A stretch of DNA of 63,898 nucleotides, counting the filler. It is 14 parts of 14 records of this genome, joined end to end, with 100 filler letters (N's around TTAATTAATTAA, not from the genome) between each part and the next. Parts side by side here need not be neighbours in the genome. Positions count along the whole stretch, not along the records: positions 47,924 to 51,235 come from SRR7504441_24903; 13 more parts are not named here. One strand, written 5' to 3'. A program made the translations under genes and the position numbers. Below, in pieces: positions 1-63,898 of this stretch. Position 1 is the stretch's first letter. Each line of letters opens with the position of its first letter. The notes beneath the pieces were generated by a model. It worked only from the letters and a program-made list of their open reading frames with translations, was not told the origin of the DNA and did not search any database.

Positions 1-226
1 AGGGTGCAATACAGACGCTTGATTGATTGATTGAGAGTTCATTGATAAAGACTAACTCAGTAAAGACACTGACTGAGTGAGACAGTATCCGCAGCAGTAC
101 CGGTAAACTAATAGTAAACAACGTCACGGTGCACTGAATGGTGCTAGATCGTACGAATACTAGATTGTACTCGTTGACCTCGTACATGTGTATTCACACG
201 ATTGTTTTCCCAAGTTCTCATGAAGT

Positions 227-1861
227 CTAATTGATCAAACCGATCTTATCGTAGAAACCGTGGCCGAGCCAAAAGTCACACACCTCGTGCCTATAGTGCG
301 GCGCCGACCGCTCGGGCAACCTCAGGTCCACGACACTTTCCTCGCCACCAAATTGCGGCCAAGCGCTCACCCGGCCGGTTGCGGCAAACTCCCATATCCA
401 GGCCCTAACCGCGGCGCCAAACTCCTTGTCTCGGGACGAAAAGTTGTACGCAAAGGCCACAGGGTCGTACCGAGGTTGGAAGGCAGCAAACATGTCGATT
501 GCGTGAAAGGAATATTGTGGGCAATACTGAGGCTGGAACCGATTGAACCCTGCCAGGGCGCAGAAGCCAGGTGGGGTGCTCATCACCTGGCTCACCGCGT
601 ACAAGTAGACCGATTGTGCTCGCATGGCCCTGGCAAGATGCACTGAAGGGCAGAATGTTGTGGCGTCGGTGATCATCTCGGAGTAGGCCTTTTGCGGCGG
701 ATCCGACCGGTACAGTGCAAGCATTTGCCGGATAAACGAGCGGTTGTAGTACGGCGCAAACTGACTGGCCACAAACACCTCGAATTGACTAGAGGTCATG
801 TTCCGGACGTCATCTCCCGGTGAGAAATCACTCTCTTCTCTTGCCACTCCAATAATCACCGGCACGCCAGGGTTGGCAGGCGACTGCTGGAATCCGCTGA
901 TATAATCTACTGGGATCGACCAGCCGTCAATCAGCAGCAGCGGCGCGTACTGCCATCGAGGCGCGAACACTCCGAGGCTCCAGCCATCTGACGACCAATT
1001 GTCGGGCACGGCAGCGATCATCTCAGTTTCATTTAGACTATACAGACATGCCCTGAGCGCCGACCGTTCAACAGAGCTGCACCGCGTCCTCTGCACCGCC
1101 TGCCTGTGCCAGTACTGCTGCGCCTCATTCACTGTGCTATTCAGACGGGGCGATCCCGACATGCTCACGCCTCCGCTGAACAACCCTCGCGCAAGCGGAG
1201 AGCCCAACAGTCCAAACACGAGTGAGCCGCCGGAGCTCTGGCCCCAAACTGTCACCTTGGTCGGATCTCCCCCGAAGTGGGCGATGTTTCGTTGGATCCA
1301 GCCCAGTCCGGAGATCACATCGAGCAGCCCATAGTTGGCGCGGGGCCCCAGCTCGGCCAGGCTGAGCCAGCCGGCCAGATTGAGCCGGTATTCTATCGAG
1401 ACCACCACAGCCCTATTGCCTGCGGTCAGGTTGGCCTGCGAGCCGAATCCGGACTGCAGGCTGAAGCTCGAGCCTTCCACGAGGTCGCCCCCGTGCAGCC
1501 AGACAATCACTGGCACAGCGGCCGGCCCCCGCATGTTCCTGGTGTGCACGTGCAGCCGCAGGCAGTCCTCGCTGGTGCGCGGATTGGCACCGAAACGGGA
1601 CTTCTGCAGGCAAGCAGGCCCCGGCTCCGTCGCCTCCAGCGTGCCCGCCCAGCACCCGCCGCCCTCGGCCAGCGGCACCGGCGGTCTCCAGCGCCGCTGG
1701 CCGGTCGGGGGCAGCGCGTAGGGCAGACCGGCGAACTCGGCCGCACCATCCGACAGGAACCGGCCGCGGACTGGGCCACACTCGGTGCGGGCCACAGGAC
1801 GCGGCAGTGCTGCGCACGAGGCCGCCCAGATCGTCACGGCCCAAATGCCCGACCGCGACAT
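227..1861 (-). CDS. Secreted type-B carboxylesterase/cholinesterase-like hydrolase (intronless)
   Basis: 544-aa ORF with a hydrophobic N-terminus, GLPYALPPTGQRRWRPP, SEDCLRLHVH, WLHGG oxyanion loop, YRL, NYGLLD, nucleophile elbow WGQSSGG and a late His (FHAID). Confidence 0.93.
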   Translation of the reverse strand: MSRSGIWAVTIWAASCAALPRPVARTECGPVRGRFLSDGAAEFAGLPYALPPTGQRRWRPPVPLAEGGGCWAGTLEATEPGPACLQKSRFGANPRTSEDCLRLHVHTRNMRGPAAVPVIVWLHGGDLVEGSSFSLQSGFGSQANLTAGNRAVVVSIEYRLNLAGWLSLAELGPRANYGLLDVISGLGWIQRNIAHFGGDPTKVTVWGQSSGGSLVFGLLGSPLARGLFSGGVSMSGSPRLNSTVNEAQQYWHRQAVQRTRCSSVERSALRACLYSLNETEMIAAVPDNWSSDGWSLGVFAPRWQYAPLLLIDGWSIPVDYISGFQQSPANPGVPVIIGVAREESDFSPGDDVRNMTSSQFEVFVASQFAPYYNRSFIRQMLALYRSDPPQKAYSEMITDATTFCPSVHLARAMRAQSVYLYAVSQVMSTPPGFCALAGFNRFQPQYCPQYSFHAIDMFAAFQPRYDPVAFAYNFSSRDKEFGAAVRAWIWEFAATGRVSAWPQFGGEESVVDLRLPERSAPHYRHEVCDFWLGHGFYDKIGLIN

Positions 1862-1876
1862 GCTGATGGTGCACGT

Positions 1877-1892
1877 CCGTTACGAGTAACGG
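1877..1892. promoter_or_regulatory. Palindromic CCGTTAC-GA-GTAACGG in a 36-nt divergent spacer (putative bidirectional promoter element)
   Basis: Perfect 7-bp inverted repeat between start codons at 1861 (-) and 1898 (+); the half-site recurs upstream of many other genes. Confidence 0.55.
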
Positions 1893-1897
1893 CTTCA

Positions 1898-2848
1898 ATG
1901 ATGAAGAGCCTGGACGGCGACCTGAGCCTGCGGCTGATCAAGCAGGTGGTCTGGGAGCACGGCTGGCTGCTCTGCCGGCTGGTCTGCCGCGAGTGGCGCT
2001 CCGTCGCCGACGCGGCCCCCATCCAGTCGCTCACCCTGATGCTGGCCGCCCCAGCCGAACCGTGCATAAGGCTGCTTCGGCAGCTCCCGGGGATCCAAGA
2101 GGTCGTCTTCTCGGCCCAGCAGCCGGTGCCCGAGGGGCGTCGGGCCCCGGACGAGGCTTTGCTCGCCGCGCTGGCGGAGTGCCCCCGGCTGGAGAGGGTG
2201 CGGCTGCCCGGGTGCCTGCTGCCGGCCCGGGCGAGCCTGGGTCCAGCCGGGTGCCGCTGGGCGCACCGGGTGGAGGTGCTCGGGCCGGGCTGCCTGCTGC
2301 TGGCCCACCCGTCCCAGTTCTCAGAAGTGCAGACCTATTTCCACCAGACTGTGCTCATGCTGACTGAGCACGCCCCAAACGGATCCAAGGCGCTCATCCT
2401 CGGCCGACACAGCCGGCGGCACCGGCTCGGCACCGCTGGGCTGCCCGAGGGCTGGACCCGAGATTGGCTCCCTCGGTTCGAGGACTCCAAGGTGTACCAG
2501 GGCGGGGACGTCGGGATGGGCAATGGGATCCGGTTGCTCCACACTGGACCGGCGCTGATAGAGGGCACGACGGTAATCGGAGCACCGCACGCTGTTCATT
2601 TGGTAGAGCCGGAGCAGCTGAGCGACGCGCTGCTGGACCGGGCGGCTCGACTGGCCCAAGCCGGAGAGGCTGTGCACCCGATGGTGGGCCGGTGCGGGTG
2701 GGGTCCCGGCCAGCTGGAGGCTGAGCTGGGCGAGCGGGTCTGGTTTGGGGTTTGCTGCCAGCCGGAGATGGTGCACGACCTGCTCAAGGAGCGGGTGGAC
2801 AGCAGGCGGTTTTGGCAAGCGATGCTCGAGATGGCTTGTGTGACATGA
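1898..2848 (+). CDS. F-box-like protein fused to a DUF179 (AlgH/YqgE) domain
   Basis: N-terminus MKSLDGDLSLRLI...LCRLVCREWRSVA is F-box-like. C-terminus has LLLAHP..FHQTVLML.EH..GSKALIL, YQGGDV and GRCGWGPGQLEAEL...W, typical of DUF179. Real start is ATG 1898, not the ORF start at 1277. Confidence 0.75.
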   Translation: MMKSLDGDLSLRLIKQVVWEHGWLLCRLVCREWRSVADAAPIQSLTLMLAAPAEPCIRLLRQLPGIQEVVFSAQQPVPEGRRAPDEALLAALAECPRLERVRLPGCLLPARASLGPAGCRWAHRVEVLGPGCLLLAHPSQFSEVQTYFHQTVLMLTEHAPNGSKALILGRHSRRHRLGTAGLPEGWTRDWLPRFEDSKVYQGGDVGMGNGIRLLHTGPALIEGTTVIGAPHAVHLVEPEQLSDALLDRAARLAQAGEAVHPMVGRCGWGPGQLEAELGERVWFGVCCQPEMVHDLLKERVDSRRFWQAMLEMACVT

Positions 2849-3121
2849 TTGCGTGATTGTGACTACAACATGCACCGATTGGGCCGGGGACGTTGCTGAC
2901 GGATGCGGCGGATGCCTAGAATGATGCGTAAATGATGCGCGTTACTGTATTTCAAATCGTAAAGTGAATTGAACAAAAGTTTACTCGCGGTCTAGAGAGA
3001 AGCCGTGCCTTTGGTGCCCCACCTTCTTATTTTGTGCACCGGCTGCACCCACGAATATCAAGTAACGGCATCGATATCCGATCCAGCACCGGCAGCCTTG
3101 CCAGCGCGGTGACCCGGTCCG

Positions 3122-4656
3122 ATGTCCTCGGGCCGGTACTATCGGGTGTGGCCCAGCCAGGCCAGGCCAGTGCTAACTGGCCGGTGCGGCAGCTCGACAC
3201 GGCCGCGGGCAGCCTGTCGGCGGACGAGGCGCCGGAGAGCCCCGATAGCCGGTCCCGGTACGGCGACAAGGCCCCTTACTTCCTCGAGGACCAGCCCCAG
3301 TCGGCCACCTTTGCGGCCGGGATCAGCTCGCTCTCGGATGGCGAGCTGCAGGGCCCCAGCGCCCAGTCGGACGACGAAGCCCGATACAGCAGCCGGAGCC
3401 GGCGCAAAACAAACCTGAAGGCAGCCCGGGCCAGCGGGCCGGCTGATCCGGGGCGCAGACGTTGCGGCAGCACCACATGGGGCTGTGGCGATCCAAGCAG
3501 CTCAAGAAGCTAAAGAAAGCCCCTGAGAAGTCAACGCCGCGCACCCCGCGGTACACAGAGCCAGTCTCGCCCGACGCCCGGCTGCCGATCGCGTGCAAAT
3601 GCACCGCAGACTCTTATGACATGCAGGCGCTCTTCTCTTACGTGCCCGGCTGGCGCCTGGGCCGGGCTTGAGCATGGGGGCAGTACACGCACCACGAGAT
3701 GAACCCGCAGATCTTTGACGACGTGGTGCATGTAGAATTCGGGCTGCTGCTAGGCTCGGCGCTAGAGCTGGCGCTGAGTGGCGGGGAGAGCAAGATGGCC
3801 ACCTGGACGCTCAGCCAGGCTAAAGCCGGTAGCCGGCTGCCGCGGGCGGTCGGGTGATCGGGACCAGGCGAGCGAGCGTTTGACGCTTTCTTCTTCCCGT
3901 TTGGGGTTTTTGTTTGCTGGGGGGTGTCAGAAAACGAGATAGCGGCGCTCCAGGAGGAATTGACCGAGTTTGAGGTCAAGCCGCTCGAGCCGGAGGACGT
4001 GTACGGCGAGGAATTCGATTTCCGTTACGACAACCGAATTTACATCAACAGACTGAAGGACGAGATTGTTTTAGACGACAGGTTTAGTCGGGCCGATGAC
4101 GTGGACGCTAAGCTGGCGATCTCGCACGGACTGTCGCTCTGTGTGAAGCTGTCGGTGCGGGGAGGGCTGGGGTTGGGGTTATGACGGGGCGAGGTATTCG
4201 AGGAGGAAGTTGAGAAGACAATTCAGGAGACCAAGCATTTACCCGAGGAGCTCGCGCTGGATGGGTCGATCCATATGACAAACGACGAGATCTCCAAGAT
4301 CATCGGCGAGATATTCATCCAACGGAACTCGGTCAATCTGCACTTAGATGTGCTGGATATGCCAGATTTCTTCTGGGAACGGTATGCAATGTGCTGCCGC
4401 AGCCTGGAGCCGGGGCAGGCCTGAGCTGGAGCCGCTATACAAGCTAACCCGGTCCTATCTGGATCTGAACAAGCGGGTGGATATCCTCAACCGTCGGCTG
4501 GACGTGCTGAAGGAGCTGCTCGAGATCCTGAAGGACCAGCTCAACACGCAGCACGCAAGCACGTTAGAGTGGATTGTGATTTGGCTGATTGTGCTCGAGC
4601 TGTGCATCAGCGTAATCTGGAACATTCTGATCAAGGGCGTGCTGCACTGGGTTTGA
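3122..4656 (+). CDS. RMD1: RMD1/RMND1 (DUF155) family protein, about 6 short introns
   Basis: Spliced protein contains CTADSYD, FFFPFGVFVCWG, KLAISHGLSLCVKLSVFEE, DMPDFFWE, YLDLNKRVDILNRRL and LEWIVIWLI. Introns are 37-47 nt, including GC-AG 3421-3458. Confidence 0.88.
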
Positions 4657-5005
4657 ACCCTCGGTGAGCACTCAATGTGTGTTGCGTGTTGAGTTGTTGC
4701 GTTCTAATTCATATGCTTGTAATTTAAAAAAAACTTGCGTTGCACATGGCTCAATCAGCCGTGCACACAACCGCTTAAATTAAATTATGATCTGTTTATT
4801 CAATTATCATTATCGTCTGCCAGCAAGTATTGTGACTCCAGGTCGAACTCACATGCCCACAGTGACATGCCACATACTGTATATACTCATAATCTGGGTC
4901 AAACTGACTCATCGCCGTATACTGTACGTACAGTACCCACCGTCCGGCCACCGCCAACGCTCGTCGCCGGTCATATTAACCCACCTGAACTCTTTGACAC
5001 AGCTG

Positions 5006-5580
5006 CTAGCAGATTGTGCCTCGTCGGTTTCTCCTTCGTGGGCCTTTGGGCTGCTCCATCACCTGCTGAGGAGACCGGCATGAGCTGCTATTCCGCTTCT
5101 CCTCCTGCTGCTCGGCTTCTTTTGCGGCCTGCGCCCGGGCCGTGGCTATGTGGCACGCGGCGTTCTCTTCATGAACAAGATCGGCCATGCTCTTGTCTAG
5201 TTTCACCGTAGCATCTACTGTCGTATTGCGTTTCTCATTGTCATCCGGGTCGTTCAGCTCAGCCGCAATTGCCTGGCATCGGAGCCGCAGCTGGTGCGCT
5301 ATGACCTGCGGCTCGCAGCAGCTAAACTGGAGCACCCGCTTCGTCCTGACGACCCGCTCAGTACAGCGTCTGGAGGGATCGCCCACCGGGTCTGCGTGCG
5401 GCGACCCGAAGTGGGACTCACTGACTGGCCGGCCACGCTCAGCTGCAGCATCTCCTCCTCGTTGACGAGCTTTCCCTCGCCCTGTGCATCCGCTCCCGCG
5501 GGCCAGCCGATCAGGTCGGTACCCAACTCAGGATGTTGAAGAAGTGGAAAACCTCCAGCGGCTTCTTCTCCTTGGGGCTC
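5006..5580 (-). CDS. 3' fragment of an unidentified intron-containing gene (cut by linker)
   Basis: Exon-like segments (GEGKLVNEEEMLQLSV; KRVLQFSCCEPQVIAHQL...AAKEAEQQEEK) separated by about 41-nt GT-AG introns; no family recognised. Confidence 0.45.
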
Positions 5581-5680
5581 NNNNNNNNNNNNNNNNNNNN
5601 NNNNNNNNNNNNNNNNNNNNNNNNTTAATTAATTAANNNNNNNNNNNNNNNNNNNNNNNNNNNNNNNNNNNNNNNNNNNN
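5581..5680. other. Artificial contig linker N44-TTAATTAATTAA-N44; also at 13065, 17392, 22170, 28217, 32529, 37786, 41091, 44563, 47824, 51236, 55298 and 60457 (100 nt each)
   Basis: Identical 100-nt spacers with stop codons in all six frames; genes are truncated at them. Confidence 0.98.
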
Positions 5681-6168
5681 GGCAGTCTCGAGGATGATCC
5701 CTGCGAGAGGTACAACCGAATGAACGGTGAGACTTTGGGCACTCAACCTAGCAGCTTAGCGGAAAGCGCGAGGTGCCCACCGCAGAGAAATCATTGACAG
5801 CGAAATATCCGATCCCCTTGGGGCAAGCCGCGGAGAGGATGTAGTATGCGGATCGAGCGAGCGTGGGGAGTCGGTGCACGAGTGGCCGAGCCCGACTTAT
5901 CTCGTTGTGATTTCGTTGTGATTTGGTAAAAATGAACAACGTATATGTAAGTACAGCAATGCGTGTAGAATCAACGTTTAGTGCATCCACCCGCATTGGT
6001 TCTCATCTAGGTGTGTCCACCGCCACCTTCGCTTCGTTCTCAAATGCATAGCATGCCCATGCATGCAGGTCGAAAATCAACGGATCAGCCTTGTTGGTGC
6101 CGGCGAAGTTGGTGCCGGCGAAGCCCGTCGCCTCGGCCAGCCCGTCCCATCCCGCGGTGCCGGCTGGC

Positions 6169-8729
6169 ATGTCGTCGGACCCTGTGACCGAGCTGCTCTC
6201 GGCACTTGGGCAGGTGCTGGCGATGATAGCGCTCGGCTCGCTCTGCGCCAAGCTCAAGCTGGTGCCGGAGGGGGCGCCGCAGGGCATCGGGCTGATAGTG
6301 GGCACCTTCGCCCTGCCGGCGGTGTTTCTCCAGAACGCCGCCTCGATGGACTTTGGGGCGTTCGACCTGCGCGTGCTCGGGGCTGTGGTGGCTGCGCGCT
6401 ACTCGATGCTGGCGCTGGCCTGCGCGATGACCAAGCTGCTCGACCCAGCGTCGGCCAACTTGAAAGGCGCGATGGGGCTGCACGGGCTGTTCTGCACCCA
6501 GAGCAATGACGTGGCGATCGGCCTGCCCATTGTAACTGCAATCTACCCGAACGGGACCAGCTATCCGGCCAACTACCCGGGCTATCTGGTGCTGCTCTCG
6601 ACCATACAAGTGGTGCTGGTCAATCCGGCCTGCATCACGCTGCTAGAGTGGGGCAAGTCCGAGCAGCCCAAAGCCGGTGCGCTCGATTCCAAAAGGGGCC
6701 TGGCGGAGCGGTCAATAGGGCTGAAGGTGGCCAAAGGCGTGGTGACCAGTCCGTTGGTGGTGGGCTCTGTGGTCGGGCTCATAATCAACTTCAGCTGCGG
6801 GAGCGGCTGCTTGGACGGCGGAGTGTTCGGGGAGCTCTTCGCCAAAATTGGGGACGCGTACACCTTCTGCGCGCTGTTCTTGACTGGGGTCTCAATGGCA
6901 GCGAGACCAGTCGACGAAGTGCTGCCCGGCAGTACTCAGCGGAAGCAGAAGCTAGTGCCTGTCGGGATGGTGGTCGCGCTTGTCCTGGGCAAGTCGGTTA
7001 TCCTGCCGATTCTGATCCGGCTCTTTCTTTCTGGATTCTTGCCCTCGAGGCCGCAGTCGCTCTCAAATGTGACCCAAATCTGCCATCCTGCAGTGTGAGA
7101 TGTGCTGCAGGTGCTCGACTTTGGATATCTCTACGGGACACTCCCCGTCGCATCCCTGCCTGTTGTTCTCGCTAATCAGCACCAGTTGCAACCAACCATG
7201 ATAGCTGTGGCCTCGGTAAGTGCCTTGGTGGCTGGAGCTGACGGGGCGGCAGGTTGTTAGCACGTTTGTTTCAATGCCACTGCTAGTGATCAGTGCAGTT
7301 ATCTTCATGTCTCCACACTCAAACTCCATTTACAACCTGGCTAGGGATATCTCAGAGGCGCGCAACATGCATGCGCCTTGCCTGACTCTGCGCTGTGCCA
7401 GATTGCATGCGTCGTCTCGATTGTCATGCTGTTAGCTTTGTTTCTACTATTTTATGTCAATTGGAGACGATGGAACGTGCAGCCGATGCAAGCTGTTTTG
7501 CAGCTCGCCATTGCGGAAATGCTCTTTGCTGCGACTCTTCTCATCTGTGAGAATTATGGCGACGGTTCCTACAAATGGGCTTATTGGACTGCGTTTTATT
7601 TCCGAAACGCAACTCATTTCTGGGTCTGTGGTGTCGCCTTCATGCTACTCAGGCTGGCATATACCATGTACAACACGCTTAATGTCCTTAGACTACGAGC
7701 CCTCATGGCAATCTGCTGGGGCGGGCCTGCTGTGTTGGTACTTGTGGAGGCGTTGACAGAGCGCGGCATCGATGACTCCATGAAGCAGTATCGCGTCACA
7801 TGCTGGTAGCCGATCCCCAACGGCTGAGATGTATGTGCTAATTCAGTGTACTGCGCAGGTACCACGCTTCACAGCAAGTTTATGTTGGGGTGGCCATCGG
7901 TCTCGTGTGCATGGCAATGATGGGCACCGCCTTGCTGTGCATCGTGCGCTCTGATATGAGACGGCGAAGCCAGGTTCTAGGTTCAGAACCGTTGCTAGAA
8001 AATGATGCATTAGGAAGTATAGCTGATTCGGACCGAGGATCTGATATAAACCATGCATCGCTGCCCTCTGGTGTCATCCCCAAACTTCTACCAGAATCCG
8101 GACCAAACCTGCCGTCCGACGAGGATGGCATCCTTAGCGAATTGTCAGACGAACACCAGATTCGCTGTAAACAAGACCTAGATGACATTATTCAGTTCAA
8201 CTTTAGTGTGAGGGTGAAGGCTCTAATTGCTATCCACTTCCTCAGATTGAGCCTTATGCTGACCCTGCAATCACAGATGCTCAGCCATGTGAGTCCCGAC
8301 GGCAGCTTTGATGTCCAACTGCTTTTTGCTGTTGTGCTGGTCGACGGTAGTGGTACCATCACTTCAATGGTGGTCTTGTGGAGAAATCCACATGTAGCAA
8401 ATCTGGTGCAGCGAGTGAGAGAGGCACTCATGTTCGAGACTTCACTCCATGAGGAAGTCCCGTGGCTTGGCGAGCACGAGATTACGACCCGGGGCCGCGC
8501 CAGCAGCTTAATGTCGCACGGGCCGACGTGGCCCTCGATGACGCCAAGCCAGTCGATGACGACTGCTGGGACAAATAGATTCAGCAGCATCTCTGAAGAG
8601 AGCCTCGAAGTAAAACCTGAGCCGCAGACATGCATCGGGCCCCAGACACTTGAGTACGAGTACGGCGTCGCTCAAGGTGAACGAGATCAAAATCATTATC
8701 AAAATCATGACCAACCTTCGACATTGTAG
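6169..8729 (+). CDS. GPR155: GPR155/LYCHOS-like protein: PIN-like (auxin-efflux-carrier fold) transporter domain plus 7TM GPCR-like domain; 4 introns
   Basis: GLFCTQSNDVAIGLPIV..IY...YP.YLVL......VNP, GKSVILP, GYLYGTLPVA and VVSTFVSMPLLVISA track the GPR155 transporter domain as I recall it. Seven more hydrophobic helices follow, with a long polar loop before the last two. Introns start at 7069 (to 7110), about 7216, about 7358 (GC donor) and about 7806. Confidence 0.82.
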
Positions 8730-8861
8730 CAAATACTACAATCATGTAAACAAATACTAGCGTTTATTCTCAATAAATACATGTACATGTAGTTTATCAT
8801 TGAGAACGTACATATATATCAAGGATCTATCTAGACTAAAAGTAGAGTAATCAGTATGAGA

Positions 8862-11800
8862 TCAATCGCCTGACGTGCTATTCAAGACAAATCCGAAAGG
8901 CGCACTTTGTCGACTTTGGGTTGGTTGTTCAGCCACTTGGGTTGTATTACTTGTTGAGTATTCGGGCTCTTGTTGGGTCTCGTAATTATAGCCGGTGATA
9001 GGGCACAGATGGTGCTCGCTACCAAGGCACATTAGATGCACCACAACCAGTGGCTCCTCGCTCGTCTCTTCAATTCTTACACAAGTCGACGGAACGTCCA
9101 GAATCCCTTCTGGTGGCGGTCTGCGGGGCAGCACGCCCAGTGCCGCATTGCCGAGCTTGCGATGGCATACCGGGCAAATGTGATTCTGGTCCACCTGGCC
9201 CGACGTCACACCCTCGCCCGCTGCTATCAGGGCACCTTAATGCCCGGCCGCGTGGCTCGGATCGCCTCGAGCTGTAGCTGCTCCAGCCTTTGCTTACACA
9301 GCGGCTTCTCAAGCTTCCGTGTTCGGCAGCTGTGTGAGCTCTGAAGCAGCGCTTTCTCTAGGAACGTACTGACGGCTTTGATTGGAGTGGACGGTGGAAG
9401 CATCGCAATAGCCTCGATTGGGTCAAACCTGCCGCACGGATCAGGTGAGCTACAAGCGGCCATTCCACCTCTCGCCAAACTTTTCAAGCAGACCGAGCGC
9501 AGCTGTGAGGTTTGCTGCTTCCGGGCCACGCTCGGGCGGAGGAGTAAGGTAAACTTTTAAAAGTGTGTTAAACACCGAACTGCTCTGTTCGCCGTCTCGC
9601 TCGGTGGCTGAGCAGTAGGCCTCGGCTGCCTGGACTGCAGTAGCAGCATCTGTGTGCCACACGATCAAGACCAGGGCCTGGTAATGCTGCTGCGACTTGC
9701 GGAACAATATGGCCTTCTCTCGCACCATCGCGGCGCCAGATGCGCCACTCATCACGTGGTGGCGAAGCAGCACCGACCATTCGACCGCATCTGAGTGCTC
9801 AAGAAATTCCCGCAATCGTTCGCGCTCGGGGCTGTCCGGATCGGCCTCAGACGCACCCTCGAGATACCGCTGCGCCAGCATGGTGTGCAGTGAGGACTGC
9901 TGCTCTGCTGTGTAGCCATCTGGGTTGGCGGTGGCCCATTCGAGGAATTGCAGCATCAATTGGTGTGGGTAGTACTGCAAATGACTGATCACCAGCTGCG
10001 GATCCAACCGCTCAGCCCGTTGGCACGGCGCAAAGATCCGGATGGCCGTTTGTGCAAAGTCTTGCAGCAACCATTTGGAGTAGTCCATCAGCACTGCTGT
10101 GTCCGAGCACTCAGCCAGCAACTGCACACTCTCCTCCACCCCAGCTGGTGCCCCATCCTCGCCTGACCCGCCACGGTCCGGCGCTTCACCCCTTGCGACG
10201 CTCTGAAACAAATCGAGCGCCTGTGGCAGCTTGCCCTGCCGGCGCCACAGCCAGCCGAGTGCGCAGTTGTACTGATTCTCCTGGAGCAGTTGAGCAGCAG
10301 CCGGCTCCGAGAGCAGAACTCGGGTCTGATCCCTCACTAGCTCGGCCAGTTTGCTGCCCAGGTCCAAGTGCACATACAACTGGAGCAGCGCCGTGTTGAT
10401 ATTTGCCAGCTGCTCAGGCCACTGCTGATCCGCCCGCCCGAGAGAAGCTTCAAGAAAGCGCATCAGTGCTGTCCGGGCCTGCTCCGTGCATAGCTCGCGG
10501 TCGCCCTCGGCGACAACAGTAGACATGACCACAGCCAGGTCACATTCCGCCGCACTCATCGACCGGCGGCTGTCGCCACTGTTGCGCGGTACTGCCTGCC
10601 TGGCAGCTGGCCTCTTGTCCTGGGAGTACTGTGGGAAGAGGTTGATCACGTCTGAGGGCGGGATCTGGGCCTGCTTGAAGTGCGCCATCGCATGTTGGAA
10701 CTCCATATCCTGCCCCGGCAGTCTGCACCGGCCAGGCCAGCAGTCGGGCTGCCTGGAAGTAGACGAATCCAGCCTCGGTATGCACTCGAAGCAGCTCGTC
10801 CCTTCGGTCTCGCTCAGACATGTTGGAGTCGCGCTGCAGCAAGTCTATTGCCTCGGGCACCTGGCACCAGTTTGCTGTGATCGGACAGGACCGACCTTCT
10901 TTGAGAGAACAAGCGAGCTCACTTGCTGGGCCACAGAGAGCTGGCACAGCTGGTATATCCGGGCAGAGGTGGCTGCCCAAAGCTCTCGAGGGCCGCGCCC
11001 GGTCACTGCAACAGCCTTGGGGATGGCCACTGTCTGGATGCAGGTGGATGTGTCGTACAGCGAGTGCACTTCGACGCACTGGTCGTGCAGTGCTACCACA
11101 AAAGGGAAGGAGCAGGCCACCGCTACAGGTGGAAGCAGCCACCCCACCTGGGGGCGAGACACCTGCTGCTGCTCTGGGTCCATGAGCACTCCAATCCTCC
11201 CGAGCACAAGCAGCAGTTCCGCCGTCTCCGGTATCAACAACACCAGAGGATCGCACTTGTCTGTTATATCAAACAGGTCCTCGAAGTTGCCTGTCAGCAA
11301 ACTCAGCTGGGCAACGGGCCTGGGTGACCGGTCTCCTGATGCATCATGATGTACTGCTGCTTGAACCCCAAGCAGAGCATGCTGCCCGGCCAGGCACCGG
11401 AGAGCGCTGGGCCCGGTAGCGATAGCTCTCGTTCCTGTGTGAATCTGCCCGCCTCGAGCCCGAAGATGACCATTTTCTTCTTGCAACCCACCGCCACCTG
11501 CCAGCGCAGTCCGGCAGACCATCCCCTGGGGCATACCCGCGGCTTGGTGATGTGCGGTACCAATAGCGTGGCGTTGCTGACCAGCGGTGTGTCCATGTGA
11601 GGCTGGAGCGTATCGGCGCGCAGCACGCGTACCACCCCATCGCCCAGCACCAGCACCAGCCCCCCAAGCAGCACCAGCTGCGCGATCGGCTTGCCGCTCA
11701 CCACCGCGTGCTCCGCCACCGCCGCCCCGGGCTGCCCCGGGCTATACAGCATCAACCGGCCGTCGGCTCGCCCCAGATATATCCGGTTGGCTTCGGCGGC

Positions 11801-12214
11801 CACGGCGCTGATCTGGCTGGAGGGCACCTGGCTGATGAACAGGTTGGTTTCGAAGGCTGCCCCGAGGTCCGAGGTGTGACTGGGCGAGGCCACGCCGGCC
11901 GGGCCGCCAGAGGCTCGCTCGAGCACCTCCATCCACGCGGCCTTGTCCTCCTGACAGTAGGCCCGGATGTTGTACTTGCGCAGCCTGCAGTCCAGCCGGA
12001 AGTTGCAGTAGCCGCTGCGCGAGGGCACGTCCACCACCGCCAGGATGTCCGAGGCAGGGACTGACCCGCGCGCGGTGCCAATGTCGGAGGTGTCGCCCTG
12101 CTTGAGCCACCAGCGGAGCAGCCCGCCGTCGAGCACGAAGTAGCGGTCCTGGTAGTGGTCGAAGATCCCGTTCCCCTTCTTCTGGAGCAGCCCCTCGTAG
12201 TGCACCTCCGCCAT
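8862..12214 (-). CDS. Vps39/Vps3 (TGFBRAP1)-family tethering subunit with N-terminal PH domain; several introns
   Basis: PH domain (YEGLLQKKG..YQDRYFVL..LRWW..KAAWMEVL), CNH propeller (IYLGRADGRL, PFVVALHDQCVEVHS), alpha-solenoid (INTALLQLY, HYQALVLIV..AEAYC) and C-terminal CPVCHRKLG...VHLMC..CPITG. Confidence 0.85.
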
Positions 12215-12292
12215 CACCACCCCACCTCACCGGGACAAGGCCCGAGCTCTGAAAAGCAAAGCCGTTGGAAGTCGTCCGCGGTCTTCTCAGAG

Positions 12293-12766
12293 ATGGCTGT
12301 CCGGCCGCTCTCGGCGGCACCGCTGTACCGGCAGATCCTGCAGCTGGCCCGGCAGATCGACAGCGCCGACCCGACCACCCGAGTGCACACCTCCCGACTG
12401 GCCAGTTTCCGCCGGGCCGAGTCGCTCGGCCAGCAGATTCACCAGCAGGCGCACGCCAGGTGCCCCCCACCCTGGGACTGGAGGCCCAGCCGGCCCTCCA
12501 GGTTCCGAGAGCCCGGCGGCGACCTGGAGCAGCGCCTACAGCAGGCCGACGCCGAGCGGCGGGCGCTCCAGAAGATAGTGGATGGGAAAGCCAGCGCCAA
12601 GGTGCCGGGCTGGGGAGGCAGTGGGCGAGGCCGGGCCAGTGGCCGCTGCCGGAGCAAGTTGTGGAGCTCAAGCAGCCGAGCGCGTGGAAGGTGCGCTGTG
12701 GATGCCCCGGTGCAGGCGCTAAAGCTGCTGGGCCAGGTGTTCCTCAAGTTTATGAACGTAATATGA
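12293..12766 (+). CDS. LYR-motif (Complex I LYR family) small protein, spliced
   Basis: LYRQILQLARQI...R|FRE pattern after removing a short intron; exact 3' end uncertain. Confidence 0.6.
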   Translation: MAVRPLSAAPLYRQILQLARQIDSADPTTRVHTSRLASFRRAESLGQQIHQQAHARCPPPWDWRPSRPSRFREPGGDLEQRLQQADAERRALQKIVDGKASAKVPGWGGSGRGRASGRCRSKLWSSSSRARGRCAVDAPVQALKLLGQVFLKFMNVI

Positions 12767-13403
12767 GTGAAAGCCCGAATCTCGAGCTATACGAGTACCG
12801 TACTTAATACTGTATTGTATGAACAACAAAACCACTAGACAATCATTTCTCAATTGTTCTCATGTTTATCCATGCTACTCTATGTTACTGACCGTGAGCT
12901 CTAAGATTGTGTTCATGTGGATATTCGGTTTCACACTCGACGTGCGTGCCTGCTCAAGCTTGAGCCTTGCAAGGTTCACAGCAATCAAGGCCATTGCAAT
13001 CGAACCCATTGGCGTTGAAAATGGAGTCCACTTGGTCGTGCACCTTCTGCCGGAGAGTCTCGCCNNNNNNNNNNNNNNNNNNNNNNNNNNNNNNNNNNNN
13101 NNNNNNNNTTAATTAATTAANNNNNNNNNNNNNNNNNNNNNNNNNNNNNNNNNNNNNNNNNNNNCCGTCAACCGTGTCGGGTACAATCATGTACATGTAT
13201 ACGTATGAGTCCATCGGTATGGATATGCATGTATTCTATCGACATTCATAAAGTTTGAGCTCGAGTCATAATAATTTCGCTCGAGCTGAGCCTCAAGCGC
13301 CGAGGCTTGCAATTCCACCACGTCAACCAGCACCCTTCAAATTTGAGGTGCTCGCGTCATCCTGGTTTCCTCGCAAAGCTTCAGCTCCCGAAACGAGTGT
13401 TAC

Positions 13404-14645
13404 TTAGAGCTTGGCAAAAGGAACGGCCTTGGCAAACTGCTCAATCTCCTGCTCAATCTCAGCCTGGTGGTACAGCCCCTCCACGAGCGACTTCGGGAGC
13501 CGCTCAAAGCCGCACGCCGCCCCCATCAAGGCACCGATCAGTGCGCCTGTCGCCACTGCAGCACCATGGTAAGCACTCAGCTGTAGCGCTCTCTCACCGT
13601 TCTCTCCGCCACGGTTAGCGTTCGCGAGCACTGCCGCCTCGAAACCGCCGTCGTTCGCCTGGTTGTCTGCGTACTTGTGAACCTGTAAGCACGCTCGGTA
13701 CACCGCCCCACCGCCCAGGGACCATGTACAGTGCAGCAGGGAACGACGACGGCAAATATCAGGCAGTTACGGGATCCGAGTGCATCGTGCGAGTCACGTC
13801 AGAGCCCACAGCCCTGCCGGCCGCCGCCACCGCCTCGCGCACCGGCGTGCCCCTGGCAACTTCCCGCAGCGCATTGGCAAAGACGGCCGCGTGTTGCTGG
13901 GAGCTCGGGGAGTCTCGAGTGAGCGCCACACTAGACTTGACATTCTGGGTAGCGTCCTCGTCGGCTTGGGCGGTGAGGGCAACTGGGACAGTGCACACGA
14001 TGCTGTCGGCGGTGTCCACGTTGTGCTGGTCGTTGTCTGGACACTGCAAGAGTTCACAGCCGTTGCAGGGCACATCTCGCCTGGTCTGGAGGCAACCCCG
14101 CCGCGTGCTTGGCGAAGAACATCCGGTGGCAGGTCCCGCAGTATCTGACAGCACCGGCTCAGACCAGGCCACCGCCGCCCGGCGCACGTGTCGTTATGGG
14201 TGCCGGGGGTGGTCATGAACGAAATGTAGTCCTCCACAATCGCCTCGGGCTCGAACTGTCCGTTCCGGGCGGTCACGTTCATCACCCGGCGAGCCAGCAG
14301 AGCCTCGAGGGTGTTCTCTCCGGGTTGCATCCCCTGGTGGTAGTGGTAGTCGGCTCCGGGCTTCCAAAAGTCCTTCTTGCCGTGGAAGATCACAGAACCA
14401 ATCACCTCGCCGCTGAAACCTCCCCGGCCAGCTCCGCCGGTGTTGCTCTTGCTCATGATACTGCCCGGCAGGTGTGTGATCGGCGCGCGGTATCCGGTCA
14501 GCCGGCCCTGGTACGCGGCCGCCACTTGGCGTTCACCGCCGTAGAACCAGTGCGTGGGCATCGCCAGCGCGTCCCCGATCAGTAGGCCCACCAAAGCACC
14601 CTTCACGCGGTCGGCCACCGCCACTGCGGCGTCGCACGCCGGCAT
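13404..14645 (-). CDS. ADP-ribosylglycohydrolase (ARH/DraG family), spliced
   Basis: DRVKGALVGLLIGDALAMPTHWFY, GENTLE, THNDTY (across an intron), AVLANANRGGEN, GALIGALMGAACG. An alternative upstream ATG lies at 14774. Confidence 0.88.
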
Positions 14646-14772
14646 GTCTGGCTGGCGCGGCGTGCCCAGCAGAGACGTGTCGGCCTCGCGGCGCTGAGCC
14701 GGAGTCTTCGCCGAGTCTTCTGCGTCTTTGTCGGGGCTTTTCCGTTGTTGCGGCCTGTGTGGTGCAACCGCC

Positions 14773-16440
14773 ATGGCAACGGAGATAGAGCTGCAAGCGG
14801 CCGAACCGCCCCGTGAAGGCACAGCCCGGTGGCTGGTGCCAGCCGACGGCCTGGGGCAGACCGCGAGCGGACCACCAAGGGGTGGTTTGAGCAAACGGAT
14901 GCGGAGGTGGACGGCGAGCAGGCCCGGCGCGCGGCACCGGCTGGGGCCGACCGGGCGGGCAGGTCACTTTCTTCGCGGACAATCTGCTCTGCCGGATCCG
15001 TTGGATGGACGGGCTGCCCGACGACTGTCTCAACCAGCCGGGCTTGCTCAAGGGCTGCGCGGGGGGGGAGCGATCGCACTGCGTCTCGTTCTCAGAGTGC
15101 GGTAAGCTGGTGGTAAAACAGGTCAGCTGCAGCTGCGGCCGGGCGCAGCGTGCGGGGGGCAGCTGAAAGACGACCGGGCCGAAACCCTGGAGCGGCTTGC
15201 TCAGATGTACGTGTACTATATGACCAACGACAGCGCACTAGGCACCACCTCACTCATGCCCCGGTGAGCACACCCGCCGCTGCCCGGCTAGCCCCGGCAG
15301 GATCTACGCGTACTTCCGGGTCAACTCGGGGCCGACAGCTGGCCGCCGGTTTGTCGTGACCAACAATCTGCTGCCAAACCCGCAGGTAATGGCCTGAGCG
15401 TTGAGCGGTGCGAGCGGTCGCAGGGGTTAGGCGACAGGTCTGTGGAGTTGCCAGACATGGAGTACGCGCCGTGGGATGACGAAGTCGGGGGACCGGGCGA
15501 CCCGATTCGGACCTCCGGCTGGGACATGGTACTCGACCTCAAAGGGTGCACTGCTGATATGGTCGGTGCGGGCGAGGGCAGTGCTGACTCTGGGGCCAGG
15601 CGTGCGAACTGTGCGGGTTTGAAGTACAAGAGGTGCATCAGAACTGCTGCAAGTGCTGGATGGTCCGCAAGTGCTTCTTCTGCCCGACAAGGGAGTGGCA
15701 AATATACAGAGCCGGCAAGGACTTGGCCGCGAATTCCCAATGGCACTTTGGATCAGAAGATGCACTTCGGCTTAGAAACATGATAAAGAAGGACGCACGC
15801 TGGCTGTCGGATCGTCGGTTGATGGATCATTCGCTGGTGCCAGGCTAGGTGGGCCATGCACTGACCGGATCGGCAGCTGGTCGGGGTGTTGAGTCATCCT
15901 ATAGAAGCGCTAGATCAGGTGCACTCTCCACGGGATTTGTTCCCCAACAGCAGCATGCCCAAGCAGCCTATCATAAGCGTGTTCAATGACCGGGTCTACG
16001 CCTACTACATGGGCATAAAGGGGATCCTCCAGTCGTGGCATTGCACCATGGAGTTTAAATCTTGCATCAAGTGCTGCTTTGCACGATACCCTTACAATTT
16101 GGTGGAGCCAGCCACCTACGAGTTTCAGTTTGCAGGGCTGTGCAAGAAAATACAGAGCGATGGGATACCTGCCCTGGGGATGGCCACGTCCTCAACGAAC
16201 GCCTTCGCGCTCGGACCTGGGTTAAGCTCTGAACAATCAGTCAGGTTTGCGGAGGCGCCGAGCCCCCCGAGCCCAAGAGGACGAACGAGAAGACGCTCAA
16301 AGTCGCTAGACGAAAGCGGTTGGTTAGAGCGAGAAAACGGTGGCCAGCAAACGCTTGGCGATGGGGGGCAGTCGAGATATTCGGATGATCGCGCTGTTTC
16401 AATGAGAAGCTCTTCATCAAGGTGTTGTGCATCTTGGTAA
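14773..16440 (+). CDS. Phosphatidylinositol-phosphate kinase (PIP5K)-fold protein, probably catalytically impaired; about 7 introns
   Basis: After splicing: SFSECGKLVVKQ, SLMPRIYAYFRV, RFVVTNNLL, LDLKGC, DARWLSDRRLMDHSLLVGV, YYMGIKGILQ and VEPATY, in PIP5K motif order. Confidence 0.78.
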
Positions 16441-16629
16441 TAATTACTAACTTACATGTACAATCATGTATGTAGAGCTCGAGTACCAAATGTTTAGGAT
16501 TTATTGTACCAAATGTTTGAACTTATTGCAGCCAAGTCGAAAAGCACGAGGTGATTACGTATACGCACGTATCAAAAAGTATCACGCCGGTTTAACGTAA
16601 CGGGACAATAAGAGTATCCGTACACATAA

Positions 16630-17237
16630 GAGCTCTAAGTAATCAGTTCATTAGGGATCAGGTGGCTGGCTTCTGCAACTCTAACGTTTTCTCTCTTTGC
16701 GCTGCTTTCATTTGCTCAAACATTTCATTTTGTTGCTTCCGTTTTGCTTCCTTCCGCTCCAATGCCAGTTTTTTCTCTTCAACCAAACGGGCTGCCTCTC
16801 AAATTAGTTCGCTTGATTTCGATATGCTCTTCAGGGGGCAAATATTTGAGCTTGCGCTCAGCCTGTGCTACCAGTTCATTTGCTTCTTGCAGTTCCGCAT
16901 CACCATAGGTGAACAAGAGATCGCGTAACACTGAAGATCGGGTTGTGCCACTGCCGCTTGAGGTTACAGTTCTTCCCAGCATTGTGTGGCAGTATGCAAT
17001 GAAACAACATCCGACAACACGCCGCTGGGACCTACGCCTCCGTATACCATGCTGCAGCCCCGCACGTTACGGCCTTTCCAGCACTGCACAACGTACATTT
17101 GATCGCCGTACAGAGCAGCGCTGTGCCGCCAGCGTGGCTCGGGGGCGATTCCTCCACAGCGGCCGAGGCCGGTGTGCCTGGTCCGTGAACACCAGGCCCG
17201 CCTCATACCACCGCCCCCGCGGAGCCCCGTCAGTCAT
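16630..17237 (-). CDS. Kelch-repeat fragment followed by coiled coil; frame continuity unresolved (possible pseudogene)
   Basis: APEPRWRHSAALYGDQMYV|YGGVG....LSDV....TATQCWEEL is one Kelch blade. The downstream coiled-coil text lies in other frames that I could not join with canonical introns. Confidence 0.45.
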
Positions 17238-17491
17238 CACGCCGCTCACCCGACCGGGGTGCCCACTCAGCCCAGCCAATTTCGTATTCCAACAACGGAA
17301 GAGCACGCGTAAAGAGCTGGCCCGGTTGTGCCGTAATCGAGACAGCAATTGACAGCAATCAGGGGCCGAGAAACGCCGGTCCTCGCTCGTGNNNNNNNNN
17401 NNNNNNNNNNNNNNNNNNNNNNNNNNNNNNNNNNNTTAATTAATTAANNNNNNNNNNNNNNNNNNNNNNNNNNNNNNNNNNNNNNNNNNNN

Positions 17492-17974
17492 GAAGCTGAC
17501 CCAAGCCAAAGCTCAGGTGGCGCCAGTTCAGCGCCGCCGATCACGGCCTCGCAGGTCCGGGAGGCGGGCGAGCGCGCCGACAGGGCCAATGACGCGCTCG
17601 ATCTGACCGTCAACCGGGAGAATCGGGCTAAGCGCCGGTACAAGCATGCGCAGAAGCAGACAGCAAAGAAGAAAGAGGTTTGGGCCACCGGCCGGTCTAG
17701 CACGCGAGTGGCCGGGCAGATTGTGCTTGGGAATCTCAAGGAGGCCGACGAAGTGGTCAAGCAGGCGCTGGAGCTGGCTTCGCAAGATCATATCAAGGCC
17801 GCCAAGGCCGCCCGGGAGCTCAGGGAGAGGGAGAGCAGGGACGAGAAGCGGTGCGGCAAACGAATCAAGTCATGGATCCAGTCCGCAATGCGGTGGAAGG
17901 CCCGGGTGAAGGAGTTGGGTAGGCAAAACAAAATGCTCAAACTGAAGCTAGCTGGCGTCCCGTTGAAGACATAA
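17492..17974 (+). CDS. 3' fragment of a basic coiled-coil protein
   Basis: Open frame from the contig edge to TAA 17972-17974, rich in K/R/E/A. Confidence 0.45.
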   Translation, partial: EADPSQSSGGASSAPPITASQVREAGERADRANDALDLTVNRENRAKRRYKHAQKQTAKKKEVWATGRSSTRVAGQIVLGNLKEADEVVKQALELASQDHIKAAKAARELRERESRDEKRCGKRIKSWIQSAMRWKARVKELGRQNKMLKLKLAGVPLKT

Positions 17975-18361
17975 TACTCCGATACATAATTATCAAATTA
18001 ATTGACCGGCTGGGGTTGTTGTCGAAAATCGACTTTAGGCTCTAACGCTCCGGCTCCCTCACCGCCTACAAGCCCTACACATGGCCCTACATGCATTACA
18101 TGCATGCATGCATGAATTGTGGCGTTGTGGCAGCCCTTGAGCCGCCCAAAGCCGGGAGTTCTCGGCCCGCCAGTCGGTGCTGCTCGGGATCAATAATTAT
18201 TGCAATGAGACGAGGAGCACTGGTCAACACCGGATTTCGCATGCCGGGTTTGGGCGTAAGATTTCCTCGCGACTAGGGCAGCTCCGAGGGTGCAGTCTGC
18301 GCTGGCAAATCAAGTCCACACCCTATGAGAGAGAAGCGCAGTCCGAATCGAAGAGGATCGG

Positions 18362-19673
18362 ATGTCAACCGGAGTGAGTATCGCCGGCTGGCTGCACAAG
18401 AAGAAGGACCAAAAGTCGATGCTAGCCGGTGCGCTGCCCTCTCTCGCGCTGCGCCAGCCGGGCGCCCAGGGGCCTACACCCGCCGCTGGTTCGTGCTCCG
18501 CGCCCGTCAGTTGCTTTACTTCGACGAGCCCTCAGCCTCCGCTCCCAAGGCCCGCCGCCCGCCGCCCCAGCGCTCATCCGGCGCAGGGCCAGATCGAGAT
18601 CACCGGCTGCACGGCAGTCGAGCCAGCCCCAGGGGCCTCGGGCAGCTTCCTGCTGCACGCAGCCGACCGCATGTACAAGTTCCGGGCCGAGCCGCCGGAC
18701 CGGGCCCCCGCTTGGATCGAGGTGCCGCCCCCGCCCGGGCGAGGTGCCATCTCTGGACAGGCGCTAGGCAAGGCCCTCCGCGGGACCGCCGACGTGAGCA
18801 CCTCGCCGCTGCCGCCGGCCCGGCTTGCGGACGGGGGGTGGCTCTCGACAGCGGAGGAAGGGGAAATACTCCAGCGGATGCATTTCACTGGCTCCGAACT
18901 GGCGCGGCTGGAGGGCAAGGCGGCTGGCCGGTCGGGTGGGCAGTGACTCCGGGGGCAGTATCGGGAGATGTGCGGGCGGGGCAAGCTGGACAGGGAGGCG
19001 TTCTATGCTCAATTCCGGTGCGGCCTCTGGCGAGCCCTGGCGGACTGGTGGCTAGCTGCGCGCTGGCGAGTCCGAGCCTGGCGCTGGACCGGCTGTTCAA
19101 GAGGCTGGACAGCGACGCGGACGGTGTGGTCTCGGTGGACGAGGCCGATCCGGGTCGCAGGCGTGATCTCGCCAAAAGAGTACCTGGATGCGATGCAGCT
19201 GCTCAGCTACGGCACGATGCAGCAGAAATCAGAATTCGCGTTCGGGGTGTACGATGGAACGGGCAGCGGCAGTGTCACTCGGTCTGGGATGAAGCAGGCA
19301 CAGCGGCGGCCACGCGCCGCTGAAGGCTGCAGGTGACGTTGTCTGTCTTGGAAGTGATAAGAGCGTCGTACCAAGCTGACACAGCCGCGCTGGTGATCGA
19401 CGCCAGCTCGGTCGGGCAGAACGGCCGCGCTATATTTAGCCGGCGGCAGGAGGGGGTAGACGAGCTGGTTGAGTCAATGGTGGCTGCTGCGTTTGAGCCC
19501 GATGGCTGCCCAGGTAGCCGGGGGCTGGAAGGCGGCCAGTGACAGCTGGGGCAGCGCGGGAGCAGCTGGGCGTGGAAGGGTTCTGCAGCTTGTGCAAGGA
19601 CCACTTTGCAGTGCTCGACGATTTCATTAGGGAGCACGCCAAAGCCGGGCTAGGCGAAGCGCAAGATAACTAA
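18362..19673 (+). CDS. PH domain plus calcineurin-B/NCS-like EF-hand protein; about 8 introns
   Basis: AGWLHKK..RRWFVL..LLYF..KGQIEI..YKFRAE..AWIEAL (PH), then HFTGSEL, DRLFKRLDSDADGVISPKEY and KSEFAFGVYDGTGSGSVT (EF hands). Confidence 0.8.
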
Positions 19674-19819
19674 GTCTTGTAGGCGAAAACCACGGCAACT
19701 TTAATTAATACAATCCATATTGTATATTTATTTGGATTTACATGAATTGTTGAAACTCTTCTTGATTGTACTGTACATTATTATTAAAATAGTCTAAGAC
19801 GGGTTAGATAATGAGCTGA

Positions 19820-20842
19820 TTAAGCCGAATGCGGCGCTGCCTCTGGTCGCGCCACCGTTGTGGCACCAGGAGCTTTGATGCCATCAGCTTGGCCTATCTT
19901 GAGCTGTGCCTTGGCTCGCTTCAGGTAGCCCGGCGTGAGCCCCATCTCGCAGTAATGGTCCATAGTGCCGCAAAGCCAATCCAGCCAGGCCGCCCCGAAG
20001 TTGCCTTGGTTTCCGGTGTGGTGGTAGTCGTGCCAGGCCGCTGCGTCGGCGTTTGTCAGCCCAATCCGATGCAACCACGATCCATAAAAACAATAGCCCG
20101 AGTGGGCCTCATAAGTGGCCTGCAGCCTGTGCACGAGCCACAGGCAGACCACCAGCGGGTGCCGTCCGAATAGCAGTACGCCGCCCATTGTCGGGAAGAG
20201 GTTTGACACTAAACTCTCGACGGGGTGTGCATACTCGGCCGCCCAACTGACAGTGCCTGTGTATGTGTGATGCTTTTTATGGATCGGAGTGTACAGCCAG
20301 CGCATGTGCACCAACCGGTGAGTCCAGTAAAAGAAAAAGTCGTTGAACAGATGCGCCAAAGCATACTGCCACCACAGCTCGGCGAGTGGTGGCAGCGCGC
20401 CCCCAGCCGGCGGCACTCCAAGCATCGGGTAGATCAGCCAAACGCCCATCGGGGTGATTGCCAGCTGCCCCACCACGGCTTCGCCCCAGGTCCGGCAGAG
20501 CAGCCCCCAGCTCGGCCGTTGAATTGGCTTGCGCTCGATCGCGTACCGGCCGAACCAGCCGAGCCGGTCGCAGCCGACCTCGAAGAACAGGTTGCAAGCC
20601 AGGTAAGCGACAGAGTGGGCGGTAGCTGCCAGCACCGTGAACTGAAGCCGCTCGCTCCATTCACGACGCTCCATCGACGCCACCAGCGCCAAGTACGCAG
20701 GGGCCAGCGCTAGAGTGGCCAGCGCGGTGATCAGACAGCCTTTGAGCGGCTTCAGAAAGGACTTGATCGCAAAGCTGACCGGTGGGTACTCGGGCCGGGG
20801 CGACCGCGTGGGCCAGAAGCCCGAGGTGACCGAGCCGGGCAT
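19820..20842 (-). CDS. Fatty-acid hydroxylase superfamily, sterol C4-methyl oxidase (ERG25/SMO)-like
   Basis: His boxes HRLVH, HKKHH and HDYHH plus AAEYAHPVE, EAHSGY and LDWLCGT; intronless. Confidence 0.88.
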   Translation of the reverse strand: MPGSVTSGFWPTRSPRPEYPPVSFAIKSFLKPLKGCLITALATLALAPAYLALVASMERREWSERLQFTVLAATAHSVAYLACNLFFEVGCDRLGWFGRYAIERKPIQRPSWGLLCRTWGEAVVGQLAITPMGVWLIYPMLGVPPAGGALPPLAELWWQYALAHLFNDFFFYWTHRLVHMRWLYTPIHKKHHTYTGTVSWAAEYAHPVESLVSNLFPTMGGVLLFGRHPLVVCLWLVHRLQATYEAHSGYCFYGSWLHRIGLTNADAAAWHDYHHTGNQGNFGAAWLDWLCGTMDHYCEMGLTPGYLKRAKAQLKIGQADGIKAPGATTVARPEAAPHSA

Positions 20843-20940
20843 GTCGCAGAGACAAGGTCGCCCGCAGCGGCGTCTCCTCGTTTATGTGCGAGGCACCGGA
20901 CACTCAACGTGAGCACATCGTGATCAACAAAATGGAAGGC

Positions 20941-20972
20941 GCTCGAGAGGAGCTCGAGAGGAGCTCGAGAGG
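20941..20972. repeat. 11-nt tandem repeat (GCTCGAGAGGA) x about 3
   Basis: Directly visible. Confidence 0.8.
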
Positions 20973-21099
20973 CGCAGTTGGTAGCGGCAGAGAGGCCCTG
21001 GTGCGGCTGACATATACCAAGGCCTGAACGGCTCAACACAACAATCCGCGGCGGCCATCATGTTTATATTAATTTGGCACTACCGTACTGAGTTTGACT

Positions 21100-22169
21100 C
21101 TAGTAAATAGAGCCGTCGGGCAGAGTGGAGTGGAGGACCCCAAGCCGCGCAGAGAGCGAGTAATTCGTTCCCCACGGGCCTCGGCTACCTTGCCACGTCG
21201 CAAAGCTCCAAGTAGGCTGGCCGTCGCCTACCTGTACTACAGGGTTTGAGCTAGTACTACCGTTCCAACGCCACACACTGACTCCCGGCGCCTCCCAAGT
21301 GAGTGGTTCCCCTTCCCTGCAGACAGAGGGCCGCGAGCCGCGGCTGGATATAAAGTACACTGGCCCGTCGCCGAGGATGGCTGCTGCACCACTCACATGC
21401 TCAACCAGAACAGAGCTGTGCTCGCTGATACCGACCCCAAGCACTGCTCTGTGGTGGCTGCCAGAAGCCCAACCTTGCGCTGCGATGCGGGCCACAAAGG
21501 CGACCAACCGCCCCATACGGTCGCGCTGCAAGAAGTGCGTGTCTGTGATGACACTGCGCATCCAAGGGGTGTCCACGTCGAGGAAGTGCCTAGATAGGCT
21601 TACCTCCGAGTCTGTGGGGTACTTGAGTGCCTCGGGGGAGTCTACACTGCCGTGCAGCGCATCGAACGCGAACTGCCCTTGGACCGCCAGCCCTGCTGAG
21701 GAGCCACCGACGACGACGCCACTGGAGAGCGCAGCAGCCACGGGGGAGTCGGCCCACCAGCGCACGTACCTAGCTTGGTCACCTCCAGTGACGAAGAGCC
21801 CCGAGGCGCCACTCAGCAAACGCTGCAGCCGCGTGCTGTTGACGCCACAGCGTGCAGTGAAGCGCGCAGTGGTGACGCTGTTGGGCCTGAGGTCGCCCCA
21901 GGAGCTGTTGTAGAGGAAAGCGTTGTAAATGTCCCAGGGGGCCTCGTCTGCGGTCAGCACAAGCACGTCCCCGCCTGGCCCGGCGCGCTGGAGAAACCAG
22001 CGATAGGCCTGCAGGTCGGTGTGTGTGGCGACTCCAGGGTACATGTGGCCGCCCATCATGGCGTTGCCGCCCAGGCTGCGTGGGGGCTTGGGGGCGTCGC
22101 AGCTTCCAACACAAGCGAACTGTACCCCTTCGTCGCGGCTGGCAGCGGCGAGCATAGCCGCGGGGGCGG
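21100..22169 (-). CDS. Cyanophycinase-like serine peptidase (peptidase S51); 5' end at contig edge
   Basis: MMGG, LFVTGGDQARY, nucleophile GGSSAGLAV, ITDTHFLQRDRMGRL and GVGISE; intronless. Confidence 0.87.
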
Positions 22170-22269
22170 NNNNNNNNNNNNNNNNNNNNNNNNNNNNNNN
22201 NNNNNNNNNNNNNTTAATTAATTAANNNNNNNNNNNNNNNNNNNNNNNNNNNNNNNNNNNNNNNNNNNN

Positions 22270-23407
22270 CAGGCTGCTGGCTGGACCGGTCCGGGCGGTG
22301 TGCGCTAGTCTGGCCTGCCCGCTCGAGCAGATGGAGGGAGAGTCGCTCTGCCGCTGCCTGGCTGAGTGCGAAGGCGGAGTCAAAGCGCTCTTCCAGTGCA
22401 CCTTGCTCGGGCCTACTCGGCTGTCGGCGCAGGAGCCCTGGATCAGAGTCACTTGTGAGCTCGGCGAGCTGGTAGTCCACGCAAAGTTTGATGGTGGCCT
22501 CACCGTCTTCTCGCCTGACTCCCCGCAGGGAGCCCCAGTGCCAGTGGACTCGCCGGCCGGGTTCAACGGATCGTTTACGCCCATGTGGGCCAAGATCGCC
22601 CAGTGTGTGGCTGGGGGCGCCGCAGGCAAGGCCGAGGCGATGAGGCTTGCCGAGCAAGCAGCCGAGGATGTGCAGCTGGTCCATGCGATATATGCATCGG
22701 CGAGCGAGCGGCGCTGGGTATCGGTGCCGGCACCGGATGATCCGGAGCTGCCGGCTCAGCTCGAGTTCATCGCCCAGTCGCACGGGCTTGAAACTGTGCA
22801 CGGGGGGCGGGGCACAGGCAGGCTGCTGGACCACCTCACCGGGACGCGCGCAGTGCTGCGAGACAAGTTCGGATGCCCCGAGCCACACCTGGCCAGCGCG
22901 GCGCTCTTCCATAGCATTTATGGCACTGAAGGCTTCCAGGGGGTCACACTCCCAATGGGCGAGAGGGCGCAGCTGCAGCAGCTGATCGGGCCACGTGCCG
23001 AGCGGCTGGCCTACCTGAATTGCGTGATGGACCGCAGCTCTCTGGACCAGGCCGTGCTCAGATATCGGCAGCACAGCCAGCCGCTGGTTGTATCCAGCCG
23101 GCCGGAGCTGGGCGCCGAGCAGTTTGAGCTCTCTCGGGGCGAGCTGCGCGAGCTGATGATTGTGCATCTGGCCGACTGGCATGAGCAAGTAGAGGCGTAC
23201 AGCTTCTGGAGCTACCGGCGGCAGCAGTACGCCGGGATCGCTGCGGCGTTGGGCGGGCGGTTTGCCGAGCTGTACGCCGAGAGGATGGCGAGCGAGCCGG
23301 AGGAGGCGCCGGCCGAGGTGCCGGAGATGGTGCGGGCGCGGCAGCAGGGTATCTTTGAGAAGGTGCAGAGCGGGGAGGTTGCATACTCCGAGCTGCTCAA
23401 ATCTTGA
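22270..23407 (+). CDS. Partial gene: Gfo/Idh/MocA-type C-terminal segment fused to DUF6817 (HD-like)
   Basis: AEDVQLVHAIYASASERRWVSV resembles the end of Gfo/Idh/MocA oxidoreductases. It is followed by LLDHLTGT...ALFHSIYGTEGF...R..L..LIG.RAERLAYL.C.MDR...LADWHEQ (DUF6817-like). Confidence 0.65.
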
Positions 23408-23728
23408 GCTCTGGAGCGATTACACTCTCGACACTCTAATATTGTCGTATTGTGTTCATTGTACAATCGTACAATGTAATTAACGTACCGTATAAAGAGT
23501 CTCTTCGAGCTTGACTGCTTGAATGGCAGGGCACGTATACGACTCGCAGACCTAGCTCTGTATGGTTTAGTAAATAGTAATGTACCAACTGGTCCCCTAC
23601 GTCCCCTAACCGACTCCGCGCAGTGTGCTTTTTCATGAAGCTTCCGTCTGTCCGTTGTTGTTCGATCAAAAAGAAAGTCGAGAAAGCCTCGGGCCGGAGG
23701 CGACACGCGCGGCGGGTGTGTCGAGGGG

Positions 23729-26699
23729 ATGGAGGTGACACAGATCCTGCTGAACGCACAGAACCCGGACCTCAATGTCCGTGGTGCGGCCGAGAAGCAG
23801 CTTGAGCAGGCCCGGGATGCGCAGTTTGCTCAATTCATGGTGACGATGGTGCAGGAGCTTCAAAATGAGCAGAAGCCGACCCAGGCCCGGATGTTGGCCG
23901 GTCTGCTCGTCAAGAATGCACTTTGGGCAAAGAGCGACGCACAGTATGAGATTCACAGGCAGCGCTGGCTCGCGACAGACATGCAGGTGCGCAACCAGGT
24001 TAAGACAGGGGCACTGCAGACCACTGCCTCGCCCGACCAGCACGCCCGAGCGCAGGCGTGCAGCGTCGTGTCCAAGCTCGCATCGCTCGAGCTCCCGAAC
24101 GGAACCTGGCCCGAAGTCATCCCGGCACTGAAGGGGAATGTCTCGCAGGAGGGGAATGTCGACGCCAGACACGGTGCGCTGGTGTCGCTCGGGTTCATCT
24201 GCCAAGATCTGTCGGATATCGAGTCGGACTGTCTGGAGTCGCAGGCGAACGACGTGCTGACTGCCGTGATCCACGGGCTGCGCAAAGAGGAGACCAACAT
24301 GGAGATCAAATTTGCCGCAGCTCAAGCTCTCAACAACGCGCTCGAGTTTGCTCACGACATCTTTCAGCGAGAGCAGGAGAGAAACTACATCATGCAGCAA
24401 GTGTGTGAGGCGACCCGGGCGCAGGACCCGCGCATCAGGAGGGAATCGGTCGAGTGTCTGTGCACGATCGCATACCACTACTATGGAATGCTGACTCCAT
24501 ACATGGATGCGATTTCTCAAATCACTGTGACAGCGATCAAAGAGGACCAACAGGAGGTGGGCACTACGGCGCTGGAGTGTTGGTCTACTGTGGTCGAGGA
24601 GGAGCTCGGCATCCAAAGCGACATCGAGCAGTATGGGCAGTCGGAGCAGCAGCTGCTGAACATCACTGAGCGGGCAGTCCCGTTCCTGGTGCCACTCCTG
24701 CTTGAGTGCCTCACCAAACAGACCGGCGACGAAGACGAAGACGAGTGGACAGTGTACAAGGCCGCTGGTGTCTGCTTGGAGCTGGTCGCTCAGTGTGCCA
24801 AGGACTGTGTTGTTGAGATCGTAATGAAATTTGTCAACGAAAACGTGGCCTCTTCAAACTGGATTCTGCAAGATGCTGCCACTCTAGCTTTCGGCGCTCT
24901 TCTCGATGGGCCGTCTGAGGAGAAGCTGAGACCATGGGTGGATCAAGCTACTCGGGTATTCTTGGACACACTGTGTAGTCAGGCTAGGGTGGAGGTGCGC
25001 GACACCACTGCCTGGGCAATCGCTAAAATCCTGGAGAATCATCCTGGGCTCGTCGCCCAGGACGTTTTCCCGAAGCTGCTTGAGGCCTTGCTCAAGGCCC
25101 TTACAGGAGAGCCTCGCGTGGCTGTTCATGTGTGCTTTGCCATTGAGAAACTGGCACTTCACATTGAAGAGATGACTGCTGATGAGGAGGCAACTACTAA
25201 CCAGCTCTCGCAAGTGATGGCACCGTTGCTACAAGCACTTGTGCAAGCGGCAGATAGGCAAGATGCGTCAGAAGTGACAGCAACAGGCTTTGACTTGATG
25301 ACGTGTGCATACGACGCGCTTGACGTGCTCGTCAAGGGCTCTGCACCAGACTGTGCTCCACTGATGGTTCAGCTGGCACCAGTTATCACCAAGAAGCTTC
25401 AGGCGACCTTCCAGGTGAATCCTGTTGAATGATACGTTTGTACTGATTCTGGGATGTAGGTGAACCAGGCAAACATTTCTGACAAAGAGTGCGCACAAAT
25501 TGCAAATATGCAAGGCCAATGCTGTGGGGTTCTGCTTGGCCTGTCCACAAAGCTGGACCAGGCACAGTTGGAACAGCTGGCACCCGGAATGATGCAATGC
25601 TTTCTGCACCTATTTGTCACAAAGGCCTCCACCACGTACGAAGAAGCCTTTATGGTGATTTGCTTTGCTTAGAGCCTGTGTTGAACTTCAGCCTGTGTAG
25701 GCGATTGGCACCTTGGCATCAAATCTGGGGCCATCTTTCATGCAGTACATGCCTACTTTCAAGGATCTGCTCATCAAAGGTCTAGAGAACAGCGAAGAGC
25801 ACACAATCTGCCTGGCAGCGGTAAAAACCCACCTCCTTAATATGCGCTGGCCTTTTAGTTGTGTATGACGATCTTCACTGCTGCCTTCCTCTGGAGAGCA
25901 CTGCTCAGTGACACCATTACAGTGATGGCCCCCTGCCAGGGGCTAGCCGACACATGATGTTCAATACTTGCTTGGCCTTGCCCATTCAATCTTCGTTTAA
26001 TTGCCTGTCTGTCAGGTTGGTGTCATTGGGGACCTTTGCCGAGCTCTCAACCAGCAGATACTTCCATTCTGTGATCCAATCATGCTACAACTGATGAAGA
26101 ATTTGATTGATCAAGACCTGCACCGATCTGTGAAGCCACCAATTCTCTCATGCTTTGGGGATATAGCGCTTGCCATTGGTGCAAGCTTTGAGCCTTTCAT
26201 GGAGCACTCAATGACAATGCTTCACAATGCTGGTACAATTGTGCTCCAAGTGAATGACCCTGATGATGAGGAGTACAAGAACAAACTGCATGAAAATATT
26301 ATTGAAGGATACTCTGGAATTATCCAGGCAATGAAGGATTGCCAGCGGGCGCAATTAGTCGAGAAGTTCCTGCCCAATATTTGTGCTTTCCTTGAGGAAA
26401 AGATTGCAGCAAATCCCAACAGAGACCCTAGCATCACAAAGAGTGCCATTAACCTGGTTGGAGATCTCGCGCAGGTAATAGCTCAGCTCTGTGCGCTCTT
26501 TTGAGCTTGTGTGTGTCAGTCGATGAAAGGGTCTGTGAAGGGTTACCTACAGAGACCGTGGGTACAAAATCTGCTCAACAGTGCAGAGGCAGCAGATTGT
26601 GTCGAAGATGCCAAGTGGGCTCACTCTCAGGTGCCTTGCTCATCCAGTCAATGGCCTCTGATGATTTGAGTGTAGGTTCAAATATGTTTGAGATCATGA
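23729..26699 (+). CDS. KPNB1: Importin subunit beta-1 (karyopherin beta 1)
   Basis: RGAAEKQLEQ, RMLAGLLVKNAL, LELPNGTWPEVI, ERNYIMQQVCEAT, DEDEWTVYKAAGVCL, VRDTTAW and RSVKPPILSCFGDIALAIG; introns in the 3' half. Confidence 0.96.
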
Positions 26700-27224
26700 G
26701 AGGAGTCAGTCAGTATTGCTAACCAAACTGATGATAAGACATTGATGTAGGATGGTGTTTCAGAGTAGCAGCAAAGATTGCTCTACTTTGTATAGGGTGC
26801 ATCTGAGATTGCTGGATTATTATAGGAGAGTACAACCATGAATTAAGAGGTGGTATTGTCGCTCAGGGAAAGCTCAGTAAGGAGAGACGTATCAGTACAC
26901 CAAGCCTTTCACTTTTCCAGCAGCCTCTACCAGTACATGAACTTATTACAGCAACAATTCATCAGTAACATCCCCGACCTTCAGTCCCAGCTCCAGCCGT
27001 CCCAGCCCCAAACCTTGAGTCCAGTCCATTTCAGTTGAAAACCCTACAGTAGCAAACTCTCCTAAGATCTTCCTTAACTAATCCTTTCTTTCACGCAGTT
27101 TTAAACTTCCTCCTTCATACATTTACTTTCTCTCCAATTTTTGATCGACTTTTAATACTGTTACCGTAGTACATGTACAATTTATGATAAGTTAGCACTT
27201 ATTCTAAAGCACTGAGCAATCAAC

Positions 27225-28216
27225 TCAGTGGGCCAAGCTTGCCCAAGGAACTTTCGTCACGATGACATCCTCTTTGTTATTAGTTGCAACCACATACAAG
27301 CCTTGCATTGCCTCCGGAGCTGGTGACACAACGCTAAGGCCCTGGGGATAACTCGGACCCACATTCTTGTTCTTCTTTTGCCTGCCTTTGCATACAGATC
27401 TACCACCAGCCAGCGCGGTGCAGGTTTGCACAATCTTGCAGCTTGAAAACTCCTTGCCGTCAACGGAAGTTGAAATCGTGAGAGGATCACGAACTTTTGC
27501 TGGTGCAACATTAGAAAGTAAATAGACACCATGGCCATCTGGCAAGGGTCCTGCATTTAAGTTGCTGTCGTCGTTCGGTATATTGGTCTCACCGACAGCC
27601 GACCATCCTGTCTGTCCTGCAGTAATATCATCACGCACTGAGGCCCAAAGAGTCTTGCTATGTGCTCTGAATAGCTGTACGTCCCCCCGGCCTCTCGGGA
27701 CTGGATAGTAGGCGCGCTCATTTGCCAGCCCAAGCTTTGGCGAACTCAAGTTGTAGATTTGACAACCATTTGGACACGCCTCGCATTTGAGAGTTCCGGA
27801 GCTGGAGCTGTTGGCACATGGAGGCTCAAAGCCCCCTGCTGGCACACCACTGGCATCAGAGAGCGAGCTAACGTCGGCTCGCGTCTGCTGATCCATTTCA
27901 TTCAGCCGCTTGACGCCAGCTTTGCTAGCCACTGCCGCGTACAGCTGCGGTGGGCCGTAACTTGTAGCCCAGAATATGTCGCCAAGTGCATCAGGCCTCA
28001 CTTCCCGCAGCATTAGCAGTCCCCTAGGCTGCACTCCGCTCTGATCCGGATGCTTGGTGTTGCAGCCCGGGCAATTGCAGTTACGAGGGTCCAGTCCATC
28101 TGCAACATCTCAGCAAGCTGAGGCCAGAGATGGCACCTGGCCACTGGCAGAACTGCGCGCCCTGCGCATCGCCCAATTTGATCACGGCGGGTGAGGCCGA
28201 GGCGAAAAGCCGGCCG
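27225..28216 (-). CDS. BNR/exo-alpha-sialidase-like beta-propeller protein, 5' truncated
   Basis: SNLNAGPLPDG..YLLSN...RDPLTISTSVDGKEF (Asp-box-like), GPSYPQ and LYVVATNNKEDV. Confidence 0.65.
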
Positions 28217-28316
28217 NNNNNNNNNNNNNNNNNNNNNNNNNNNNNNNNNNNNNNNNNNNNTTAATTAATTAANNNNNNNNNNNNNNNNNNNNNNNNNNNN
28301 NNNNNNNNNNNNNNNN

Positions 28317-30990
28317 AGGTCCGGGTGGCGCTCCTGTTCGCGGGCGAGCAGCCGCTTGACGTGCAGCCGCTGCTGGGGCGGGGTGAAGCAGGCCGGGCAG
28401 TTGTCCTCGATCACGGGCAGGCCGGCCAGCTCGGCATATGCTCGCATCAGCTGCTCCCTGCAGAGCACCAGCGGCCTGATCACCCGCAAGTCGCCCTCGT
28501 CCACCGTGTAATTGGCCTTCATTGTCTGGAGTGAGCCGTTCATGAACGCTGACATCACAAAAGACTCAGCAAAGTCGTCCAAGTGCTGTCCAAGCGCCAG
28601 CACATTGTAATGCTCCCGCCGGCAGCACCGGTAGAGCACCCCGCGCTTCATCCGAGAGCAGAAGGCGCAGATGGACGGCTTGCCCGACATCGAGGCTCCG
28701 GCCCGCTCGATGATCGGCTGGCTCTCGTAGAAGTACGGCACCCCCAGCCTGCCAAAGTACTCTTTGAGAGGCGACGGGTCAAACGCAGGAGTCTCCGGGT
28801 CGACTGGCCTGTCCGCTCAGCCGGCGGCGGGGCTCGGCCGGCACCAGTGCAGCAGCCGATCTCAAACTGTATGGGCGAGCTCCGGCGGATCGCATCGAGC
28901 GTGTGAAACAGTGAGAGCGAGTCTTTGCCGCCGGACACGCCCACCAGCACCCGGTCGCCTGGTTCGATCATCTTGAACTCCGCCAGCGCCTTCCCGCACA
29001 GCCGGCGCAGCTTCTTGCTCAGCTTGGTCTGCTCGCTCTTGCTTGGGCCCCTGCTCGGCTGGGCCTCGGGCTCACTCACGGCGCTGCTGATCATCACCGT
29101 CCGCGACACTGGCTCGACCAGCTGGGTTGGCTGTGCGTACCGTGCGCAGTTTACTGGCCCGGTAAGGCTGGGCAGCTGGCCCGGGCCGGTGGCCTCGTGC
29201 GGGGCAGTCCACCAGCGGAGCGGCTCGGCCTGCGCGCCCCAGCACGGCTTGGCCAGCTCAGGCGGCGGGCGCAGCTCGTGCAGGATCCGCCCGAACTGGG
29301 CCAAGCTGTCTCGCCGGGCGGCCGCAGGATCGGCGAACACGAGCGCAGGCTCAGGCGCGCAGAGGCCGTGCGGAGAGTCGGGGGCGAAAGAGACTGCGTC
29401 GAGCCACCGGCGGCCAACCGCTTTGCCGGCAACCGACCTGTGCTCGAACTGGCCAGTGGCCTCGAAGCAGGTGTAGTGCGGGAGCAGCCGGTGTCCGTGC
29501 TCGGCGACCAGCTCGACAGCTCTGATGATAAACTCGACCAACTCGGGCTCGAACAAATAGCTGAACGACACCCGCACAAACCCCGGCCGGAACAGCTCGA
29601 GCCCGTCCAGCAGCAGCTGCTCCAGCCGATCGATGTCGCCCGGTGCGAGTCCCAGCAGCCGCTGCACATACGGTCCTGCACAGGCGCACCCGCCTCGAGC
29701 TTGCAGCCCAAACAGATCGCTGAGCAGCGCCGTCACCAGGTTGTAGTGCAGGTACCGAGCCCCGCACCGCACCATCAGCGAGACCACCCCCAGCCGGCTC
29801 GGGCCGTCGGCGGTGGCGGGGGGGCCTAGCAGCTCGATATTGGGGTGTGCAGCCCACCGCTGTGTGGCGAGGGCGATCATGCTGGCTTCTCTCTGCTCGA
29901 TCAGCTCCACCCCCACAGACTCCCTCAGCTTGAACACAAGCCCGGCCCGTATCGACTCCACGATCGCCGGAGTGCCGCCCTCCTCGCGCAGCTCGTCACT
30001 CGCATGGTACCGATGGTCCGATTCGGTCACGATGAACACAGTGCCACCCGACGGCTCAGCCGGCACCCTCACTCGGTCGAGCAGCCGCCGCTTGATCAAC
30101 AGCAGCCCCGGGGTCTGCGGCCCGCCAACCATCTTGTGCGGGGACACGAAAAGCCCGTCAACCTGCAGCATCCGCAGCTGATCTGGCTCTACGCCCAGCC
30201 CGGCACAGTCGGCAGGCACCACGCATGGGTTGGCCCGCACGTGCGTGTGCGGCGCGGAGGCCGCATAGTCCCAGAAGGCCAGCGCCCCGTGCAAGTGGGC
30301 CAGCGCCGTGAGCCGGGGTACGTTCTGCTCGATTCCGGTTACGTTTGAAGCGGCGGCCATTGCCACCACGAGCAGCTGGGCGCCGCTGTGCCGCTCCAGC
30401 TCCGACACCAGCGCCTGCTCGTCCACGCGGCCGGCCTGGTCCTCCGGGATCACCACCACCGTGGCCCGGCTCTCCCGCCAGGGGAGCAGGTTGCTGTGGT
30501 GGTCGTGCGGCCCCACCAGCACCACCGCCCCCGCCTCCCCGCCGCTCTCGCTCGTACGCCAGTGCGGCGCGCTGTACGACGGGTTGGCGTGGCGGTCCGG
30601 GTTGTACCGATCCGGCTCCGGCTCGGCCACCGCCGGCCGACCCAGCCCGAGGTAGTGGACCAGCCGGGCGGCCGCGGCCGAGCTGCCCGAGCCGATGAAG
30701 AGCAGCGCGTCGTCCGGCCCGCCGCCCAGCCCGCGCTTGACGATGGCCCGGGCCTCCTCCCGGAAGTTGGTGGTCTGGCGGGCGGTGGCCGCGTTCGAGT
30801 GGGTGTTGCCGTACAGCGGGAGGACCTGCTCCTGGATGTACCGCTCGATCCCGCGCACCGCACGCCCGGAGCCGGTCCAGTCCGCATACGTCACGCAGCG
30901 CACGCCAAACGGACCCTCGAATCCCGCTGCTGCCCCGATGCAGCTCTCCGCGATCCGAGCCACCAGCAGCTCGCCGGGCTGCTCCCCCAT
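28317..30990 (-). CDS. Fusion: class-V PLP aminotransferase (cysteine-desulfurase-like) plus TtcA-type PP-loop tRNA thiolase; 3' truncated
   Basis: YADWTGSGR, YGNTHS, HHSNLLPW, ASNVTG, WDYAA, SPHKM, EEGGTP and RGGCACAGPY. After a 41-nt intron (28804-28844): VGVSGGKDS, ICAFCSRMKRG, LGQHLDD, VIRPL and DNCPAC. Confidence 0.88.
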
Positions 30991-31104
30991 TTCGTCCCTC
31001 AGCAGGGCGGAGCGGGAGCCGCTCCGCGTCCTAAGTCCGTTACGACAGGAGAACGACTGTCAACTGCCAGCTGACCGCTGCAGTTGCCAACAGACACAGT
31101 CACG

Positions 31105-31796
31105 ATGGCTGTCTGCAGTGCCGAGGATGTATTGACGTACTGGTTCAGCGGCACAGCGGATGAGCAGAAGACCCGCCACTGGAAAGGGCTCCCGGAAACC
31201 GACGCAGAGATCAAGGAGCAGTTTACCGCCACATGGGAGGCTCTCTCGGACCCCGCAAACACGGCGCTGGCAGACGAGTGGGCAGCGGGTGAGTGCACTG
31301 TAGTATACATCAGTCGTCAGTGTGTCTGTTGTACTGTGTCCCGAGTCGTATTTCAAAGCGCATATATATGTAGCTCGGTAGCCCGCACCCTATGCGTGAC
31401 TCCATCTCTGCAGGTGGCATCCGCTCTGTGTTGGGACTCATCATCGTCTGGGACCAGTTCAGCCGCGTGCTCTGGAGAGGGGACGGCAAAGCTTTCAGCA
31501 ACGACAACCGTGCGGGCAAGTTGGCCATGGAGACCCTCAAGTCCGGAGCTGCCGACGAATTGGAGAAAGGAGAGGTGATTTTCATCAAGATGCCGCTGCT
31601 CCACGCTGAGGATGTCGAGGTGCACCGGTGGAATGCGTCGCAGGAGGGAGGCGACTCGGACCATGTGCAGGGCCATCTCAAGGTGATCGAGCGATTTGGA
31701 CGCTTCCCGAAGCGAAATGCGGCTCTGGGTCGTGAGAGTACTCCTGAGGAGGTTGAGTACATGGCCAGCGAGGAAGCGCAGGGCAGGCCATACTGA
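31105..31796 (+). CDS. DUF924 family protein, one 125-nt intron (31289-31413)
   Basis: DVLTYWF, DAEIKEQF, IIVWDQFSR, MPLLHAED and IERFGRFPKRNAALGRESTPEE. Confidence 0.88.
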
Positions 31797-32242
31797 TCGG
31801 TGCACCCCGATTTCGTCCCTCAGCAGGCGGCAGCGAAGAAGGCAGCGGCGGACGAGGCTGCAGCCAGTGAGGAAGGACCGGCCGGCGCCGCGTCCGTTAC
31901 GGCATATTATACAAGTACCGCTACGATACGAAGCGAGAATTGAAATGAAGCAGGACTTCGCGAGCTCGAGCTCCGGAGCTCGCGCTCATCTATATCTTGA
32001 ATTCATAGATCTAGATTCATTGTACACGGCAAATACGAATCGACCTAGGTTTATCTACGAGTCCTTTGACCGGTATCTTGTGAAGACCAAGATGGTGACT
32101 GACGCACTGACGCAGCGCTCATCACTCTCATTGTAATCACTCTCATTATAATAATGGCTCGTGGCACACCTCCATGACATTGTCCCTTGCCTTGGTTTGC
32201 GCTTCGCCTCAACGCTGGTACATTGCCCGGCTGTCCCTCAGG

Positions 32243-32528
32243 CTAGCCAATTCGCAACCAGGCAGTTGGAACTAGCCAGTTCCGCCGGGGCAGACACCAA
32301 GTGGCTTGGTCTTTGTGCCCCAGCTGGCCGTTGGAACCCTCCCCAAACGTGTAGACCTGCTGATCCAGAGTGGCCACCACGCTGTGGGTGTGACCGGCTG
32401 CAGCTCTGACCACCTGCCTGCCGGCCAATGCCTCTACTCGCCGAGGGGAATATTCCGTCTCTTGGGAGTTGTGGCCCAGCCGACCATGGGCGCCATGCCC
32501 CCACGAGTATAGCTCGCCCGAGTCGGTC
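32243..32528 (-). CDS. RCC1-repeat protein, 3' fragment
   Basis: TDSGELYSWG and VVRAAAGHTHSVVATLDQQVYTFGEGSNGQLG. Confidence 0.7.
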
Positions 32529-32628
32529 NNNNNNNNNNNNNNNNNNNNNNNNNNNNNNNNNNNNNNNNNNNNTTAATTAATTAANNNNNNNNNNNNNNNN
32601 NNNNNNNNNNNNNNNNNNNNNNNNNNNN

Positions 32629-32772
32629 GACTGCTTCTGGGGCTCGGCTGAGTACGGGCTTGAGCCGCCGCCCGACCTGACTGGGCTGCCGCTGCACATG
32701 GTCAAGACTTCAAACGCTACCTGGGGCCACTATGGCGAGATGGCCGGCGGGCAGCCATGGGTGTTCAACTAG
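32629..32772 (+). CDS. Short 3' fragment of an unidentified gene
   Basis: Open frame (...PPPDLTGLPLHMVKTSNATWGHYGEMAGGQPWVFN*) from the contig edge, followed by an AT-rich spacer. Confidence 0.35.
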   Translation, partial: DCFWGSAEYGLEPPPDLTGLPLHMVKTSNATWGHYGEMAGGQPWVFN

Positions 32773-33176
32773 CTACATGTACAAGCCTTACAATCATGAG
32801 GCATGAGCCTGCAGACCTCTTATAGGTCTGTCAATGCTTATCTTTGCTAGAATCTGATCAATCGGTATCTTAGAATTGATCCAGTGCACTTTTAGACGTT
32901 TTAAATAGAGAACAGAACAAAGCTGGAATGACTTATGTATAGCGAGCTACATACATGTATAGTCCGGTGGAGCACATTTCACTCAGGCCACGTGTGTAAA
33001 CCTAGATCCCAAAGGACCAATTGATATTTTAAAGTTGCACATGATTGTACTTTAGTCAGACAGACGGAAACATTACTTAACATGTACAACATCATGTTTG
33101 AAACGAAGGTCACGGTCTTGTCATAGTATTGCCAATGCGACTATGCATGTTGAATACCATGAATGGACAGTGCTTC

Positions 33177-36100
33177 TTACTTTTTTAGCTGGTCGTGCAA
33201 GCTTTGTAACTCGGTGATGGCCTCTGCAATCAGTGGTTTGAGCACCTCTGTCCACTGGTCACTCTCCTCTCCAATCCGAGTCTGTATCTCACTGACTGTG
33301 CTATTGAATACGCTACTCTGTGCAAGCAGCTTTTTCCTCTTGTTGTTATGCTTGCGCATTTTGCTCTCCCAGCCCTGGCACGCCTCGCTGCCCTCCTTCT
33401 GCATGGCCTCCAGCTTCTCCATTGACTGTGTATGCCTTGCCAGCTTCTCTTGTAGCTCGCTCTGAAGCCGTTTGGCATCGTTCGCTTGCTTCTCTTCCTC
33501 CTTGAGGGCCTCGTCGGTGGATCTCAGCCGCTGTTGCGCCTCGCGTAGAGCCGCTTCAATGATCTCTGGCTTCTGCAGGTTATCCAGATTGTCCTCCGCC
33601 TGCTTGATCTGCTTGGTGTTGGTTGCGATCGCGTGCTCACTGGCTGCTTTTTCCTTCTGGTGGGCCTCGATCTGTAACTTCTGGTCTGCGAGCTCCTTGT
33701 CACAATTGGTGATCGCATTTTTCACTTCGCTCAGTAGCGTGTTCACGCGATCTTGGAGCATCAGGATGTCATTCCTCTGCTTCTCCTCCCTTGCTTGCAG
33801 CGACTCAGCAGAGTCAACTCCGTCGCCCACATCCAGGTCGTCGTCCTCGTCGCCGTCCTCGCCTTCAAGGCCGCCAATTCCGCGCATCACCTGTGACATC
33901 ATTGTCCCCATCATTTTCTGCCTCTTTGCCATCTCCTCCATCATGGACTTCATCTGCTCGCCCATCGCACTCAGCTCCTCGGCCTTCTTTTTGCTCTCGT
34001 CCTCCATCTCAATCATCGTGGCCAGCGTCTCAACTAAAGAAGTCACTCGCTTCTCCTTTTTCACTGCCTTTTTCCTCGAGTCCTCTGTCTTTTTAATCTC
34101 AGCTTCCACCTGCACTGCCGACTCAGCACTAAACCGACGACGCGCCACCTCCTCAATATGCGCAGCTGCCTCGGCAACTTTACCATTCAAAGCTTCGCTC
34201 TCGGCTTCCAGCTTCTTGACCAGTTTGGTTAGTTTTTCCTTTTGGCCGGGCGCGTCAGAGAGGGTGGCCTCGTACTGAGCGATCTGAAGCCACACCCTCA
34301 TCCAAGCCACCCAGGCCCGCCCTCGCCTGCTTGGCTGTGACTTCCTGCTCAGATTTGAGTTCCTTTAGCTGGTCTCCATGGCTCTCAGCAGTCAGCTCGG
34401 CCTGCGCAGGCACTCAGCATCCCCAAGCTCTTAGCTTTACCTGCTTGAGCTCCTGTTTGAGCTCCTCTTTGCCAGCCATGAGACTCGCAGCCTCGTCTTC
34501 CGGGTTGTCGTCGGCAGTGCTTTTGCCCAAAGCATTCATGCTTGCGGCGCATAACTCTTGCACATCGCCGAGTAGGCTTTTCAGCTCGGCGCTCTCGTCA
34601 CTGAGGATGCTTGTGCGAGCCTTGGAATCATTGCATGCGCCTGCCCAGAAGTCTCACTAAGGTCTCATCTCCCAGTCGACAGAATGCACATGCACGTACC
34701 TTCGAAGCTAGTCGACACACCCATCGCATCAGCATTCGTCTTCTCAAGCGCCGTGCGCAGTTCAATTACATTCCCCACTGCAATGATAACATTGTGCAGA
34801 GAGTCCTTGTTGAGCGCCGGCTGCAAACATCGAGAGCACCAGTCAGTCGCACGACATCTCACAGTCAATACAACACTTCAAATGAGCAACAGCGTTTCAA
34901 ACGAGCCACACAAGGATTCAAATGAGCAGCAGCGGGCCCGCACCTCCTTTGTGCGCTCGGCCACGACTGGGCTGAGACCAGTGAGCTCGGAGGCAAAGTG
35001 AGCAGAGCGTGAGGCCAGCAGCTCATCCTTCTCCCCGGATTCCTGCACCAGCCACGTCTCTCAGGATGCTGACCACGCCACACCTCGAGCAGCACGTCCG
35101 CCACATTCAGCCGCAGGGCCAGCTCCTGTACCTGCAAGGCAGTGAGAGGCCCGCCCAGCTATCCGGCACCGAGTTTTGCATCATACTGCCTGGGAACAGA
35201 TCGATCAGTGCTCGCGCCGCAAACCTGCACGTCATCCGGTGCCCAGACTGAATCGCACTGGCCAGCGCCGACTGGCCGCCTCCTGCCCGACGCGTGTCAC
35301 CAGGCCTGCTGCCCCGGTGCGCACCCTGTCGAACACGGGCCCTTAGCTCGTCACTTTCCATTGCGAACAGTGAGAGCACCCAAGTGGACATGAGCTGGGC
35401 CTGCTCTCCGGAAGTGGCCGCCATCGCCGCCAGCCGCTCCACGTCGATCGGTACTGACATGTCCACAGCCAGCTTGCGAGTCAGCTCACGCAGGCCCTCG
35501 ATTGTGGCGGAGGCCTGACCGGCCACTCACGGCGAGCAAGGCCACGCGACCCGCCTGCTCTTCGTACTGGGCAAGCAGCGGCTCGACCTGCTCCATCATC
35601 TTGGTCCATTCCTGCGGGAGCGCGGTCTGGTTGGGCAGCTCGTCTACCAGTGCAGACCCGACCAAGTACGCCAGCACCTTCACCTGGAAGTTACCAAAGT
35701 TGACCAGCCGGGTGAGCAACTGCTGCGCCCCTGCCGCCAGGCTCAGCCCGCCCTCCGCGTCGGCCGCCACCGGATGCAATCAGCCCGGATCGGCCCTCGT
35801 GTGAGCACGAGGCTCTCCAGCAGAACATGCCGACAGCACCCAGAACTTGCTCCGGCTGATCGTCGTTCCCTAGCATCTGAACCACGTGCTTGACCGCCTT
35901 CCCGCCGAGCAGCACTCCCCGGACGGTCTCGGATCGGGCCATGGTGCAAATCACGTGCAGCACGCCTTTGACCACTCGCTGCTCCTGCGGGTCTATCACT
36001 CTGATCAGGTTCAGGCACGCGATAAACCCTCTGCAGCCCCCGCTCACCGCTGACCCAGCCCAGCCCGCACCCGACTTCGATCAGGCTCTGCCTGTTGGCC

Positions 36101-36965
36101 GGCTCCACGCACAGGTTGACCATCGTCCTGCACAGCGGCTCCTGCACCTGCACGCCCAGTCTAGCCTGGACCACGCAGCCGCACGCACTGTGATGTTCGG
36201 CGCCAGAGCGTCGCAGCTCTTGACCCATATGCTGTCGCAGAGCTTGACCACCGCCTCCAGGCTCTCCTTGCCCGTGAGCAGCGGCCAGCTCTCCGGGTCC
36301 TGCCCAGGATCGTAAGCGGGACGCAGGGTGGTGGCCGGGCAACCTCCGACAGCTCGGCCAGATCAGCAATCTGGTGCTTTGGGTCTGACGCCGTCGACGT
36401 GACCCTGCGTGCACCGGTCGGTCGGCCGGTCCGGGCTGGACTCACGCGGCGATAAACTTCTGCACTTTGACCTCGGCCGGCACCACCCCCAGGAATTCCC
36501 AGAGCTCCTCACTGCGATTACGCTCAGGCCCAGGCCCAGCCGGGCTGCCCGCCTGCGGAGCAGAATGTTCTGGTCGGCGCAGATCGCCTTCAGGTACACC
36601 TCCAGCGCCTCGCTGGCCCGGCCCGGCTCAGTCCGCCCCCGGGCCAAGCCGCACCGGCGCTCTTCGACGAACTTTTCGCTCATGTTGCCCAGAAGCTTCT
36701 TACCGGGCAGCGCCACCACTTTCTGCCCAGCCCCGGGTGAGCGCGCCGGGCCGGTCGGCCGGGCGCGGACCGACTCGCCGAACTGCTTGATCAGGGCCTT
36801 GTGCAGAACTTCGAACTCGGAGTACCGGTGCGACTCCTCGCTCTGGCCCCGGGCTCGCCAGCGGCCGGAGCCGGCGGGCGCCTTGGCGTTGCCGTCGCGG
36901 ATCTGGATGGCGTAGTGGACAGTCTGCATCGACTTGGTCGAGCTCGGGATGCATACTTCGAGCAT
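33177..36965 (-). CDS. PX domain plus ARM-like repeats plus long coiled coil; many short introns
   Basis: PX: HRYSEFEVLHKAL..LPGKKLLGNMSEKFVEERREALEVYL..EELWEFL. Helical ARM-like segments (PLCRTMVNLC..ANR, VLHVICTMA) and a C-terminal coiled coil of more than 350 aa. Confidence 0.75.
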
Positions 36966-37091
36966 GGCCCGCGGCCGTGTCACTGGAGACTGGGTGGGAG
37001 GTGCCTGGTGGCTGGGTGCTCTTGATCTTCCGTTAACTGAGGCCGGGTAAAAAACTAGGGGCGCACACTGCCTGGTGGCGGCGCACTGGGG

Positions 37092-37738
37092 ATGGGCTCA
37101 CACTGCGCGTGCGAGCGTCGGTGCGGGAGGTCGGATGCGGCGGAGTCCACCTACGAGGTGTGCGCCGGCCGGTCGGCTGGAGCCAGCGTGGGCAGGATCA
37201 ACCCGGGGAGGGGAGCAGCGCACCGGAGCCGCTCGCCCCCGAGCCGCTGCTATCGGACCCAGCGCCGGCGGTGCCCGAGACGCAGGAGGGGAAGCTGCGC
37301 CGGCTGCGAACCGACCTGGGCAGCATGCACCATGAGACCCTGGCGTGTATAGCCCGCCTGGGGCTGGAGCTGCAGGCGGAGGGACAGCTGGAGCAAGCCG
37401 AGCCGCTGCTGCGGGAGGCCGCGGGCTCGCACCGGACGCTGATGGGCGGGCGACACGTTAAGACGTTGGTGGCGATCGACCAGCTCGGGCGGCTGCTGCG
37501 CGAGCGGGGTGAGCTGGAGGAGGCCGAGCGCCTGCTCACTGAGGCGGTGGTCGGCCGCCGAGCCACGCTGGGGGACCGGCACCCGGACACGATCGAGTCA
37601 ATCCAGGCGTTGGGAGCTGTGGCCAGGGACCAGGCGTCGGCCGATCGCTCGGCCAGGCGAGAGGCCAATCGCAAGGCCATGCGCGAGGCAGCCAGGATTG
37701 AGCCACAACCGGAGCCAAGTGCGGATGTATTAAGTTGA
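37092..37738 (+). CDS. Small TPR protein (kinesin-light-chain/NPHP3-type repeats) with MGSHCAC acylation-like N-terminus; intron 37158-37195
   Basis: LGSMHHETL, GQLEQAEPLLREA, GGRHVKTL, GELEEAERL and LGDRHPDT repeats. Confidence 0.8.
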
Positions 37739-37885
37739 CCCCCGTCTGTTCGAGAACTTTACTCGTACTATATATGATTTATATANNNNNNNNNNNNNNN
37801 NNNNNNNNNNNNNNNNNNNNNNNNNNNNNTTAATTAATTAANNNNNNNNNNNNNNNNNNNNNNNNNNNNNNNNNNNNNNNNNNNN

Positions 37886-38458
37886 GGTCGCATTGCCGCC
37901 CCAGCCGCTGGCGAGCTGCCTCCGCCCGGTGGCCTGGCACTGGGGCATACGATGCCTCCCAAAGTCATGCGGGGCGTCTACCACCGCCCAGCTCGAGTCG
38001 TCAAACCCCAACTGCGACTGGGCCGGCGATGCCGCGTCCTGGGGCCACGGGGCGGCCAGACGCCCGGACCAGCGCCCTGGCGCCGCGGTTTTGTTCGAGG
38101 CGAGGTTCTCGTTCAGCCAGCACCAACGGCCATTCCAGTCCCAGGCCCGGCAGGTGTCGTGGTTGGCGCACTCGTTGCAGCAGTCCTCCTTGCTGGCCAC
38201 CAGTCCGGCCCAGATCTGCCCGGGCGCGTCGGGCGCGGCGTAGCTGACGTTCGGCTCGAAGGAGCACTGCTGGTAGCGCGGCTCGATCGCCTGTTGGAAT
38301 CGCCATGCCAAATCGAAGTTGAGGGTCGAGCGCGGGCCGGCGGCGGGGCTGCGGGGCGGGCGCTGGGCGGGCAGCTGCCGGGGCCCAATCGAGGAGAGCC
38401 GTCCTGCAGCAGCTGTGCAGACCAGCAGCCACCAGCAGCCGAGCCGTCCGGTGCTCAT
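37886..38458 (-). CDS. Secreted GH2 beta-galactosidase-like N-terminus with inserted PAN/apple module (3' truncated)
   Basis: Signal peptide, RSTLNFDLAWRF ... FDDSSWAVVDAPHDF, with an intervening EDCCNECANHDTCRAWDWNGRWCWL. Confidence 0.7.
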
Positions 38459-38545
38459 TCCGCCTTCACCGAATTCCGTTACGGTGATCGGGCTCGGCCG
38501 CGCTGCGCCGGCAGCGTTGGTGTATCGGCTCGACCAGCAACACCA

Positions 38546-40595
38546 ATGGGCTGCCTGACGAGCACGGAGCAGAAGCCGGCAGCAGTACCGACTGCCCCGC
38601 CGGAGGCCCGGCCAGCCGCCGAGCTTGAGCGTTGGAAGGTCTTCTCCGCGCTGGACTACCGGGACGAGCGGGAGAGGTTAGAGTTTGGAAGATTCATCCG
38701 GGCGGCCCGGGAGGCGCTGGGCGAGACCCGGCGGACGAGCCAGATATCGGTGGAGCGGGTGGTTGTTGACACCGGGCTGCGGCTGCCAGAGGGGTTTGGG
38801 TGCGCGGAGTGCCGGGAGCTGATGGACGACCTCAAGGCCGGGAACCCGATCACTGAAGCCACTGCTAGGACGATCCTGGCCCGGGCGGCCCCGGTGCTCA
38901 GGGCCCGGCCGTGCGTGGTGCGGCAGCCGGCGCCATGCCCGGAGCGCCCGATGACCGTTGTGGGGGACCTGCACGGCGACCTGAAGGATCTGCTGACGAT
39001 ACTCGAGCACACGGGGCTGCCGGAGCGGGAAGGCGGCGGGCGGCTGGGCGACAGGCTGCTGGTGTTCAACGGAGACTTTGTAGACAGAGGGCCGTTCTCA
39101 TTTGAAGTGCTCATGTTGCTTCTCGCACTGCAGGCAGCGGCTCCCGAGGACGTCGTGCTGCTGAGGGGGAATCACGAGGATCCATTCTTGTCCGAATCCT
39201 ACGGTTTTAGGAGCGAGGTCTGCAGCAAGCAAGGCGCTGGGCTGTTCGATCTAGTGGTGGAAGTGTTTGCAGCGATGCCGCTGGCTGTGCTGGTGGAAGA
39301 GACTGCGTTCATCGTCCATGCGGGGCCGCCTCTTGGCGAGCAGGATACTCTTGAGACGATAGATGGCATCAATAGGGCCGAGTTTGTGTCGGTTGTGGAC
39401 CGTTTTTACGTGACCGGCAGCGATGTGCAGACGATGCTTGTGGTGGATATGCTCTGGTCAGACCCGGATCCTCAAATGGAGGACACCGAGCCTTCCAGAC
39501 CAAACGACGAGAGAGGCGACGTGGGCAGCTGGTACGGCAAGGGCCAGATCAAAAGCTGGCTCGACAAATGCAAAGTGCCGATGCTGATACGGTCGCATGA
39601 GTGTGAGCCGACTGGTTTCCACGTCGAGCAGTTGGAGGACGGTAAATGCTGGTGCACCGTGTTTAGTGCCTCAGACTACTGCGGAGGCGAGAATGAGGGC
39701 TGTGCTATTACCTTCGACGGGCCAGGGGCGACGTGGACCGAGTTTCACTATTACACCCAGACGGGGGACTGGTCGGACCAGCTTAAGACGCACTGCACGG
39801 AGTCGGTCCGCGAGGCGATCATACGAAGCTTGCCGCAAGTGGTTGAATATTTTAATAACAGCCGGTACAGCAATGCGATCTCGCCAGACCAGTGGAGCGC
39901 CCTGATGGCCAGGCGCGCCCGGCCGGAGGCGAGCATGAGGCCTGGCCAGGGCAGTAGGGCGGGACATCCCGTGGAGCGAGCTCCAACCGACTTTGGCCCC
40001 AGTTGAGCCGACAGGCGAGATTTTATTCGACCAATTCATCCGCCAGTACGAAGTCCGTTAGTAGCACCACTGCGGGAGCTCAGCAGGCCACAGGTGAGTA
40101 TTGATACTCTGAGTGGGATCGACGTTGCCGGGCTCTACCGCAGCTATGAATTTCTTGAGGCGCTCCCGGGGCCGTGCTTTGAATGATAGCGATTTAGGTG
40201 GTTTTCGAGCACTTTGACAAGTCCGGCCAAGGTGTGATCTCGCTTGAGGACTGGCTGGCCGGCTGCAAGTGGCTCAACCAGCAACTACCGGGCGGGCTTC
40301 GCGTAGCTGAGCCGGAGAAGCTGTTCAGGCTGGTGCGCCCCTGCTCCCTCCGGCCGGCAGGCTCGAGCGCAGGTAGATTTGAACTGTACGGGCACAATTG
40401 ATTTGAACGAGCTCTACGAGAGCTTCCGGTGAGTGCTGGCTGGGGCTGGCAGCGAGGGCCGGCAGGATCGGAGGGGCCGAGATGCTTTACTCGCCGCGCG
40501 CCAGGAGCTCATCTGTCGGTGGTCGCAGCCGCAGTGGCTCGACTGGCACTAGGTACAGTGCTATTATAACTAGTACAAGTAGTAGTACAGTGTAG
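38546..40595 (+). CDS. PPEF/RdgC-type Ser/Thr phosphatase with EF hands and MGC N-terminus
   Basis: GDLHG, NGDFVDRG, RGNHE, LWSDP, IRSHE and TVFSASDY; EF hands FDKSGQGVISLEDW and DLNCTGTIDLNE. Last exon uncertain. Confidence 0.88.
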
Positions 40596-40851
40596 TATGG
40601 TATGTTTTAGTGGTATTATAGCAGCTGGAGTCGTGGACCGGCACCAATAACTGAGCCCTGGTGTGCAGGGATCGGAGCCTATCAGCCTCATTAGCTGCAG
40701 GCGATCTAGACTGCAGTGAATCGACCAAGGTGCGTGCCGCGTTGTCTTCGGACACCGATCGCGACGAATGGTGCCACTGCGCAGGGCCGACTAGGCCGCT
40801 CAAACCGGCTGCAGGGTGCCCAAGCGATTCCCGCCGCCGGAGCGCCGAGCC

Positions 40852-40935
40852 GGATCTAGTTCGCAGCTTCAAGCATCACCCTCTCGCTAGTTCTGAGCTA
40901 ACGATCTGATGATGCTTGAAGCTGGGAGCCGATCC
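40852..40935. other. 84-nt imperfect hairpin in intergenic DNA
   Basis: Perfect 15-bp stem CAGCTTCAAGCATCA (40864-40878) / TGATGCTTGAAGCTG (40910-40924), with additional outer and inner pairing. Confidence 0.8.
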
Positions 40936-41190
40936 TGAAGATCTATTGTATATAAATACGTAAATCGTCCATTAGATCTACGAGTACGTCAGTACGTACG
41001 GTAGACGCTCGGACGCTACGCAGGTGCCAGGCGAGCGGCCGCCGGGTGCTCTCGTAGTGCTCTCGAGGAGCAGGGTGTCGGGAGACACCGNNNNNNNNNN
41101 NNNNNNNNNNNNNNNNNNNNNNNNNNNNNNNNNNTTAATTAATTAANNNNNNNNNNNNNNNNNNNNNNNNNNNNNNNNNNNNNNNNNNNN

Positions 41191-44100
41191 ATTCATCAGC
41201 AGCGCAATGCTGCACCCCCTATTGGAAGTCCAGGGTATGGTCCACAAATCATTGATTTGGTAGAGATTCACGCAACCAACTGGGCTGAAGCTCTCATTGT
41301 TTGTACAGGCAATGGTGTACAATTCCGAGTCGCGCACAGCAGCCAAATATTGCTTGACTTGCGAGATGGTGATGGACCACTTGATCACGGGTACCTTTAA
41401 CTGAGGTGGGCCGGTCTCTGGCAGCCATTCAGGCCGAATTGGGTCGAGGCGACCGTTTGCTTCGTGCAGCATATTGAGCGTGAGGTTCACTACACCTGGC
41501 TTCTTCTTACAGGCCAAGCGCCAAACAACATATGCCCCAGCTGCCCCAAGCACCAGAGTCCCGATGATTATAATGACTATCAACGCGGGCGATACCGTTG
41601 TCCCTTCACTGCTTGTGGCATCAGTGGTACCATTCGGAACCTCGACACCAGCAATTGCAGCAATTGCGACAGAAGTGCCAGTGATCTCGCTAATCGCTGC
41701 AGCGAGGCTGCTTGCCGTGCAGGTGTCGGAGCATCCCTCTCGCAGCCTACGCAAGGGCCAATAAGATAAACCTGTGGCTGTCGTCACGAAGGTCACAGCT
41801 AGACTGCGGCGAGCAGCCGTAGAGGTGATTGATACCCCCTTGATGTAAGTTTCGCACGGGTGCAAGCAGGCGCCAATTGCGACACCGTAGCCTCGCTCAT
41901 AGCCATTTTTCATGCCTGTGTACCAATGCGGATTTGCCGGCAGGTTGCTGAAGAGCACTTCTTGTGAGAATGTGTAAGTCTCTGCGGTAGGTGCGGGTGT
42001 GGTCGGTGGAGCACTGGTCGGCTCGTTAGTGGGTACTGCAGTGGGTGCACACGTCGAGAACTCTTGTATACCCGAGCCATCTAACCAGTTCTCAGTTGTC
42101 TTACCTGAGAGGTCCCAGCATAGTACCTGCCTCATTTGAGTGGCCCCGTAGAACATGTAATCCATCGAAGTGACGCTGCTCACATCCCAGGTCGCAATCT
42201 CTTGATCGAACACGGGCGCATTGTGAAACATATAGTCTGTGCGCGTGACAGCACTCGTGTTCCAGGTCCCAATCGGCTGGTTGAAAACAAGGGCGTTGTA
42301 GAACATGTAATTCATGTGTGTAACGGCACTCACATCCCAGCTGCCGAGTGGCTGGTCAAACGAATCGGCTTCTAGTAGCATGTGGGCCATATCAGTCACT
42401 CGGCTCACATTCCAAGTCCCAATCGGTTGATCAAACGTGAGGGCGCCGTAGAACATACTGTTCATGTTGGTCACTGAACTGGTATTCCAGTTTTGGATCT
42501 CCTGGTTGAACGAGTCTGCTCTTACGAACATCCAATACATCGAGGTCACCTTGTTGGTCTCCCAAGTGCCGATTGCCTGGTTGAACTTGATGGCTCCATC
42601 AAACATGTTCTCCATTGATGTGACCCTACTCACGTCCCAGTTCCCAATGTCCGGGTTGCCGCGGCAGCCCTCGAACAGATGAGACATGTCAGTCACCCGC
42701 GAAACATCCCAATGCTGAGGCGAACCATACTTGGCCTGGGCCTGGGCAGCGTCAGAGCACCAGGCGAGCGCTGCAGTCGCAAGATCGGCATTGGACGGTG
42801 CCCTCCATGCACTCATATTGCCGACCAGAAGTGTGCCTGAAGCCCCAACAGCGAAGATGTAAGTATTCTTGGTTACCACGCCATACAGGTCTGATGTGGT
42901 TGCAACAGTCTGCAAGCTCCAGACACTGCCTCCGTCGCTTGTGCCCAGAACTGTCCCTGAGGCACCAACTGCGAAGGCTACCGTGGGGCTGGCAAGCGAT
43001 ACTCCATATAAATCCTCTGTCGTCCCAGAGGCCTGCAAGATCCATGTACTGCCCCCGTCAGTTGTGGCCAGAATCGTCCCGCTTCCTCCGACTGCGAAGC
43101 CCACAGCAGTACTCGCGAAGTCAACCGCGTATAAACTTCGCAGGCGAGTGGAGGAGAGTGGAGTCGGTGCAGCGCTGGGCGCGTTGGTAGGCGCAAGGGT
43201 TGATAATGCAAATGTCTGTGAGGTGGGAGCCACCTGATCGTTGTCGATCCACCACGGATTGTCACCATACGGAGTGCCTTGCCGTCCTCTGCTTACAGTA
43301 CCGTCAACTGCGAGCAGGAGAATGTCGCTACATGTGAAGAGCCCTATCATCCAGTAGCCCCAGCCGTCGACGGAACTCATCGATATCCGAAGCTGAGTGG
43401 GTTCGCCAGACAGGCTAAAGGTTTTGCGCTGTGCTGATCCTAGCGTGGTTCCATCAGTGATGCTGTCAGGACTGAAAAAATCCGTAGGGGTAGTCCATGC
43501 GCCGCCCACTTTGAATTGAGTTTCGACTGCCGCGTTAGTCTCGGCATTTGTTTGAGTACTAGTCCGGCTGATTAAAGTGACCACATTTGTTTGGCACGCA
43601 GTCAAACAGTCAGCTGCGGACAGGTCGACGTCATATGTTTGTGTTGCCGGGCTTGTAGAACCGAGCCACCATCTGTTGATGCCCTGCGCAGTCCCGGCCT
43701 CCCCATTCGAGTCGACTGCAACAACGAGTTCTAGGTCGCACATGAACAGCGCGACCATCCAATACCCCCAGCTGGATCCTGCGCTGGTCTGGTTACTACC
43801 AACCAGCTCAAGCCGTGTCGGCTCACCAGACAGGATGAAGATCTTTTGCTTGCGTTCTCCAGCGGCGGCACCAGTGAAAAACTCTTCAGGAGCAGTCCAG
43901 GCAGCGTTTACAAAGAATCGAACAAAGACCGTGGATGTCGTTTGGGCGCTCGTCATGTTAATGGTCTCAACAGTCAATATCACCGTCCTCTGTATTTCCC
44001 GGTACGACTGTAAATTCCATGTATAGCCTCCGTCGGTCGTGGCCAAAATCGTCTGATTTGCACCGACAGCAAAGCCCACCGTCAGGCTCGGAAATGAGAC

Positions 44101-44562
44101 ACCGTACAGGTCCGCTGTGGTCAGGCTGATCCATGTATAGCCTGCGTTAGTCGTGGCCAGAACCGTCCCATTCGCTCCGATTGCGGAGCCCACAGTGGGG
44201 CTGGCGAATACAATAGCATGCAAATCCAGCCCACCCAGTGTCGGTACGGATGCAAGCTTTGATGCAGGATACCACCCTGAGCTAGCTCCGTCGATCGTGC
44301 CCAGAACCGTGCCCGAGGCCCCGACCATGCCGCCCACAGTGGCGCTTGCGAAGGAGACACCGTACAGGTCCTTTGTAGTCCCGCTGGTCTGCAAGGTCCA
44401 GCTAGTGCCTGCATCAGTGGTGCCCAGAACTGTCCCATTCGCGCCGACCGCGAAGCCTGCAGTCGAGGACGAGAATGCCAGGCCTCGCAAATCTTGTATC
44501 GTCCCGCTGGACTGTAAGCTCCAAGTTGCTTGCACGCCAGCTGGGGAGGGGGGGGGGGGGGG
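41191..44562 (-). CDS. Large membrane-anchored surface protein: YCF48/BNR-like propeller repeats, two PLAT-like domains, DUF285 (BspA/PARCEL) repeats, TM helix; both ends truncated
   Basis: DLYGVSF..PTVGFAVGA.GT.L.T.DGG..W repeats; about 8 25-aa repeats of type IGNWDVSRVTSM..MF..A..FNQ; PT-rich linkers; TM LIVIIIIGTLVLGAAGAYVVW followed by KKK; intronless. Confidence 0.85.
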
Positions 44563-44662
44563 NNNNNNNNNNNNNNNNNNNNNNNNNNNNNNNNNNNNNN
44601 NNNNNNTTAATTAATTAANNNNNNNNNNNNNNNNNNNNNNNNNNNNNNNNNNNNNNNNNNNN

Positions 44663-46209
44663 GGGGGGGGGGGGGGGGGGGGGGGGTGCCGTTTGAAGGG
44701 GAAGAGCTGGACCCAGAGCACTCGCAGGCCTATGCTGGCCAGGCCCTGTGGCCGCGTGAGCCGAGGGGGCAGCAGCCAGACGCCTTGAGCGTGGCAGCAA
44801 CGAGGTAAATGTTGACCACCGCAAGCAGAGCGTAGTCCAACGGAAAGCTGCCGCACGGTCAGCCAGCCTGAACAGCCCCAGGGCCACCGCCGGGAGCTCA
44901 TTAGCAGCAGCTGATCTAACGGCACGAATCCGGGAGTCTCGAGCTGCACCGTTGTGAGCCGCAGCCAGGCCGGGTCAGAGCCTTGAACCCGCAACGGAAT
45001 CCGCAGTGCGAGCCGACCGCTTGCCCGACCAGCTGGGCGACCATCGACACCAGCACCAGCAGCGAGAGCACGGCGAGCAGCACGCCTGCACTGCGTGCGC
45101 CGGCACACGGGCTGCGGAGGCACCAAGCACGAATTCAAAGTGTCGGCAGGCGTGCTGACAGCGGGCCCAGCAGGTGGTCTGGTTGAGCTTGAGCTTGTTG
45201 AGCTCGGCCTACCCGCCGATCCGCCACGCGCTGGCGGGCATCAACCTGCAGCAGTTGAGCCTGCTCACGGTACCCTGCGATCGCTCCCCTGTCCCCGCGA
45301 GACGGCACCTTGCCTGCCGCCCGGCTCGCTGGGCTGAAAATCGGGCCGGTTGCCTGAGAGCTGGTAGCTGGTCTCGATCTCGCGGATTCTGACCCTCGCT
45401 ATCTCCAGGTCGGTTGCGATCCGCTGTGAGAGATCGTCACGAGCGTGATCCGGCAGGGCACCTGTGAGTCGGACATCTGCTGGGCCGGGTTGTGGCCCGT
45501 GTGGCTGCTGGTCTGCATGAGCATATCCAACGGGAGAAGTACCAGCCCTGAGCTGGTATACAGCACCCAAGCCACTAGCCCGCAAGAGCCAATGGCGCCG
45601 GCGGCAAACAGCACGCACTTGTCCGCGTGGCTCAAGGTAGCCGCAACCCGCTCGCCCCACTCGCTCGTGTCGTGCGGGCCGGTCTCGACCACCGCTCCAA
45701 GCAGTAGCAGCCCAACCAGCAGCAGCGTGGTGAGCCCGGTCCACTTGGACGCCCGCGCCACTCGCTGGAGCGCAGTGGGCACCGGGTCGTCCACACCCAG
45801 CTCCAGCCTGCGCCGGGCTCGGCCGGGGCCGCTCAGCTCGGCACCAGAAGAGCACCCAGGGCAGCACCACGAAGCTCATCAGGCAGCAGAGCCCAAACAC
45901 GCCGGTGTACACCTGCCACCCCCAGCTCAGCCAGCGCGCTTTGAGGGTCCAGGCACCGCCACCAGCTGGGATGGCCCGGCCCGGCTGGCGGCCGCGAACA
46001 CGTCCAACGGAATCACCTGGGCGGGCTGAGTCCCGCTGGGCGCGGAGGAGCACCATCAGCCCTAGGACTGACCCAGCCAGTCCCAGAGCGGCTACCGCGC
46101 TGGAGAGGCCCCCGGACTGGTTGGGGTCCGAGTAGTACCACACCGCCGCCCCGGCATACACCAGCGAGCCCAGCACCGCCCCGGCGAACCCGAGCCACCC
46201 TGCCCACAT
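44663..46209 (-). CDS. LMBR1-family membrane protein, LMBD1 (lysosomal cobalamin exporter)-like; spliced, 3' truncated
   Basis: N-terminal TM pair, FVVLPWVLFW, WVLYTSSGLVLLPLDML, cytosolic coiled coil and FVPLDQLL follow the LMBD1 layout. Confidence 0.65.
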
Positions 46210-46282
46210 TGTGGAGAGAGCTGGCCACGTCCGCAGGCCGCGTCTCGCTGGCTTTGAGGACGTTCGGGTTGTGCTCGGGACC

Positions 46283-47530
46283 ATGTGCGCGCTGCAGCTT
46301 GTGCTGCTGCTCGGACTGCTCGGGACGGGCGCCGGCACGGAGTCGGCAGCCCAGGCGCTCGCGGCTTTGGCCAGGGCGGTGGAGGCCGGGGACGGGCACT
46401 CCGCGGCGCTGCTGGGGGCCAAGGCGGCTCGGCTGGCGGGGGAGGACTCGGCGGGGCTGATGCAGGTGGCCGGGCTGCTCAGGGAGGGCTGGCGGCTGGA
46501 GGAAATGCACCTGGTGCTCCAGCGGCGGCTGATGATCACCCGGGGCCCGAGCTCGGTCCTGCGGGTGCCAGAGCAGCTGCACAAGCTGGACCACGACCTC
46601 GAACAACTAGAATACCTCCTGGCGACCCGCCGGGCGCGCACCAGCCCGCCGCTGACGGAAGCGATCGCCGCGCTCCGGGCGCTGCGCCAGTTCATGGCCT
46701 CGGGCGAGCCGGTGCAACTGCTGACTGAACAGGTGAGCGTGCCGCATCAGAACGCGTTGCTCCGAACCCTGGGCAAGCCCTGGCACGTGTCAACGGCCCC
46801 GGCTGTGCCCGGCGGGGCGCTCAACCCAGATCTTGGCTGGGCTGAGCTGGAGCGGGAGTACCTGGGCAGCGAGCCGAGCGTGCTGGTGATAGATGATTTC
46901 CTGACTGATCAAGCTCTGCACCAGCTCTGGGAATTCTGCCTGGAGAGCACGTTCTGGCATACGGCCAAGGCTAGCTACTTAGGGGCCTACGCGTACGACG
47001 GCTTCTCGGCCCCACTGCTGTGGCAGGTGGCGGTCTCTGCCGGGCGGTGCTGAGCCTGGGGGCAGATTGGGCGGGAATTGCCTGAGAGGCTGCCTCGAGT
47101 GCTCGGAGGACTGACGCTCGGGCATTGGTGGGCGTACAAGTATGGCGACTCGAACGCTGGGATCGACACGCACGGGGACTCGGCTGCTGTGAATGTCAAC
47201 TTCTGGATCACCCCGACTGAGCACTGTGAGGGCGACTCGGGGCTGGTAGTCTATACGACTGAGGCGCCAGTCGAGTGGGATTTTGAGCAATTTAATTCCA
47301 AGTCGGGCGAACCCAACAGACAGATCGAGCAATTCCTTGCCGAGAACGGAATGCGGAACCGCACGGTCCCATATCGATGCAACCGCGCGGTGGTATTTGT
47401 GAGCACGCTGTTTCATCGAACAGACACCGTCAGGTTTAGGCCTGGGTATAAAGCCCGGCGGATCAATGTGACCTTCCTCTATGGTAAGCGGGGCCAAAGG
47501 TCAGTCAACAATGCCAAGAAAGAGCTGTGA
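46283..47530 (+). CDS. Secreted 2OG-Fe(II) oxygenase-like protein; intron 47027-47065
   Basis: Signal peptide, VIDDFL, WAYKY, THGDSAAVNVNFWITP (HxD), FVSTLFHRTD (distal His) and RRINVTFLYG. Confidence 0.72.
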
Positions 47531-48000
47531 GCCGGCCGGCGCCGCAAATATATATCAATTTTATCCGTGTACGTATACGAGCATTTTAAATACCGTCAAG
47601 GATTAGGTGCACTGGTCATACACATGTGATTGTATCTTATAGCTGTGCACATAGTCCACAATCTACGAAATCAATCTAAGAGTGTTAACAAATCACACAC
47701 CCTTTCGCGGGCCATGTCGCGAGCCTAAGAAAGTGCGCCCCTGTACCAGTATGCGGATCCTTGCCAGGCAAGATCTAGATCGCCATTGGTTAACGCTTGG
47801 CCTAGACTTTATTGAAAATACTCNNNNNNNNNNNNNNNNNNNNNNNNNNNNNNNNNNNNNNNNNNNNTTAATTAATTAANNNNNNNNNNNNNNNNNNNNN
47901 NNNNNNNNNNNNNNNNNNNNNNNCTATGTGGCAAAGTGTGTATTCAAAGCAAAAAGTCCGTTGAGACAGCTCACTCAAACTTGGCCCCCGCGCCCACTCG

Positions 48001-50961
48001 ATGCAGCCCGAACTGGCAGCGCTGGACCAGCTGGACCCGAACCTGCCGGCCCAGGCGCCGCCCAAGCCGCCCACCCAGTCCGATCCGGAGGACGAGCGCT
48101 GCGCGGTCTGCCTTTCTGACGAGTACCAGGACGGGGATCTCATCCTCTTCTGCGACGGGTGTAACCTGCCGGTGCACCAGGTGCGGCAGCGGGCTGCCCG
48201 GGCAGCAGTGCGGGGCAGAGCTGCTACGGCGTCGAGACCGTGCCCGAGGGCGACTGGTACTGCAGTGCATGCTCCCGGGATGAGGCGGACCGGCGCTGTG
48301 CGCTCTGCCCGGCGCGCGGCGGTGCGCTCAAGCCGACCACGGACGGCCGGATGGCCCACCTGGTGTGCGCGACCTGGACCGGTGGAGCGTCGATCCTGGT
48401 GCGGCCGGTCAGGGCCAGGCCGGGAGCTTGGGCAGGAACCGGACACGCGGATGGAGCCGATCGACTTGTCGCAGATGGTTCCCGACCAGTTTAAACTCAA
48501 GTGCTACGTGTGCGGCGAGCAGACCGGCTCGTGCGTCCAGTGCTCCAAACCCAACTGCTACAAGGCCTTCCACGTGACCTGCGCGGTCAAGCACGGATTT
48601 GAACTTTCGCTCGACGAGGACGGCTGCTGGACCCGGCACTGCCACATGCACCACTCAGCCAAGCCAGCCAGCAGCTTCGGGGCGCTGCACGCTAGCCGGG
48701 CCGGGCCTAAGCCGCCCAAGCGGGCCCGGGCCTCTCAGGCGAGGGAGCAGATGGAGGAGCGGCGGTTCAAGTGCAGGGTGTGTGGCCTGTTCAAACAGGG
48801 AGAGCACAAATGTCCAGGGCAGCGAGCCGAGTTGGCGCTCGCCGAGCTGCGCAGCCACGGCCGTCTGGACGAGGCGAACGCGCTCCATCAGCTGATCTGC
48901 TCGCAGCATCGCGAGGAGAGCCTTCAGGCTGTCGAAGAGACGTGCAAGAAGCGGCGAGCCAAACCGGCCAAAGGTTCTCGCAAGACCGGACAGCGTGCTG
49001 CGGCCCCGCGGACCGAGGCCAAGCCCAGGCCGGACGTGGCGGCGCGGGTGGCGGAGCTGGAGCTGGAGTTGAAGCAGTGCGAAGATCAGCTCCCGAGCTG
49101 CGCGACAGAGGTGCAGCTGGTACTGGTGAGCCCGGACGAGCCTGGCCAGCCTGAGACGGTGTCGACCGTGCCTGCCGAGCCTGGGCTGCGGACTGAGCAG
49201 GACTGCCGGCGGCGGATAGGAGAGCTCACTGCCGAGTTGGGCAAGCTGCACGACCAGCATGCGTCGTTCATGCGGCTGCTGGAGGAAAACAAGAGAAGGA
49301 CGTCCTTGATGCGAGATAAGATGGAACTGGCCCCAGGGCAAGAGCAAGAGCCGGCGCTCGAGAAACCGACCAATGACACGGCCGGGGTCAGGACTGTGCT
49401 GCGCTATTTTCAAAAGTGGTATATGGAAGAGGTAATGAACGAGCAGATCAGGATCGCGACGTCCACTGACGGGCAGGGCAAGCACAGTCGGCCTGACTTG
49501 CAGGCGATGAGCCGTTGCAAGGCCAACAAGATGACCACGCACGACGAGCGGCGGCCGGGCCAGCTGGACGGGATTGCGCCCGGGTTCCGATTCTTCTCGC
49601 GGTCGGAGATGGTGGTGGTCGGAATGCACGGCAAGTGGATGGGTGGCATCGATTGGGTCAAGGAGGGTCCAGCCACATGCGTGGTTGTGTCTGGCGGGTA
49701 CGAGGACGACGTCGACAACGGCGAGGAGCTGATCTACACCGGACAGGGCGGGAACGACATCAATAGCACTCGGAAGCAAATGAAAGATCAGCAGCTGACT
49801 CGTGGCAACCTGGCGCTTACGCTCAATGCAAGGGACAAGCTGCCTGTGCGGCTGGTGCGAGGCCACCCGGATAGCCAGTCCTACACGCAGAAAGTGTATA
49901 CTTATGACGGGCTATACGACGTGACGGAGTGGTTTGCTGAGGTTGGCAAAGAAGGGTACACTGTGTACAAGTATCGGATGAAGCGTTGCCCTGACCAGCC
50001 ACCTCTCTCGACAGATCCGGTCTCGTTCAAGCTGTGCTCGCTGCCCACCAGCACCCGGCCGCTAGACAGGGAGGGGCTGGTGCTCGAGGACGTCACTGGC
50101 GGGCTGGAGGCCACTCCGGTGCCCGTGGTGAATGTGGTTGATGATGAGCCGGCACCGCTCGACTTTGAGTACCGGCTAGACCTCAAAAGAGACCCGAACG
50201 TGATCGTGAAGCCGTGTGAAGGCTGCCCGGAGGGCTGCGACTGCTCAAACGCTCGCGAATGCCCTTGCGCTCAGCGGAACGGCGGGCAAGTGCCGTATGT
50301 AATGATTCGAAACCAGAGCTCGCCGCATCTGTGGCAGCCGCGTCCTGTGGTGTACGAGTGTGGGCCAGCATGCCACTGCGGACCGGACTGCATCAACCGA
50401 GTGGCCCAGCGGCACGTGCTGCAGGGCTTCAAGCCTCACCGACTGGAGGTGTTCAAGACTGCGAGCAAGGGCTGGGGCGTCCGCTCCTGGGATTCGATCA
50501 ACGCTGGCTCCTTCCTGTGCATGTACTCGGGCAGGCTACTGCGAGATGAGGAGGCCGAGCTGCTGGATGACGACATGTACACTTTCGATCTCGACATGAT
50601 TCAGACTCAAGCCGGGGTGGGTGGAAGACACCGGCGTGATGCGCCAGCCGACGGTGACGGCGTTGAGCAGCCTGCTGTTTCGGATCATGCCGAGTTCTGC
50701 GTGGACTCGCGGCACTACGGCACAGTGGCTCGATTCATCAACCACAGCTGCGCGCCCAACCTGTTTGTGCAGAATGTGCTCTTTGACCACTTGGACCAAC
50801 GGATCCCGTGGGTGGCCCTGTTCGCAGCTCAGAACATTGCGCCGTTGGAGGAGCTCTCGTACGACTATGGGTACACTGGCACGGTGATGGACAAGGAAGG
50901 CGTGGTCAAGAAGCTCAAGTGCAACTGTGGCGCTGCGGAGTGCCGCCAATGGCTGCTGTAG
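48001..50961 (+). CDS. PZP (PHD-Zn knuckle-PHD) plus SRA-YDG, pre-SET, SET and post-SET histone H3K9 methyltransferase, SUVH4/KRYPTONITE-like; introns 48181-48218 and 48399-48435
   Basis: After splicing: CAVC..FCDGCNLPVHQSCYGV..VPEGDWYCSAC, CALCP..GGALK..AHLVCA and CYVC...CVQCSKPNCYKAFHVTCA. SRA: SGGYEDD..YTGQGG..GNLAL..YTYDGLY. SET: KGWGVRS, ARFINHSCAPN, ELSYDYG, CNCGAAECR. Confidence 0.93.
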   Translation: MQPELAALDQLDPNLPAQAPPKPPTQSDPEDERCAVCLSDEYQDGDLILFCDGCNLPVHQVRQRAARAAVRGRAATASRPCPRATGTAVHAPGMRRTGAVRSARRAAVRSSRPRTAGWPTWCARPGPVERRSWCGRSGPGRELGQEPDTRMEPIDLSQMVPDQFKLKCYVCGEQTGSCVQCSKPNCYKAFHVTCAVKHGFELSLDEDGCWTRHCHMHHSAKPASSFGALHASRAGPKPPKRARASQAREQMEERRFKCRVCGLFKQGEHKCPGQRAELALAELRSHGRLDEANALHQLICSQHREESLQAVEETCKKRRAKPAKGSRKTGQRAAAPRTEAKPRPDVAARVAELELELKQCEDQLPSCATEVQLVLVSPDEPGQPETVSTVPAEPGLRTEQDCRRRIGELTAELGKLHDQHASFMRLLEENKRRTSLMRDKMELAPGQEQEPALEKPTNDTAGVRTVLRYFQKWYMEEVMNEQIRIATSTDGQGKHSRPDLQAMSRCKANKMTTHDERRPGQLDGIAPGFRFFSRSEMVVVGMHGKWMGGIDWVKEGPATCVVVSGGYEDDVDNGEELIYTGQGGNDINSTRKQMKDQQLTRGNLALTLNARDKLPVRLVRGHPDSQSYTQKVYTYDGLYDVTEWFAEVGKEGYTVYKYRMKRCPDQPPLSTDPVSFKLCSLPTSTRPLDREGLVLEDVTGGLEATPVPVVNVVDDEPAPLDFEYRLDLKRDPNVIVKPCEGCPEGCDCSNARECPCAQRNGGQVPYVMIRNQSSPHLWQPRPVVYECGPACHCGPDCINRVAQRHVLQGFKPHRLEVFKTASKGWGVRSWDSINAGSFLCMYSGRLLRDEEAELLDDDMYTFDLDMIQTQAGVGGRHRRDAPADGDGVEQPAVSDHAEFCVDSRHYGTVARFINHSCAPNLFVQNVLFDHLDQRIPWVALFAAQNIAPLEELSYDYGYTGTVMDKEGVVKKLKCNCGAAECRQWLL

Positions 50962-51599
50962 CCTTCTCCTCAAATGTTAGGTCCCTATATGCTCGTTGGA
51001 ATATCGTTGGAAGATTAGAAGTTTAGGTCTACGTAGGTAGCACCATGTGCCATGATCAAGCATGCCCGGAGAGGTTGATCGACCCTATTTTTCATACTCT
51101 AGTCATCCTCTACGTACTCGATCCGTCGATCGATTCGGTGCCACTACACACGACATCGACGCGCGATCGAATTTTATTTAAACACGCGTTTAATAATTAG
51201 AGATCTGTCACAGTGTATTGCATAGAAACGTTAAANNNNNNNNNNNNNNNNNNNNNNNNNNNNNNNNNNNNNNNNNNNNTTAATTAATTAANNNNNNNNN
51301 NNNNNNNNNNNNNNNNNNNNNNNNNNNNNNNNNNNTTGTCAGTGAGCATTTCCGTGCCAGCCAAGCACATAAGTCTATTTAGTCAAACAACTACGAGTAC
51401 AAGTCGATTAAATATTGTTCGGTATGATCTTAGTCTTGTTTAACTGACGGTGAAAGGATGCTAGAGAATGTTTTAATATGTACTGCTCCATTTAGTGAGC
51501 GCCCGCTTGAAGGTCTCTAAAGGATTTCAATGTTATCTAAAGGACAAATCAAAGTAGTCGTTAGCTCCGCCGGTCCCTCAAAATCCCAAGCCAGGCCCC

Positions 51600-52836
51600 A
51601 CCTTGTTCAGTTGGCGCAACCGGTCAGCTTCCCATACCAGTGCCGGATCCCGCCACCTGCCTCAATCGATCAGCCCCAATCCCCAGCACACAGCCCCAAT
51701 CTCCAAACTCACCCTGTCGCACGCCGCCGTTCCGCCACCCCTGCCTGCGCCGCCCTCTCCACTCGCCTGCCCCCGTCTCGCCCGCCGTTGCGGAAGTTCC
51801 GAAGACACCGGGCCTGAAGGTTTGACCGGAGACCGGACCTCCATTCCGCATAGTGACGAACCTGTTTGGGCTCACCCCGATCACCCGGCAGCAGCGCACC
51901 GCTTCGTGGTGTTCCAGTTGCTGTCGTTTGAGGAGGTCAACCCTGCCCCACCTCCCGGCTGCCTGGCCCGCCTCGCCACCTTCGGACCCATTCGAGCCGC
52001 TGAAGCTTCGCTGGAAGCGCCTCCCACCTCCGCCCACCACTCAGCAGACCCGCCCGCCTGCCAACCCACCAAGACTTGCGCGGATCGCGCCCCGAACCGC
52101 GCCGGCTGCCAGAGTCTATCCCGGGCCTGCCCCGCGATCGGGCCGCCGGGAGCGCCGGTACGTACCAGCTGCCAGGGTGAGCCACGAGTTGCCGGGTAGC
52201 GTATCTACTCGCACCGGCCGCACGGCAGGCCAGCGCCCCGCCGGACGAGAGAAGCGCCTCCGTGGCGGCGGCCTCAAGCTGCTCGAGCAGCTGCCCCGCC
52301 GGGCTTGGCACAAACCAGAACCGGCGGAGAGACCTGGCCGAACGTCGGACGAGGGACAGTGCAATCTGGGAGGGTGGCGATCATCGAATGGACCTGCACG
52401 GCCTGAGCTGGTGGGGCGAGTGGCGCACCAGCTGGGCCACGTGGTTGGGGCTGAGCACGTCGGTGTACCCGAGCACCTCGATCAGCTCATCGGCGTGGAT
52501 AGCTAAGTCCCTCAACCCGACCCGGGCCATCCGAGCGGTCGCGTAGGCCTCTATCTTGTTGTACAGCTGCCAGGCACGGTCCAGGTACGGCTGGCGCATA
52601 TCTGGCCGCATGGCCCGGCTGGCGGTCGCCGGAAGGTCCGCGATCGGCAGCTGCCGGGCCAGCACAGCCCGCTGGATGGCTCCGGGCGAATCGAGCACGA
52701 GCCGGGGGCGGGCCGAGCCCGAAGCCTGGCCGAAGGGGAGCGCGTAGTCGAGCAGCAGCAGCGCCCGGTAGAGAAGCACCCCCACCACCACCAGCAGAAT
52801 CGCCGCGGGCCACGAGGTGAATAGCTCCGTCTCCAT
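51600..52836 (-). CDS. Unidentified spliced protein with N-terminal TM helix; 3' end approximate
   Basis: METELFTSWPAAILLVVVGVLLYRALLLL start, coding-like exons in several frames; no family recognised. Confidence 0.45.
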
Positions 52837-52917
52837 TGGCCCGGCTCGAATCACTCCCCGAGCCTCGGAATAACGGAACTATTCGAGTGTTTCGACAACA
52901 CGGAAGGCGGCCCAGCT

Positions 52918-53853
52918 ATGCTGCGGCTGGTGTTCGCGCCGGCTGGCAGTAGCTCAAGGCCGGCCACGAAGCCAGCGGCCCGCACTGCGGCAGTTTGGAG
53001 CGCCCGGCGCGGGCTGAGCCGGCTGCCGGACCCGCACAACGTGTCGGACCAGCTGGACCCGGCCACTTCGGCCCGGATCGTCAGCCGGCTCGAGGCCCGC
53101 GGGCAGGACAGAGTCTTCCAGTCGCTCTTTCGCGGCTACTTCCCGGAGCTCCGACAGTGCACTAACGTGCTCGAGCTCGGCTGCGGCACCGGGGTGGTCC
53201 TCCGGGCGTTGCTGAGGGATGCCGAGTTTACCGGTAAGGCTACTGGGGCAGACCTGAGCCCGGCTTTCTTAGAGACGGCGCGGGAGCTGGCTACGGCGGA
53301 GGGCTGTGACCCAAACCGGCTGCGATTCATGCTGGCCGACGCCCAGAATGAGGGCAGCGTGGGAGCGGATGCTGGGTTTGACGCGGTTGTGATGCACACG
53401 CTGATCAGCCACACCAGCGACCCGGGCGCAGTGCTGCGGCAGGCGGCCAGACTGGCGGCGCCCGGGGCGCTGCTGGTCGTGATGGACGGTGACTACGGCT
53501 CGCTGACCTATGCCAACCCGATCGATCCGGAGCTCGGTCGGCGGATGGATGCGGCGCTGGTTAGCGCCATCTTCGCTCAGCCGAACGCGATGAGGGGACT
53601 GGCCCAGATGCTCCCGCCAGCCGGCTGGCGGCTGGAAGAGGCGCGCAGCCAGTGCGTTAGCGAGGTCGGGGGGGAGGCGAGCTATTGGGTAAGCTTCGCG
53701 GAGGGCTATCTGCCGCGTGTGGTTGAGGCTGGGTTGGTGGACCAGGCTACGGCCGACCAGTGGTGGGAAGGACAGAAAGCCAATCTGGCCAGTGGTCATT
53801 TCTTCGCAGCGGCGAACTACTACACGTTCTTAGCTCGGCTCGCTAGTACTTGA
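52918..53853 (+). CDS. Class I SAM-dependent methyltransferase (UbiE-like), possible organellar presequence
   Basis: VLELGCGTG, GADLSPAFL, FDAVVMHTLISH and APGALLVVMDGDY; R/S/A-rich N-terminus; intronless. Confidence 0.88.
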   Translation: MLRLVFAPAGSSSRPATKPAARTAAVWSARRGLSRLPDPHNVSDQLDPATSARIVSRLEARGQDRVFQSLFRGYFPELRQCTNVLELGCGTGVVLRALLRDAEFTGKATGADLSPAFLETARELATAEGCDPNRLRFMLADAQNEGSVGADAGFDAVVMHTLISHTSDPGAVLRQAARLAAPGALLVVMDGDYGSLTYANPIDPELGRRMDAALVSAIFAQPNAMRGLAQMLPPAGWRLEEARSQCVSEVGGEASYWVSFAEGYLPRVVEAGLVDQATADQWWEGQKANLASGHFFAAANYYTFLARLAST

Positions 53854-54123
53854 CCCAAATACGCATACATGCGCATACCAGTACAAACAGTTTGATAATT
53901 TCAAGAGAACGCTCAATTCACGGCGGCTTAACGGCGGCTCTTCTTCTAGGTTAGGTGTGGACTTGCTCGTGATCATCTGGCGCGCCTGCTTTTGTACCGA
54001 ACTGCACTACCTGTACAGCTGTACAGTTGTACCTCGGCTGTACCTCGGCTGTACCGAAATAAATCTTCCTCGGTCAAACTGCCGGTCTTACATGAAGTAG
54101 AGTCTATAAGCGCAGCCGAAGCA

Positions 54124-55297
54124 ATGACGTTCGCGAGGCTACTGTGTACGCTGGTCGTGGTGTGCGCCAGCCTGGACTCGGGCTGGTCCGACGGCGTGGA
54201 TTGGAGTGCGAGGCGAGACACCGCTTGTCCGTGCCAGTATTCGACCGGACACTGCGCCGCGCTGACCGACCTATACTTGGCCACCGGGGGCGCGGGCTGG
54301 GGGCAGAACACCGGCTGGTGCGATGGCGGGTCGGCATGTTCGTGGTATGGGGTCACTTGCGGCGCTGACTGTGACGGTACAACCGTTCCGGACTGCAATG
54401 ATGGTGGCAACGGAGCGGGACGGTGCCTGCAGAGCTGGCCAGCCTCACACAGCTCCAGTGGCTAGAGATAAACACCAACAGGCTAAGCGGGACGGTGCCT
54501 ATGCAGCTGGCTAGCCTTACTATGCTCATTGGACTCTACCTGGACAACAATCGGCTGAGTGGAACGGTGCCTGTGGAACTGGCCACACTGCCAGCCGACA
54601 GTCGGCGATCTGGCACCACAGGCCTCGCCCAGCTCGTCTATCTCTTCTTGTTCCGGCCCCGGGGGCTGTACGAGCAGTTTTCCTGGTTCTGCCTACAGCT
54701 GTTGGCGGGCTTGAGTGTGGGGGGGCTGGTCCTGATACCGGTGTACATCTTGGGTGCGGGAGAATTCGAGTGCGGCCAGCCTTGGCTTCGAACGACCTTG
54801 GCCTACCTGAGCGGCAGTCCATCCTCGGAGCTGGCAGCAGCAGTCTTGATCTGTGTGATCCTCGCAGCTCAGGGATTCGTCATTGTCGCGGTTCGGTTCT
54901 GGTCACCTCCAGATGTAAGAATCGAAGATGCTGGTTTCAGTGGCTCACTCTCCTGGAAGCGTTGGCTGGCTGTGGTGCTACTCTGGCCAGTGATCGTTTT
55001 GGCGTTGTCGACGCCGGCCTTCTTTGCAACTTTGGCCCTTTCTGTGCCAGGTGATCAGAATACGCTTGGGCTATCACAGACCATGCTTCACGCCTTTTAT
55101 TATGCTTCTGCTGCTCTGCTGACCTTCGTCAACTCAGTGCTGGTGCCTGCTGCGGCCAGGGCACTGGTGGGCAAAGAGGCCCCTCACACAGTCGTTGGGC
55201 TGATCGTCAAGGAGACGCACAACCAGCCGCCAAGCTGGTGGTACCTGTTGACCGGAGTGCTGCTTGGCAGTGGGCTGGTATTGTGGTTCTTCGTGAG
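54124..55297 (+). pseudogene. LRR receptor-like multi-TM gene with a frameshift near 54410 (pseudogene or collapsed assembly)
   Basis: Signal peptide and LRRNT cap (ALTDLYLATGGAGW..NTGW..CSWYGVTC) lie in one frame; LRRs (NRLSGTVP..LASLT) and TM helices lie in another. I found no frame-restoring intron. Confidence 0.55.
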
Positions 55298-55457
55298 NNN
55301 NNNNNNNNNNNNNNNNNNNNNNNNNNNNNNNNNNNNNNNNNTTAATTAATTAANNNNNNNNNNNNNNNNNNNNNNNNNNNNNNNNNNNNNNNNNNNNGCA
55401 TTCATACTTGTAGCGATTTCATCAGGTGCGAATTATTTTGTTGCTCGCAATTTTGGC

Positions 55458-57557
55458 TCATTCGCCAACAGTCACCGTGAACTGCCGAGCAACCTCTAAA
55501 TGCCAAAGGGCTGCCCGCAGCGGTGAGATACAAGCTCCGAATTGCTTGCAGCTGGAGGCCCGGAGCAGATCCCACGGGTCACCCTCTTCTGTTTGGTCAA
55601 ACACAGCAACAGCAGCGTCCGCCTGACTTTGTGAAAGCATAAACGGCACTTGCACAACGTCAAACCGGTTTGAGATCAGCTGGAGCTGCCGGAGCAGGCT
55701 TCTCTCACCGGCCAAGCCCTCGTAAACCGCGCTGGCAAACGACTCGGTGGCCTCGATCATCTTCACCTGAACTGGCGCAAAGTCTGGCGAGCATACCTCT
55801 GCAGCCGCCTGGTCAGGGTGGGCGGCCCAGTATTGTCGAGCTTCAAGAGCCCGCGACTCCAGATTTTGCTTGAGCCCTCTCAGCTGAACTAGAGGCTTGC
55901 AGTCTGCGGTAGAGGAGTCGCTCTTGTAAATTGCCTCGGCTAGCTGGGCAGTTTGGAGCATCTTGGACACTCCGTAGTCTAGCTGAGCATAGCTGTCCAT
56001 CTTTGGTCTGGTGTGTCCGCAGCCGGTGTGAACCATGCAGAGCCGAGGGTCGCTCAACAGCCCGTGCTGTGAGCATAGCGAAATGAATCCATCGACCATG
56101 TCGTTGTTTGGGCGACACGTCCCGTTGCTGCCAGGAATGCCAACTGTGTAAAACACAAGGACGCGTGAATGTGCAGCAATGTTGTCTTGAATGTACTTCA
56201 CCAACGCTTCAGGCTCTTGAAGGTGGCGATACCTTCCAGTCAGACCCGAGAACCAGCCTTCTTTCTCGGCAGAGGCCTGCACAAAGGCACCGGGGCTCTG
56301 GCTGGCAACCACAAGGTTTGGTAGCTGCAGCAGCTCAAACACCAGCTGATCTCCGATTCCACGCAATCCACCCCGTTGCTTGAGCTTGCCCCCAATCACA
56401 ACGGCCAACACCTCCCCCGGGATCTGCACGGGCCGCTCAGGTTGCTGGTCGGCCCAGCTCCCCTCTTCGAGCCCCTGGAGCAGGCCGTTCCACTGCTCAT
56501 ACAACGAGCTCACCAGAGACTTCCGTGTGGGCAGATGCTCCGGCTTCCTCTGGATTTCAGCGATGGTCAGCTCCAGCTGCTCCTTGTCCTCAGGCCTCGC
56601 CGGGTTCAGAAGAAACTGCTGCACCTCTGCCTGACGCTCCTTCCTTGCTTTGCTAAGGAAACGGTTCAGAAAGCTCAATTGCGGCCGGAACGGAGGCTTA
56701 GGCGGCTCGGCCGGGCCCGACTCGCCCGAATCGCTATGGAGCCAATCATCCTCCGGCTGCTCGCCCTGGAACCACTCCTTGCCTGCTGGCTTATTATCCG
56801 CTCCGGTTGCGGGCTTGGTGTTGCAATCTATTGCCATCCGATCATTCTTCTTTTGGCGTGACCGGCGGCCCGACTTGCTCGGGGAGCCGGGCAGGCTGGT
56901 GGACCCAGTCGAGCCGTACAGCTGCTCCCCGCGGGCCAGCCGCTTGGCGTTGGTTGATTCGATATACTGCCTGCAGTTGTCTCGGAATTCGTTCAGCGCA
57001 TCAACTTCCTCCTGCATCTCCTGCTTGCGGACCCGTACCTGATCGCGCTGCTCCTCCAGCTTGTGCCGCTCCTGGCCCAGGCTGCGGCTCCTAAATGTCA
57101 GTTGCTGGATCATCTCCTCCACCTCCGCCAGCCGCAACTCAAGCTCAGTCACCTGCTGTTGCTTCTCCCGGCCGTATTTGCGGACTTCAACGTTCTCCAC
57201 CGCCAGCTCCTGCACCCGCTGGGCGAACGCCGACTTGAGGATCTCCAGCCCGCAGTCCATCTGGTTTTCGGGCCCTGGCGGCAGGCAATCCATCACCACA
57301 GCCAGCACCTCCTTGTCGACGTCATCCGGCGGGGTAGGCGACCCGCGCGCGCAGTCGGCCAGGCTGTTCCGGCGGTTGGGCCGGCGCTGCGGCGGGGAGA
57401 CCCGGCGGAGTCTGGATTGGACCGACTCGAGCTCCGACTGCCGTTGGGCCGCGGTGGCGAAGTCGCGCCGGGCCGCCGCGGCGGTGACCTGGGCGTCCAG
57501 CTCGCGCTCCTTGGCCCGGAGGCCGTCCACGAGGTCCGCGGTGGACTCGGCCGGCAT
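55458..57557 (-). CDS. Hypothetical 699-aa protein: UVR-like motif, coiled coil and an unrecognised globular C-terminal domain
   Basis: Long intronless ORF; LDAQVTAAAARRDFATAAQRQSEL resembles a UvrB/C (UVR) hairpin. Confidence 0.7.
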   Translation of the reverse strand: MPAESTADLVDGLRAKERELDAQVTAAAARRDFATAAQRQSELESVQSRLRRVSPPQRRPNRRNSLADCARGSPTPPDDVDKEVLAVVMDCLPPGPENQMDCGLEILKSAFAQRVQELAVENVEVRKYGREKQQQVTELELRLAEVEEMIQQLTFRSRSLGQERHKLEEQRDQVRVRKQEMQEEVDALNEFRDNCRQYIESTNAKRLARGEQLYGSTGSTSLPGSPSKSGRRSRQKKNDRMAIDCNTKPATGADNKPAGKEWFQGEQPEDDWLHSDSGESGPAEPPKPPFRPQLSFLNRFLSKARKERQAEVQQFLLNPARPEDKEQLELTIAEIQRKPEHLPTRKSLVSSLYEQWNGLLQGLEEGSWADQQPERPVQIPGEVLAVVIGGKLKQRGGLRGIGDQLVFELLQLPNLVVASQSPGAFVQASAEKEGWFSGLTGRYRHLQEPEALVKYIQDNIAAHSRVLVFYTVGIPGSNGTCRPNNDMVDGFISLCSQHGLLSDPRLCMVHTGCGHTRPKMDSYAQLDYGVSKMLQTAQLAEAIYKSDSSTADCKPLVQLRGLKQNLESRALEARQYWAAHPDQAAAEVCSPDFAPVQVKMIEATESFASAVYEGLAGERSLLRQLQLISNRFDVVQVPFMLSQSQADAAVAVFDQTEEGDPWDLLRASSCKQFGACISPLRAALWHLEVARQFTVTVGE

Positions 57558-57707
57558 GGCCTCGGCTGTCGCGCCACCCGGCTCCGGTCAGGCTGCGGTC
57601 CGGACACCAAGCCGTCGCCTCCGCCGTGTCGCTTCTTTTTCTTAATTTGGACGGGACCAGCCGGAATAACGGATTTTAACAACGGGCGAAACCGGAGAGG
57701 CGGAGAC

Positions 57708-58391
57708 ATGGCGGAGCACTTGGACATTCTGACGGCACGCTCTGCCTGCGCCGGGCCCGGGGGTAAACTTTGTGCCGGGCAGGGCAAGCGCAACCGGACG
57801 GGCACCAACCGGCTCGGGATCGTCCGCTCCACCACACTGGCGCGCATCGAAGAGGGCGAGGGCCAGAGCGTCATAGGTCGGCCGGGGTGGAAGCAACCCC
57901 GGTGAGCTCGGGCGGCAGGTCGGGCCGTTCGCCAGCACCGGGACCCGGCACTCGAGCGGATCGTCCACTCGCCCGATCTCCCCGACCCAAAGGTGCGCCG
58001 CCCACCGCCACCAATACTGAGCTCCCCCTCTAGCGCCCGCGAAGCGACCGCTCGCCCCAGCTGCCGACGTACGAGTTTTTCTTCAACGATTCCTCCCCGA
58101 TGTTTGACGTATCACCTGTCGTCCGGACCCCACACGGACCGCCGTCGCAGCAGCGGCTCTTCCAGAACAACACCGCGCCCCAGCGCTTTGCCGCCCGGCC
58201 GAGCCACATCCCCGACTCCCGCAGCCGGACCAACGCGCTGTCTCCCCGATCGCGCAAGGCTCTGCTCCAGGTGGCGCCCCCTGAGCCTGGCTGACTCGGT
58301 TTCCAGGGCTATGAGACCAACACCGAGCTCCATTCGCAAGCCGCGTAAGATGCGATTTCAGGCCTGCAACGGGCAGAGCCCAGGTCGCTGA
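57708..58391 (+). CDS. Possible small spliced hypothetical protein
   Basis: ATG downstream of the promoter motif, divergent from 57557; low-complexity exons; structure uncertain. Confidence 0.3.
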
Positions 58392-58917
58392 GGCAAGGTC
58401 TCCTCTTTCCGTTCCCCGTTTGTATGCATATCTCTGTATGAGCCAGCTCCGCAGAACGTCACGCCTTTCTGGCGATTTCTGCGAGTTTCTTCACGTATTG
58501 CGGCCTCCAGATTCTATATCTGCTCCGCTGGCCAGCTGGCGGTTTCATTGCTCCTGAGCTAGCAGAGCTCCAGATCTTCAGATACTAGCAAGCGTGCACC
58601 ATCGACCTACAAATGCAGTGTGGCTCCAGTTTCTTCGTGATCCGATTCATCGACCGGCCAATCGACCGACGAATTTCTCATCACTCTCCGACTTTTGCGC
58701 GGTTTTATTAAAAATCATGTTGCCTTGAAACTGTTCCTTTAAGCGCGCATCTTCTGGTACGGAACAGAAGAAACGAATCTAAAGCCTACATGTAGCTATG
58801 GAGAGTTTATATTCCGTACATTTAGAATGTAGCGACCACTTAGCGACCACTCGTTCGGAGCACGGATTCCGTCATGTGCCGTCGTACAAATCGCATCTTG
58901 AAACAGGATGCCCAGAT

Positions 58918-59688
58918 TCACCCGACCGCCTCAAATTCGATCGTGTCCAGGGTGAGCCCTCGCTGCACGCTGCTGGACGCGCTCGTCACCCGGTACTCGA
59001 CCAGCTCCTCCTCTGGCTCGACAACGAAAGGCCCAATCTCGATCTCGCTCCATCGCTCAGAAAGCAGCCCGCTGACCGCCTGGATCCTGGCCCTGGTGCT
59101 CGGACAGAACACCTCGAATCTGATCTCGGCCAGCACAGCCCCCGGCTCGGCCCGCACCCGCCACCGCGCCAGGTACTCCCCCCGGGCCAGGCGGGCCTTG
59201 CCCTGCGCCGACAGCATCGGCGCCCCCACCGCAGTCACCAAGTTGCCCTCCCGGCGCCAGCCGGCCTCACCCCCGGAGAGCACCAGCTCACTGGCGTATC
59301 GGACAACTCGCTTCTGGCACAGCTCCCGCGCCCGCCGGCTCTGCGAGTCTGTCGCCCGAACCTCGGCCCGCTCGTCGGCAACCCGCTGGGCCGAGTCCGC
59401 CTGCTGCCGGCGGCGGCGCTCGTGGAAAGCGCGGGAGCCATCCCCGCGCGTGTCGAGCCCCGGGCTCTGGATCTGGCGGTGCGGGGCCCTGAGTAGGGCT
59501 CGGGGGGGCGGGCTCGGGGCAGGGCGCACCAGCCAGGGTCCGGCCGGGCGGGCGGCGGGTCCGGGGACGCCCTGGCCCCGCGCAGCTGAGGGGGCGGCCC
59601 GGGGCGGGGCGCACCAGCCGTAGCGCCGGCCGGGCCGCGGGGGGGCAGGGCGGAGCCCGAGGGAGAAGACTCGCGGCTCGCCGGCCAT
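58918..59688 (-). CDS. Protein with C-terminal phloem protein 2 (PP2)-like lectin domain
   Basis: GEYLARWRV...WSEIEIGPFVV...RGLTLDTIEF resembles the PP2 motifs W.EIE.GEF and GL...IE. Confidence 0.5.
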   Translation of the reverse strand: MAGEPRVFSLGLRPAPPRPGRRYGWCAPPRAAPSAARGQGVPGPAARPAGPWLVRPAPSPPPRALLRAPHRQIQSPGLDTRGDGSRAFHERRRRQQADSAQRVADERAEVRATDSQSRRARELCQKRVVRYASELVLSGGEAGWRREGNLVTAVGAPMLSAQGKARLARGEYLARWRVRAEPGAVLAEIRFEVFCPSTRARIQAVSGLLSERWSEIEIGPFVVEPEEELVEYRVTSASSSVQRGLTLDTIEFEAVG

Positions 59689-59784
59689 CGGAGTGAAGTC
59701 CGTTAACGTTGTAAATACCGATTGGGCACCCCCTTGCGGTGTGCAGAGGACGGGATGCGGGCCCTGCCGCCGGGGTAGGAGCCG

Positions 59785-60323
59785 ATGGGCGGCGGGCAGT
59801 CCATCACCCGCGGGCAGAAGTCCCCCCCCCTGCTGCGCCCGCCGAGCCCCAGGGCAGGGAGCGCCGGATGTACGGCTGCTGCGCCGGCTGCACCAAAGTA
59901 CTCCGCCCAAAGTCGCGGCGACCCCGGACCCCCACCGAGCCGCCCCTGGCCCAGCAGCCGCCCTCGCCGCGAGGCCCGGTCTTTCTGGCGGCCGACGGCG
60001 CCGCGGCCCCGCAGGAGAACGGCGACTGGTTCGGGCAGCAGTCGCAGGCAAGGGCTCGGTGGGCTCAGACCGGGCGCGAGGTGGCCGCCGAGAGGTGGCG
60101 GACCGCCCAGCCGATCGACGGGTTCCAGGCACGTCCGTTGTGGCGGTTGGGGATTAACCCGACGGGCAGCCGCAGAGCTTCGACCGGCTACTCGCCCGGA
60201 ACGCCGCCGGGCTGCAGCGGCCGGATCCTGGCGAGCTTCCGGCGCCGGCCCGGCCGCAGCGGCGCAAGTCGGCGCGCGGACGGAGGGGGGTGGGTGGAGG
60301 GCTCGGGGCCCGGCCGGACTTGA
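59785..60323 (+). CDS. Possible small spliced hypothetical protein (MGGGQS start)
   Basis: Divergent from 59688 with CCGTTAAC in the spacer; no family recognised. Confidence 0.3.
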
Positions 60324-60583
60324 GGGAGCTGCACGCGTCGCGAGGCTGGCTGGATTGATCCTCGCACAGCGGGCGCGGCGATGATTTTGATGAAATTGGA
60401 TTGGTACCTGTTGTGCGGCGTATGGTTGTACTTCATGCGTGTATGATGCAATCAGANNNNNNNNNNNNNNNNNNNNNNNNNNNNNNNNNNNNNNNNNNNN
60501 TTAATTAATTAANNNNNNNNNNNNNNNNNNNNNNNNNNNNNNNNNNNNNNNNNNNNGCTGGTTCGCCGGACGGCGGTCGGTGC

Positions 60584-62207
60584 ATGCAGTTCAACTTCGG
60601 CGGCGGCGGGTTTCCGGGTTTCCCGGGGTTCCCGGGCGGGGGGATGCCCGGCGGTCCCAGCAAGCCGGTGGACAACACCACGTGCCGCCCGGCCGCCGGC
60701 TCGGCCAGCCTCGGGGGCAGCATGTACAAGCTGCTCGGTGTGGCGCGCAATGCCACTGACAGCGAGATCAAAAAGGCGTACCGCAAGTTGGCGATGAAAG
60801 AGCACCCAGACAAGGGCGGCGACGCCGAGAAGTTTAAGAAGATCTCAGAGGTACCCGCTGGCCTCCGCTGCAGGCCGAGCCGAGCGGCAGGCGTATGCTG
60901 TGCTGAGCGATCCGACCAAGCGGCAGCTGTACGACCAAGGCGGGGAGGAGGCGGTGCAGGGCGGGGGCGGGGTCAACCCTAACGACATCTTCGGTCCGGG
61001 GCCGACGGCTGGCCGGCTGACCGGCTGGGTGCAGCCCAATTCTTTAATCAGAATCAGTCGCAGCAGCAAGGCCCGCCCACGGCCCAGCCGATCGTGTTCC
61101 CTATGAAAGTTAGCCTGGCCCAGCTATACCAGGGCGAGAGCCGGAAGCTGCGGGTCAAGAGGGACCGTGTGCGCTATCCAGAGGGGATGGACAAAGCTGC
61201 GGCAGTGGTGGTATGCCAGACATGTCAGGGGAATGGCATCGTGATCGAGGCAGCCGAGCCGACTGGCCGGGCTGAGCCGAGGGCAGATGCGGCAGATTGG
61301 GGCCGGGATGGTGCAGCAGGTTCAGGCCAAGTGCGGCAAGTGCAAGGGAGTCGGCCGCTCGTTCAAGCCCGGCGTGAAGGTGAGCTCTCTATACTATACT
61401 ATACTATACTACTGTGAAGGCGGACTCTTTATACTCTTGCTGCGTGTATTCTGAGGGCCGAGCGCTTTTAGGTGACTGCGGAGAAGGTGGAGCTGGAAGT
61501 GCACGTGGAGCGCGGAATGAAAGACGGCGAGAAGATCGTGCTGCAAGGCCAGGGCGACGAAGCGGCCGGGCTGGAGCCTGGCGACATCGTGATTGAGATC
61601 AAAGAGTCCGAACACCAACTGTTCAAACGCAAGAACGCTGACCTGGTCCGGCCGGTTTGGGGCCGGAGTGAGAGCGCGGGCAGATTATCAAGAAGGAGAT
61701 CAAGTTGATGGACGCGCTCGGGGGGTTTCAATTCGATCTCGAGACCCTCGACCGAAGGGTGCTCCATATCAAGGCAAGCCGCCCGATGCCAGCTGGCCTG
61801 CTGAGCCTGGGCCAGAGCGAGCCGGGCCGTGTGACCAAGCCTGGGGAGCTGCTCTGCGTGGTGGGTGAGGGGATGCCGATCCGACGGAATCCGATGGACC
61901 GTGGGAATTTATTCGTGCACCTGACTGTTTTATTCCCGGAGAATGGAGCGTTTAGCCCGGCCGAACTCCGGGCGCTGGAGATCATGCTGCCGCGGGTGAG
62001 GGTTGGCCCCGGTGGGCGGCTCACTCGGTGCAGGAGCGGTGGACGCCACTGAGTGCGGAGGACGAGGAGGAGGTCCAGTTGTCTGAAGTCGACCCCAAGT
62101 CGTTTGGATCGAGCGGGACCGGCGGGCAAGCGTACGACTCGGACGACGAGCGGCCCGGCGGGATGCCCGGTGGGATGCCGCAAGGGGTGCAGTGTGCGCA
62201 GCAATAG
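60584..62207 (+). CDS. Type-A DnaJ/Hsp40 (DNAJA-like) with C-terminal CAQQ prenylation motif; 8 introns
   Basis: J domain with [15 protein letters not shown] and [25 protein letters not shown] and VQCAQQ*. Introns: 60682-60720, 60851-60890, 60994-61034, 61250-61286, 61380-61471, 61646-61683, 61774-61815, 61996-62033. The 5' end is close to the contig edge. Confidence 0.93.
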
Positions 62208-62383
62208 CATAGAGTCGGCGAGGCCGCATAATTATGGTTGACGCAAAATTAATAATTATATAACAGCTACTGGTCAACCGCTCTTTAGACCAATCTTATT
62301 CATGAGCTAAGTAGAAGGCCGCTCTCTAGAAAGCAACCATTATGTTTGTTTCATAGAATGTACCAATCGGATTAGTTAACTCT

Positions 62384-63742
62384 TTAGTTGAAGATGTCCT
62401 CGTCTTCGTCTAAGCTTAGGTACTCGTCTTCGTCTAGGTAGCTAGACTGGCGGTGGCCCGGCTTTGGGCGCCTAGGGCCGCTCGGGCAAGGATCTACTGG
62501 GACTAGTGTTTGTCCGGGCTCGTACTCATACCACGGCGCATGCCCTGATAAGCCGGTGCCACCGATCACAGGCCCACTCTCTTGAACGAATCTGATATAG
62601 CCCGTCCCTCCACGGCAACGATGACTTGACGTGTGCGACGGGTACAGCCGCCGGACCCTGTTATAGTCTCGCTCGGCTATGAGCTGCCAATCCTCTTTCC
62701 CAAACCGCACGAACCGCCAAATACAATCCAGGATCCCCTCCGGTAGCGCCCACCGCCCGTGGAGCGCCCCCGAAAGCGCCTGTAGCGTCTCGTCCTTGGC
62801 GCTCGATGCGAGCAGCCGAGGCAGTTCTGAGGCGGCCGGAGCCTGCGGGGAATCTGGGTCGACTAAGTGCAGCGCGACCAGCAGCCGTCGGCCAGTCCCG
62901 CTGACGGGCGTCACACGGTGTCGGAGCGTTGCATTGTGGAATACGAGGATCGATCCGCTGGCCGGGGCCTCGCTGCACAACAATGGCGGCTCCTCGTCTC
63001 GTAGATTGGCCTGGTCTGCAAACTGGACATCCCCGCCTTCGAGCCCAGGGCCCACCTCGATATAGCTAGTAGCGGTGGCCACGATCCGCTCGGCGGGTGT
63101 CCCATCCACATGCCAATCCGAGATGGCGGCGTCAGACTGGCCACTCAGCCTGTGCTCAAACGCGCCGACCACCACCTGCAGCCGCCGCCCGCCGAGCTCG
63201 CGCCCGAGCACCGCCTCCCAATGCGGCAGCGCTAGGCCCGATAATTCGGCGAGGTCGCTGAGCAGACCGGCGTGCTGGCGCGGGCAGAGGTGGTTGACCC
63301 AGGAGCGCCACTCAACCTCGTTAGACGGCGTCACCTCGAGCTCAGCAGACTGCCAGCAATCGCACCAGTCGGGCTCCGACGCGTCCTCTTCGTCCTCGTC
63401 GTCGTCGTCCAGGTAGCTAGACCGGCGGTGGCCCGGCTTTGGGCGCCCCTCTGCCCTGCGCGACCTGCCGCCATCCACGGCCTCGTGCGCTTGGCTGAGG
63501 CAGAGCTCCGGGTCTATGATGTCAGTCCAGACGCGGTCCCGCCGCCCCTGGAACAACCCGCCGCCCTCGGCCCGCAGCCGGTCAAGCCCCGCGGCCAGCC
63601 GAGCCTGGAGGGCCGGCCGGACAGCCTGGCGTAGGTGGAGCACCAGCGGGTTCTCGGCCGGGTCGGGTGCTTCAGGCGAGGCTCCCTGCGCCTTCGACTC
63701 TTTCCCTGAAGGGCAGCGAGGCCGGGAGGCAGTGGAGCCCAT
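62384..63742 (-). CDS. DUF4246-like 2OG-Fe(II) oxygenase-fold protein with MGSTAS myristoylation-like start
   Basis: SWVNHL.P..H, WHVDG...ERIVATATSY, LVFHN..LRHRVTP and RRLLVALHLVDP. Confidence 0.7.
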   Translation of the reverse strand: MGSTASRPRCPSGKESKAQGASPEAPDPAENPLVLHLRQAVRPALQARLAAGLDRLRAEGGGLFQGRRDRVWTDIIDPELCLSQAHEAVDGGRSRRAEGRPKPGHRRSSYLDDDDEDEEDASEPDWCDCWQSAELEVTPSNEVEWRSWVNHLCPRQHAGLLSDLAELSGLALPHWEAVLGRELGGRRLQVVVGAFEHRLSGQSDAAISDWHVDGTPAERIVATATSYIEVGPGLEGGDVQFADQANLRDEEPPLLCSEAPASGSILVFHNATLRHRVTPVSGTGRRLLVALHLVDPDSPQAPAASELPRLLASSAKDETLQALSGALHGRWALPEGILDCIWRFVRFGKEDWQLIAERDYNRVRRLYPSHTSSHRCRGGTGYIRFVQESGPVIGGTGLSGHAPWYEYEPGQTLVPVDPCPSGPRRPKPGHRQSSYLDEDEYLSLDEDEDIFN

Positions 63743-63778
63743 TTTCTACGATTGAGGGACGTGGGCTAGCGCTCTCCG

Positions 63779-63898
63779 CTAGAGCTCGAGGTGAATGGTA
63801 CCGGTGCAGTTGCGCTTCTTGTCCCTCGAGTGTGGGGCGGTGGCCACAGAGGTCAGCTGGCGGACCAACGTGCTCTTGCCGTTGGCCACGTGCCCGAT
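63779..63898 (-). pseudogene. eIF2-gamma-like GTPase P-loop fragment ending in a premature TAG
   Basis: IGHVANGKSTLVRQLTSVATAPHSRDKKRNCTGTIHLEL* parallels eIF2g IGHVAHGKST...ERNITIKLG. Confidence 0.5.

Follow-up and report, generated by a model that had tools for sequence, protein, structure and literature searches.

A gene of an uncultured marine eukaryote combining a PZP module with a SUVH4-type SRA-SET region

Contig SRR7504441_24903, from an uncultured marine eukaryote, was found to carry one nuclear gene, which probably encodes a 961-aa SUVH4-type enzyme with an N-terminal PZP module (PHD1, zinc knuckle, and extended PHD) and with the functions predicted for these parts. The gene with its PZP-SRA-SET architecture is real, and parts of it are expressed. 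The window, which means the whole stretch of DNA analyzed, was 64 kb long and comprised 14 contigs joined together; the gene was confined to a single contig of 3.3 kb (47924–51235). All features described below lie on the plus strand.

Gene structure and transcription

A stop-to-stop ORF of 998 codons was located at 47965–50961. When it was read without splicing, Pfam detected no more than one half of a PHD finger and, of an extended PHD, only the C-terminal two thirds; the earlier note had stated that introns conceal the domain in the ORF track. Removal of two GT..AG stretches of 38 nt (48181–48218) and 37 nt (48399–48435) gave 961 aa with a single terminal stop, which reproduced the two introns and the length of the product as proposed there. 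Exon 1 (48001–48180) begins at the first ATG of the ORF and encodes an acidic, proline-rich lead of 30 aa followed by the first half of PHD1 (CxxC...CxxC...H); exon 2 (48219–48398) completes PHD1 and continues through the zinc knuckle into the extended PHD; exon 3 (48436–50961) has an unbroken frame from the remaining part of the extended PHD down to its terminal stop codon (50959–50961). The GC3 was 0.88 in exon 1 and 0.88 in the reading frame of exon 2, and it ranged from 0.58 to 0.90 in every 150-nt block of exon 3.

Both introns were in phase 0 and had the same ends (GTGCGGC...GGGCAG). Intron 1 was placed by the exact continuity of the domain at the joint and by the need to restore the frame; its length is 2 modulo 3 and therefore offsets that of the 37-nt intron 2, which was verified by RNA. 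Over joint 1, the Pfam PHD_2 positions were continuous (2–16 in exon 1 and 17–35 in exon 2), and so was the chain numbering of 6U04, with exon 1 ending at residue 49 and exon 2 starting at residue 50. Over joint 2, the zf-HC5HC2H_2 numbering passed from 2–29 in exon 2 to 38–109 in exon 3. An alternative 37-nt intron 2 at 48382–48418, which would change five residues, was rejected, as it was 17 nt off the RNA-supported site. The shared ends were also rejected as a general intron signature: three matches occurred in the window where 1.93 were expected, and three were reached in 29 of 100 shuffles. Short introns were normal for this assembly. An importin-beta gene on another contig had introns of 45, 46, ~195, and ~45 nt, which were delimited against a database protein with 88–95% identity.

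Several parts of the gene are transcribed, and intron 2 is spliced. A 251-nt contig of oligo-dT marine RNA (run X8) aligned to 48300–48397 and 48435–48587, skipping 37 nt with GT..AG ends; its two sides, the shorter being 98 nt, had 0 and 2 mismatches. Other RNA contigs matched 50425–50781 in the SET region at an identity of at least 99%, and one on 50846–51069 crossed the stop codon into the 3′ flank with 0 mismatches. These contigs were metatranscriptomic and of low depth (~2–3 per contig), and at that depth none of those aligned covered intron 1 or bridged 48588–49950. Of the check across the fusion that the earlier note had proposed, the splicing of intron 2 was thus seen, and a single RNA molecule running from PZP to SET was not present among the aligned marine metatranscriptome contigs. 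The RNA-free parts of the gene (47924–48215, and 48588–49950 minus foreign pieces) were uninformative either way. RNA contigs matching only 49036–49075 were assigned to other genes or organisms, since they continued into unlike sequence, and the same applied to a 42-nt match at 48216–48257. The RNA contig with this 42-nt match encoded a peptide resembling PHD1 that shared the H-Q-S-C-Y-G junction.

The N-terminal PZP module and the linker

The N-terminus of the spliced protein is a complete PZP module at about residues 30–195, closest to those of BRPF1 and JADE. It matched all 11 of the 11 BRPF/JADE-type PZP proteins compared, without a gap at either joint and with every zinc ligand in position (E 4e-45 to 7e-36, computed in a 12-sequence database), and the PHD1 (C4HC3), the CxxC...HxxC knuckle and the extended PHD followed one another in the order that the earlier note had read from the DNA. 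As the module is split by introns, Pfam was applied exon by exon. Exon 1 gave a PHD match of 3e-4 and resembled the PHD1 of BRD1 and BRPF1 (E 1e-6 to 1e-5). Exon 2 alone matched the BRPF1 PZP structure 5ERC, its best solved match, over chain residues 31–84 (E 5e-15). The remainder of the extended PHD, which is PHD2 of the module (48436–48651), matched zf-HC5HC2H_2 at positions 38–109 (5.7e-15) and the PZP of BRPF1 and Jade-3 (E ~1e-11 to 1e-12). The PDB matches of the pieces included BRPF1, JADE, and AF10. In the AlphaFold2 model of exon 3 alone, the half of the extended PHD had a pLDDT below 50; this was expected, since the domain is truncated in that model, and it is no evidence against the PZP.

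The PZP modules of BRPF1, JADE1/3, AF10, and NTO1 (5ERC, 6U04, 8GDX, 11AF, and 5DAG) share with this protein the order of PHD1, knuckle and extended PHD and all zinc ligands. However, the loop after the knuckle was one residue longer here than in BRPF/JADE-type PZP, and Pfam found no EPL1/enhancer-of-polycomb, bromo or PWWP domain. PF10513, the EPL1/enhancer-of-polycomb-like domain that binds MYST acetyltransferase, had no match in the protein at E up to 0.1; it was found in nine of the 11 PZP proteins retrieved with the N-terminal part of the protein described here. This indicated that the protein falls outside the BRPF/JADE scaffold family and has the PZP module alone in common with it. The PZP of BRPF/JADE-type proteins is part of acetyltransferase scaffolds, whereas here it is joined to a methyltransferase.

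Between the PZP and the SUVH-type region lies a linker (48652–49377) that belonged to no known family, with no Pfam match at E up to 0.1. It had no stop codon in frame compared with five and six in the other frames, and its GC3 was 0.74–0.84. A CxxC...HxC motif (48772–48813) occurred in a stretch of low AlphaFold2 confidence. Three long helices were predicted behind it (48814–49329; exon-3 residues 127–174, 199–218, and 254–298), and the block had a pLDDT of ~68–88. Support for the coiled coil that the earlier note had placed here came only from these long predicted helices. A relative from another assembly, P0028, at about 62% identity, shared the linker downstream of roughly exon-3 residue 161 and joined it to an SRA domain.

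Two explanations that would separate the PZP from the enzyme were considered. The first is that the fusion is real in the DNA and the predominant product has no functional PZP, either because an internal start or promoter yields SRA-SET only or because intron 1 is kept, in which case the frame of spliced exon 2 could start only at an in-frame Met inside the zinc knuckle. The lack of an RNA contig over intron 1 and the linker is compatible with this, as is the predicted protein of P0028, which begins inside the linker; however, the start of P0028 says little, since P0028 was called as a gene on a contig of 5.3 kb and is itself also cut at the 3′ end. PHD1 is preserved in both halves, which stay in phase over intron 1, and the high GC3 of exon 1 and its continuous frame also speak against such a product, so we regard it as unlikely. 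The second explanation is an assembly chimera, in which a PZP gene and a SUVH gene, whether or not from one organism, were joined. Such a joint would have to sit inside one open exon with unbroken frame and codon bias, although the source assembly is fragmented (contigs of 3–7 kb) and the best DNA run contained only 0.28 of the sampled words. The RNA contig over intron 2 connects exon 2 with the initial 150 nt of exon 3, and P0028 independently links the linker to the SRA; these two joins leave only ~48660–48915 without support against a chimera, which is highly improbable.

The SUVH4/KYP-type C-terminal module

The C-terminal part of the protein is supported as a SUVH4/KYP-type module by its sequence and by its position on the SUVH4 side of the trees. 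It starts with two KYP-type helices (49378–49524), which aligned with SUVH4 proteins (alignment columns 447–500), were predicted by AlphaFold2 at exon-3 residues 315–342 and 353–363 with a pLDDT of ~89–93, and fell inside the structural match to 4QEN. They are followed by a SAD/SRA domain (49558–49998), predicted to read 5-methylcytosine (Pfam SAD_SRA 2.4e-47 to 2.9e-47; KYP SRA 2.9e-42), a Pre-SET zinc-cysteine cluster (50101–50400; Pfam 1.2e-15 to 1.5e-15) whose cysteines aligned with those of KYP, a SET domain predicted to be catalytic (50470–50871; Pfam 8e-21 to 1e-20), and a post-SET CxCx4C motif (50920–50943) read from the sequence and the KYP alignment. All four lie in one open exon, and the Pfam matches among them far exceed chance. 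Together with PHD_2 and zf-HC5HC2H_2, which were continuous over the joints, the domains named in the earlier note were found by Pfam.

The specific likeness to KYP that had been claimed also held. The best matches scored 458 bits for KYP, 331 for SUVH6, and 275 for SUVH9, and the C-terminal ~500 aa were 40–48% identical to streptophyte SUVH4; among the matches listed, the identity to 119 plant-type SRA-SET proteins was 40–46%. The best Foldseek match of the predicted fold was KYP (4QEN; TM 0.88, rmsd 2.9). KYP (4QEN, 4QEO, and 4QEP), the best match in both sequence and fold, has the same order of two helices, SRA, pre-SET, SET, and post-SET. In comparison, the protein described here has ~430 extra N-terminal residues, comprising the PZP and the helical linker, and one of its pre-SET cysteine spacings is shifted. 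The NHSC and YDYGY-type motifs of the SET domain were identical to those of KYP, and the GWG-type motif aligned with it. At the SRA thumb position, this protein has Met and KYP has Leu, both of which are hydrophobic. The 5-methylcytosine pocket of the SRA comprises two Tyr residues that stack and an Asp that recognizes the Watson–Crick edge. The positions of SUVH5 Tyr416, Asp418, Tyr428, and Gln431 held the same residues in the aligned SRA; the available text of one study places Tyr416, Asp418, and Tyr428 in the 5-methylcytosine pocket of SUVH5 (PMC4740795).

In the phylogeny that the earlier note had called for, the protein again fell with SUVH4. A FastTree analysis of 154 sequences placed it in a clade of 29 with SUVH4 (support 99), and a quick IQ-TREE analysis of 47 chosen sequences placed it on an SUVH4 side of 22 with an SH-aLRT of 93, a value below the tool's star; both trees lacked a non-SUVH outgroup, which leaves their rooting open, and the row of this protein has an unusual letter make-up. 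It stood outside the streptophyte SUVH4 clade in the IQ-TREE analysis and apart from the SUVH1-like clade in both trees.

An alternative for the function of this region is a SUVH-type binder of methylated DNA that does not silence and acts as a recruiter or in anti-silencing, like SUVH1/3 or SUVH2/9, with the PZP targeting it to active or unmarked chromatin. The members of the SUVH family differ in output, and some bind methylated DNA without silencing, as reported for SUVH1 (PMC4737185); elsewhere, PZP modules belong to acetyltransferase scaffolds. However, the pre-SET, SET, and post-SET motifs are complete here, the protein is nearer to the catalytically active KYP than to SUVH9 in bit score, and it groups apart from the SUVH1-like clade. 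A non-silencing role is thus rather unlikely, and a methyltransferase of the KYP type is the preferred reading.

Related designs and the proposed function

Within the searches made, the combination of a PZP reader with a SUVH4-type SRA-SET enzyme is new. These searches used pieces of the protein rather than the joined spliced sequence, and no second PZP-SRA-SET protein occurred among the listed homologues, the PZP matches, the Atlas clusters or the metagenome loci searched, in agreement with the suggestion of the earlier note that the architecture might be undescribed. None of the 120 homologues among the matches listed had a PHD or PZP, as had also been stated for plant SUVH4. Scanning metagenomes for the patterns VGMHGKW and YDVTEWF gave 123 matching stretches, of which none was confirmed. 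A further scan, derived from a five-row alignment, yielded 80 loci of SRA or SUVH type; over long matches, none was above 45% identity, and tblastn (E 0.01) found neither a PZP nor the linker in these 80 loci. The architecture was not mentioned in the available portions of three sources (10.1101/2021.11.30.470311, PMC11982613, and PMC8566409), the last of which describes Chlamydomonas SET3p as a SUVH homologue.

Two metagenomic SUVH4-like relatives of microalgal type, P0133 and P0258, carried an N-terminal Tudor in place of the PZP. They share with this protein an SRA-SET region on the SUVH4 side, in the same clade, and an added N-terminal histone-reader domain; their reader is a PTM/DIR17-like Tudor. 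Their pre-SET was undetected by Pfam and its cysteines were largely missing in the alignment, whereas the pre-SET was detected here. Trithorax/ATX-type proteins (Atlas cluster, rank 30) also combine an extended PHD (zf-HC5HC2H) with a SET domain in one protein. However, their SET is of the H3K4 type and belongs to another SET family, without the SRA and pre-SET that are both present here.

The general design, in which a 5-methylcytosine reader and a histone reader are combined with an H3K9 writer or effector, is already known from analogous proteins. SETDB1 (Tudor-MBD-SET) has methyl-DNA-binding and histone-reader domains and an output of H3K9 methylation; UHRF1 (UBL-TTD-PHD-SRA-RING) has both kinds of domain and is a chromatin-directed E3 ligase. 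Both thus resemble this protein in carrying a methyl-DNA-binding domain and histone readers on one polypeptide, but they differ from it in domain families and order, and the homology is limited to the SRA or the SET. The SRA of UHRF1 was among the PDB matches of this protein.

From its conserved residues, we infer that the protein reads 5-methylcytosine and the H3 tail and methylates H3K9. The SRA would flip out and hold the 5-methylcytosine, as in KYP; PHD1 would hold the unmodified N-terminus of H3 and the extended PHD would touch DNA, as in BRPF1; and the SET domain would methylate H3K9. In BRPF1, according to the available text of PMC4705663, PHD1 binds unmodified H3 residues 1–7 and PHD2 binds DNA. 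Since BRPF1 PHD1 occupies these residues, we speculate that the PZP is more likely to sit on the second tail or that of a neighbouring nucleosome than on the tail being methylated. H3K9 methylation would then be directed to nucleosomes whose DNA is methylated and whose H3 tail bears no marks close to the N-terminus, and the protein would link DNA methylation to H3K9 methylation within a single polypeptide. For the host, no DNA methyltransferase was found among the 20 other ORFs scanned in the window, and the CpG o/e of 0.74–0.97 was uninformative on 5-methylcytosine.

A broader reading, which we hold only as tentative and rather doubtful, joins three propositions: that the SUVH4-type enzymes of marine unicellular eukaryotes form a family with swapped readers, that the PZP gates the enzyme on H3K4me0, and that the SUVH module was transferred to a non-green lineage. 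In such a family, a 5-methylcytosine-reading H3K9 writer would be gated by a PZP here and by a Tudor in P0133 and P0258. The PZP form would limit DNA-methylation-coupled H3K9 methylation to H3K4me0 nucleosomes, a gate that plants do not build into KYP. Regarding the transfer, the importin-beta on the other contig had relatives at 66–95% identity; its best named match was Pavlovales sp. (41%), and the identity to plants was 38–40%. In a 43-row tree, it fell in an environmental clade adjoining MMETSP rows, apart from plants and the other named rows, haptophytes included. As the importin-beta stands apart from plants and haptophytes in the rows sampled and the SUVH module is 45–48% identical to streptophyte SUVH4, the module may have been acquired by endosymbiotic or horizontal transfer.

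The coupling of DNA methylation and H3K9 methylation by SUVH/KYP is a textbook plant mechanism, and, to our knowledge, nearly all work on it has concerned land plants and Chlamydomonas. A SUVH4-type enzyme hard-wired to a reader of the nucleosome and H3 tail would offer a direct test of how heterochromatin writing avoids active chromatin, and two activities that reside on separate proteins elsewhere could be studied in one recombinant protein. The introns of 37–46 nt also indicated that domains in such assemblies can be concealed from ORF-based annotation. Together with its Tudor-bearing relatives, this protein indicates that the SUVH4 lineage has a greater age and modularity among microbial eukaryotes than plant-genome surveys imply.

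Gene structure and transcription

The PZP-SRA-SET gene occupies a single contig (47924–51235, 3312 bp, 62% G+C), pieces of which occur in marine and aquatic metagenome and metatranscriptome runs. The window consists of 14 contigs (each 3.2–7.4 kb, 55–65% G+C) separated by linkers of the form N44-TTAATTAATTAA-N44; nothing can be read from the order of genes on either side of a linker, and the neighbors of the gene in the window are not its neighbors in the genome. Elsewhere in the window there were a 1124-codon ORF with DUF285 (3.4e-68) and BNR/Ycf48-like repeats (5.3e-24), which spans its entire contig and continues beyond it on both sides (41191–44562, minus strand), a DUF4246/2OG-Fe(II) oxygenase-like ORF (62387–63745, minus strand), and a class I SAM methyltransferase of the Methyltransf_25/11 type (52825–53850, plus strand), which belongs to no family of DNA cytosine methyltransferases.

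The PZP-SRA-SET gene is genuine, and it is both transcribed and spliced. An ORF of 998 codons was open from stop to stop (47965–50961). Before splicing, Pfam detected SAD_SRA (2.9e-47), Pre-SET (1.5e-15), and SET (1e-20) in it, together with half a PHD finger and only positions 38–109 of zf-HC5HC2H_2, the last two thirds of the extended PHD. The missing parts (PHD_2 positions 17–35 and zf-HC5HC2H_2 positions 2–29) were found in the +2 frame at 48219–48398. PHD_2 position 16 coincided with the end of exon 1, and in the chain numbering of 6U04, a BRPF1-H3 fusion, residue 49 ended exon 1 and residue 50 started exon 2. Removal of intron 1 (48181–48218, 38 nt) and intron 2 (48399–48435, 37 nt), both on the plus strand, GT..AG, and of phase 0, gave 961 aa with one stop, at the end. 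The domain that the earlier note described as hidden by two introns was thus recovered, with Pfam and 6U04 numbering continuous across the joints. We infer intron 1 because domain continuity is exact across its joint, because an in-frame ATG at 48001 needs an upstream intron of 2 mod 3 once the 37-nt intron 2 is out, and because its other internal AG sites would yield 25 or 28 nt.

Logan contigs from four marine RNA runs were placed on the 47924–51235 contig. A 251-nt contig from an oligo-dT library matched 48300–48397 and 48435–48587 (0 and 2 mismatches, respectively) and skipped 37 nt with GT..AG ends, which fixed intron 2 at 48399–48435. Further RNA contigs with at least 95% identity matched 49951–50227, 50425–50781, and 50846–51069, the last extending past the stop codon, so RNA libraries from several studies contain the gene. 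Regarding RNA across the fusion, the exon 2–exon 3 splice was recovered, but no contig from the four runs covered intron 1 or bridged 48588–49950. Separately, a 342-nt polyA RNA contig (run X10, record 1) that derives from a different gene or organism had a 42-nt match to the start of exon 2 (48216–48257), encoded a PHD1-like peptide just upstream of it, and read H-Q-S-C-Y-G across the intron 1 site. It may come from a relative of this gene or from any other PZP gene.

Short introns are usual in this assembly, judging from an importin-beta gene on another contig (23729–26633, plus strand). Comparison with a database protein 88–95% identical to it revealed four introns, all GT..AG and on the plus strand, at 25415–25459 (45 nt), 25655–25700 (46 nt), 25821–26015 (about 195 nt), and near 26472–26516 (about 45 nt). 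The short ones started with GTGA and were higher in A+T than the exons.

The contig might instead be an assembly chimera of a PZP gene and a SUVH gene, which we consider very improbable. The joint could sit only within about 48660–48915, and exon 3 was open from the extended PHD through to the stop. GC3 was 0.88 in exons 1 and 2, each read in its own frame, and every 150-nt block of exon 3 had GC3 of 0.58–0.90 and GC2 of 0.36–0.58, while the gene flanks dropped to 43–52% G+C. The linker (48670–49380) had no stops in frame, whereas the two alternative frames contained 5 and 6. The sole close relative found, P0028 (a 477-aa fragment from another assembly, 62–64% identical), also joins the linker helices to the SRA.

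The SRA-SET and PZP modules

The gene codes for an enzyme of the KYP/SUVH4 type that has a PZP at its N-terminus. Among the 120 homologues listed, 119 had SRA, Pre-SET, and SET (38–46% identity), and the named ones were streptophyte proteins mostly labeled SUVH4; none was listed with a PHD family, in agreement with the view that plant SUVH4 lacks a PZP. The proposed likeness to KYP in particular was borne out. KYP scored best against solved structures (458 bits; SUVH6 331, SUVH9 275) and ranked first in the fold match of the predicted structure (TM 0.88, rmsd 2.9 Å), followed by SUVH6 and SUVH9. In a FastTree phylogeny of 154 rows, the protein paired with P0028 (support 100) within a 29-row clade (support 99) containing SUVH4 of Arabidopsis, Selaginella, Physcomitrium, and fern origin, Closterium, the prasinophyte Cymbomonas, and four metagenomic proteins. 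A quick IQ-TREE of 47 rows, hand-chosen from that set with 107 left out, recovered the same SUVH4 side (SH-aLRT 93). The protein lay outside the streptophyte SUVH4 group (16 rows, 95), and SUVH1-like and SUVH5/6-like rows fell on the opposite side. Both trees were without an outgroup, and SUVH2/9 were absent from the best 150 representatives.

By alignment, the SRA keeps all four SUVH5 pocket residues named in PMC4740795 (Tyr416, Asp418, Tyr428, and Gln431), and the thumb residue is Met, whereas it is Leu in KYP and Gln in SUVH5. NHSC and YDYGY-type motifs and the post-SET CxCx4C were present, and the pre-SET spacing was shifted at one cysteine pair.

The N-terminal PZP was confirmed. The spliced N-terminus (about residues 21–185) aligned with every one of the 11 BRPF/JADE-type proteins in a 12-sequence database (E 4e-45 to 7e-36), with neither joint gapped and all zinc ligands of PHD1, knuckle, and extended PHD kept. 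The best solved relatives were BRPF1 (5ERC and 6U04, 5e-15 with exon 2 alone), then JADE1, AF10, JADE3, NTO1, and PHF14. Although the PZP is common to both, the protein falls outside the BRPF/JADE scaffold family, and Pfam found no EPL1, bromo, or PWWP domains in it. The linker matched no Pfam family. AlphaFold2 of exon 3 (38-row alignment, mean pLDDT 72.7) predicted long linker helices at exon-3 residues 127–174, 199–218, and 254–298 and two KYP-type pre-SRA helices at 315–342 and 353–363. The suggested coiled coil is thus plausible in so far as the long helices are predicted. A CxxC-x8-H-x-C motif that follows the PZP and precedes the helical linker (48772–48813, plus strand; no family match, low model confidence) could be a small zinc knuckle.

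Distribution, host lineage and predicted function

The suggestion that the architecture is undescribed was consistent with homologue, Atlas, metagenome, and literature searches. In the best 150 of 9825 representatives, the alignment began at query residue 163, with nothing before it, and phmmer with the N-terminal 260 aa gave no matches in 268 collected proteins. With the first 345 aa of exon 3 as query, 11 proteins were found, all BRPF/JADE-like and none with SRA or SET. No listed Atlas cluster combined SRA and PHD, none of 80 metagenomic SRA/SUVH loci had the PZP or linker, and no description was found in the literature searched. The accessible text of a survey that covered SET proteins from 16 Archaeplastida gives only SRA-PreSET-SET, SRA-SET, and SRA-PreSET-SET-SET (PMC5725981). 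For close relatives these absences are weak, because databases contain one close-relative fragment only, gene callers break at such short introns, and the remote searches were run with unjoined pieces of the protein.

Two metagenomic proteins of the same clade, P0133 (locus L010, match 2294–3886) and P0258, had an N-terminal PTM/DIR17-like Tudor (3.9e-17 and 8.4e-7) followed by SRA and SET; Pfam detected no pre-SET in them, and most pre-SET cysteines were absent in the alignment. This form is likewise not among the architectures in the accessible survey text. A reader has therefore been added to a SUVH4-type enzyme more than once.

Relatives of the importin-beta reached 66–95% identity; the best named match, from a Pavlovales strain, reached 41% and plants 38–40%, and its tree placed it in an environmental clade separate from plants, haptophytes, and opisthokonts. 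The SUVH module, 45–48% identical to streptophyte proteins, is thus closer to them than importin-beta is. On sequence comparison, this contrast would fit strong constraint or transfer from a green lineage.

From the domains and residues retained, the best-supported inference is that the enzyme would read 5mC together with the H3 tail or nucleosome and that this predicted reading would feed H3K9 methylation.
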